Source: Eledone cirrhosa (taxonomy: Eukaryota). Taken from it: a stretch of DNA of 64,000 nucleotides. Each line of letters begins with the position of its first letter. Within the stretch, counting starts at the first letter, position 1. A program made the position numbers and the translations under genes. Shown here in pieces: positions 1-64,000 of the stretch. Location of the stretch: contig OZ024753.1 of the NCBI GenBank assembly GCA_964016885.1, forward strand, positions 42,532,001-42,596,000, written 5' to 3'. The notes below the pieces were generated by a model, which saw nothing but the letters and a program-made list of their open reading frames with translations, was not told where the DNA came from and made no database searches.

Positions 1-782
1 TGTATGTGCATTTATGAATATATAAAGTATGTATAAGTGGAATACTAAGTAGTTTACTATGAAACATAGTAGAAGCCATAAATATGTGAATAACTCTAAC
101 GGAGTAGTGTTTAACACAGACTCTCTGTCGCCCCCCCCCCCCCCTCTTACACTATCTCATTTCTCTCACCGACCTACTCTTTCTCTCTCATCTCTCTCAG
201 CTACTCCCTCTCTCTCTCTCACCGACTCTTTCTCTCCCACTCTCTCTCTCACACATCATTTAGTCTCCAGAACAACAAACAAAACATGTCAGATTGTTTG
301 CAGGATATTGGAGGCAATTAAATTCCAGACAAAAAAATGACATATATTTGAATGGAATTAGCATATTTGAAATTATTATTGGTTTTTCTTCTTATTTTAT
401 TAATTTGTAATTTTAATTAAGTAGAAGTTTCATTTTAATAAATGATCATCTCAACAACTTTTAATATTTAATTTGGAATGAAAAATATATCGTCTAAAAT
501 ATGTATCTATGACATTTCCTGGTTTTGTGGAAATTATTTTACACAATGTCAGCCACTGAACATCTGTTGCTATTATTAATTAATTCATGAAATTACTTTA
601 TATCAGCGGTTTCCAATATAAGGCCCGGAATATCTTTGGAATTAGAGACCCGTAGAGGTAGACCTGGGGTCCGTGAATAAAATATGTTCAAAATTTTAAA
701 GTACTTTGTCATAAATATAACATACATATACTATTGGGTATATATATATTGGGTATATTTATTTTTCTGTAACCATTTAGAT

Positions 783-928
783 CAGACATGAACACCCTTT
801 TTCGAGCAGTGGACCGTATACGGGGTGGCTCTTTATAAGGCGGGCCGCGCTATTAAAAAATTCAAGGCAATTTTGAAATTAGGCGTGCCATTCTGAAAGC
901 CAAACAGGCCGCAGTTTGCCCATGACTG
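783..928. mobile_element. hAT (Charlie-like) MITE with 8-bp target site duplication
   Basis: Imperfect TIRs CAGACATGAACA / TGCCCATGACTG, internal GCGGGCCGC and GGCCGCAGTTTGCCC typical of Charlie-type ends, exact 8-bp TSD ATTTAGAT at 775-782 and 929-936. Confidence 0.75.
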
Positions 929-2060
929 ATTTAGATGTTAACACAGCCAAACCCGACCCTGGTCGCATGGAACCAAATCACAAATTATAAAGGGATCCTA
1001 TTTATATAAAAAATCTTCCAACCCCAATTTATATAAAAACCATAGTTTAAGTTGCTATCTTAGTAACGAAATAATAAACGTAGTCTCCTGATATTCTTAG
1101 TTAAACCGAAATACAGTGTTCCTATTTAAGTTAAAATATTCCAATATAATTTTATGTGACTATCTGCAGTAATGACATAATTAATAATTGTAGTAAATCC
1201 CTAAAAAAAAAATTAATTAATTAATTGAAATAGAGTGGCATGGATGGACCAAAGGGTTTTAAGCTGCTTATAAAAAAACGAAATACACTGTTAAAGGGGA
1301 CACAAGGGGAAAGGAAAAGAGAAAGAAAAAAGAATTAAGCAACGAAAGAGAGAGTGTGTGTGTGTGGGGGGGGGGGGGGGGCAGACATGACAGCTTAATC
1401 TGAGCGGTGTTTCAGTGGCATAGATGAACCGTTGAATCAGCACATGATAGAGATAAGACCCGAATTTATGATCCTTCACTTAAGTCACTATCGTCTGTAA
1501 GGTTATTCCAATTTCTCGATAGAAAAATTCTTTTAAATAAAAAAAAAAAAAAAAGTGTGGATGATAAATTAATTCAACTGGTGTCAGTTGATATAAATGA
1601 AATAAATCTCTTACATAACGAAACATAAATTAATAGTTCAGTTTTGACTGCAGTTAAAAAAAGTCTCAGTTTTGTTCATTTAATGTATCGTCACCAGATT
1701 GTTATTTGAGTTGCAAATTCCGTTTTTTATTTTTTAAAATATATCCTACAGTGATTGCAGCTCCTATTACTAACGTTGTATGGCAGGGAACGTTAAAATA
1801 TTTCTGATATTCTTGGTTTACTGGCATAAGAGGGAGTCATTAAATGGATCAATAGTAATATTGAGATCTGTAGCTCCCTTTCCTATGACAACCACAAACA
1901 GGAAGAGTTACTCACAGTGAATAACTTCAAAGTTTTCTACGCCACCCCTAAAATTCTTTTAATCGTTTTTTTTTTTAAAAACAAAATTCGTTCGGTTTAT
2001 CAATAAAATCTTAATTTTACATTCCATTGCGTTAAGTATTATATTCTAACCGATAATTCT

Positions 2061-2221
2061 TTAACTCTTTCCTTACCATATTTCCAAAGACATTTAGTTA
2101 TTTTACTAAATCTTTCCAAATTTTTATTTTCAAACAAAATTATTTTAAAATCTTTCATTAGAAATGCGGTTAATGACATAGGTAGTGTCTATCATTAGAA
2201 ATGTGGCAATGAAAAGGTTAA
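2061..2221. mobile_element. piggyBac-like MITE
   Basis: TTAA at both ends; imperfect TIRs CTCTTTCCTTACCATATTTC / GAAATGTGGCAATGAAAAGG. Related ends near 15572-15620, 36455-36482, 36695-36725 and 36900-36935. Confidence 0.55.
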
Positions 2222-2527
2222 TCGGTGCAATCATCAATCTTTCCTCGAACACATACAGATAGTTCTTGTCTTACACACCACATACAAATAGTCACGCACA
2301 CACACAGACAGACACGCACACACACACACACATACACGCACAGACAGACACACACACACATACACACACACACTCACAAGTTTAGTTTTCAATTGATACA
2401 TTAAATTATTTACGAGGCCGTTGTGCTACCTTTCATAATAGTTCACACTTAATAAATCTGTTTCTTTGCGTTCTATAAAACTATATTTTCACACTGAGAG
2501 TTCATTATATAAATATCAGGTGTGCTG

Positions 2528-2640
2528 TAGATTGGCGGGTGACATTATTTAAGGTAACTAGTCGTTCTGAGTTCAAATCCCGCCTAGGCCAACTTTGCTT
2601 TTTATCCTTCTGCGTGTCAATAAAATAAAGTACCACAAAC
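2528..2640 (+). mobile_element. tRNA-derived SINE family 1, diverged copy
   Basis: B box GAGTTCAAATCCC followed by the family core GCC-AGG-AACTTTGC-TTT-ATCCTT...AATAAAATAAAGTACC. Confidence 0.65.
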
Positions 2641-2754
2641 AATCAGGTGCTGACGTAGATGTAACCGAACCCCTTCCCCTCAGTTGCTTTGTTTTTCTTC
2701 TTTTTTTTTTAAATGATCAACAAGATCGCAGACCCCACTCGCTTACCGAGTGGG

Positions 2755-2876
2755 GGTGGATCTCGACGTGAAATAAAGTGGCTTGCTAAAGAACACAACA
2801 CATCGAGGTCCGAGAATCGAACTCACAAACTCACAATTGTGAATCCAATTCCCTAACCACTTAGCCACGCACCTTA
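2755..2876 (-). mobile_element. tRNA-derived CORE-type SINE (family 2)
   Basis: Minus strand reads GTGGCTAAGTGG (A box), GAGTTCGATTC (B box), then TGTGTTCTTTAGCAAGCCACTTTATTTCAC, resembling the CORE domain. Confidence 0.65.
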
Positions 2877-3648
2877 ACGATTACTTCAATTGTTGGCTTT
2901 GTGTCTAAATGAGAAAACACTATGTGTATATCAGCAACCGAGTGTTTTCTAAAGAATTAAAAACAACAACAACAATGAAAAAGGTAAAAAGTAAATGAAA
3001 TAAATACTTTTATAGATTCATCTTTCAACAATCGGTCTTTCAGTATTTGGTATTTCAACATTCCGAGGCAGATGAAATAATTATTATAAATATATTCATG
3101 TCAAATCATTCCTTTCTCTTATCAATATTTATTTGTTCTTCGTCCAACAAAACCATATGAAAATAGTTTTATTGTCTTATTATTTGGCTGCAACTTCGCT
3201 GAGCGTGGGAAAAACAATCAGAAAAAGTATTACCTTCAATACTTTTAACACCTCTCTATGTTGATAACACGTTTCAATCAGGGCAAACAAGCATCTACTG
3301 CTACTGGGTGGCCAATTGGCAGAGTCGTTAGAATGTCGGCATTAGTTACAGCTCTCTTAACTCTCAGCTCTCAATTGAAAATAATGTACCTATCAGATAT
3401 TGGAGTCGATTCTTTCCTTTGTTTTCTCTGGAAGAACTCGCACACACACACATGTATGTATGTATGTATGTATGTATGTATGTGAGCAAAGGCACTGCAC
3501 AAAGCCAGCCCCACTCTCTTAACCAAGATGATATTTACCAAAAAGAAGAACAAGTCAACACGGCACAGGCATTGCTTTATATCTGGAGATCTCTCTGCAC
3601 TTGTCATCACATGGTACCATGGGCCCAGCACTATGTGTCAATAATTGT

Positions 3649-3862
3649 CACAAGTGTAGTGTTTGTCCCAGAGTTTTCAAGTCGCTGGCTGGACTAAAAA
3701 GTCACACTTGTTTAGCGGATCGGTAGGGGTTCTCCTACATGGATATAAAGTAGTGGCCGTACTCGAAAACGAGTTGGCAGCCACCATGTATGTATGTATG
3801 TATGTATGTATGTATGTATGTATGTATGTATGTATGTATGTATGTATGTATGTATGTATGTA

Positions 3863-3868
<6 letters not shown>
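3649..3868 (+). mobile_element. RTE-clade LINE 3' end with C-terminal zinc-finger motif and (TATG)n tail
   Basis: Translates HKCSVCPRVFKSLAGLKSH (CxxCxRxFxSxxGLxSH, typical of RTE ORF ends); the tail GGCCGTACTCGA...GCAGCCACCATG(TATG)n recurs at 4544-4590. Confidence 0.6.
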
Positions 3869-3934
<66 letters not shown>

Positions 3935-4979
3935 CTGGTTTTATAATTTCACAAAGTTTTACCAATAGAGAGAGAGTCGGTTTCTAACATAGACACAAGA
4001 CTCTCTCACTGGAATTTACACAACATCAACTAGGTAGATATGTATGTATGCATGTGTAGATATGGATGTTATTGTATGTGTAGATGTGTATGTTTTGAGT
4101 TGTATGTGTGCATGTGTATATGCTTTGCATCTGTACATGTGTATATGCAGTTATTAGATGCAACATTTTTGGAATGTTTTACATATTTTTACTGTTCCAT
4201 TAATGCAGGTTTTATGTATGTATGTATGTATGTATGTATGTATGTATGTATGTATGTATGTATGTATGTATGTATGTTAAACCACTGAGTGAAGGACCCC
4301 TAGCCTTTGTCAGGGCATTCTTCTAGAAGGCAACTCAGGAAACTGGGATAACTCCGATATAAAACCTGCAGCTCAGTAGTTACCGATGATGTTGATCTTT
4401 TCTTCTTTTCGGGTTATAGCTACTGTCTCTCAGAGAGTGGGATTGGCTCAGTGCACAGTCTTTCTTCACTTTAAAAATATCTTTGCGCACAGGCCTTGTA
4501 CGATAGCATTAATTGATAATTACTAATAATGGTATATCGTGCAATGGCCATACTAGATAACGAGGGGGCAGCCATCATGTATGTATGTATAATCAAGATG
4601 TATAAAATGCAGTAAGGCGGCGAATTGGTAGAGTTGTTAGAACATCGAATTAGAATGCCGCCGAGGTCAACTTGGATGTGTCAGGTCAGAGTATTGCCTA
4701 CAATGACCAGGCATGCGGAGCCGTCTTTGCCTGATCTTTTCAATGACTTTTGGCAGCTCTCCATAAAGGCATTTATTTCTCATATGTTGCTGTCACCAAC
4801 TAAAGAATATCTGGCACTCTAAACTGCCTAGAAGGATCAAGACGAAACTGTTCCTTGCAACTGTTAAATCCATAGTTTTGTAGGTCAGTGAAACAAGGAC
4901 ACTTACTGAGAAGTTAGCAAACGGGATAAACGGCTTCTAAACAATGGCCTACTACGAATTTTTATTTTATTTTACTAAC

Positions 4980-5235
4980 CCAGGTACTGCTGCACATCGG
5001 GCGGAGGAGGCCAAACTCTCCAAGTACCGGTCGCTCCCCGACAGGTTTGCGGTCGTGCCCTTGGCAGTGGTGGCTGTTAGTGTCGTTGGCCCTAGGGCTA
5101 CCTCCCTACTCACCACCATAGGCGCTGAGCTGGCCAGCTGCAGGTGTGAGCCTGGCGAGTTGGAATGGCTCTTCCAGCGCATCTCCCTTACCAGCCTCCG
5201 GGGAAACGTCTACTCCATCCTGTCCGCCGGGGCTG
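4980..5235 (+). mobile_element. CRE-like non-LTR retrotransposon, C-terminal RLE endonuclease fragment
   Basis: GC-rich island encoding GTAAHRAEEAKLSKYRSL..RFAVVPLAV...GP.A..LL..IG..L......E.EWLFQRISL...RGNV.SILS, matching the AE..K..KY / PxAVExxG / LFQRxSxxxQRGN pattern of CRE-clade RLE domains. Confidence 0.75.
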
Positions 5236-5652
5236 TGGTGGAGGCGCCAGCACGTGGGACCCCATTTGCTCACCATAGGCAAAGTTATAAACTACGAATG
5301 GCCTAATGATGTAGATTAGTGAATTAGAACAAATACCAAGACGTTTGCAACGACTCTGCCAGTTTAAAGCCTTATATGGTAGTATTACTACTCTCGAATA
5401 TTTATGCGAGATTTAAACGTTATTCTCATAGATTCCAATTGCGTTTCCATGCATCTCATTGAATATTCTTTGCAACTGAACGGATTCCTATTCGGTGGTT
5501 ATATTGTTGCTGTATGTTCTTGTGACGACATTATATTAAATACTAAAGGTTCCGGTGTAAATATCAGTGAATATATATGGAAGACACTCTATGAATATTT
5601 AATATGCTTGTAGAGGGAATATAAAAATGATATATTATGTAGGTGAGCAAGG

Positions 5653-5770
<118 letters not shown>

Positions 5771-6008
5771 GAAAGAGAGAGAGAGTGTGTGTGTGTGTGT
5801 GAGGGAAAGAGAAAGACAGGGAGAGAGAGAGAGAGAGTGTGTGTGTGAGTGAGGGAAAGAGAGAGAGAGTGTATGGTGTGTGGATGTGTGAGAGAGAGAG
5901 AGTGACGTGTGAGAGAGAGAGTGACGTGAGAGAGAGAGTGTGTGTGTGTGTGTGAAGGAGAGAGACAGAGAGAGAGAGAGAGAGAGTGTGTGTGAGAGAG
6001 AGTGTATG

Positions 6009-6041
<33 letters not shown>

Positions 6042-6264
6042 TATCGTGAGAGAGAGAGAGAGAGAGTATCGTGAGAGAGAGAGAGAGTGTGTAGGGAAGA
6101 GGTTTTCTTTCAAAATTGTTATATTGAAAACACGACTGTGTTCCAGTTTGGTTAAAGAAAAATGACTTTTAAATATTTCTTTATTAGTTATTTGTGTTAG
6201 GTTTAGGAGAACAGCGTTCCTGGTTGCGTTTCGAGACTTTTACAGACTCATTTTCAGAATAAGA

Positions 6265-6460
6265 ATAGTTTTTGATTTAGGCACATGGCCAGCAATTTAA
6301 AGGGAATGGGAAAGTCGATTAAATCAATCCCAGTGCGTTACTGATACTCTATTATATCGAACCCCCGTAAGGATGCTAGGCAAAGCTAACCTCGGCAGGA
6401 TTTGAACTCAGAACGTAGATGGACGTAACTTAATGCCGCAAAGTATGTTGTCCGACGCAT
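6265..6460 (-). mobile_element. SINE family 1 copy (partial copy also at 6606-6706)
   Basis: Matches consensus GGCACAAGGCCAGCAATT...TATCGACCCCGTAAGGATG..AGGCAAAG.TAACCTCGGC.GGATTTGAACTCAG on the + strand. Confidence 0.75.
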
Positions 6461-6785
6461 CTTTCAGAATAAGAATGGTGATATTACAGCTACTGCTAAA
6501 CAATATGTCAGCAGCACGCCACCAGTATGACCATTCTGATTCTGAAGATACGGTTGTGAAGAACAAGAAGCGTTCGTAGTCTTGGATCTAAGAACCTTGT
6601 TCCAAATAATTGTTTCTACTTTAGGCACAAGGCCAGCAATTACCCAGTATATTACTGGTACTTTATTTTATCGACCCCGTAAGGATGAAAGCAAAGTCAA
6701 CCTCGGAAATAATGATTATATATATATATATATATATAATGTGTATGAATGAAACAGTTCTAGTCCTGTAGAAGCTATTTCTATG

Positions 6786-6891
<106 letters not shown>

Positions 6892-7490
6892 TGTTATATA
6901 ACCTTCTCATTTAATAGAGCAGGATTTAAAGACAGCCTTCCTTGTATATAAAAAGACGGATATTTTAAAATTCTGTTCTATTAAACGAGAAAGATATAAA
7001 AATAACTGAGATAAATTTAAATTTCTTGAAAATTCCATTTAGTAGAATATATATGGACTAAAGTCACACTGGTACATCGATGATAAGAGAGACAAACATA
7101 CATGTGTTTGATGACTAATTGAAATACATCTGTTTTACACAACCTCATTTACTTCTATACATCTGCTTTACAACATCAAATACTTTAAACCCCTCCAAAA
7201 CCCCATAGCCACCCAATTTAGCTATTTTCAGCTTTTTTTTAACTTGTAAATCTAAACACTGGCAATCTTAATACTATTCTCACTCCTGTTAATGCTCCGC
7301 TGAGAAAATATAAATAGGAAAAGATGACTAATCCGACTAACAAACAGACTGAATGATAAAAGAGAAGGTTTTTGATAACAAATTTCTACTGATTTGTAAC
7401 TAATTATCACTCCCGGATTTACGTGTGGGCTACGTGGGTTACAACCCAGAGAGACCCCGGCCATATATATATTTATATATATATATATAT

Positions 7491-7867
7491 AAGTTTGTCC
7501 CGGGTTGAATCGGGGGTAACCACAGTATGTAAGGTACTCAATACAAAGCAGAGTATAAATATTTAATGTAGAAAGGCTTCTACAGGACTAGAATTGTTTC
7601 ATTCCGGAGAAATCATTAGGAAGGCACCACTCACCAACAACCTATTTCAACCATTTGAGGAAGACCTCTTCAAGATGGTCAGCGATATTAAATTTCGTAG
7701 AGCCAAAACACCATTCCAGGCCTACTAAAAAATGAAAAGTTCCCCCAATCTCCGATAAAACCCAAAACGTATATGAGGTGGACCTAGCGACCTATAAAGC
7801 GGCTTCCTCGTGATTTCTCCAGAATGAAACAGTTCTAGTCCTGTAGAAGCCTTTCTACATTAAATAT
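7491..7867. mobile_element. Penelope-like element relic (family A): inverted hammerhead-bearing repeats around an RT ORF fragment
   Basis: Inverted repeat 7559-7625 / 7801-7867, each a hammerhead with a mutated core (CUAAUGA, CUCGUGA). The interior (+) encodes QPFEEDLFKMVSDIKFRRAKTPFQ and, after a frameshift, DKTQNVYEVD, resembling the FExDL..IxFR / ADKxxNxY region N-terminal to PLE RT. Confidence 0.7.
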
Positions 7868-7918
7868 ATATAAATTTGTTTTGCAAGGTTTTTGATATGA
7901 AATCGTGTGTCGAAACAA

Positions 7919-8033
7919 ATATTGTTATACTTGGGGAGGGTCATTGTTATAATATTGCCAGAAATAATAACAGAACACTATGTTCTGTTATTATTTCTGG
8001 CAATATTATAACAATATGACCCTCCCCAAGTAT

Positions 8034-8041
<8 letters not shown>
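7919..8041. repeat. Near-perfect ~120-bp palindrome abutting (TA)n
   Basis: ATATTGTTATACTTGGGGAGGGTCATTGTTATAATATTGCCAGAAATAATAACAGAACA, loop CTA, then its reverse complement with a 2-bp indel. Confidence 0.9.
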
Positions 8042-8856
<815 letters not shown>

Positions 8857-9174
8857 CACTCTTAATGGTTTTAGACAGATAGATATATATATAAACTTGA
8901 CCCAGTAATTGACTGATAATTATTTCATCGATTTTTCAAAACGATGAAAGGGAAAATTGACGCCGAAAGAATTTCCTTTCCGAAAGTCAAGAGACGTAGT
9001 AAAAGATGAGAAATCCTATCGTTTGATACTCCATTGGTTCCTCTACCCCCCTCTTCTGTCTAAGAAACCGATAATTCCTAAGTTGAAGGATTCACGGATG
9101 ACGTTTCAATGTAATTCCTCATCGAAACTTTGGCGAAAGCGGCGTTAAAACGCGGCAAAACCCTATCCATAAAT

Positions 9175-9642
9175 ATAATTGTTTCTACTTTTGGCACAAG
9201 GCCAGCAATTATCCCAGTGTATTACTGGTACTTTATTTTATCGACCCCGTAAGGATGGTAAGGCAAAGTTAACCTCGGCGGGATTTGAACTCAGACCATA
9301 AAGGGCCGTAACTCTTTGCTGCAAAGCATGGCGTCCGACCCTCTACCGATACTGCCAATCCATAAATATAATAATTGTTTCTACTTTAGGCACAAGGCCA
9401 GCAATTATCCAGTGCATTACTGGTACTTTATTTTATCGACCCCGTATAATAATTGTTTCTACTGTTGGCACAGGGCCAGCAATTATCCAGTGTATTACTG
9501 GTACTTTATTTTATCGACCCCCGTAAGGATGAAAGGAAAAGTTAACCTCGGCGGGATTTGAACTCAGAATTTGCAAGGGCCGTAACTCTATGCGTCAAAA
9601 CATGGTGTCCGACCCTCTACCGATACTGCCAATCCACTCACC
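9175..9642 (-). mobile_element. Tandem SINE family 1 copies (two full, one partial)
   Basis: Units at about 9175-9361, 9370-9445 and 9447-9642. Minus strand has A box TGGCAGTATCGGTAG, B box GAGTTCAAATCCC, a central GAGGTTAACTTTGCCTTTCATCCTTACGGGGTCGATAAA domain resembling the MetaSINE domain, and an (ATT)n-type tail. Confidence 0.85.
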
Positions 9643-9870
9643 ATATAATAATGGAACTTATTAAACAATACCTAAATCAAAGAAAGATGTAGAATTACTT
9701 TTGGAGGCAATGGTGTCCAGCATGGATCCATTAGATAAAAATAATATAACCAACAAAAGCAAATTCTTACGAGGAATATGACTCAGCTTAGAATTCGTGA
9801 AAAATTGAAACTTAATGATTTAATTGTACAGCTGTTGTTGGTTATTCAAGGAGTGTATAAATGAATGTGT

Positions 9871-10007
9871 GAAGGCGAGTAACCTAGTGATTAGTGTGCG
9901 CGGCTCACGATTGTAAGGTCGTAAGTTCGATTCCTGAACCGTGTGGCATGCTGTGTCCTTGAGCAAGTCACTTTACTTCACGCTGCTCTAGTCCATTCAG
10001 CAGGCAA
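9871..10007 (+). mobile_element. CORE-type SINE (family 2)
   Basis: A-box-like AACCTAGTGATTAG, B box AGTTCGATTCC, CORE-like TGTGTCCTTGAGCAAGTCACTTTACTTCAC. Confidence 0.75.
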
Positions 10008-10256
10008 CCCATAAAACATTTGCATTAACAAACCCATTTTTAGATATTTTCTGCGAAATCATTACATGATGTTCAGAATTGATTAACAAGCAAGCATGTC
10101 TATGCATAATTATTTTTAGCATAAATATTAAAGTCTTTATTCTAATATTGTAAATTTTCCCCACGATCTATCCACGAGTAAAAATACTATAGGTATTTGA
10201 ATTAAAAATCCCATTTAAAAATATCTTCTGCTAAATTATTACAGGATGTTAAGAAT

Positions 10257-10451
10257 TACGATATATATTTCAATATAAGTCGAGAAATATGTGACCAAAA
10301 AATCGATGGTAAAATGGGAAGAGGTTGGCTTATATACCGCCATCTAAACAATGTCTTGATTAACTGACCCCATTCGTTTATAAATGGGGTTTGGATTTTC
10401 GCCCTATTTCTCTGACATGAAATAGGAGCAGGCTTATATTCGGGTCGACTT
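10257..10451. mobile_element. Tc2/pogo-like non-autonomous DNA transposon
   Basis: Right end GGTCGACTTATATTCGAGTATATACGG-TA mirrors left TA-CGATATATATTTCAATATAAGTCGA; repeated GGCTTATA subterminal motifs. Confidence 0.55.
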
Positions 10452-11699
10452 ATATTCGAGTATATACGGTAAGTTGAACTATAATAATAATAATAATAGT
10501 AATAATAATAATAATGGTTTCTTTATTGGCCACAAGGGCTAACAAGAAGAAAAACATTACAGACGGCACAGAACGGTACAGGACGATACAAAGTGGGTTT
10601 TGGCCGCGTAAACAGGTTATAACAAGATAGAAATCGGGATAGAAATAAAAAGAAATTCAAACAACAAAAATTTCCCCCAAAAGGAGGAATGATAATCGGA
10701 ATTTATTGTGTTTCGAGAAACAGCATTATTTCAAAGCCATCTCTTGCTGTCATGTAGTTTTCATTAAAGCAAGAAGCACCAAATTCTTCACTTTATACAC
10801 TTATTCAAAGAATTGAGGAGGTTTAGCTCATTAAATTTCAGTTTGATATCTCCAACCCTTCTTCCTTGAAATGAAATTTAAAATGAAAATGTTAAACATG
10901 TCTTGATTCTTTTAAACATTATATTGCAAGATAACACATTAAAAATACTCTAAGTGTGTGGAGTGGGTGCTGAAGAAATCGATATTAATTTTGATATAAA
11001 ATAGAAGCAGCCTTGATATTATTCTATTTAATACAATTAAATTTTCGACATAATCTAGGAGGTAACGGTAATGGTGATGGGTTGGAAGTAAGAGAAAAGT
11101 CAAATTTATTATGTCTGATGTCTCGAAGCCCGTTATTATTCAACAATTACAGGAAATCAAACGATGTTCACCCAAAAATGAATAGGAGAACCGCAAAACA
11201 CATCAGCTGTTTCACTACTTCCGTTGTCAGTGACTATGGCCTGCAGTAATCGAACATCAAAAGCAATTCGTTTAAATTGAATTTAAAAGTAGAAAGTATT
11301 AAAAACTATTAAAATGAGTTTCCATTGAGGAGGTGGTTGTGGTCTGTGTGGTGGGAAAGGCGGGGTGATTGGATCAAGAGGGGAAAGGAAATTCAAAGAG
11401 TAAAATTAATTTCGTACTCCCCCTCCTCTCACCCACCCTTCACTCCTTATATCGGTTCAATATGTATTTGAAATAGATCGATATCGTTTATTTTATTTTA
11501 TTTTTTATTTTTTTTAGAAATTAAAGGTTTTGATTAATTATACCAGTTGTATCTGCTGTCATATTTAATGTTATATGCTTCCGGGTGTCATTTTGGCGGC
11601 AACTAATTCCTTGTTTTGTTGTTACATGACATGATGTGTAATATTATTGCACCACCACCACCACCACCACCACAACCACCACCACCACCACCACAACCG

Positions 11700-11743
<44 letters not shown>

Positions 11744-11892
11744 CATATGGTAATATCAACAGAACACAACCACATAAATCATATAAATCATTTTTCAGTT
11801 TCGTTGGTTCGTCGATGTTTTCATTTTTTTTTTCATAAAAAGTGAAATATTGAAGTGTCTTCATGTGTCCATTTGAACACACACACACACAC

Positions 11893-12006
<114 letters not shown>

Positions 12007-12402
12007 CTAATATAAAATGAAAACCAAGTTTGCTATTCCAAATTCATCTTTCATATCAACAATTGTTTCTGTAGAGATAAGTGCGGTGTCATCTCTAATA
12101 ACGTATTGAGGTCGATAAATAAATTACTAGTTTTTATAATGGAATCGAATCTTACTCTATATAAATTCTTACTTCCTTTCTCTCGCTTTGCTCACACACT
12201 TTCTTTGAAAGAAATTAATTGTTTTCAGACCTGGAGAGAAATAGGCTCCGCCAGGGTTTTAAAATGAGTGTGTGTTAGAATATTTATTCAAAACATCGTA
12301 GTGTTTAAGATATTACCACAATAACTGAATGAGCGCTCTATAATGGTAGGTAGGGTGTAAACAGTTTATTTTCTTAGTAGAAAAGTGTAAGTTCACTAGT
12401 GA

Positions 12403-12493
<91 letters not shown>

Positions 12494-12602
12494 GTTATAT
12501 CGATGTTTAGGTTCACTTCTGTGCCGAGGTGTAGAGCTAGACAGAGTATATTATAAAATAAAGTAAGGACGAGTGGTTATACTTTCATTACATTTATTGG
12601 TT

Positions 12603-12687
12603 GGTGACGCGCGTTTCGCCACTGATCAGCTGAAGGTTCGATCTGTATCGATCTAGCCCGACTCTGTAATCCACGGCTCGTCAGACC
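12603..12687 (-). ncRNA. Type I hammerhead ribozyme (PLE-type)
   Basis: Minus strand: GGU CUGACGA GCC(G)...(U)GGC GAAA CGCGC GUC ACC. Intact core, GUC triplet, palindromic CGCGCG stem III, long stem II, short 3-bp stem I. Confidence 0.7.
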
Positions 12688-12695
12688 CCCTTTTA

Positions 12696-12747
<52 letters not shown>

Positions 12748-12834
12748 TTTATAGACGCTCCCTACACTTTTCTTGATATTATACATGGAAATTGTGTGAG
12801 TGAAATTTCGAGTTGAAAACTAATTTCATTATTT

Positions 12835-12972
12835 TTTACGTCCCTTAACGGTCTGAGTTCAAATCCCGCCGAGGTTGACTTTGCCTTTCATCCTTACGGG
12901 GTCGATTAAATAAAGTACCAGTAATGCACTGGGGTAATTGCTGGCCTTGTGCCTAACGTAGAAACAATTATT
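12835..12972 (+). mobile_element. SINE family 1 copy (5'-truncated)
   Basis: GAGTTCAAATCCCGCCGAGGTTGACTTTGCCTTTCATCCTTACGGGGTCGATTAAATAAAGTACCAG...GTAGAAACAATTATT. Confidence 0.85.
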
Positions 12973-13037
12973 TTTTAATTTAAGGTTTGATGTTGTTTCT
13001 GTCTACATGAAAGTATCCCATATGTTATATATACATG

Positions 13038-13156
<119 letters not shown>

Positions 13157-13181
13157 ATGTATATATATATAAATATATACC

Positions 13182-13235
<54 letters not shown>

Positions 13236-13240
<5 letters not shown>

Positions 13241-13427
13241 AGTAAGTAAGACCCCGACGGCTGAGCTCAAGCCGTTTCGACGGCTAATTCTGTACTGAAT
13301 TAGCCGTCGAAACGGCTTGATCTCAGCCGTCGGGGTCTTACTTACTCCTATTACCCACTCTACTACCCTAAGTATTGAGTACTTTGCTGCGTTATGGTCC
13401 ACCTGGTTCCTTACCACTTTTCCCTCG

Positions 13428-13428
<1 letters not shown>
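13236..13428 (+). mobile_element. Fold-back PLE-like relic (family B) in (TA)n
   Basis: 55-bp arms 13236-13290 / 13297-13351 (one mismatch) plus a unique 3' tail; the right arm carries a hammerhead 3' half GAAAC GGCU..AGCC GUC; (TA)n on both sides. Confidence 0.8.
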
Positions 13429-13472
<44 letters not shown>

Positions 13473-13487
13473 ATGTATATATATATA

Positions 13488-13566
<79 letters not shown>

Positions 13567-16341
13567 GATAGGCCTACTGGGGAGGTTATCAATGTCAAGC
13601 ATATGTACCGTCACTTTCAATCAACATATCTTCCAGTATATCACCCTATCTATTATCTTGACATTTTACAGCCACAAGTGTTGGAAATTATTCAAATTTC
13701 AAATAAATTTCTCAACAAAAAACTTCCGCCAACGAAAGAAAACACAATACCATTTGAAAAATTACAATTTTAACCTCATAAAAATGGTCAGATTCTTTAA
13801 AGTTTACAACAATTTTTAAAGAACTTTAAAAAAAGAACTTGATATCTTCACGCAGTTCTGAGAAAATCCACGTTTCTTCTGATAAGATAAAAAAAATATT
13901 ACCGTGTTGACAAAGATGTATTCAACAAGTTATTAATATCATTAACACACACACACACACACACATTTCGAACCAGCTAACATCCGTGTAGCTAAAAGCT
14001 AAATAAATTGCTGTAGTTTTAAAAATAGACAGCCCCTCTCCTGGAGAATCACGTTATGTTTAAATTTTTTTAACCCAGGGGGAAAGAAATAAGCTGTATG
14101 ATCAACAAGCCGCCAAGTGAAAAGTAAAAAAAAAATACTCAGCATTAGTTAACTCGGGTCTATATTAGAAGACCACTTGGCTTATATGTGAGACTACGTC
14201 ATAGTACCCACCTCTGTGGGTTTGTGTACCGAATGTGTTTACACAGCTATACCATCGTCTACACATTGTCAATTATATCCAGGATATTTTGTCTCAAGGC
14301 AAAGATTTTGGCAAAGTTGTTAAAACACCGTAAGAATGGTTTGTGGTATTTGTTCTGCCTCTTTGGAACTCTGGGCTTAAATCCCGCACAGATCAACTCT
14401 GCCTTTCATCATTTCGAGGTCGATAAATAAAGTACCAGTTCAATGCTGAAATCGATTATTGCCCCCCCCCCCCGCCTCTCTGTGAAAGAAATCAGCTGGG
14501 TTCAGATCTGGAAATGGATGGGTTCTGCTAGGTTTAAAATATCCAAGACACACCCTTTACGATTACACCAGAAGTGAAGGGCTTATGGTATCGTCCATAT
14601 TCTTTCTCTTTTTGTCTTTCTTTCGCTTGGTGTCATTGCAATATTTCATTGTCATTAATGTAAAAAAAAAAAAAAATCTCATTATTATTTTTATTATGTA
14701 TTGTTCACCTTATTATGTCAATATTTAATATGTCCACTTTAATATGTCCATCATAAAACTAATTCATTATATTTTCGCCAGTTCTTTGTTCTATTCACCC
14801 AATGTTCTTCCATCCACTGTAAAAACCGCTACCTTGTGTTTTTGATGCGTCATAAACCTTTCCATTGACTTTCACTCACAGCTTTTAGTCAAGAGGAAAC
14901 TATTACCCCCCTCCCCCCCCCAACCCAAAATGTGAGGCGACATTTTTTATTGTGGTTATTATTATTGTTATTTATTTTTTATATATATCTCATAATAGCT
15001 TGATTATCAATTATGAATAGCACATGCTGCTCCACTGCTTTCTAAACACTACCCTCTTTATTTTATTATATATATATATATATATATATATAGGTGTACA
15101 TATATATATGTATATAGGTGTGTATATATATATGTAAGTGTATATATATATATGTATATATATATATATGTATATATGTATATATATATATATTCTTTTA
15201 CGAAGGAAATCATGGCTACACGTTTAATATGTACCCTAGTCTGTTTTTTTTTGCTATTGATTACATCACTTTCAGAAGTTACACAAATAATGAGTATTCA
15301 TCAAGTCCCCCCCTCCACCATTCTCTCTATGTTTTATCTCGAACTTTCTATGGGATAAAAACAACAACAAAAACAAACAAAAAATATATACATCCTCTTC
15401 CCCACATAAATTAATCTTTGACTATTATGATTTAATGATTAAAAGAAACAGGAAAGAAGGAAGTCAACCTGATGTTCGGCCCAATCAAATATACAGCGTG
15501 TCCCTAAAAAATGTATACACATATTTATTAGAATGCTGTTGAAGTGTGTATATGCAGGCTTGTTTTCATGTTTAACTCTTTTGTTACCAACTTTCTAATG
15601 AAAGAATGAAAGACACCGTCTATAATTAACTCAGTACATAAGGGGATGTAACTATATGCCGCAAATCATGTTGTCCGACGCTCTACCGATTTTGTCAATC
15701 CACCGCCATTGTCCTGGGTGTATAAATAATAAATCAAAAGACGAGACTGATTCTGATTTTTTAGTCTATTAGCCCATATTGTTTGTTAGCGATATGGACG
15801 AATTTGTACTGGGTGAAGATAGGTACTGGAGAGGTGGAGGGTGAGGGTGAGGGGGGAGTGAAGGAGGAGGATGAGAAGGGGGAGTATGAGGAGGGGGACT
15901 AGGAGACAGGAGGGGGAGGAGAGAGAAGAAGAAGAAAAGAGAGGAAGGGGATGATAGGGAGGTGAAGGAGGGGGATGAGGAGATGAGGAGGGGGACGAGA
16001 AGAGAAGAAGGAGGAGATGAGGAGGGGGACGAGAAGAGAAGAAGGAGGAGGGATGCAGTGGTTATTCGTTGTCAAAGAAGTTATTGTAGAGAGAGAGGAA
16101 ACCTGAAACTGTTAAAGTTGTAAATAGGAAATGGTAAGGAATGGCGACAAAGAGCCAGTGTAGGGATAACATAGTTCCCTTGTATAGAATATTGCGTAGG
16201 TTGGTCCACAGAATTACTGCATTTCGGATAGAGAACTTTTTTAAAAGCTTCCTCCACCCTTCACCCCCATTTCTCTATGTGTGTGTATACATGCATGTAT
16301 ATGTATAATTGTGTGTGTGTATAAATATATGCATGTCTATA

Positions 16342-16402
<61 letters not shown>

Positions 16403-16406
<4 letters not shown>

Positions 16407-16612
16407 GAATAATCGGGTATCGGAATATCAGCCCACGAAATCACGATAAACAACATCCGACATGTGTGGCAGAGGGCTCAATAGTTTGGATAAATCAGAG
16501 CTATAACTATCGTTAAAATACCAACACATAGAGATCATGCCTAAAATCACCCGTGCAGCCGAAAAAGAACGACCAGGAAGATTCGGGTCACTCAAATAAA
16601 ATATCAATAAAT
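16403..16612. repeat. Unclassified ~200-bp dispersed repeat in (TA)n
   Basis: Diverged reverse-complement copy at about 55650-55850; shared blocks CCCACGAAAT, ATGTGTGGCA, CAGAGCTATAAC, ATTCGGGTCA. Confidence 0.7.
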
Positions 16613-16631
16613 TAATAAATTAAATGAATGT

Positions 16632-16682
<51 letters not shown>

Positions 16683-16721
16683 ATATATATATATATATAT
16701 ACACATATATACACATATATC

Positions 16722-16890
16722 GTTTCTACGTTAGGCACAAGGCCAGCAATTACCCAGTGTATTACTGGTACTTTATTTTATCGACCCCGTAAGGATGAAA
16801 GGCAAAGTTAACCTCTGCGGGATTTGAACTCAGAATGGCAAGGGCCGTCAAAGCAAGGCGTCCGACCCTCTACCAATACTACCAATCCAC
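16722..16890 (-). mobile_element. SINE family 1 copy
   Basis: Near-consensus match. Further copies or fragments near 14300-14460(+), 17620-17745(-), 19710-19830(+), 22873-22981(-), 23015-23082(-), 36535-36630(-), 39553-39670(-), 43220-43390(+), 46820-46980(+), 47257-47315(-), 47485-47645(-) and 50050-50185(+). Confidence 0.85.
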
Positions 16891-17133
16891 GGCCCTCATT
16901 CACATATATACACATACACATATTTATACACGGCCCTCATACACATATATACACATACATATATTTATACATATATATACATATATATGTGTGTGTGTGT
17001 GTGTATATATGTGTGTATATATATATATATGTGTGTGTGTGTATGTGTATATATATGTGTGTGTGTGTGTTTATATGTGTATATATATATATATGTGTGT
17101 GTGTGTATATATGTGTATATATATATATATATA

Positions 17134-17216
<83 letters not shown>

Positions 17217-17355
17217 ACACGTGTCTGTGTAAACAAACCAGAAACATTAAAAGATTTCAATAAATATAATTTAGAATTATCTCTATACCCGGTGTCGAGT
17301 TTCAGCGGAGAGTCTGTCTACTGTGTGTGTGAGTGTGAGTGTGTGTGGGTGTGTG

Positions 17356-17408
<53 letters not shown>

Positions 17409-18476
17409 GGGGGATGGACTGGAAGATAAGTTGTACATAAGTAAATATATAAGATTTCCTTCTCAAAATATACAGCCGACTTCTCGTACCATATTCTCGA
17501 TGTAACAGTTCTGGTATTGTAACACATTTTCCAAACCTGGAAGAGCCTATCCCTTATCTAGATCTGAATTGAGGCGAGCGGGAGGGACAGAGAGGAAGTG
17601 ACAAAGTAATATAGAGGAAAAATCGACCTCGAAATGATGAAAGGCAAAGTTGACCTCTGCGGGATTTGAACTCTGAGCATAGAGAACCGGAATGAATAAC
17701 TCAAGGCATTTTATCCGACGTTCTAACGACTCTCACAATTCGCCGACTACGAATACATAATTAGGAGATGGCAAATCTCTGCACTGACTTACGCCCCCAT
17801 ACTTACACCAACAATAGTGTAAAGGTCGTATCTCTTTTACCTAAGTTGCCTCCTCCGCATCGAATAGAAGCATCTTTCTGGCTTTCTGTCATGTGTACTT
17901 ATCTGCAGGTCCATTTCATCTATGTCGCAACACACACACACACAGAGACACACAGACGAAAATGTTTATTCAGGAACTAATTAGCCCACTGTCAAGCAAT
18001 GTTCGACTTAAACATGTCAAGATAATGTTTGTCTTACACCGAATCACTCTAGAAAGTTTTATTCAATTTTCAATATAAACACACACACACACACACATTC
18101 ATACACACATATACACATACATACACATATTATATACTCTCTCACACATACACGTGTGTGTGTTGTGTGTGTGCGTGTGTGCATGTGTGCGGATAAACAC
18201 ATCGCATATGATTGACAAGCACGTTTATTCAAAACAGCGTTGCATTAATACGTTATATATATATATATATAAGTATGTACACGTACATACACATATGTAT
18301 ACAGACGTACAGTAGTATGTATATATATATATACATACATGCACACATATATATATCTACGTATGGATTCACCGAACATTTATTATAATGCTCGGTGTGT
18401 TTGTAAACAAACATCCCGTATTAAGCCGTAGTGTCCAGCAACCATCGTTGCTCGTTTGTTCAACACTGACAAAGGA

Positions 18477-18519
18477 ACGCTGTACTAGTTTCAACCTTAT
18501 TAGCTATCGTCAGCAACGT
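18477..18519 (-). ncRNA. Minimal type I hammerhead ribozyme
   Basis: Minus strand: ACGUUG CUGACGA UAGC UAAUAAG GUU GAAA CUA GUA CAGCGU. 6-bp stem I (one G-U), intact core, palindromic CUAG stem III, GUA triplet, weak stem II. Confidence 0.75.
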
Positions 18520-18668
18520 ATACCTTCCTGCCAGATTGTTGAACGTATATACTTACCTTATGCATATTAACGGCTGAGTAGCCCAATTTGCATATCGAGT
18601 GGGTTAATCGGCCGCGTGCACCGAAAACGATAAACGGAAAAAATGAAACGAAATTTCATTTCCCACTC

Positions 18669-18726
<58 letters not shown>

Positions 18727-18735
18727 ATATATGTA

Positions 18736-18807
<72 letters not shown>

Positions 18808-18813
18808 ATATAT

Positions 18814-18951
<138 letters not shown>

Positions 18952-18958
18952 ATATGTA

Positions 18959-19017
<59 letters not shown>

Positions 19018-19018
19018 G

Positions 19019-19085
<67 letters not shown>

Positions 19086-19131
19086 ATATATATATGTATG
19101 TATATATATATATGTATGTATATATGTATGT

Positions 19132-19308
19132 ATAGGAAAATGTTCAAGGCCTCGACGACTATTTCTGGACCAGAAATAGCCGTCGAAACGGCTTGAGCTC
19201 TGCCGTCGGGACCTTGAACATTTTCCTATTACCCACTCTACTACCTTCAGTATCGAGTACTCTGGTGCGTTATGGTTCACCTGGTTCCTTACCACACTTC
19301 CTTCGTTG
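19132..19308 (+). mobile_element. Fold-back PLE-like relic (family B), left arm partly deleted
   Basis: ATAGGAAAATGTTCAAGG...CCTTGAACATTTTCCTAT inverted ends, central TATTTCTGG-A-CCAGAAATA hairpin, same tail TACCCACTCTACTACC...CCTGGTTCCTTACCAC. Confidence 0.8.
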
Positions 19309-19431
19309 TTTTTATACACACACACACACACATACCCCCCCCCCCCCCACACACATGTGTGTGTGTGTAAACACAAGTCAATTAAGTCTATGACCTTAAA
19401 GTGCAGTGGCAAAATAGAATGTACCGACTGG

Positions 19432-19530
19432 GGCCGACTAATTAGCGCAGTGGCTTAAGATCCGATTAAGGTGATTTACACTATCGCGGTACGATAGTGT
19501 ACTAGGTTCGATTCCCTGTGGAGACAACAT
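19432..19530 (+). mobile_element. tRNA-derived Pol III head (SINE or pseudo-tRNA)
   Basis: A box TAGCGCAGTGG (19443-19453), B box GGTTCGATTCCC (19505-19516), intervening 10-bp stem TACACTATCG/CGATAGTGTA; no complete cloverleaf. Confidence 0.5.
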
Positions 19531-19656
19531 CACTTTTATCTCTCTCAAGCTATTCAAATGTGTACTGGGTTGATTTCACATAACTAAAGTACCTTGTGTC
19601 AAGAGACTTAGTATTGTTACTACTATTTCTACTACTACTACTACTACTACTACTAC

Positions 19657-19690
<34 letters not shown>

Positions 19691-20304
19691 GATTTATCGA
19701 TAATGTTAAGTTGGTTGAGAGGCAGAACAGGAAAGCTCATGACTAAATGCCTCGAGTATTTGCGTTCTGATTTCGAATCCCACGGGGGTCAGCTTTATCT
19801 TTCATCTCTCTATCGCTAATCAATAAATTAATCATCAACTATACACCACTAATATTATTTCAAAATATGAGAAAGGGGTTTTTATTGTTGTTATTTTTAT
19901 TCATATTTTTATGCAATTTCAGAGAAAACTTGGTTACTATGTAATCTAATTCTCTGCATTTAAACGAATTGGGTCTTTAGGTATTCTATAATTGTATTAC
20001 TGCTTCCAGTTGTGAGAGTGCTGTCATGCTGGAGCAGCGTTTTGACTTCTATACGTAGTTTATGTTGATAGTGTCTTTACTGGTGGACAGATTACAGTGT
20101 TAGAGTAAAGCTGCTTAACACAAGTTCACGTTATAGTTATTTCTCTTTACCTGTTGGGAATGGTAGCAATAATAAAATTCCTATTCCTTCCCCATCAAAA
20201 GCAACAACAACGCCCCCCCCCCACAAAATATACAAGTTCTCAGTTTTTAGTTAATGGAAATACTTTTCAACCATGAAACTATGTTCTCTACATTGGACAC
20301 AATA

Positions 20305-20655
20305 TAGCCGAGTGGTTAACAAACTCGTTTGGCAATCATTTGATCCAGAGTTTGATCCCACTCTTGTGTCATGTTGAGCAAGTGTTATTTACCATGACCT
20401 CGGATCAGCCCAACACTTGTGGGGAGTGAAATTGGGGAGACCGAAACTGTTTTGCAACCTTGTCAGAGGATCTGTACCTCTAATTCAAATGACCAACCAG
20501 TCATGTCATACAGTTTCACACTGAATCTCCCTGAGAATTACGTTAAAGCTCCACATGTCTGTGGATACTTAGCCGCATACACTTTAATTTCATGAGCAAG
20601 TTGTTCCGTTGATCGTCGAACAATTGAAACACTCATCATGGAAACTGACGGAGAC
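20305..20655 (+). mobile_element. CORE-type SINE (family 2), long diverged copy
   Basis: tRNA-like head, TTGAGCAAGTG core, and a 3' part GAATCTCCCTGAGAA...GACGGAG that is the reverse complement of 56498-56790 and 26410-26600. Confidence 0.6.
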
Positions 20656-20971
20656 CCAGTCCAAATCCTATATTCAAGCTGATTTTTATCAAGTAAATAA
20701 TCAATTCATTGCCTGAATTGCCTTAATTAATTAAAAAATAAAGATGTTAATGTTGTTGGTGCAAAGGTTAGAGGTGTGGGTGGGGTAGGGTTGGGGGTGG
20801 GGGTCAGATTTGTGATTCTGTGATCAAATATTCCTGAATATTCGACATTGTTCTAAAGAGGTCGAACTAGATGGGTTCTTTGTAGGACTCGGTGTCCATT
20901 GTTCAATATGAATTTATTGATATTTGTGTCCAATTAATCAATCACGTTCCTGCAACCGGTACATCCAGTCG

Positions 20972-21007
<36 letters not shown>

Positions 21008-21010
21008 GAG

Positions 21011-21790
21011 CACTCTAGATGTGCCACTGGTACAGCCAGTCGCTGGGGTGCCACTCTAGATGTGCCACCTGTGAAGCCAGTCGCTGGGGTGCCACTCTAG
21101 ATGTGCCACTGGTAGAGTCAGTCGCTGGGGGGCACTCTAGATGTGCCACTGGTACAGCCAGTCGTTGGGGTGCCACTCTAGATGTGCCACTGGTAGAGTC
21201 AGTCGTTGTGGTGCCACTCTAGATGTGCCACTGGTAGAGTCAGTCGTTGGGATGTCACTCTAGATGTGCTACTGGTAGAGTCAGTCGTTGGGGTGTCACT
21301 CTAGATGTGCCACTGGTAGAGCCAGTCGTTGGGGTGCCACTCTAGATGTGCCACTGGTAGAGTCAGTCGTTGGGGTGTCACTCTAGATGTGCCACTGGTA
21401 GAGCCAGTCGTTGGGGTGTCACTCTAGATGTGCCACTGGTAGAGCCAGTCGTTGGGGTGCCACTCTAGATGTGCCACTGGTAGAGCCAGTCGTTGGGGTG
21501 CCACTCTAGATGTGCCACTGGTAGAGCCAGTCGTTGGGGTGCCACTCTAGATGTGCCACTGGTGCAGCCAGTCGTTGGGGTGCCACTCTAGATGTGCCAC
21601 TGGTGCAGCCAGTCGTTGTGGTGTCACTCTAGATGTGCCACTGGTGCAGCCAGTCGTTGTGGTGTCACTCTAGATGTGCCACTGGTGCAGCCAGTCGTTG
21701 TGGTGTCACTCTAGATGTGCCACTGGTGCAGCCAGTCGTTGGGGTGTCACTCTAGATGTGCCACCTGTGAAGCCAGTTGTCCATGTGCCA
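21011..21790. repeat. 41-bp GC-rich minisatellite, ~19 copies
   Basis: Unit CACTCTAGATGTGCCACTGGTAGAGCCAGTCGTTGGGGTGC; period 41 (21011, 21052, ...). Confidence 0.95.
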
Positions 21791-21834
21791 CAGGTACAGT
21801 CGGTCATTGTGGGGCCACTATAGACGGTTTCGTA

Positions 21835-22035
21835 GTCAGCCATCGCCACTGATCTCTGTTCTACGTCATGCATAGAAGGGTCGTTGTGTTGTGACCTGTC
21901 ATGTCTTTGATGTTGTCAGACTAGGATTTTCTTTGTCTGCCTCTCCTTCGCCCTCCCTCTCCTTCGCCCTCCCTCGACTGTGCTCTGAAGGATGGTTTTA
22001 GACAAGGAGTTGTAGCGGGATATATGACCATCGCA
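21835..22035 (-). mobile_element. RTE-clade LINE 3' ORF fragment
   Basis: GHISRYNSLSKTILQSTVEGGRRRGR...NIKDMTG.....L..T*NRDQWR matches the RTE C-terminal GH..R....KTILQG.V.G.R.RGR....W.DNIK.WTG pattern. Confidence 0.75.
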
Positions 22036-22986
22036 AAGGGTGGTTCCTGTCAGCCAACTGCTAAAATAAACTGAATACGATATTTTATTCGTAAAAGCAG
22101 TTCTTTGTAAAACCATTATTTTCTAAAGCTTTACGGTAACTCACAGTGTATCCAATTTCAGAAAGAGGAAACATACAGAGATTCTACTTTATTCTGTTTT
22201 ATTTTACACTTTTATGAAATACCCAGGCATAACCGGGTACCCCTGCTTCTATAAAATAAATAACAAAAACTTCACAAGTATTGTCAGTCGCCTTTACAAT
22301 ATATAAACTTTCCCCGTTTACAGAATCATGGCCGCGCCTAAATATTCATCATGCTTGTTGATAGACAATATAGAATCTGAGAACGGATGCTGCCAGTTCT
22401 TGAGTCAGTCAACATGTGTGAACAACTGTTGTTTCAGATGGAGCCCTGCTGCTGTTCTTGTTTTTATTTTATTTCTCTACTTAATATAAGGTGATGGCGC
22501 TTGATTTAGTTGTTAGAGTGTTCGGCTATGTGGCTCCAGTCAACTGAGATGACGTCACTGGTGCCAAGTTCTATCGACCTTTTCCTTGGACAACACCACA
22601 TATAGTATATATAGTATATATAGTATATATAGTGTATAATAGAGGTGTATATTAGAATATATATATAGATATAGTGTATATATGAGCTACGATGACATTA
22701 GTGCCAAGTCCTATTGGCCCTTGGACAACATCGGTGATGGAGAGAAGGAAGACTGTCGTGGATAGGGAACTGCTTGTCTTCCATAAACACATCATGCCTG
22801 AGCTTGCTCCCGAGAGAGGAACTATCCATGTGCAAAACGCATGGTCAGATCTGACTGAAGGCAAACCAATAATAATAATTGTTTCTACTTTTGGCACAAG
22901 GCCAGCAATTATTCCAGTGCATTACTGGTACTTTATTTTATCGACCCCGTAAGGATGAAAGGCAAAGTTAACCTCGGCGGGAGACC

Positions 22987-23019
<33 letters not shown>

Positions 23020-23277
23020 TGTTTCTACTTTAGGCACAAGGCCAGCAATTACCCAGTGTATTACTGTACTTTATTTTATCGATAATAATAATAAAATCAT
23101 TTATTATAAGATAGATTAGCAGCGAGAACTTGATGTTTGCCATTCTCACCTAAATGTTTACCTCATTGCATGACGGAGGCTGTGAAGAAAGAATGTTTCA
23201 ACATGTTGGAGATAAGAACCTCTCTCTCAGTTTCTTTATGAGCCTCGCCTCATTCTGTCTGTCTCTCTGTTTGTTTA

Positions 23278-23328
<51 letters not shown>

Positions 23329-23501
23329 GTCTGTCTCTCCCGTTCTGTCTCTATCTCTCTCCACCCCGCGCGCGCTCTCTCTCAGTCCACATTTCTCATA
23401 TAAATCGAAAACGTGTATATCGGAGCATTTCTAAACGAATGTGTTATTTCTCTGATAGACACGAATGTTATAATGTTAACACGTTAATATAAATACAATC
23501 A

Positions 23502-23558
<57 letters not shown>

Positions 23559-23969
23559 GAAACAGTGCAGATGTTTCACTGTTATTTTATGCCTATGTAT
23601 TATATAAACGTGTGTGTAGATACAAACCGTACACGTGCTTAATTCTACAGATCCTATTTCACCTAAATGCAAGCCATTTAACATGGACGAAATGATGGCA
23701 CCAGAAACAATTTAAAATAAATTAGTCAGTGTAAAGACAACATTTATGTGAAAAGTGGGACGGAAATTGAAGAACTGCTCAGTATAAGATATAAAGGAGA
23801 AGTGTATAAATTTTCTTTTCACTTCGAAATATAATTAGTCATGTTTCTCTATGTAATATAAAAGCCATATGGAATAATGTAATATGGAAAATAGAACGGA
23901 AATTGAAGAATCTCGAATATAAGATTGTAAGTAGATAGGTATTCCCGGATATAATTATAGAGGCGTATA

Positions 23970-24250
23970 TGCAAAGGAAACGCTCTGATCGTTAGATCGG
24001 ACCAAGGACATAATGTTTCCATTGGTCTTTCCATTTTCTGATAATATCTGCTGATCGTAACTCCTGGCGAAAGGAAGGAAACGATCCGATCGCTAGATCA
24101 AACCAAGGAAACAATGTTTCCATTGGTCTTTCCATTGTTGATATTATCTTCTGGTCGCAACTCATAGCAGAGTAAAGGAAAGTTGATCGGATCAAGGAAA
24201 CGATGTTTCCATTGCTCCCTCCATTGCTGATATAATTTGCCGGTTGCTAA
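23970..24250. repeat. Diverged ~95-100-bp tandem triplication
   Basis: AAGGAAA...GATC...CAAGGAAAC.ATGTTTCCATTG.TC..TCCATT..TGATA recurs three times. Confidence 0.75.
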
Positions 24251-24265
24251 AGGTGTGAACGGCAT

Positions 24266-24303
<38 letters not shown>

Positions 24304-24358
24304 ATTATTTATTATATATATATATTTATTTATATATATATTTATATATATATATATT

Positions 24359-24403
<45 letters not shown>

Positions 24404-24404
24404 T

Positions 24405-24509
<105 letters not shown>

Positions 24510-24523
24510 ATGCGGTTCACTCC

Positions 24524-24579
<56 letters not shown>

Positions 24580-24581
<2 letters not shown>

Positions 24582-24770
24582 CTTCTACAGGACTAGAGCT
24601 GTTTCATTCGTGAGAAATCACCAGGAAGCTTCCTGATGATTTCTCACGAATGAAACAGTTCTAGTCCTGTAGAAGCTCTTCTATATTAAAACTGTTATTG
24701 CTATGTATTGAGTAATTATGTATTGAGTACCTTACTTACTGTGGCTACCTCCGATTCAACCCGGAATAAC
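24580..24770 (+). mobile_element. PLE-like relic (family A): palindromic double hammerhead plus tail
   Basis: 49-bp arms centred on AAGCTT (24626-24631), two mismatches; tail GTATTGAGTACCTTACTTACTGTGG...TTCAACCCGG shared with the 7.5-kb and 30.8-kb copies. Confidence 0.8.
24627..24677 (+). ncRNA. Type I hammerhead ribozyme
   Basis: AGCUUC CUGAUGA UUUC UCAC GAAU GAAAC AG UUCUAGUC CU GUA GAAGCU: 6-bp stem I, canonical core, 4-bp stem III, GUA triplet at 24669-24671. Confidence 0.8.
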
Positions 24771-25760
24771 TTATATTTATGTATATTTATATATTTATAT
24801 ATTTATATATTTATATATATATATTTATATATATGTATATTTTCTTGTTCAGTCTTTGTTGTGATATTGTTTTACATCTGTTACCAACAGAACAGTTCTC
24901 CGATCTGTTGCGTAAACTGGTGCTATAAGTGCAGTGCCACCTTAATGCGTGCGAAATTGCACGCCAACAGGTGGCTGATGAGGTTAGGATACTGTCTGTT
25001 TGTCTTATGTAACTGTTTTACTGCGGGCATTCTTTGTTGATAATACACATACATACTGTGTGTGTGAGTGTGTGTGTGTGTGTGTAATGCTATGTATGTA
25101 AGGTACAACAGGCCTATATATTCAACTTTGTTTTATTTCATTTTCTTTACACACGCATACACACACACAAACATACACCCTTATTATTATAAACACAGAG
25201 ACACCTTCCTTAATATACTCACACACACATGACGTCGAATTGGCAGAATACTTTTCGGAATTTAGTTCAAATCCCACCACCACCACCTGCACCACCACCA
25301 CCTCCACTCGCACCACCTCCACCATATCACACAACAACTACCAACACACCAATACCAGTACACAACATCACAACTATCAACACCGCCGCCTTTACACCTC
25401 CAGCCTCACCATTACCACACCACCACCACCACATCACACCACATTTATCACATCACCATAACCGTCATCACATCACTACCACCAGTACAGCATCTCTCCA
25501 CCACCACCACCACCACCACCACCGCCACCAGCACATTTATCACACCACCATAACCGTCATCACATCACTACCACCAGTACAGCATCTCTCCACCACCACA
25601 TTGCAGTACCCCACCCCCCAGTCCTCCTCTTATCTCGCCGTACTTTACCCTAACCCTAACTCCTAGATACCTTATCTTTATTAGATTCAAACATTACACC
25701 ATTATATTCTCTCTCCTGCTTCTGTTGTTCATTCTGAACACCAAGTCTTTCTCTCTCACG

Positions 25761-25879
<119 letters not shown>

Positions 25880-26793
25880 ACACATACACACACACATACA
25901 CACACATACACACACAGATACACACACACACTCACACACTCACATACCCACTCACACACACACACATACACACTCACACACACACTCACATACACATTCA
26001 CACTCACACACATACACACTCACACTCACACTCACACACTCTCACACACACACACATACACACTCATATACACACTCAGACATATACACACTCACACATT
26101 CTCTCTCTGTTCTGTCTATATTTCTCCCTCTCTGCCTCTCACATTTACCCTCTCTCTCTCTCCCTGTTTGCCTACTCTCTCTGTCTCTCACATTCTCTCT
26201 CATGCTCCTCTCCCTCCCTCTCTCATCTTCACTCCCTCTTATCCTCCTCCCCCTTCCCCCCTCTCCCGTCTCTCCCCTACCCCAGGAGACTCTACTACCA
26301 CAACTCCACTGTTCCATTTCGACACACGCCTCTCTTATCAAAAGATAGAAACACAACTATTTTATATTCCTTTCTCTTTCGAAAGTTTGTCGAGATAAAG
26401 TTTCACTGATCATATCTGTGATTCCATCAACCAAATAGAATTAACATGCAAGTGGCTGAGCATTCCACAGACACGTGTAACGTAGATGTCAGGCAGATTC
26501 AACCTGACACAATATGTGCCAAGGCTGGCCCGTTGAATTACAGGTACACCGCTACCGAGAATTAAACTCAAAGCTTTACGATCTAAGCCACACTCCTTCA
26601 CAGAGTTTAACTGTTTTTCAATGAATAAACTTTCATTTAATAAATCTCTGATTATATATCACGTGTCTTCATTACATATGACGTATTGTAAGCACTCTGG
26701 GACAGCTTTGTACTGTTATACCTTCAAATATCTCATTGACTGATTAATGAGAGCTACTGGGAATACAGGGAACATTTTCTCTATAACACCGTT

Positions 26794-26828
<35 letters not shown>

Positions 26829-26906
26829 AAATGGGGAGAAAAATACTGCTGGTAGCACATGGATAACATGTAATAAAATAAGTCCCTCATCAGTGATTTG
26901 CCGACG

Positions 26907-26975
<69 letters not shown>

Positions 26976-27744
26976 TAGCATAGTACTCGTCAAAAATGTA
27001 TTTAGGTTTATGAAATATATTTACTTGCGTTCGTGGATGGCGTTGGTTTTGTGTCATTTTGTTTTAATTTATGTTAGGGCAATTACTAGTTATGATTACA
27101 CACACATATAAATACACGCACACATACACACATAAATATACACGCATATATTTATATTTATATATATATATATATATATACACAGTGATTAAGATGTTGA
27201 AAAACTCCAAGGAACATATTAAAAAAAAAAAACTTGCCTATGGACCATTTAATAATTAGATCATCTCTAATTGATAGAAAACGTAGTTGATTTCACTCAT
27301 TAAACTATTTTAACGCATTAATTTACTGTCGTGTTTTTAGTTTTGAAATAAAATAAAATAAAATAATAGTAAAAGAATTTCAGAAATGAACCAGTGTCTC
27401 CTTAAATATGTCACCAGATAATTTCCTGGTGATGCCTGCATTTTAGATATTATCTCGTATTATCATTATTATCATTAAAATATTCTAATTACGAATGCAA
27501 AATTAACGAACCGATATATATATATATATATAATATATATATATATACTTAACAGATGCTAATTGAATGTAGCTGCATACACACAGACACACATATACAT
27601 ATACACACACATATACACATACACACACATATACACATACATATACACATACATATACACATGCATATACACATACACGCACGTAGATATATGTATATAT
27701 AATAAATCACGTGGAAACAAGACAGAATATAAACATTTTCAATC

Positions 27745-27937
27745 ATCTGCTACTACCTGGACAGGACGCCAGTCCATCGCAGGGTCAAATCCCCCAGTTA
27801 TTACTGGTACTCATTTTTAGCAGAGAGTACTGGAACAACTTAAAATGTGTTTTGCTCAAAAACACAACACACAAACCCACTCCAGGTACCCACATCATTA
27901 TGATTGTAAGTTGAACACATTTACCACTAGGCCACAA
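27745..27937 (-). mobile_element. CORE-type SINE with a different 3' tail
   Basis: Minus strand GTGGCCTAGTGGTAA head, GTTGTGTTTTTGAGCAAAACAC core, 3' CCTGCGATGGACTGGCGTCCTGTCCAGG. Confidence 0.6.
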
Positions 27938-28455
27938 GAGAAACTGTAGATAACGAATAGAATATATAGGATAACTCTTGTTAATCCAGTTATATGAACT
28001 AGTTTATTTGCGATTGAAAATGATTAAAAATTAAATCTGACTTTATCTCTGATGCAAATTTAATTAAAAGCAATCTTACATTCGCAGTTTATTTCGGAGA
28101 GATGAAAGCTATGTCGACTTGAGAGTGATTCAAAGCCAGCCAGTGTAATATATATCTTACTAGATACAGAGGCTCAATCAGATCTTAAGCTTCAGCATGA
28201 ATAATCTGCTCCCCCGGTGATATCTAATTTTTCTTTCTTTCGACACCACCCAAGATTATATATTTAAATGATAAAATCTGAAAAATCACACATCTATTAT
28301 CTCTAATTCTATATAAAACACATTGTCTGTCTCTCTCTGTCTGTCTGTCTTTTTTTCTGTCTGTTTGTCTGTATGTCGACAGCTGCTGCTGATGTATCAG
28401 ATACCAAAAAATGGCATTAGTTTTAAGCGAGAAATCAAACAATATCGGCACGAGT

Positions 28456-28845
28456 TCAATATACCGTCCTGGTCTGTCGGGCGACCATTCGGCGCCGCTG
28501 GTCACAGCACGCCGTCCATTCCTCTCTGGATCGTGCTTTCCTCATCCATGTAGTCCCAATCGTACTCTTAAAATCGTAACTCCACCCTCGTGGAGGCCTT
28601 CCGAGTGGTCGTTTCCGCTCGCGCGGGTACCACTCGGCAACTGCGCGGGTCCACCGATTATCGGTGAACCGGGCGACGTGTCCAGTCCATCTGAACTTGG
28701 TGCGCATATATTCCGTGATGACGTCCCTCACGCCGGACTTCTGTCCGATGACTTCGCTCCTGATGTGCTCTCTCAACGAGGTTCCTAGTATTGATCTCTC
28801 CATGGCTCTTTGAGCCGTTACCAGCCACTGCTCTTCTCTCTGCGA
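28456..28845 (-). mobile_element. RTE-clade LINE, 5'-truncated ORF end
   Basis: VTAQRAMERSILGTSLREHIRSEVI...KFRWTGHVARFTDNRWT..V.EWYPRERKRPLGRP...W matches the conserved RTE C-terminus; GC-rich and uninterrupted. Confidence 0.9.
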
Positions 28846-28911
28846 AGATATATATATATATATAAAATAAAATAAATAAGTCAAATGTTTAAAATTTGGC
28901 TTCGTTTATTC

Positions 28912-28964
28912 CTGCTATATATATTTCGGTGACAGCCATCTTTGGCTGTGACCTCTTCAGGCAG
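28912..28964 (-). ncRNA. Type I hammerhead ribozyme (family E, within a repeat at about 28865-29068)
   Basis: Minus strand: CUGC CUGAAGA GGU-C-ACAGCC AAAGAU GGCUGU-C-ACC GAAA UAUAU AUA GCAG. Intact core, long stem II, palindromic UAUAUA stem III; near-identical copy at 56916-56968. Confidence 0.8.
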
Positions 28965-29441
28965 TCCGAATTAGTGTGGTAGAGACGAGTACACATGTTG
29001 TTGAGGTGTATAATTTTGTCAATACTCTGATATGCCCAGTTCCTGGTTGGGTTGTTGTTTCACTGAGGAACTGGAATCATATATATATTGCAGAAAATAA
29101 GTTGCTTATACATGGAACCATTTTAAAACTATAACTGTCTCTGCCAGTGTAGTAATGATGTAAATATGTAAAGTTATATTCTTTCCTCCCACCACACAAC
29201 ACAACTCTGTTCTCTGATCAATAATGTTTGCTACTAGAAATACCATATACAATAGCTCACAAATAATGTTAACCTATATTATTATTCTCGGTAGCCAGTA
29301 AAACTGGAAAAATAACTCTGAAGCCAGTTTATATTAGACCTTTAGGTTATATATATGCATGTATACATCTATATATATATATAAACATATATATATATAT
29401 AGTAATAATAATAAATGTGAAGACTAAAATATATATATATA

Positions 29442-29511
<70 letters not shown>

Positions 29512-29984
29512 ATTTGTGTTTTTTTCTGTATTTTGTCCCGACTAATATCATAATCAACACAAATAATAAGGAATATCAATATTTGACTATACAAAACCCC
29601 TTTTTCTAGCGAAACAAATTACCTATTGACCTACGCTAACCAATTTCTATTCTTATTGATTATTTTCTTGCTCACCAAATAGGTTTATTTGCCAATATGT
29701 CTCTCTAAATAACGCCACAGTTTGTTTATCCTCTTCTCATTCCTGATTTAATAATAATTCCCTGGTAAACAATATTTAAGGAAATAGATATTAATAATAA
29801 TATAACTAAATTAAGAATTTATTGGAAAACTATATAATAGAAACTGAAAATAAATATAACAGTACTTGGACCCATATCATTAAAATATTCGAGAAAGTTC
29901 GTATATGGCACAACTTTGTAAAACACCAGCTGAGCTTAGGCGAGAACAGTAGAAACAGCGTGATACAACAGGGGGGTGGGGTGA

Positions 29985-30412
29985 GGGTATTCCTATTATT
30001 AATGCACTCGAGCAACTCCGGGGAAGACCAGCTAAACCTCCTAAATGGGTGTGAGCTGTAACAGTCACATGGTAGGATTGGAGGTTCATATCATTAATAC
30101 ACTCGAGTAATCTCGGAGAAGACCAGCTAAATCTCCTACATGTGTGTGAGCTGTAGCAACTACAGAGCAAGACTAGGGCCCCTGTCATTAGAACACCCAA
30201 GACACCTCTTATGAGATGCAACCTGGTAGAAAGCCAGTTAAACTTACATAGGTGTGAGCTGTAAGAACAGCATGCATGCCTGTGGATTATAGGACTAGAT
30301 GCCCCTGTTATTAAAAGACATGAGAAACCCCGATAAAACTGCATAGGTGTAAGATATCTTTTCATGGTAACATTGGAGCCCCTATAATTAAAACACCCGA
30401 GAAACCTCTTAT
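29985..30412. repeat. Old degenerate tandem repeat, ~100-bp unit, 4-5 copies
   Basis: Recurring ATTAA..CACTCGAG/CACCC.AG, GAAGACCAGCTAAA and GTGTGAGCTGTA blocks. Confidence 0.7.
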
Positions 30413-30739
30413 ATACATCTTAATCTTACGTCTATGTTTATGTATACCTGACTTGTTCTAAGAATTGAATTTATACAAGGAAATGTCATGAAAGCCGCAG
30501 CTGGAATTGCTCGAAGTTTCTTTAAATGTTAGCTCAAAAGTTAAACAGAACGTTCAAGAAAATGGCCACAGAACGAAAGAACTATCTAAATAAACTGCTT
30601 ACTTAACATTTCACACAGGATGTGATTCCATCTTAGGTTTATATATTTCCCTAAACCAACCAGATGTTTCACAACATCTAATCTAGCATCGATTCAGATA
30701 ATCTACATATGTTTAATATAAGCTATGAAAACAGAAGTA

Positions 30740-30785
<46 letters not shown>

Positions 30786-30788
<3 letters not shown>

Positions 30789-30941
30789 TATCGCGGGTTC
30801 AATCGGGGGGTAACCACAATAAGTAAACTACTCAATACAAAGCAGAGTATAAATATTTAATATAGAAAGGCTTCTACAGGACTAGAACTGTTTCATTCAG
30901 GAGAAATCCCGAATGAAACAGTTCTAGTCCTGTAGAAGCCT
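30786..30941 (-). mobile_element. Fold-back PLE-like relic (family A)
   Basis: Perfect 31-bp arms AGGCTTCTACAGGACTAGAACTGTTTCATTC / reverse complement (30868-30898, 30911-30941) holding hammerhead 3' halves; tail homologous to 7491-7573. Solo half at 6747-6776. Confidence 0.8.
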
Positions 30942-30949
30942 GATTTCTG

Positions 30950-30980
<31 letters not shown>

Positions 30981-31104
30981 TAAATCTACCAAAATATACG
31001 GTAGTGTCCAATCCGTATGAAGAACTCAATGTAATCCAAATATCATGAAAAGAAAAGATGTATTCACAAATTTTTTCGATGAAAATCACGAAAACAGAGT
31101 GAAG

Positions 31105-31186
<82 letters not shown>

Positions 31187-31195
31187 TATATATAT

Positions 31196-31297
31196 ATGGG
31201 TGTCCCCTCAAAATATATACACACTTTGATTACCTGTGCAGGAAATATTTCTGAGAATGCTGTTGAAGCGTGTATATATTTTTTGGGAAACCCTGTA
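31196..31297. mobile_element. ~95-bp Tc1/mariner-type MITE
   Basis: GGGTGTCCC...GGGAAACCCTG-TA termini in TA context; inverse-oriented copy at 47149-47247 (TA-CAGGGTGTCC...GGAACACCTT) and a partial copy at 15491-15553. Confidence 0.65.
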
Positions 31298-31310
31298 TAT
31301 ATATATATAT

Positions 31311-31497
31311 ATAGGAACGAGTAGGACCCCGACGGCTGAGCTCAAGCCGTTTCGACGGCTAATTCTGAATTAGCCGTCGAAACGGCTTGAGCTCAGCCGT
31401 CGGGGCCCTACTCGTTCCTATTACCCACTCTACTACCCTAAGTATTGAGTACTTTGGTGCGTTATGGTCCACCTGGTTCCTTACCACATTTCCTCCG

Positions 31498-31498
<1 letters not shown>
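31311..31498 (+). mobile_element. Fold-back PLE-like relic (family B) in (TA)n
   Basis: 55-bp arms 31311-31365 / 31367-31421 with a 1-nt loop and one mismatch, followed by the family tail; (TA)n both sides. Confidence 0.85.
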
Positions 31499-31540
<42 letters not shown>

Positions 31541-31694
31541 GAAGATATCAGTATATAAAACTATAAATACTGACTCGCTGACCATTAAATCCTCAAAGTA
31601 TAGCCGTTAAAATTCTCGAAGCAGAAGGAACCCTCAAAGTCTCAGTTATTGGTAGAACAATTTAGACATTTTGTAGAATTACTTCTAGAACATT

Positions 31695-32656
<962 letters not shown>

Positions 32657-32759
32657 AATAAAACATTAGCGGCAAATAAAACAGTAAAATATTTTCCCTG
32701 TTTGTCAGCCTCCCTCGGCTGAGTCTTAACGCGTCACCGGAACTCCGTTACTATTACTA

Positions 32760-33150
32760 CTGTTGTTGTTGTTGTTGTTGTTGTTACTCATGTATTACTT
32801 GTTGTTGTTGTTGTTGTTGTTGTTACTCATGTATTACTTGTTGTTGTTGTTGTTGTTGTTGTTACTCATGTATTACTTATTGTTGTTGTTACTCATGTAT
32901 TACTTATTGTTGTTGTTGTTGTTGTTGTTGTTGTTACTCATGTATTACTTATTGTTGTTGTTCTTGTTGTTGTTACTGTCATGTATTACTTATTGTTGTT
33001 GTTCTTGTTGTTGTTACTGTCATGTATTACTTGTTGTTGTTGTTGTTGTTGTTACTGTCATGCATTACTTATTGGTGTTGTTGTTACTGTCATGTATTAT
33101 TTATTGGTGTTGTTGTTACTGTCATGTATTACTTGTTGTTGTTGTTGTTA
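32760..33150. repeat. Compound (GTT)n minisatellite
   Basis: (GTT)n blocks separated by ACT(GT)CATGTATTACTT. Confidence 0.9.
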
Positions 33151-33175
33151 CTAGATAAAGAGGGAGAGAGGAGAA

Positions 33176-33216
<41 letters not shown>

Positions 33217-33424
33217 GTACATTGCACAGTGCACATGTGAGTATCATAGAAAGTTGTGGTGGTGGTGGGGTAGATATATATATAGATAGATAGATATATA
33301 GATAGAAAGAGAGAGAGAGAGATGCGTTGCATAGTGCACATGTGAGTATCATAGAAAGGGTGAGGTGGGGGTGGTAGTGGTGGGGCAGCGAAGGGAGAGA
33401 AAGAGAGGGCGAGAGGGAGAGCAA

Positions 33425-33480
<56 letters not shown>

Positions 33481-34069
33481 TTGCACAGTGCACATGAGAA
33501 TCATAGAAAAGTGTGGTGGTGTAGAGTGTGTGTGTGTGAGTGAGAGAGAGAGAGGGATGCACAGTGTACAGGGCTGGCCATAGAAAGGTGAGTGTGTGTG
33601 AGAGAGGGAGAGAGAGAGAGAGTGTTGAGTACATAGAGAGATGTGCCATACATTTGAAAGAACACATCGTTAGCAAAGATGAAAGAGAAGCAGCAATGAT
33701 ATAAACCAACGAGTAAGAATTTCTAATATATACAGGAATCCCGAACAAATGGCAGGCTAATACATGGCTATTAAGGAATAATGTTTAAGGACACATCAAA
33801 AGGAGAGGGAGATAGGGAGATAGGGAGAGAGGGAGGGAGAGAGTAGTGGAGGAATTGGAGAGGGGGGGAGAGTGTAGTGGAGGAAATGGAAAGGGAGTAT
33901 TGGAGGAATTGGAGAGGGAGAGAGTAGTGGAGGAAATGGAGAGGGAGGGAGAGTGTAGTGGAATAAATGGAGAGGGGGGGGGAGTAGTGGAGGAATTGGA
34001 GAGGAGGGGGAGAGTGTAGTGGAGGAATTGGAGAGAGAGAGAGTGTGTGTTGGAGGAGGTGGATATATA

Positions 34070-34100
<31 letters not shown>

Positions 34101-34124
34101 GCATATAGGCAAATATGTATACAG

Positions 34125-34206
<82 letters not shown>

Positions 34207-34255
34207 CTTTATTTGTATGTAGAGCTGTATAGGAGAATATATGATTGCCAAATAG

Positions 34256-34285
<30 letters not shown>

Positions 34286-34290
<5 letters not shown>

Positions 34291-34475
34291 GTTTCTACTT
34301 TTGGCACAAGGCCAGCAATTATCCAGTGTATTACTGGTACTTTATTTTATCGACCCCGTAAGGATGAAACGCAAAGTCAACCACGGCGGGATTTGAACTC
34401 AGAATAGAAAAGGGCCGTAACTCTATGCTGGAAAGCATGGCGTCCGACCCTCTACCGATACTGCCAATCCACCGA
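34286..34475 (-). mobile_element. Full-length SINE family 1 copy
   Basis: Complete from the tail (ATAATTGTTTCTAC) to the head (GATACTGCCAATCCACC). Confidence 0.85.
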
Positions 34476-34529
34476 TGAGAATGAGTTTTAGAAAGATATA
34501 TATATATAATATATATATAATATATATAT

Positions 34530-34963
34530 ATGACAGTTGGTATTTCGAGTATACACAAACGCGTATACACACACATATAGACACACACATACATATACAG
34601 ACACATATACACATGACAGTTGGTATTTCGAGTATACACAAACACATATACACACACATACACATACATATACACAAACACATATACACACACATACACA
34701 CACATATACAGACACATATACACATGACAGTTGGTATTTCGAGTATACACAAACACACATACACACACACATACATATATACAGACACATATACACATGA
34801 CAGTTGGTATGTCGAGTATACACAAACACATATACACACACACACACATACATATATACAGACACATATACACATGACAGTTGTTATGTCGAGTATACAC
34901 AAACACATATACACACACATACATATATATACAGACACATATACACATGACAGTTATTTCGAG
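34530..34963. repeat. Six copies of ATGACAGTTGGTATTTCGAGTATACACAAAC separated by CA/TA-rich spacers
   Basis: Motif near 34530, 34613, 34723, 34797, 34874 and 34947; spacers are related low-complexity sequence. Confidence 0.85.
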
Positions 34964-35924
34964 TGAATAGGTTTCACTGCTTAGTTGTCGTAGTCGACCC
35001 TGAACTTGAAAAAAAAACTTAGTATAACATGTTTGATGATTCTAGTAATGAGCTCTCTGATGTTCGGAAGTAGAGAAATATGGTAACATAAACACTAGTG
35101 TGTACAACAACACTAAACACAACAACACTAAACACACTTAACACACAGCACACACCACACTTAACACACAGCACACTCAACACTAAATCACACGCAACAC
35201 TAAATCACATACAACATTAATCACACGCAACACTAAACACACACAACAAACGGAACACACACCCGAAACACCACACTAAATCACACATACACACCCGAAA
35301 CACCACACTAAATCACACACACACCACACACAAGACACACAAGTAAACCCATAGACAATAACACACCACACCACACACTAAATACACCACACCACACCAC
35401 ACCACACACCACACACCACACACACCACCACACACCACACACCACACCACACCGCACCACACCGCACCACACCACACATCACCACCACACACACCACCAC
35501 ACACACCACCACACCACATACACACACATTGTTTTAGAACTGCAGCTAAAGTTTCACTAAAAGCTGAACTATAAAATATATTATTAACATATTACTAAAA
35601 CATTCAAGATTCATAGAATATTTATTTCATGTTTGTATTGCACAGCATGGAACTCAGCTAGACGTGGAAATATGTTACATACAGTCAGGAATTACTCCGT
35701 TAATTAGAAGTAGATCTATCAACTCCACCCACCCCCTATCTCTCTCTCTAGCTACCTGCCTGTCTCTGTCTGTCTCTCTGTCTCTCTCTTTCTCTCTCTC
35801 TCTCTAGCTATCTGTCTGTCTCTGTCTGTCTCCTTCTCTCTCTCTCACTCGCCATCTGTCTGTCTCTGTCTGTCTCTGTCTCTCTCTTTCTCTCTCTCAC
35901 TCGCTATCTGTCTGTCTCTGTTTG

Positions 35925-35955
<31 letters not shown>

Positions 35956-36087
35956 GGCTATCTCTCCCTCCCTCCCTCCCTCCCACTCTCTTTCTTTGTT
36001 TGTCTGTCTGTCTCTGTCTGTTTCTCTCACTGCGTGTCTCTCTCCCTGTTTCTCTCTCCTCTCTAAACTGACTGACTGTACGTCTAC

Positions 36088-36195
<108 letters not shown>

Positions 36196-37346
36196 GGCTA
36201 TCTCTTTCTCCCTCTCTCCTTCTGTCTGTTTGTCTCTCTATTTATGTCTGTCTCTCTGTCTACTTCTCACACCCTGTCTGTCCCCCCCCCCCTCTCTCGT
36301 ACTGGGTGGAGTTTCTCAATGAAATCAGTGTTTTTTTCTTGTTTTCTTTTTTCACCAATTCTCGTATCAAGTCTCGTTTAGCGAGAAAGAAAATAACTTT
36401 AGGTTTATCTGCGTAATTTACTTTTACTGTTTTCAGATATTCGACTAATCATGAATTAGAAATATAGTAACAAAGCGGTTAAAGTGTTTATATTTATCTG
36501 AAAACCTTCCATCACAATGATCCAAACACCATCTAATAATTGTTTCTACGATAGGCACAAGGCAAGCAATTATCATAGTGTATTACTGGTACTTTATTTT
36601 ATCGACCCCCCCGGCAAAGTTAACCTCGAATAATAACGAGAAAGTTAGTTATATATTACTAAATCCTCCAAATTATTTTGAAAATCATAAGCGATGTCTG
36701 TCATTAGAAATATAGTAGCAAAAAGTCTATAGTAACAAAAAGTCACAAATGTTTATATTTATCTGAAAACCAACACAATTTGGCGTTGGAACCTTAAGTT
36801 ATGTTCCAAAGACCAGCTTAATAACAAAGAAGTTTGTTATATTACTAATTCCTTCCAAATTCTCGACTATTTTCAACATTATTTCAAAATCCTAGTGAAT
36901 GTCTTCCATTAGAAATATTGCAAGGGATGGATTAATCCTACAATAGCGATCACAAGGCTGGAACTAGAAGTACAATATGATAAAAGAGAATGGAATTTAT
37001 ATTAGTCATCGGTTGCAAACATCACCCTCCAAGCTTTGTCTCTTAACAATCGAGTGAGAAACACATGATCTCATATTTGCTGCGGGGTGATTAAATATAA
37101 AATAATATATACATATATAATAAATATATATATTTCATAACGATGTATCCTTTGTTTGCGGAAAGAATTAGCAAGTTTATATAGCATGGTAAATTGAAAG
37201 GGAATGTTTACAGTTGGATATCATTTCTAGAATAATAATATTGGTTTATGTTAGATGGAGCCAACTGTGGACAATATATATGTTGAATACCTTATATGGA
37301 ATATTACTAAAGTAACTGATCATGTATCTGGGGTATTTAACACCTA

Positions 37347-38215
37347 AGGTTAGCCCAGCAATGTGTATCTGGCTACATGGTGATGTAAGTTAGCCCAGCA
37401 ATGTGTACCTGGCTATATGGTGAGGTAGGTTAGCCCAGCAATGTGTATCTGGCTACATGGTGATGTAGGTTAGCCCTGCAATGTGTACCTGGCTATATGG
37501 TGAGGTAGGTTAGCCCAGCAATGTGTACCTGGCTACATGGTGATGTAGGTTAACCCTGCAATGTGTACCTGGCTACATGGTGATGTAGGTTAGCCCTGCA
37601 ATGTGTACCTGGCTATATGGTGAGGTAGGTTAGCCCAGCAATGTGTACCTGGCTACATGGTGATGTAGGTTAACCCTGCAATGTGTACCTGGCTACATGG
37701 TGATGTAGGTTAGCCCTGCAATGTGTACCTGGCTATATGGTGCTCTAGGTTAGCCCTGCAATGTGTACCTGGCTACATGGTGATGTAGGTTAGCCCTGCA
37801 ATGTGTACCTGGCTACATGGTGATGTAGGTTAGCCCAGCAATGTGTACCTGGCTACATGGTGATGTAGGTTAACCCTGCAATGTGTACCTGGTTACATGG
37901 TGATGTAGGTTAGCCCTGCAATGTGTACCTGGCTACATGGTGATGTAGGTTAACCCTGCAATGTGTACCTGGTTACATGGTGATGTAGGTTAGCCCTGCA
38001 ATGTGTACCTGGCTACATGGTGATGTAGGTTAGCCCTGCAATTTGTACCTGGCTACATGGTGATGTAGGTTAGCCCTGCAATGTGTATCTTGCTACATGG
38101 TGATGTAGGTTAACCCTGCAATGTGTACCTGGCTACATGGTGATGTAGGTTAGCCCTGCAATGTGTACCTGGCTATATGGTGCCCTAGATAAGCCCTGTA
38201 ATGTGTACTTAGGTA
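37347..38215. repeat. 40-bp minisatellite, ~21 copies
   Basis: Unit AGGTTAGCCCTGCAATGTGTACCTGGCTACATGGTGATGT. Confidence 0.95.
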
Positions 38216-38509
38216 TATAGACCCTAGACTAGCCCTCCTTCACTCAGTTATGTTCCCTATTTTTCCAAATAAAATAATACAATTTACAGTTTGGCAAACT
38301 GACAACCTTCGTTCTTTACACTTGTGGCTCTGACCTCATTAAAGAAATTAGGAAGCTAGTATCTTCCACTAGAGAGTCATTTCTCACCCATAACAAATGG
38401 AGTGACAGGTCATAACACCATACGACCCTCTCCACCACTTTACATATTTCCACAATGCCACGCGACAAAGGTGTTAAATGATATATTTGTTGATATACAC
38501 ACTGATATA

Positions 38510-38566
<57 letters not shown>

Positions 38567-38591
38567 ATATATATATGAGTATGTGTTTGTG

Positions 38592-38685
<94 letters not shown>

Positions 38686-38977
38686 GTACACTATTCTTTC
38701 TCAGATGCTTTCCCTGATTAACATTCCTCTCTTGAGTACTAAATGCCTCCTGTTTCAGAATCACTGCATTATGGGTAGTACTAGTGGTGGTGGTGGTGGT
38801 GGTAGTAGTGGTGGTGGTGGTGGTAGTAGTAGTAGTAGTAGTGATAACAGTGGTAGTAGTAGTAGTAATGATGGGTACTAGTAGTGGGATATGGGTGGGT
38901 AGAAATGTGTGAAAGGATTCAACATATGGTGCAATGATGTTAGGGGAGCGCTCACGACTACAGTGTGGGAGCTAGAC

Positions 38978-39040
<63 letters not shown>

Positions 39041-41125
39041 GTGTGTGTGCATATATGACTGTTAAGTATAGGCTAGCGAAGAAGACTGTGTGTGTCGTGT
39101 GTACGAATGTGTGTAATATATAAATACAAACAATTTATTATAGAATGTCAGTGCAAATAAATAATTGTTTGATATTTTAAGCAGTTATTAAAACAACAAC
39201 AACCCTGCTGTCTCTATTTACCCCACCCCTTAAAATAACTGCCAGCCCTACTCCCATCTAATTATTAAGTAAATGACATCTTTCACGATGTCTGCCTGAG
39301 TAGGAGGACGCAACGGTGCGCATGAAAACCCGCAGGGGTTAAGTCCGGGTTAAGCCGACCGCGTGTGCAGATCTTCCACGTATAAGATTATCATCTTATC
39401 TCCTCAACCAATTGACTTCTAGTTCTAAGTGCCCTCAATTCTTGCAGTCTGATGATTCAGTGAGTGAGAGGAGGAAGCTGGTCAGTCACTGTGATTTCCA
39501 AACAGGATTTCAAAGTAAAAGTTAACCTCTATGACGTAAAGCGTCCTAAAATAATGGTTTCTGATTTAGGCACACGGCCAACAATGTTGGGAAGTGAGGG
39601 GGATGAGGGGTAGATTAAATCGACCTCAGTGTATTACTGGTGCTTTATTTTATCGACCTCGTAAGGATGAATAACAAATAACAACAATAATTATTTGTAT
39701 CGTTCACATCTCCCGTCATCTCTGTATGTAGACTGAGGCAGTGGTTGGTTGGAATACAGTAGACTGAGACTGTAATACTGTAGACAAAGGAATGTATTTC
39801 ATTTTTTGGAACTAACAATTTCATCAATATATTTATTTCTAAGCTTCTATTTTATTATTTATTATTTTTGTGTGGTTTTTAATGTTTCGTTCGGTCTATT
39901 TATTTATTCTATGCAATCAATTGCCATTGAGATTGTAGCATTTTTAATTAGTCCCAGCGAAAAACATCGCTGAAATTCAATTTGAAGCCGGATTGTGTTT
40001 ACAACGCAAATATAAAACAAACAAAGAACTTGCCTAAGATTGCTGCTAGGCCTGGATTTTAAGTTAATCGATCACAATGAGAAACCCAATTCTACATTGA
40101 GTTTGGTTAATAGAACACGACTGAGTAATAGTGGTAATAGTAGTAGTAATAGTAGTAGTAGTATTAGTAATTGTAATGGTAATTGTATTAGTAGTTGTAT
40201 TAGTTGTAATAATAATTGTATTAGTAGTAGAAGTATTATTAGTTGTTGTTGTTGTAATAGTAATGGTATTAGTATTAGTAGTAGTTGTATTATCAGTATC
40301 AGTAGTAGTAGTAGTAGTAGTAGTAAGTCTTTACTAGCTCAATGAAGGGGTGGCGGTCTAACAACTCGGTTACGAATTCGTTGACCTCTGTATCATCTTG
40401 GCAAAGCATTTATCATTTCTAATAAACTTAATGAATAAAAAAAAAAAATAATAATAACGAAAAAAATAAAATAAATAAAAATAAAACAAAACAACAACAA
40501 AAGGAAAACGACAGGAATAATTAAATAAAATCAATTGTTATCATATCTTCCTCCTCGATGTCTGATTTTTATTTTAGAATCGTGCAGAATACTTTCACAC
40601 ACTTTCCAATCAGATCGATCAAACCAGTAGAGACACTGTACAAATACGTTCACACAATCTCTTCAGTAGAATATTTATATTATTTTTCTTATTTTTATTC
40701 TTTTTATTCTTCTTCGCTTTTAACTCTTCTCATTTTTTTTCCTTTTCTTATTTTTTTTTTCGAAACTTTTTTTTTTTTCTTTCATTTCTTTTTTTCCGAC
40801 TTCTTATCTTCCGCTTTTTCCAAACATTTGCTATAGACTTCATATTCTCTTCAGAGAATCATATTATAGACTAGATAGCCTCTTCAGAGAATGCTATGCC
40901 ACAATACCACCACTAATCTAATTTCCATTAGAAATGAATATTGCTTAAGTTGATTCGGAATTCTGAAAATGGCAGGTATTATACTATCTTCTCCCGGAAT
41001 CAATAATTATATTTTATTCATTTACATTGCAATTTCTCAAATTCTACCACATTCACCATGAAAAACATTGAACAGGAAAATTAGATAACTTCGATATAAA
41101 CAGTAAAATCTCCGAGTCCACGTCC

Positions 41126-42650
41126 ATAGTTGCTGTTACTACTTTGAATATATAGAGAGATTATTGCACAATATATAGACATGTTGTTACCACTTTGAAT
41201 ATATAGAGAGATTATTGCACAATATATAGACATGTTGTTACCACTTTGAATATATAGAGAGATTATTGCATAATATATAGACATGTTGTTACTACTTTGA
41301 ATATATAGAGAGATTATTGCACAATATATAGACATGTTGTTACCACTTTGAATATATAGAGAGATTATTGCACAATATATAGACATGTTGTTACTACTTT
41401 GAATATATAGAGAGATTATTGCACAATCTATAGACATGTTGTTACCACTTTGAATATATAGAGAGATTATTGCATAATATATAGACATGTTGTTACTACT
41501 TTGAATATATAGAGAGATTATTGCACAATATATAGACATGTTGTTACCACTTTGAATATATAGAGAGATTATTGCACAATATATAGACATGTTGTTACTA
41601 CTTTGAATATATAGAGAGATTATTGCACAATCTATAGACATGTTGTTACCACTTTGAATATATAGAGAGATTATTGCATAATATATAGACATGTTGTTAC
41701 TACTTTGAATATATAGAGAGATTATTGCACAATATATAGACATGTTGTTACCACTTTGAATATATAGAGAGATTATTGCACAATATATAGACATATTGTT
41801 ACCACTTTGAATATATAGAGAGATTATTGCACAATATATAGACATGTTGTTACCACTTTGAATATATAGAGAGATTATTGCACAATCTATAGACATGTTG
41901 TTACCACTTTGAATATATAGAGAGATTATTGCATAATATATAGACATGTTGTTACTACTTTGAATATATAGAGAGATTATTGCACAATATATAGACATGT
42001 TGTTACCACTTTGAATATATAGAGAGATTATTGCACAATCTATAGACATGTTGTTACCACTTTGAATATATAGAGAGATTATTGCATAATATATAGACAT
42101 GTTGTTACTACTTTGAATATATAGAGAGATTATTGCACAATATATAGACATGTTGTTACCACTTTGAATATATAGAGAGATTATTGCACAATATATAGAC
42201 ATGTTGTTACCACTTTGAATATATAGAGAGATTATTGCACAATATATAGACATGTTGTTACCACTTTGAATATATAGAGAGATTATTGCACAATCTATAG
42301 ACATGTTGTTACCACTTTGAATATATAGAGAGATTATTGCACAATATATAGACATGTTGTTACCACTTTGAATATATAGAGATTATTGCACAATCTATAG
42401 ACATGTTGTTACTACTTTGAATATATAGAGAGATTATTGCACAATATATAGACATGTTGTTACTACTTTGAATATATAGAGATTATTGCACAATCTATAG
42501 ACATGTTGTTACTACTTTGAATATATAGAGATTATTGCACAATCTATAGACATGTTGTTACTACTTTGAATATATAGAGATTATTGCACAATCTATAGAT
42601 ATGTTGTTACCACTACTTTCAGTATATATAGACATTATTGCATAATGTTG
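41126..42650. repeat. 51-bp minisatellite, ~29-30 copies
   Basis: Unit TGTTGTTACCACTTTGAATATATAGAGAGATTATTGCACAATATATAGACA; several distal units are 49 bp and decay towards 42890. Confidence 0.95.
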
Positions 42651-42689
42651 TCTCACTAAATATATAGACATTATCAAACAACGTTAGAC

Positions 42690-42730
<41 letters not shown>

Positions 42731-42894
42731 CATTATCACACAACGTTAGACATATATATTATTACCATCCTCAATATATATACATTATCACACAATATAT
42801 ATGTTATCACCACATTATATATAGACATTATCACTCAACGTTAGACATATATTATCACCACCTTCAATATATAGTGACATTATCACACAATATT

Positions 42895-43165
42895 CATTGT
42901 TGTTACGTCCATTTTCCCTTACTTGCATGGGTTGGACGTGCCCTTCTCAGTACAGCATCTCTCCACTTGCTACGGTCCTACCTCATCTCCTCTGTGAGTT
43001 TCAGAGATTTGAGGTCAGCTCTGACAACCTCTACCCAGGTCTTTCTTGGTCTACCTCTACTGTCGCTTCCTTCCACTGGCATTTCTTGGCATTTCTTTAC
43101 CCAGCGATCATCATCCATGTGCATCACATGTCCGTACCAGCGCACTCTTCTCTCCTACACACCAC
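42895..43165 (-). mobile_element. RTE-clade LINE 3' end
   Basis: ERRVRWYGHVMHMDDDRWVKKCQEMPVEGSDSRGRPRKTWVEVVRADL..L.L..EM.*DRSKWR, then a CCAACCCATGC 3' motif; in-frame stops. Confidence 0.9.
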
Positions 43166-43424
43166 ATCTCCCTTAATATTCTGACATTACCACACAACCT
43201 TGTACATGCTATTATTTTCGGTGGGATGGTATTAATTGGTCGAGTGTCGGACAACATACTTTGCATCATATAGTTATGTCCCTTTTACGTACTGACGCTT
43301 AAATCCCGCCAAGGTTAGCTTTGTCTTTCATCCTTACGGGGTCAATAAAATAAAATACCAGTAACGCACTGGGGTCGATTTAATCGACTTTCTTTTCCTC
43401 CAAAATAATAATAATAATAATAAC

Positions 43425-43487
<63 letters not shown>

Positions 43488-43632
43488 CAAAGAGAAAAAT
43501 CAAACAGTTGTGGCAGTTTCTATCTCTCGGATTAAATCTAATTCTCTTCATCATGCTACGAAGAAATGTCAGCGTATTTTACCAACAGTTGAGTCAGGAG
43601 GTTATTGGTTCACTGAATGAGAGAGAGAAAGA

Positions 43633-43677
<45 letters not shown>

Positions 43678-43829
43678 GGATAGAGATAGATAGAGATAAA
43701 GAGTGAAAGAGAGAGAGAGAGAGATAAAGAGGATAAGGAAAGAGAGAGAGAGAGAGAGAGTGAAAGATATATATATATATATATAAAGAGAGAGAAAGAG
43801 AATAAAGAAAGAGAGAGAGAGAGAGAGTG

Positions 43830-43872
<43 letters not shown>

Positions 43873-45239
43873 GAGATAAAGAGAATAAAGAAAGAGGGAG
43901 CAAGAGAAAGAGAGAGAGCGCAAGAGTGAGAGAGAGAAAAGAAAAGAAAAATCAATTTGACAGGAAAAAAAAATGGAAGCAATTTAATGAAATTGAAAAT
44001 GCTTTGAAACAAATATTAGTGACCATAATTATATATATTGGATCATCTTACATGTCATGTTTAGCGTCTGATCAGACTTGTGTGAGAATGATTTAATTAC
44101 GAGACAAATCAGTTTTGTTTTTTGGTTTTGAATTGCTTTTTGTTGATATTAACGAGGTAATAATGTCCTTTTCTTTTAAGATTTTCTCACACTTGGAATT
44201 GTTTAAAATATAATGTACTTCTAATATAATATATTTCCACTTTAGTTCGATTATATATCGATTGTGTCTTAGATTACAATATACACCTAACGATAAACTA
44301 TTCTCTATAGCCTACCCACTAATAAAACACTGAACAATTTTTATTAATTAAAAATAATTATTAATTAAAAAAAAAAAATTACAGATATTGATTTAGATAA
44401 CATTTAGTTTTAGTATCCACTAATAAAGAATCGAAGTTACCGAGTAAAAGTGAAAGTAGAACACACACACACACACACACACACACAGAGACATACACAG
44501 ACACAGACACAGACACAGACACACACACACAGACATACATACACAGACACACACACAGACACACACATACATACACAGACACAGACACACACACACACAC
44601 ACAGACATACATACACAGACACACACACAGACACAGATACACACATACACAGACGCGCACACACACTCACACGGACGCACACTCATACACCACACGCGTA
44701 CATTTTTGTATATGGCTGAATTGTTAAGGAGTTCAGCCCGCCGTAACCATGAATTTCTGAGTTCGATCCCACTACAATTGCCATTTAACATAGCGTCATG
44801 ACGATCGAAGTCACCTGAGTGAAATCTAAATCTAAACTCTGTCTCGAGGGTTCCGACTGGTTTCTGACCTTTTGGGGACAACTCAACTGAAATGAGGCAA
44901 TCGCCTGGTTTCTTTCCACTGAGAATTTCTACATTTACGCGTACGAAGGACGCCACTAAACTGGAAAATCCGAAATGCATAAATAGTGGTAAATTTTAAT
45001 TTGCTTTCTAATTTTATGTTGATATCAAATATTTTCTGCTTGATTAGTTGACGGTTATTTCATCTAGTTGTTGATAAGTATAGCTTTTATTAATTATTGA
45101 ATTCAGATATTGAATCTCTTAATGTGTCTATTCGATATTAACCATGATTTGCACTGTTGAATTAACACAACACGCACGATCATTGAATATATTGCTAGCC
45201 TAATGGCATTAAAAGTATTTGGTTCATATTATATATACA

Positions 45240-45457
<218 letters not shown>

Positions 45458-45476
45458 GTGTATATATATGTATATA

Positions 45477-45527
<51 letters not shown>

Positions 45528-45596
45528 GTGTATATATATGTATATATATATGTATATATATATGTATATATATATATATATGTATATATATGTATA

Positions 45597-45647
<51 letters not shown>

Positions 45648-45676
45648 GTATATATGTATATGTATATGTATATATG

Positions 45677-45711
<35 letters not shown>

Positions 45712-45734
45712 GTATATATGTATATGTATATGTA

Positions 45735-45771
<37 letters not shown>

Positions 45772-46047
45772 GTATATGTATATATATATATGGTGGGTAT
45801 ATATGTGTGTATATATGATTGATATCTGTGGGAAACAGCTCGAGATATCGATCATGATTCCAAACACAGATATACATACATATATACATACATTCATGCA
45901 TAAAGACACACACACACGTATATATATATGTATATAATAATAATTAGGGGATATATATATATATATATACTAGTAATATATATATATGTATATATATACA
46001 CATACACACACAGGTATACATACATATATGCATACATTCATGCATAA

Positions 46048-46086
<39 letters not shown>

Positions 46087-47117
46087 ATAATAATTAGGGG
46101 ACAAATACATATATATATATATATATACACACACATACACACATACAAACACACATATATATGTCCGTGTGTGTGTATACAGACACACACACACACACAC
46201 ACACAGAGAAAGATGAATGTGATATTATATCTAACTATCCACATTCAGTCATTTATTCTGACCACAAATTTAATGCACAATTCATGTTAGTTATAATTAA
46301 TTGACCACTGATCTTTATTGTCCTATCTATTATTTTCTATTTTACCCTATTTTTGTTTTGTTACATTTATTTTACAGTCATAAATAGTCGTTATTAAAAC
46401 ACCAGTAATGAATATTATCTCGGTAAAAACTCTTCGCTCACGACTAACTGTCAACTAGTAGGCTACGCTTTAAAGAGCAACGCACTAAATTAAAAAAAAA
46501 ACAACTGTCTGAGAATTGAAATAACAAAAACTACAACCGTAAAACATATAAAGCTAGGAGTATAATATGTATTTTATCACTATTTTTCTTCTTATTTTTC
46601 ACGCAATTGCTAATGTTTATTTATTATTTACTTTGAGTAATTTAGATAAAATCTTTGTTGAATGTATCTCTGTGAAGATCGAAAATCATTTAAAAAACTA
46701 AACTAACTGTACCGAATTTATTACAAAATAAAAGACTTGTAAACATATTTCTGACTTGCGAACGTCACGGTAATTGACTAAACAAGCAAGTGATTTCTTC
46801 TGGTATGTTGCTGAGAGAGGTGTCAAATTGGCTGAGTGGTTAAATCGGCGGATAGGAATACTTTGCGGTATTTATTCCAGATCACTTACCTTTGTGTTCA
46901 AATACGCGCCAAAGATGTCAACTTTACCTTTCATAATTTCGAGATCGATGAATAAAATATCAATCTAATACTGGGATCCATTCTTCTCGTTCTCTCTCTC
47001 TTTCTTTTTTCTCTTTGGAAGTAATCGATTGTGTTCTGTTCAGATCTGGAGAGAGATGGTCTTCACCAGGTTTTAAATGTTCAAGACAGCACCCCTACGA
47101 CTCCATACAGGACCCAT

Positions 47118-47153
<36 letters not shown>

Positions 47154-47858
47154 GGTGTCCGAAAAAATGTATACACTTCAACAGCATTCTAATAAATATT
47201 GCCTGTACAGGTAATCAAAGTGTCTATACAGTTTTTGGAACACCTTATATATATATATAATTGTTTCTACCTTTGGCACAAGGCCAGCAATTACCCAGTG
47301 TATTACTGGTATTTTAATGTCATCTTTTCAATAATGATAAAAAAAAAGAAAAACAGACCCTTAAATATATTTTCCGTGCTATTTCCAACTTCACCATTTC
47401 TCTCTCTCCCCTCCTTCTCCCTCTCTTTATATATATATGAGAGAGAGAGAGCGAGAGAGAAAGAGAGAGAGAGAGAAATGTAACCAAGTACCGGTATTAG
47501 TCTTGTACTTTATTTATAGACTTCGAAAGTACGAAAGACAAATTTAACCTCGGCGGGGATTTCCCTTTAGAAGGTAGCGTGCTGATACAAATACTACGAA
47601 CCATTCTATCTGACATTTTACCAATTCTACTAATATGTTGCCTCTCTTCTACATTGTAGTAGCATCAATACTGCTCTGATCTTATTTCCAAATTAAATCC
47701 ATTCCATCTCTCACCATGTTTTGGCTTTTTAAAAAAAATATATTTCTGTATTTACAGCGAGGAAATTCTTATTGAAATTCCCATTGAAATATTTCCATTA
47801 AAAAAATCATGACACCATTATAGTGTGTGTGTATGTATGTCTATATGTGCTTATGTAC

Positions 47859-47927
<69 letters not shown>

Positions 47928-48321
47928 AGCATCTGTGTGAGTCTATGTACGTGCATATTTGTGTATGTCTGTGTATATGTGTGTATGTACGTACGTGCAT
48001 ATGTGCATATATATATATATATGTGTGAGCATATGTGTGAGTGTATGTACGTGCACATGTACGAGTATATGTAGGTATGTATATCCATATGTATGTGTGT
48101 GTGTGTGTGTGTGAGAGAGGTAGTATTGTATTCCCACTTCATTATTTGACGACATCCTTGATATTTTTTCTAAAGCTAGTTCCTAATTTAGTTCAGTTGA
48201 AAATATTCCAGTTAACATCCCGACAACAATGAAACTACCACATACATTGTTGTATCTTCTTTCACTTGAACTCATTACTGAACTATATTATTCTCACATG
48301 TGTAGAGAGGAACATATGATT

Positions 48322-48397
<76 letters not shown>

Positions 48398-48424
48398 TAT
48401 ATATATATATATACATATATATAT

Positions 48425-48479
<55 letters not shown>

Positions 48480-48520
48480 TATATATATATATATACATAC
48501 ATATATATATATATATATAT

Positions 48521-48560
<40 letters not shown>

Positions 48561-48679
48561 GTATAATCGTATCTCTATACTCACTCTGCATTTCCCATGG
48601 ATTTGGTGGTCCTCCATCGGTTTCGACGATGATTGTTCTGTTCCAGTTGGGTCGGTTCGTTGGGACAGAGTCCCCAGCA

Positions 48680-49105
48680 AAGTTGAGTTGATGCCTTTCG
48701 ACTTTGCATCATTTATCCAAACACATATAATAGGGCATTCGTATAACGAGTTCAAGGCAACATGAAGACATCCGCCTATCCCATACTGCTGCAGAACCTT
48801 CCATAAAAATCCCGAGAAACCTTGTCTTATGCCTTTTTGGAGGTCAACGAAATAAAGACGCTTCTCTTAGAAATTCCCCCACAATTTCTCGAAGACCTAT
48901 CGCAGAGTGAGTATTTGGTAGATTCCGTTACGCCAGGAACGAAAACCACATTGTTTGGACTCGACAATATCCCTACATTCTTTTACCAAACATTTAACAT
49001 AGGCTTTGTCGAGAAATGGGGCCTCAACAGGGATATTCCTCTATAATTAGAGCAATCTTTCTCGTCCATATTTTTGAAAATTGGGATTATCACACCCGAT
49101 TGTCT
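48680..49105 (-). mobile_element. Decayed RTE-clade reverse transcriptase fragment
   Basis: GVIIPIFK..DEKDCSNYRGISLL, QCGFR, QI.TLR, FVDL.KA*D.V.R..LWKVL..YGI: RT domains 0-3 with frameshifts and stops. Confidence 0.9.
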
Positions 49106-49402
49106 TTGTTTTGGTCCAAACAGTTTTCGCTTCCCCAAATTAGGTCAATCCGAGTAAAATGGTACACGACACGTAGTGGAATGGAACCCGGTATTGGAAT
49201 AAATGATTGTGAAGCGGACTTCTTCACCGTTTGGCCATATTGTGTCCAGAGTATTTGACATATTTCCAGGTCATCCTAATCCCAAATGTGGTCTTGTCAT
49301 TTGTTGTTCTATTAATATAACAACTTACATGAAAGATAAATATGTGTCTCTATATAAAGCCTTAGTGTAAGAGTTACATTTAGCTCAGCAGTGATGGTGT
49401 TA

Positions 49403-49455
<53 letters not shown>

Positions 49456-49739
49456 GTAGAGATATAAATATGTATGTATATAGATATGTATGTAGAGATA
49501 TAAATACGTATGTATGTATATAGATATGTATGTAGAGATATAAATACGTATGTATGTATCTTGATATGTATGTAGAGATATAAATAAATATGTATGTATA
49601 TAGATATGTATGTAGATATATAAATATGCATATGTATGTATATATATGTTATATATATATATAAATATGTATGAGTAGGTATATAAATATGCATTTATAT
49701 GTATATATATGTATATATAAATATATGTATGTATATATG

Positions 49740-49819
<80 letters not shown>

Positions 49820-50230
49820 TGAATCTAACATGGATATCTCGACACACATAACTGCATGTTTATTGCTATAGTTAGCTGTTAAGTTATTCTCAGTTTCCAG
49901 TGTTTCTTTGATGCTTCAGAATTAAGCTTATAAAACATAGTTATAAAATATTACCGTAAAATATGTCGTAGTAATGTAATAAATGGACGCCAAAATCGCC
50001 ACAATCAAGTAGTTAGGTAATTTAAAACTTCACTATCTTGTATCATCTGAAGCTAGTCGATTTGGTAGTGTCGTTAGGGGGTGCCGGATTAAATATTTAT
50101 CGGTATTTGTTCCGCCTAACTGCGTTCAAAGTTCAAATCCGGCAGAGTTCAACTTTACATTTGATCCTTTCTAGGTCGATAGAAACTGTAAAGGTCTGTT
50201 ATATATATATATATATATATAAAACAGCCA

Positions 50231-50268
<38 letters not shown>

Positions 50269-50464
50269 TGGCTGTTTTAACAGCTCTTCTTGCGTTGAGT
50301 TTTCCCATTTTCTAGGAATTCAAATATAAGCTGTGCTATAATAATAATAATTACACACACACACACACAGATGTCAACATGAATGGACCTGTTATTTTTA
50401 TCTAAAGAAATTTTTTCCAATTCCAACCCGCCCGTCCCCTCAATCTATCTTTTTTCTTATTCTT

Positions 50465-50500
50465 TCTTCTGCTGAAGGACTAGCGTCCGAAACGTTAAGA
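50465..50500 (+). ncRNA. Degenerate minimal hammerhead
   Basis: UCUU CUGCUGA A GGA CUAGCG UCC GAAA C GUU AAGA; the core carries a CUGCUGA substitution, so probably inactive. Confidence 0.5.
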
Positions 50501-50609
50501 CGTCTTCGTGCTATATCAAATGTTAACCTAATATATCCCTTCCATATACTGTACCGATTGTGTTGTTATTTCTGTTTACCTTTTACATATATATACACAT
50601 ATATATATA

Positions 50610-51039
50610 TAGTAGAGTGTAAACATCATGTTTAATATTAAACATTATATATATATATATATATATATATTGAAGTTCTGGTCAACTTTATTTAGTTACT
50701 ACCTAGCTATGTGTGCTTACACACTTGTAAAAATTATCTCCTGTGATTATTCATGTTTATTTATATGTTAATCAATTTCTCGTTATTATAAAATGCTCGG
50801 ACCTATTCGTTAGAATCTTAGAGCTTATTTTGCGGGTGATATGGCGCATGTCTTTCTGGCATGACATCCATAATTTTGATTTAGATTAAATTCGTTTGAT
50901 TTATCTTAATTTTGGATATATATATATATATACATATATATATACATATATATATAATGTTTAATATTAAACATATGTTTACACTCTACTAATGTATTTG
51001 GTACGTTACTTACTGTGGTTACTCAGGATTGAACCCGGG

Positions 51040-51040
<1 letters not shown>
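50610..51040 (+). mobile_element. Inverted-repeat relic with a family A-like tail
   Basis: TAGTAGAGTGTAAACATCATGTTTAATATTAAACATTA (50610-50647) is inverted at 50955-50991, followed by GTAC.TTACTTACTGTGGTTAC...ATTGAACCCGGGA as in family A tails. Confidence 0.6.
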
Positions 51041-51132
<92 letters not shown>

Positions 51133-53031
51133 GTGTGTGTGTCTATGTTTAAGTCCCGAAACGTACAAAACGGAACCGCTAAAATAAGTACCAAACTTGA
51201 AAAAAATAAGGAATAAAAAAAGGTAATGGAATCGATATTATTGAGTAAATCCCCTTAAGGTTGTGCCACAGCATGGCCGCAGTCTAGTAATACATTAAAA
51301 GAATATATGATGGAATCCCATCCCTTCCACTTCAGGAATAAGCTGAAATTCCCTCTATTATTCCTAATGCTTGATTTTGGCTTCAATTTAAAATTCTCTG
51401 CAAGTATTTCCACCTGGCAATACGATATTTGGGTAAGATCCAAATAAACGGGCGAATAACGCCCCAAAGATTCTCTTAAACACTCTTCACATTCATCTTA
51501 ATCAAACCGAGATGGCGATATTGCAGTTATGTAGAGTGAGTGAGAGAGTGTGTGTGTGAGTGAGTGAGTGAGTGAGTGAGAGAGAGAGACTGTGTGTGTG
51601 AGAGAGAGAGAGAGTGTGTGAGAGATTTTCCAGGCAGCCTACATCAGATGTAAAGTGTGTTTGTTTGTTTGTGTGATGTTTGTTTGTTGTGTGCACATGT
51701 GTGGTGTTTGGGTTTGTCTGTGTAGTTGAGGTGTTTGTATGTATGTATGAGTTTGTGTGTGTGTGTGTGCGTGTGTGTGTGGCCTTTGAGTTTATGTGTG
51801 TGTGTTTGTGTTTGTATGTATGTGTTTGTGTGTGTTTGTGTGTATGGCCCTTGCGTTTGTGTTTGTTTTTGTGTGTGTTTGTGTTTTTGTGTGTGTGTTT
51901 GTGTTTGTATGTATGTGTTTGTGTGTGTATGTGTGGCCTTTGCGTTTTTTTTTGTGTGTGTGTGTGTGTGTGTATGTATACATGTGTGTGTGTGTGTTTG
52001 TGTCTTCCTCGTTTCTTTTATGTATTTGGCCCCCCTCCTCCTCTATTTCTCGTGTGTTTTCAATTCGCCCTCCTTCCCTACTTCCTATTACAGTCAACTT
52101 TTTTCTCCCCAACATATGACGAATGTGAACAGCCCCCATCTGTAAATGTTTTATCGCTTCAGAAGACCTAATTTTAGCTCTAGTACCATTTACTTCATCA
52201 TCATTCACAACTTTCAAGAAACGCCTAACTTTATGTTCCAACTTCTCTACAGAATTTCATTAGATTTCTTTCTGTGTCAGCAGCAGATCCCTGACTAAAA
52301 ACCCAAGTGTTTCTTTTTTTCTCTCTTTCACTTATAATATATTAAAAAACCCACCGGAAACCGCCTCTGGTTCTGCAATAAAAAGCTATTCATTTTTAAG
52401 TGTTTATATTTATCTAAAACCATTTCGTAATAATTCTATGTAAAAAGCTTTGTTAAGTTCCGTTCCAAATACCAACTTGATAAATGTCAAAGTTTTATTA
52501 TTTTCTCTTTTTATTAAATTCCTCGAAATTCTTGATTATTTTTCAAAATGAGTTGAAAAATCATCGACCTCAACTTAGAGAATTGGTAACATTTGGTGAA
52601 TAGGAATTGGAATAAATTCACCAGAGAAAATTAAATGGAAACAAAATATCCCGATAGAATATAAAATTTCTCTCCACCTTGACAAACATATTTCGATGGA
52701 ATACGTCTTCGTAGAATGAATAATTTAGAAATACAGTTTTGAAGAACATTTGAGTTTGATTGATGCCAATACTATTCTTAGACTTCTTGAACAGAACGAC
52801 CCGCCCTCCCCCCACACACGACGTTCTAACGACTCTGCCAATTCGCCACCTCGGTAAAATGTATTTTTAGCAGCTTTATGTATATTTTGTTATGTGAAGA
52901 ATTAAGGGTTTAAGATCTTTCAGAGTAAATGACGTGGCAGAAGTTGTGTCTGTACTCTGCCCCAGTTTTCGGCAACTCTTGCTTGGCATCATAAGCCTGT
53001 CTTTTAGTTTGGCCCAGTATATCAGTTAGAT

Positions 53032-53215
53032 CAAGGTTCCCCAAACTTTTTCAAACGGGGAAACCTTTTTGGTACAGAAACATTTGGGGGACCTCAAAGT
53101 CTAATACTGTTATATGCTCGTAATATAAATCTATTCCTCTACATTTTTTCACGGAACTCCAGACACTCCTTTGCGGAACGCTAGGGTTCTGCGGAACCCA
53201 CTCTGGGAACCACTG
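53032..53215. mobile_element. hAT-like MITE
   Basis: CAAGGTTCCCCAAA / TCTGGGAACCACTG termini; flanks AGTTAGAT and GATTAGAT resemble a decayed 8-bp TSD. Confidence 0.55.
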
Positions 53216-53230
53216 GATTAGATGGAAGCT

Positions 53231-53508
53231 AGACATGGTGCCCCTCTAGGTATATTGGTTTGACCCAGACATGGTGCCCCTCTAGGTATATTGGTTTGAC
53301 CCAGACATGGTGCCCCTCTAGGTATATTGGTTTGACCCAGACATGGTGCCCCTCTAGGTATATTGGTTTGACCCAGACATGGTGCCCCTCTAGGTATATT
53401 GGTTTGACCCAGACATGGTGCCCCTCTAGGTATATTGGTTTGACCTAGACATGGTGCCCCTCTACGTATATTGGTTTGACCCAGACATGGTGCCCCTCTA
53501 CGTATATT
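53231..53508. repeat. 36-bp minisatellite, ~7.7 copies
   Basis: Unit AGACATGGTGCCCCTCTAGGTATATTGGTTTGACCC. Confidence 0.95.
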
Positions 53509-54216
53509 AATGTTATGTTCTACTTCCTACAATTTAGTTTTCAACTCTAATTTAATTGTTAAGTCTAAATATTTTTGTTTTATTCATGAGTTGGAGAATT
53601 TTAACTTCTATTGGCAGACATTTCTAGATTCTAGCGGTGTCTTCATTTAATTTGTTTATTCAACTGCTAATTCTGAATTTAATGGTTTATTCAACATTTT
53701 GTTTTCTTTACAAGTTTAAAGAATAATTAGTTTAGGTTTAGTTAATTATTAATTTCAGTTTCCCGGAGAGGAGTTACACATGCTGTTGCTGTCTACGTAT
53801 TAATTTTAATATTAATTTAACTTCTATATTGTACAATTAAGTTAAGTCTAAGATTTTAAATTCTAATTTAATTGTTGAGTTCTTGAGTTGAATGTTGACA
53901 TGTATTGTGTCATGTTTCCTGGATTCCAGTGATGAATGGGTTCTATTTTGGAATTTATGGTGGGATTATTTTATGCTTGGGTTAATTTTTAGGTTTAATT
54001 TTAAATTTTTTCCCTGTTTATTGTGGTTTGATTGAATCAGCTTTGTATAGATGGAATGGACGACAGCCTTTCTCTCCGAAGAAGAGAGGTGAAAGAATGC
54101 CTCGCGATGAAACTTTTGAAATGGTAGTATCTGAAGAAGCCAGTCATATATATATGTTAAGGCATGGAGAGAGATGGAGCCCACCAGTTTTAAATGCAGA
54201 AGAGTTAAGAGCTCAT

Positions 54217-54262
<46 letters not shown>

Positions 54263-54394
54263 AGATCAAAAGATGGTTAAATGAGTTCCATCTTTTGATC
54301 TTATATATTATGTATACTCCAGTCCTACAAATTGTAGAGTGCTTCTTATCCGATATCTGCATTGCTTTATTGTACTACAATAAAACTCACCTCC

Positions 54395-54446
<52 letters not shown>

Positions 54447-54811
54447 ATTGTGTGTGTGATTGTGTGTGTGATTGTGTGTGTGTGTATTCGAAACTTACAC
54501 ACTGCAGAAGAATGTGTATCCTAAATATATTGAAATATTTCTTGTGTGAAAATATGATTATCCTCTTATATATTTAGGTTAATGCTAGCAATGCCTGTGA
54601 ACGCCAGAGATATTGGTGAAAGTAGGTGGTTCTTGGGCTGGGAGGGTTTGGGTGAGGTTTTAAAGGACTGTATTGGTTTGATGCTATGTATTGCGTGGTA
54701 TGTGTCTGATTAGTGGAGTTGAATGTAGTTTTATGGAGAGTGTTTGGTTGTGTTCATGGCAAACGTTGGCCTGATGTAGATTTGTTTGTATTCAAGGGAA
54801 AGTAATTAACG

Positions 54812-54845
<34 letters not shown>

Positions 54846-54982
54846 GTATTTCCGTAGGAAGGGTAAAGGAAAGGAGAGTGCTCTATGTATGCTACAGAGC
54901 TATTTAATTGATGAGCGATTTTCGACGTCTGTGTTGAGCTCGTCTGTCTTCGTGAAACCTTTGGTAAATGTTGTTTATAACA

Positions 54983-55030
<48 letters not shown>

Positions 55031-55109
55031 CTTCTGGTTTTATAATTTCACAAAGTTTTACCAATAGAGTATGTATGTATGTATGTATGTATGTATGTAT
55101 GTATGTATG

Positions 55110-55142
<33 letters not shown>

Positions 55143-56435
55143 CGAAATAAAAACATTTCGATTTCGTTGTTTTGTATAGAGCTCAATGGAAGTAAGATTC
55201 GTAAAAAACCATTCCAGAGCTGACTTATACAAGAATATTACAGTAAACAACATTAGTTATATAACGTAATACAAGGTGCAAAAGTAAACAGAACATAACA
55301 AATATTACATTACATTAGTTGTTATACCTAAACTATAGAGAAAAACATCCCCAATTACTATGGTTAAAATAAACAAACCAGAATTAATGGACTTCCAGAT
55401 CCATTATATATATATATATATATATATATAACCACAAACCCTCCATCTCAATTCTACTTTTGAAAAGCATAAGAACTGTGAAATCGCTAAAACGGAAATA
55501 AATAAATATTCTTAAAAAGACTCCAGTTGCATTTTCGATTTCACCTTTTTTCCTTAGACTTTCACTCGTGTAGGACATCTCGTTTTTTTTTTTCTTTTAA
55601 AAAAATCTTCATTTTCTTGTATATATATATATATATATATATATACAATCACAGATATTTTTTATTTGTTTGACCCGAATTACTTGATCGTTTTTTTGGC
55701 TATGCGAATGATTGTTTAACCATCGTCTCAGTGTGTTTGGCCTTTAACGTTTGTTATAGCTCTGGTTCATCTGAATCATTGAGCACTTGCCACACATCTC
55801 GGAGGTTGTTTTTCGTTATTTCGTGGGCCGAAATGCGATTCTCGATAATTTATATTTATATATATATATATATATATATATTTGGTGCGCTTTTCGAACC
55901 CCCTTTTTTCATTATCATTTTCCTTATATATATATATATATATGTTTATTTATATTAATATGTTGACTTAACCCCGCACTACCAGTTTAACTGTTAATAT
56001 CAATTATTTCGTTTGTTCCCACATCAATAATTATAAATATATAATCATTCATCGAAGATCAACTAAAACAATTAGTTAGCGTTTTTGTTTCCAGTTCTTA
56101 TTTGTTAACTTCTTATGCTATCGCTTATATTTTAACTGTTCTTCATCTTGGAACCAAATTGAGATTTATTGTATCGCTGTTTTGTGCTGTATAGTGTTTT
56201 AACGACTGTTTTATTGATTTCAGGTGTCATGTGTCTCATAAAAAATATCTAATATCTAAATATTGTTATCAACTTTGGTATTCATTTGAGGATTTTGTGA
56301 AAATATATATTAAATATTAGCGAAAAAAAAAATGATATTGTTTTTGCAAAGTGGGAATATTTGTAATGGCGGCTAAACGAAAGTGTTCTATAGTCTGGCA
56401 TACTTAGACGTGTAAAATATGATTTGTAGGATTCA

Positions 56436-56496
<61 letters not shown>

Positions 56497-56497
56497 G

Positions 56498-56790
56498 CAC
56501 CTCCGTCAGTCACGACGACGATTGTTTCAGTTGTTCGAACAATAGAACAAGTCTGCTTGTCATCAAATTAACGTGCAAGTGGCTGAGCATTTTATCGACA
56601 CGTATACCCTTAACATGCTTCTCAGGGAGATTCGGCGTGACATAGCGTGTGGCAAGGTTGGCCCTTCGTATTACAGGAACAACTCATTCTTTCCAACTGA
56701 GTGAACTGAAGCAACGTGAAATAAGTGTCTTGCCCAAGGCCACAACGTCTGAGCGGAATAACCTCACTATTACTGCACAGGCCTTCACAT
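56498..56790 (-). mobile_element. CORE-type SINE (family 2)
   Basis: Minus strand GTTGTGGCCTTGGGCAAGACACTTATTTCAC core and a 3' region shared with 20305-20655. Confidence 0.7.
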
Positions 56791-56869
56791 AGAAATATAT
56801 AGGGTAGGTAGTTATCTATATATATGTATATACATATATCTATATATATATGTATATAGATATAAAATA

Positions 56870-57213
56870 AAGTAAAATAAAAAGTCAAATGTTTAAAATT
56901 TAGCTTCGTTTATTCCTGCTATATATATTTCGGTGACAGCCATCTTTGGCTGTGACCTCTTCAGGCAATCCGAATTAGTGTGGTATAGACAAGTACATAT
57001 GTTGTTGAGGTGTATAATTTTGTCAATACTCTGATATGCCCAGTTCCTGGTTGGGTTGTTATTTCACTGAGGAGTAATAAACGAAGCTAAATTTTAAACA
57101 TTTGACTTTTTATTTCACATTACTCCGGAGTAACCAAACCAACCTGCGCACTTCGTCGAGTGCTCCAGCCTGCATACTGGGGTGTTGGTATACAACCAAC
57201 ATATACTCAAAAT
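56870..57213. mobile_element. PLE-like relic (family E) with inverted ends and hammerhead
   Basis: AAATAAAAAGTCAAATGTTTAAAATTTAGCTTCGTTTATT (56875-56914) is inverted at about 57076-57115, then a unique tail; TA-rich flanks. Confidence 0.75.
56916..56968 (-). ncRNA. Type I hammerhead ribozyme (family E)
   Basis: UUGC CUGAAGA GGUCACAGCC AAAGAU GGCUGUCACC GAAA UAUAU AUA GCAG. Confidence 0.8.
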
Positions 57214-57397
57214 GTATATAGATATATATATAGATATATATGAAGATCCACATAAGGTGAAACAATTGTTCTCGGTATGGTGAACTAAGTTCTTGTGTTA
57301 CCATTTCTACCAAACTCGTCCCGTGGAATGAGTGCTCTACCACTACGGATATTACCTTCCAGTGTTCTACCCACCCCCCTCTCTGTGTATATATATA

Positions 57398-57495
57398 TGG
57401 CGTGGGAGACCTCCCAAGACATTAAAGAGACTCTTTGAGGAAGATATGAAACTATCTGGTGAAGGACTGAAACAGTTAATGTTGGATCATATGAG
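57398..57495 (+). mobile_element. Possible RTE-type LINE 3' fragment
   Basis: RGRPPKTLKRLFEEDMKLSGEGLKQLMLD resembles the RGRP..T....L..D..L....L...M.DR end motif; short. Confidence 0.35.
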
Positions 57496-57526
57496 ATGCC
57501 AGCATGAAGAAGTGGATGAATTTATT

Positions 57527-57567
<41 letters not shown>

Positions 57568-58072
57568 TAGTAGCATATAGCATATAGCATGGAGATATAT
57601 AAGGTAAGAAATATGGCAGCTGTCTTAAATTATAGTGTGAAGCACAAAATGGCGGCTTACCTTAATTGGTAGTTGCTTTGTAAACACAAGTTAATTATTT
57701 AGTTACAGCTTCTAAAAACTGCTGCCGCGCAAACAAAGCAATTTTAAGAATCAAAGCTGCAGAAAGAACAATAGAGAAGACACAACAAGTATTTCTATAA
57801 ACGACAAACTGCCACACAAATAATTCCACTCGCAGTGGGCAAAATTTCTATTTTTTGAAAATTCTTTTATTCTTTTAGTGATTTTTCAGTCATTAGATTA
57901 CGGCCATGTGGGGGAATCAGCACTGATTTAGTCGATCATATTGACCTTCTTTTATCGATCTTTTCTTTTTTTCTTTTTTGTCTTAACCGCCAGGGATACA
58001 AAAACCATTCGTACACATACACACACACTGCCGTACACACACACACACACAGACACATACATACACTTACGT

Positions 58073-58109
<37 letters not shown>

Positions 58110-59112
58110 CACTTACGTACGCACACGCATACACACACACACAAATTACGTACACACACACACAGACTGACGTACGCACACGCACACATTTACGCACGCA
58201 CGCACACACACACACAGACTGACGTACGCACACGCACACATTTACGCACGCACGCACACATACACACTTACGTACGCACACACACACACACTTACGTACG
58301 CACACACACACAATTACATACACACACACACACTGACGTACGCACACGCACACATTTACGCACGCACACGCACACGCATACACACTCACACACACGCACA
58401 CACACTTACGTACGCACACACACACTTACGTACGCACACGCACGCACACACACATACACAATTACGTACACACACACACACACATTGACGTACGCACACG
58501 CACACATTTACGCACGCACACACACACACACTTACGTACGCGCACACACACACCCTCGCGACTGGTTCCTGCAGATTCCGTTTACCAAATTCCACTCAAA
58601 ACTTTCTTCCACACTCTCTCTCTCTCTCTCAATATCTTTCTACAATAAACACTTCTTCGTAAAACTCACCCCCACTGCCTCTCTCCACCCCCTGTCTCTC
58701 CTTACCTCTCTCCCCTTCTCTCTCCCCTTCTCTCTTTCTCTTTCTCTCCCCCCTCCCTCCCAATGTGTTCGACACTTTCTCTCTATCTCTCTCTCTCTCT
58801 CTCTCCCCCTTCTCAATTTCTATCCCTCTCTCTCTCGCATGTGTTCATTACTCCTCCCCTTCTCTGTTTCCGTCTATCTCCCTCTCTCCCTCTCTCTCCT
58901 CTCTCTCACTCCTCCACTTTCTCTCCCTCTTTCTCTCTCTCTGTGTTTCCGTCTATCTCCCTCTCTATCTCCTTCTCTCTCTCCCTCTCTACCATCTCTC
59001 TCACTCCTCTCCCTCTCTCTCTCTCTCTCACTCCTCTCCCTCTCTCCCTCTCTCTCTGTGTTTCCGTCTATCTCCCTCTCTATCTCTCCATCTCCTCTCT
59101 CTCTTCCTCTCT

Positions 59113-59156
<44 letters not shown>

Positions 59157-59590
59157 TCTCTCTCCCCTCTCTCTCCCTCTCTCTCTGTGTTTCCGTCTAT
59201 CCACCCCCCCTCTCTGATGATTATATCTTCTGTAGCTGTTCATCATATAAAGCTGCTTTCGTCATTGTTGTGGTGCATCACGTGTCAACTTCAGCACTAA
59301 TGACATGTCAACAGGGGGTGGGGTGGGGTGGGGTGGTGGAGGAGGTGTGAAAGATATCAACAAAGATGAGACATCACCATCTAATGAGAGGAAGGAAGGG
59401 GTGGCAGTCGGTGGGAAGTCGATGAAATTACAGTGTGTGTAAAAAGACGACGACGAGGTTGAAGAGAGATGGAATGTCAGATGTAACTTGAATATTCACT
59501 GATAAAACAGGGGCCCTTAGCTTAGTTAACTCCTTTACTGCAGTGGTTCTATCATATAAAACTGCCTCTAGATATATATATATATATATC

Positions 59591-59969
59591 AATAATTGTT
59601 TCTACTTTAGGCACAAGGCCAGCAATTACCCAGTACATTACTGGTACTTTATTTTATCGACCCCGTAAGGATGAAAGGCAAAGTTAACCTCGGCGGGATT
59701 TGAACTCAGATCGTAAAGGGAGGACGTAACTATGCTGGAAAGCATGGCGTCCGACTCTCTACCGATACTGCCAATCCACACCCGGAATATATATATCAAT
59801 AATATTAATAAATGGAAACTATCTTTATAAAACCATATTTATTTTATTATATATATTTCAAGTCCCGCCGAGGTTAACTTTGCCTTTCATCCTTACGGGG
59901 TCGATAAAATAAAATACCAGTAATGTACTGGGTAATTGCTGGCCTTGTGCCAAAAGTACAAACAATTAT
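59591..59969. mobile_element. Inverted pair of SINE family 1 copies
   Basis: Full copy (-) 59591-59780 and 5'-truncated copy (+) 59857-59969, nearly identical over the shared ~110 bp. Confidence 0.9.
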
Positions 59970-60105
59970 ATATATTTCAAGGGTACCAACATTTTTGGCA
60001 TGCTCTTATCAGATAAAATATTAAAGTTGTTTTACAGATAGTGACATATTCAAAACAAGAACTTATTGTTTTGAGTTCTGTTTGAATAGTGAAAATAACT
60101 CATTG

Positions 60106-60660
<555 letters not shown>

Positions 60661-60681
60661 TATATATATATATATATATAT

Positions 60682-60874
60682 ATATGAAAAGAGTCAGGAC
60701 CCCGACGGCTGAGCTCCGGCCGTTTCGACAGCTAGTTCAGAATTAGCTGTCGAGACGGCCGGAGCTCAGCCGTCGGGGTCCTGACTCTTTTCATATTACC
60801 CACTCTACTACCCAAAGTATCGAGTACTCTGGTGCCTTATGGCCCACCTGGTTCCTTACGACACTTCCTTCGTT
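60682..60874 (+). mobile_element. Fold-back PLE-like relic (family B)
   Basis: 57-bp arms 60682-60738 / 60740-60796 with two mismatches, plus the family tail. Confidence 0.85.
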
Positions 60875-60968
<94 letters not shown>

Positions 60969-60976
60969 GAAAAGAG

Positions 60977-63900
60977 CCGTTAGAAATAGGGTAATGAAAG
61001 GGTTAAAGACATAGACAGTGTCTTTCGTTAGAAATAGGGTAATGGAAGGGTTAATGACATAGACAGTGTCTTTCGTTAGAAATAGGGTAATGGAAGGGTT
61101 AATGACATAGACAGTGTCTTTCGTTAGAAATAGGGTAATGGAAGGGTTAATGACATAGGTAATGTCTTTCGTTAGAAATAGGGTAATGGAAGGGTTAATG
61201 ACATAGGTAATGTCTTTCGTTAGAAATAGGGTAATGGAAGGGTTAATGACATAGACAGTGTCTTTCGTTAGAAATAGGGTAATGGAAGGGTTAATGACAT
61301 AGGTAATGTCTTTCGTTAGAAATAGGGTAATGGAAGGGTTAATGACATGGACAGTGTCTTTCATTAGAAATGTGGTAATGAAAGGGTTAAAGACATAGAC
61401 AGTGTCTTTCGTTAGAAATAGGGTAATGGAAGGGTTAATGACATAGGTAATGTCTTTCGTTAGAAATAGGGTAATGGAAGGGTTAATGACATAGGTAATG
61501 TCTTTCGTTAGAAATAGGGTAATGGAAGGGTTAATGACATAGACAGTGTCTTTCGTTAGAAATAGGGTAATGGAAGGGTTAATGACATAGACAGTGTCTT
61601 TCGTTAGAAATAGGGTAATGGAAGGGTTAATGACATAGACAGTGTCTTTCGTTAGAAATAGGGTAATGGAAGGGTTAATGACATAGGTAATGTCTTTCGT
61701 TAGAATTAGGGTAATGGAAGGGTTAATGACATAGACAGTGTCTTTCGTTAGAAATAGGGTAATGAAAGGGTTAAAGACATAGACAGTGTCTTTCGTTAGA
61801 AATAGGGTAATGGAAGGGTTAATGACATAGACAGTGTCTTTCATTAGAAATATGGTAATGAAAGGGTTAATGACATAGACAGTGTCTTTCGTTAGAATTA
61901 GGGTAATGGAAGGGTTAATGACATAGACAGTGTCTTTCGTTAGAAATAGGGTAATGGAAGGGTTAATGACATAGACAGTGTCTTTCGTTAGAAATAGGGT
62001 AATGGAAGGGTTAATGACATAGACAGTGTCTTTCGTTAGAAATAGGGTAATGGAAGGGTTAATGACATAGACAGTGTCTTTCGTTAGAAATAGGGTAATG
62101 GAAGGGTTAATGACATAGACAGTGTCTTTCGTTAGAAATAGGGTAATGGAAGGGTTAATGACATAGACAGTGTCTTTCGTTAGAAATAGGGTAATGGAAG
62201 TGTTAATGACATAGACAGTGTCTTTCATTAGAAATATGGTAATGAAAGGGTTAATGACATAGACAGTGTCTTTCGTTAGAAATAGGGTAATGGAAGGGTT
62301 AATGACATAGACAGTGTCTTTCATTAGAAATAGGGTAATGAAAGGGTTAAAGACAGACAGTGTCTTTCATTAGAAATAGGGTAATGAAAGGGTTAAAGAC
62401 ATAGACAGTGTCTTTCATTAGAAATGTGGTAATGAAAGGGTTAAAGACATAGACAGTGTCTTTCATTAGAAATAGGGTAATGAAAGGGTTAAAGCCATAG
62501 ACAGTGTCTTTCATTAGAAATATGGTAATGAAAGGGTTAAAGACATAGACAGTGTCTTTCATTAGAAATAGGGTAATGAAAGGGTTAAAGACATAGACAG
62601 TGTCTTTCATTAGAAATAGGGTAATGAAAGGGTTAAAGACATAGACAGTGTCTTTCATTAGAAATAGGGTAATGAAAGGGTTAAAGACATAGACAGTGTC
62701 TTTCATTAGAAATAGGGTAATGGAAGGGTTAAAGACAGACAGTGTCTTTCATTAGAAATAGGGTAATGAAAGGGTTAAAGACATAGACAGTGTCTTTCGT
62801 TAGAAATAGGGTAATGGAAGGGTTAATGACATAGGTAATGTCTTTCGTTAGAAATAGGGTAATGGAAGGGTTAATGACATGGACAGTGTCTTTCATTAGA
62901 AATGTGGTAATGAAAGGGTTAAAGACATAGACAGTGTCTTTCGTTAGAAATAGGGTAATGGAAGGGTTAATGACATAGGTAATGTCTTTCGTTAGAAATA
63001 GGGTAATGGAAGGGTTAATGACATAGGTAATGTCTTTCGTTAGAAATAGGGTAATGGAAGGGTTAATGACATAGACAGTGTCTTTCGTTAGAAATAGGGT
63101 AATGGAAGGGTTAATGACATAGACAGTGTCTTTCGTTAGAAATAGGGTAATGGAAGGGTTAATGACATAGACAGTGTCTTTCGTTAGAAATAGGGTAATG
63201 GAAGGGTTAATGACATAGGTAATGTCTTTCGTTAGAATTAGGGTAATGGAAGGGTTAATGACATAGACAGTGTCTTTCGTTAGAAATAGGGTAATGAAAG
63301 GGTTAAAGACATAGACAGTGTCTTTCGTTAGAAATAGGGTAATGGAAGGGTTAATGACATAGACAGTGTCTTTCATTAGAAATATGGTAATGAAAGGGTT
63401 AATGACATAGACAGTGTCTTTCGTTAGAATTAGGGTAATGGAAGGGTTAATGACATAGACAGTGTCTTTCGTTAGAAATAGGGTAATGGAAGGGTTAATG
63501 ACATAGACAGTGTCTTTCGTTAGAAATAGGGTAATGGAAGGGTTAATGACATAGACAGTGTCTTTCGTTAGAAATAGGGTAATGGAAGGGTTAATGACAT
63601 AGACAGTGTCTTTCGTTAGAAATAGGGTAATGGAAGGGTTAATGACATAGACAGTGTCTTTCGTTAGAAATAGGGTAATGGAAGGGTTAATGACATAGAC
63701 AGTGTCTTTCGTTAGAAATAGGGTAATGGAAGTGTTAATGACATAGACAGTGTCTTTCATTAGAAATATGGTAATGAAAGGGTTAATGACATAGACAGTG
63801 TCTTTCGTTAGAAATAGGGTAATGGAAGGGTTAATGACATAGACAGTGTCTTTCATTAGAAATAGGGTAATGAAAGGGTTAAAGACAGACAGTGTCTTTC

Positions 63901-64000
63901 ATTAGAAATAGGGTAATGAAAGGGTTAAAGACATAGACAGTGTCTTTCATTAGAAATGTGGTAATGAAAGGGTTAAAGACATAGACAGTGTCTTTCATTA
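60977..64000. repeat. 48-bp satellite array (~63 copies, runs off window end)
   Basis: Unit TTAGAAATAGGGTAATGGAAGGGTTAATGACATAGACAGTGTCTTTCG; the variant pattern repeats at a 1532-bp spacing. Confidence 0.97.

What the first reader, a model, noticed from the sequence alone, without database searches (positions are those of the whole stretch)
13236..13428. Family B: stereotyped ~190-bp fold-back elements in (TA)n whose apex sits at hammerhead stem II
Seen: four copies (13236, 19132, 31311, 60682) share one architecture: (TA)n, a 55-57-bp inverted arm, a 1-6-nt loop, the sense arm, a ~77-nt tail, then TA/CA repeats. The sense arm holds the hammerhead 3' half (GAAAC GGCU..AGCC GUC) but the CUGANGA half is replaced by the mirror image. 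Copies differ from one another next to stem I (TTACTTACTCC, TTGAACATTTTCC, CTACTCGTTCC, CTGACTCTTTTC), yet each left arm mirrors its own right arm, and all left arms end at the same TAT. Inference: the palindrome forms at insertion by snap-back priming on the stem II hairpin and resolves on TA microhomology, or this is a non-autonomous hairpin retroelement amplified as a unit. Inverted pLTR fragments are known for PLEs; this precision and recurrence is what seems unusual.
Basis: partly seen in the sequence, partly recalled or inferred. Interest (0 to 1): 0.75.

Follow-up and report, generated by a model that had tools for sequence, protein, structure and literature searches.

The report
Penelope mini-hairpins stop at RNA start
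These small DNA hairpins are tens of thousands of very short insertions of a Penelope-type jumping gene whose full-length parent is in the same genome, and they likely form when both ends of a cut TA repeat copy the first 60 to 140 bases of the element's RNA and are then joined, which would give a direct test of how these telomerase relatives insert.

Summary
The four copies are real and belong to a family with 42,304 exact hits of one 19-mer in the genome. The parent was found: a Hydra-clade Penelope-like element (717-aa-class RT plus endonuclease frame) whose pLTR carries a U3-A8 hammerhead. The layout (inverted truncated copy, tail on one side, (TA)n target) is published for such elements. 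The apex lies in a 37-39-nt loop II, not on a stem II hairpin. It differs between copies (61 junctions in 68). Either arm can be the longer one (24 left, 21 right), which simple snap-back cannot give. Arm ends pile up at an initiator-like A, 29-31 nt behind a TATA-like box. An untemplated G precedes that A 1,155 times against 297 for A, as expected from copying an RNA cap. Best reading (0.68): two cDNAs are primed at two fixed sites near the 5' end of the mRNA, run off the capped end and are joined. No RNA data were available. This scan noted the same layout, a start-site reading and twin hairpins before on other DNA of this genome.

The parts
13236..13296 (-). B1 tail-less arm; read on the minus strand it runs from parent +1 (the A of AGTAC) to the arm end TAT (+61)
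   Evidence: parent numbering from L179
13297..13351 (+). B1 tailed arm, parent +7 to +61: stem II 3' strand, GAAAC, stem III, GTC cleavage triplet, stem I 3' strand, variable block
13352..13431 (+). B1 77-nt tail plus TAT junction; holds the first bulged hairpin 5 nt behind the arm end
19132..19169 (-). B2 tail-less arm, from +3, with a 23-nt internal deletion between the two CCGTCG repeats
19170..19307 (+). B2 tailed arm (from +4) and tail
31311..31366 (-). B3 tail-less arm, from +5/+6 (1-nt microhomology with the other arm)
31367..31501 (+). B3 tailed arm (from +7), 77-nt tail and TAT junction
60682..60738 (-). B4 tail-less arm, from +7 (6-nt overlap with the other arm)
60733..60875 (+). 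B4 tailed arm reaching -1/+1, and tail; a more diverged subfamily
13041..13238 (.). (TA)n target array left of B1; similar arrays flank the other copies (13429-13564, 18672-19134, 31499-31538)

Best explanation
Each hairpin is a very short insertion of a Hydra-clade Penelope-like retrotransposon whose coding parent is present in the genome, and it likely forms when both ends of a cut (TA)n site prime copies of the first 60-140 bases of the element's capped RNA, which are then joined end to end. SHOWN: the parent (L179) is pLTR - open frame with a telomerase-like RT fold and a Hydra-type endonuclease motif set - 3' UTR - pLTR. The short copies equal parent +1..+61 on one side and +1..+141 on the other, back to back. 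Both outer ends lie at a TAT of the element that runs into (TA)n, 5 and 3 nt in front of two similar bulged hairpins. Inner ends pile up at -4..+7, behind a TATA-like box at -29 to -31 and on an initiator-like TT(T/C)AGT. An extra G, or a run of T, often precedes +1. INFERRED: (1) the pLTR promoter lies inside hammerhead loop II, so the mRNA starts at +1 (or -4) and carries only half a ribozyme at its 5' end; (2) the endonuclease cuts both strands of (TA)n and each 3'-ATA end pairs with a UAU in the RNA, one at +61 and one at +141; (3) when these sites lie in the 5' copy of the pLTR, the RT reaches the capped end after 60 or 140 nt, copies the cap as C and may add A's; (4) the two cDNA ends are trimmed and joined by microhomology or filler, giving the mirror; (5) when the same two sites are used in the 3' pLTR of a read-through RNA, the same route gives the long inverted copies, about 7% of arms.
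For: Parent and frame. Model pLDDT 90; best PDB match is telomerase TERT, E 2.9e-8. Hydra motifs: RW 50/49 of 50, DKT, CxCx5C and YIG conserved across 50 aligned proteins, matching section 11 of PMC8557442. One tail and one tail-less end also in the six long inverted pairs seen at both ends (L179-L183 and L193). Pile-up: the longer arm starts at -4..+7 in 53 of 68 two-armed copies; 98 of 160 arm ends lie there, 7 at -5..-19, and 7 are long. Symmetry: left longer 24, right longer 21, equal 23. Untemplated G: all 24 parents have T (20) or C (4) at -1; among 8,610 arms in copies with both arms reaching +1, G precedes +1 in 1,155 and A in 297. Such a G is attributed to cap copying for L1/SVA (PMC3287187). 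TATA-like box 29-31 nt upstream in 28 of 28 parsed parents (TATTTAAA in 14). A second HHR family in the same loci behaves alike, although its pile-up lies upstream of the ribozyme core: 3 of 42 arms are parent-like with TATAAA 28-30 nt before an A, 8 reach about that A, and 31 start downstream of it or are diverged. In vitro, a PLE protein cut and extended both strands and started RT at two internal sites near the ORF start (PMC11167929). Twin hairpins and loop/bulge-confined variation in 224 copies. Two copies have arms of different subfamily type (L168, L170).
Against: No transcript data, so the start site and cap are inferred from DNA only. The extra G is found in only about 13% of arms reaching +1, and some G's can come from short templated fillers (visible). 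62 of 160 arm ends lie outside -4..+7. Deletion at palindrome centres after insertion could make or blur the arm asymmetry. Arms share their subfamily type in 73 of 80 copies (19.6 expected by chance); this fits one RNA serving both ends, but it fits fold-back copying equally well. L244 holds an arm copied from neighbouring DNA across a TA run, so DNA-templated fold-back does occur. The box is not TATA-like in every subfamily (TAGATCAT in 2 of 28). The parent hammerhead has no Rfam hit, its fold z-score is only -1.12, and 6 of 24 parents have a mismatched 3-8 pair. The ORF has no Pfam hit; 2 of 50 homologues hit GIY-YIG weakly. Three junctions (L084, L168, L276) are mis-parsed as -4/-4.
Confidence: 0.68

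Rival explanations
1. Self-priming (snap-back): one cDNA, or an antisense template, folds back near stem II and is extended on itself, giving the mirror arm, which then resolves on TA microhomology.
For: Arms share their subfamily type in 73 of 80 copies. Palindromes at inverted junctions were read this way in rotifer PLEs (PMC3846280 discussion). L244 shows a DNA-templated inverted copy.
Against: The tail-less arm is longer than the tailed one in 24 of 68 copies; a fold-back of the tailed cDNA cannot give this, and a fold-back of the tail-less cDNA cannot add the tail. Centres of 0-1 nt (CG, CAG, AAATTT) are too tight for a priming loop. The parent's own stem II 5' strand is absent from the short copies. 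L168 and L170 have unlike arms.
Confidence: 0.12
2. A non-autonomous hairpin or 140-nt mini-element is transcribed from master copies and amplified as a unit by the Penelope protein.
For: Short copies outnumber long ones more than tenfold. The 40 scored best hits to B3 all have the inverted arm. B3, L022, L027 and L028 share one right-arm-only change. An earlier unchecked note (e1-8673030) reports an edited hairpin RNA copied back into DNA.
Against: 61 distinct junctions in 68 copies. Arm-to-arm differences are symmetric and mostly CpG-type. Short copies lack the TATA-like box. The B3-like set was chosen by likeness to B3. The same variable blocks occur in long copies.
Confidence: 0.09
3. Two cDNAs are joined as in the best explanation, but the inner end is set by an RT stall or an RNA cut in hammerhead loop II of a longer RNA rather than by a transcription start.
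For: The pile-up lies within a structured RNA. Ends spread over about 11 nt and beyond. TTTAG resembles a splice acceptor (sequence).
Against: G-over-A excess at -1. TATA-like spacing. The second family piles up upstream of its core, again about 30 nt behind TATAAA. The predicted ribozyme cut is after +41, not at +1. No shared upstream exon was seen in the listed junctions.
Confidence: 0.1
4. A DNA-transposon MITE with TA target duplication.
For: Short, high copy number, inverted repeat, TA flanks.
Against: The inverted repeat is not terminal: one end carries a 77-nt tail. The sequence is the pLTR and 5' leader of an RT-encoding element.
Confidence: 0.01

Closest known systems
Hydra clade of C-terminal EN+ Penelope-like elements (Craig et al. 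2021, PMC8557442; sections 3 and 11, passages and supplement searches read)
   Same: Short single ORF with RW(K/R), DKT, CxCx5C linker, no CCHH, CxxC and CxH near the end; (TA)n target; hammerhead in the pLTR; inverted 5'-truncated copy and one-sided tail.
   Different: A family not found in that supplement (three pLTR motifs gave 0 hits; Hydra-1_Obim is a different sequence by eye). Tail 77 nt, not 30-40. U3-A8 core and 37-39-nt loop II. Most copies are 190-bp minis ending at one place.
Poseidon element PAc of Anolis (Frangieh et al. 2024, PMC11167929; parts 1-2 of 4 read)
   Same: Two internal RT start sites bounding the tail, near the 5' end of the RNA; both target strands cut and extended; AT-rich target; hammerhead cleavage not needed.
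   Different: Other clade. In the parts read it gives no model for the inverted arm, for joining two cDNAs or for run-off at the RNA start.
Adineta vaga Penelope elements (Arkhipova et al. 2013, PMC3846280; passages read)
   Same: Head-to-head inverted pLTRs with palindromic junctions, optional tail, TATA and initiator-like motifs in the pLTR.
   Different: Explained there by self-priming on an antisense template; the arm-length symmetry and extra G seen here favour two primed sense copies.
[quoted passage not shown]
   Same: Type I motif, long helix II with unpaired bases at its base, U3-A8 covariant reported in Schistosoma PLEs, pairs of motifs on opposite strands 100-700 bp apart.
   Different: Here helix III is full (6 bp), and the abundant copies keep only the 3' half.
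Animal non-LTR retrozymes (10.64898/2026.07.22.740005; parts 1-3 of 5 read)
   Same: Short, non-coding, derived from PLE pLTRs, moved by PLE proteins.
   Different: Retrozymes are tandem units with whole ribozymes; these are single back-to-back half-ribozyme copies.
Cap-derived untemplated G at 5' ends of L1/SVA insertions (PMC3287187; two passages read); twin priming of L1 and strong-stop DNA of LTR elements (recalled)
   Same: Extra G at a full-length 5' end; two primed cDNAs joined in inverted orientation; short run-off cDNA from a site near the RNA 5' end.
   Different: In L1 twin priming the second primer anneals internally and the two pieces do not overlap (recalled); here both pieces cover the same 5' end and start at fixed RNA sites.

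Membership tests
EN+ Penelope-like element | telomerase-like RT in a single ORF | tested here: met
   L179 open frame 3379-5739 with YRDDG; model's best match is TERT 3du5; no Pfam hit
EN+ Penelope-like element | C-terminal GIY-YIG endonuclease | tested here: inconclusive
   VIY...YIG, R, E and N motifs conserved in 50 homologues; only 2 of 50 hit PF01541, best E 0.0057; the fold search listed polymerases only
EN+ Penelope-like element | pLTRs in partial tandem with adjacent inverted truncated copy and one-sided tail | tested here: met
   L179 self-comparison; end types
Hydra clade | RWK-type and DKT motifs | tested here: met
   LRWR at 36, SDKTG at 116; definition read
Hydra clade | CxCx5C linker; no CCHH; CxxC and CxH around E and N | tested here: met
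   CNCPDRSIC, CNLC, CKH; one non-conserved C between VIY and YIG
Hydra clade | insertion into (TA)n | tested here: met
   59 of 64 left flanks begin with TA-type dinucleotides by a loose test; flanks listed
Hydra clade | falls in the Hydra clade in an RT tree | not tested
   reference sequences were seen only in the paper's supplement and were not available as tool input
Type I hammerhead (parent pLTR) | core boxes, three helices, NUH triplet | tested here: met
   18 of 24 parents have TTGANAA with N varying; the minimum-energy fold is the three-way junction; z -1.12; no Rfam hit
Type I hammerhead (parent pLTR) | self-cleavage | not testable with these tools
   needs an in vitro assay
Type I hammerhead (short copies) | both core boxes present | tested here: not met
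   the 5' box lies about 40 nt upstream of where the short copies end
Non-LTR retrozyme | tandem units each with a whole hammerhead | tested here: not met
MITE | terminal inverted repeats at both ends, transposase-derived | tested here: not met
   one end is a 77-nt tail; the parent encodes RT

The most novel reading that the evidence does not exclude
Penelope-like elements insert by a two-ended reaction on one sense RNA. Two hairpin-marked UAU sites act like short telomerase templates for the two cut ends of a TA repeat. The promoter is placed inside the ribozyme's loop so that the mRNA cannot cut its own 5' end. The commonest product is a joined pair of strong-stop cDNAs carrying a fossil of the RNA cap. 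These 40,000-plus minis are then a genome-wide record of the start site and of the joining step, and they argue against the published self-priming model.
Probability: 0.5. Interest if true: 0.72.

Novelty: new variant of a known kind. Interest (0 to 1): 0.52.

Why it matters
How Penelope-like elements make their inverted repeats is named as an open task in PMC8557442, and the one published explanation found (self-priming, PMC3846280) was left untested. A 190-bp product present in tens of thousands of young copies (arms differ by about 3%), with an intact-frame parent, gives clear predictions: capped start at +1, RT starts at +61 and +141, two primed strands. All of these can be checked with an existing in vitro assay. 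It also means such repeats are easily misannotated as MITEs, SINEs or microRNA hairpins (mir-type Rfam hits below threshold at B3 and B4). The element class and the insertion layout are already known.

Tried and rejected
The predicted CUGANGA parent pattern gave 0 hits. A looser pattern gave 64 hits; of the 20 loci viewed none was a parent, being junction fillers or chance flanks. A tail-extension pattern gave 8 hits and no parent in the loci displayed. A GIY-YIG family search with 50 loci examined returned other PLE families, not the parent; the parent came from position-ordered copies. I first guessed the Nematis clade from memory and dropped it after reading the Hydra definition. The first junction parsers mis-assigned several arms because of the internal repeat; one search is the version quoted, and still has three mis-parsed rows. 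The family C count failed through a spacing error and was redone. No RNA holder was listed. Contigs of four runs of unknown kind showed depth rising near +1, falling after the tail end, and loose TA ends at both TAT sites; they may include the assembly's own sample and depth is no copy number, so this is not counted as support. A PDB sequence search with the alignment gave nothing significant. A Pol III/tRNA origin was considered; I saw no A or B box by eye. A type II hammerhead was considered; there is no core box downstream. A splice-acceptor origin of the 5' end was considered; no shared upstream exon was seen. Literature searches for a published description of this short class found none; passages of an octopus repeat annotation (PMC13282606) do not describe it. 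The library lacks most subscription papers and Repbase/Dfam, and bioRxiv supplements were closed, so a family entry may exist unseen.

Full report
Observation. The four copies are in the window as described, each between TA or CA repeats. B1, B3 and B4 have 55-, 55- and 57-bp arms with 1, 1 and 2 mismatches. B2's left arm is 38 nt because 23 nt are deleted between two short repeats. The window is G000:C13:42532001-42596000 of a 3.0-Gb genome. A 19-mer spanning arm end and tail occurs 42,304 times, the reversed control 0 times.

Parent. I then took copies in order of position along contig 1 (the first 100 places, fetched). Several continue upstream with a shared sequence instead of a mirror. 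One of them, L179, is a full element: (TA)n, an inverted tailed copy (708-1537), a truncated direct copy, an open frame at 3379-5739 (ATG at 3580), a 3' UTR and a pLTR that ends without tail at 6527 in (TA)n. The protein has no Pfam hit, but 2,054 relatives were found among 7,996 scored candidates. Its model (pLDDT 90) matches telomerase RT best. Its motifs are those listed for the Hydra clade in section 11 of PMC8557442. It is not Hydra-1_Obim, judged by eye and by 0 hits of three pLTR motifs in the supplement. No tree was built.

Ribozyme. In 24 distinct parent pLTR contexts (some are two or three copies of one insertion) the order is stem I, core, stem II, a long loop, stem II, GAAAC, stem III, GTC, stem I. 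The core is TTGANAA in 18, with N varying; 2 have U3-G8, 3 have C3-A8 and 1 has G3. U3-A8 is a reported PLE variant (PMC4209133). The minimum-energy fold is the three-way junction, but its z-score is -1.12 and Rfam has no hit. Activity is untested. Numbering from the A of TT(T/C)AGT in loop II as +1, the predicted cut is after +41, the arm end is +61, the tail end +141 and the ATG +232. The short copies therefore lack the 5' half because they end inside loop II, not because stem II folded back.

Outer ends. Both ends lie at a TAT that continues as (TA)n. The six long inverted pairs seen at both ends also have one tailed and one tail-less end, on either side. Following a lead from earlier scan notes, I checked for paired hairpins. 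A 4+4-bp stem with a 2-nt bulge and a C-rich loop begins 5 nt after the arm end, and another 3 nt after the tail end. In 224 copies of the first hairpin, changes concentrate in two loop positions (42 and 59 copies) and the bulge (15), against at most 7 at any stem position; no compensatory pairs were seen. PMC11167929 showed for another clade that the tail lies between two RT start sites and that both target strands are cut and extended.

Inner ends. Of 101 position-ordered copies, 98 were parsed: 68 two-armed, 7 long, 6 unparsed, and the rest without a recognised left arm. The 68 have 61 distinct junctions. The left arm is longer in 24, the right in 21, and they are equal in 23; three rows are mis-parsed. 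Of 160 arm ends, 98 lie at -4..+7, 7 at -5..-19, 7 are long and 48 lie further in. Genome-wide, a parent-type anchor has 3,819 hits (control 596; 85 of the 100 listed belong to the family by my count), against 45,413 arms with the core motif under the same kind of filter. So about 7% of arms are long. A TATA-like box starts 29-31 nt before +1 in 28 parsed parents, though 2 read TAGATCAT. TCATTT and TTAGTC/TCAGTC fit the initiator consensus as I recall it. All 24 parents have T or C at -1. Among 8,610 arms in copies where both arms reach +1, G stands at -1 in 1,155 and A in 297 (these two counts leave out 1-nt centres). Recurrent centres CG and CAG occur in different subfamilies, and poly-A/T fillers are common. 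An untemplated G at this place is ascribed to cap copying for L1 and SVA (PMC3287187). Some G's here may come from templated fillers. A second hammerhead family in the same loci shows the same rule with its pile-up upstream of the core, about 30 nt behind TATAAA (42 arms). This suggests the promoter, not stem II, sets the apex.

Arms compared. Both arms carry the same subfamily block in 73 of 80 copies where both blocks are common types (19.6 expected; all loci pooled, including biased sets). Five of the seven exceptions with a common type on both sides differ at one base, as does a sixth; L168 differs at three, and L170, outside that count, has two different types. Arms differ by 3.2% on average in 55 ungapped pairs, with symmetric, mostly CpG-type changes. 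Against my reading: L244 holds an arm copied from neighbouring DNA across a TA run, four B3-like copies share a right-arm-only change, and later deletion at palindrome centres cannot be excluded.

Mechanism. Shown: parent, geometry, two fixed outer ends, pile-up and diversity of inner ends, G excess. Inferred: a promoter in loop II, capped RNA from +1, priming of both cut TA ends at +61 and +141, run-off at the cap, and joining by microhomology or filler. I put this at 0.68, snap-back at 0.12, stall or RNA cut at 0.10, unit amplification at 0.09 and MITE at 0.01.

Known and new. The layout is described in PMC8557442 and PMC3846280; the latter proposes self-priming. I found no paper describing the short class, the start-site pile-up or the extra G, within a library that lacks many journals and repeat databases. 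Earlier notes of this scan on other pieces of the genome reach a similar reading. They are unchecked and are not counted as support; my reading was stated before I saw them, except for the twin hairpins. No RNA data were available. Verdict: a new variant of a known kind, interest 0.52.

Noticed in passing
window 60270-60660: Another Penelope-type fold-back with a complete CUGAUGA hammerhead core in both arms and a palindromic centre, directly left of B4 in the same TA array.
   Followed up: no
window 7559-7867, 24580-24790, 30840-30950, and near 6750, 39395, 56400: A further hammerhead fold-back family. Its short copies start about 30 nt behind a TATAAA seen in three parent-like copies (L042, L119, L124). 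The copy at 7559-7867 includes a piece with weak likeness to the Hydra ORF start.
   Followed up: partly
window 56875-57115 and near 28960-29070: A fourth family with two hammerhead-like cores on opposite strands inside a 40-bp inverted repeat.
   Followed up: no
L244 (G000:C1:86724711-86727741): An arm with a private change and its junction filler is duplicated in inverted form across a (TA)n run, suggesting DNA-templated fold-back on the TA repeat.
   Followed up: partly
L292, L079: Copies with a tail on both arms: the higher start site used on both sides.
   Followed up: partly
L062 / L184: A +1 arm is joined to an internal 3' UTR stretch of the same element in the same orientation, like a template jump that could build partial tandems.
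   Followed up: no
L119:1775-5065, L120:4806-7622, L121:2488-5022: Long open frames (1096, 938, 844 codons) of other Penelope-like families with RT and GIY-YIG motifs; the genome gave 10,596 GIY-YIG candidates.
   Followed up: partly
window 60950-64000 and 21011-21764: 48-bp and 41-bp minisatellite arrays.
   Followed up: no
window 59610-59951: A long inverted pair of a common repeat around a TA-rich centre, with mismatches between arms.
   Followed up: no
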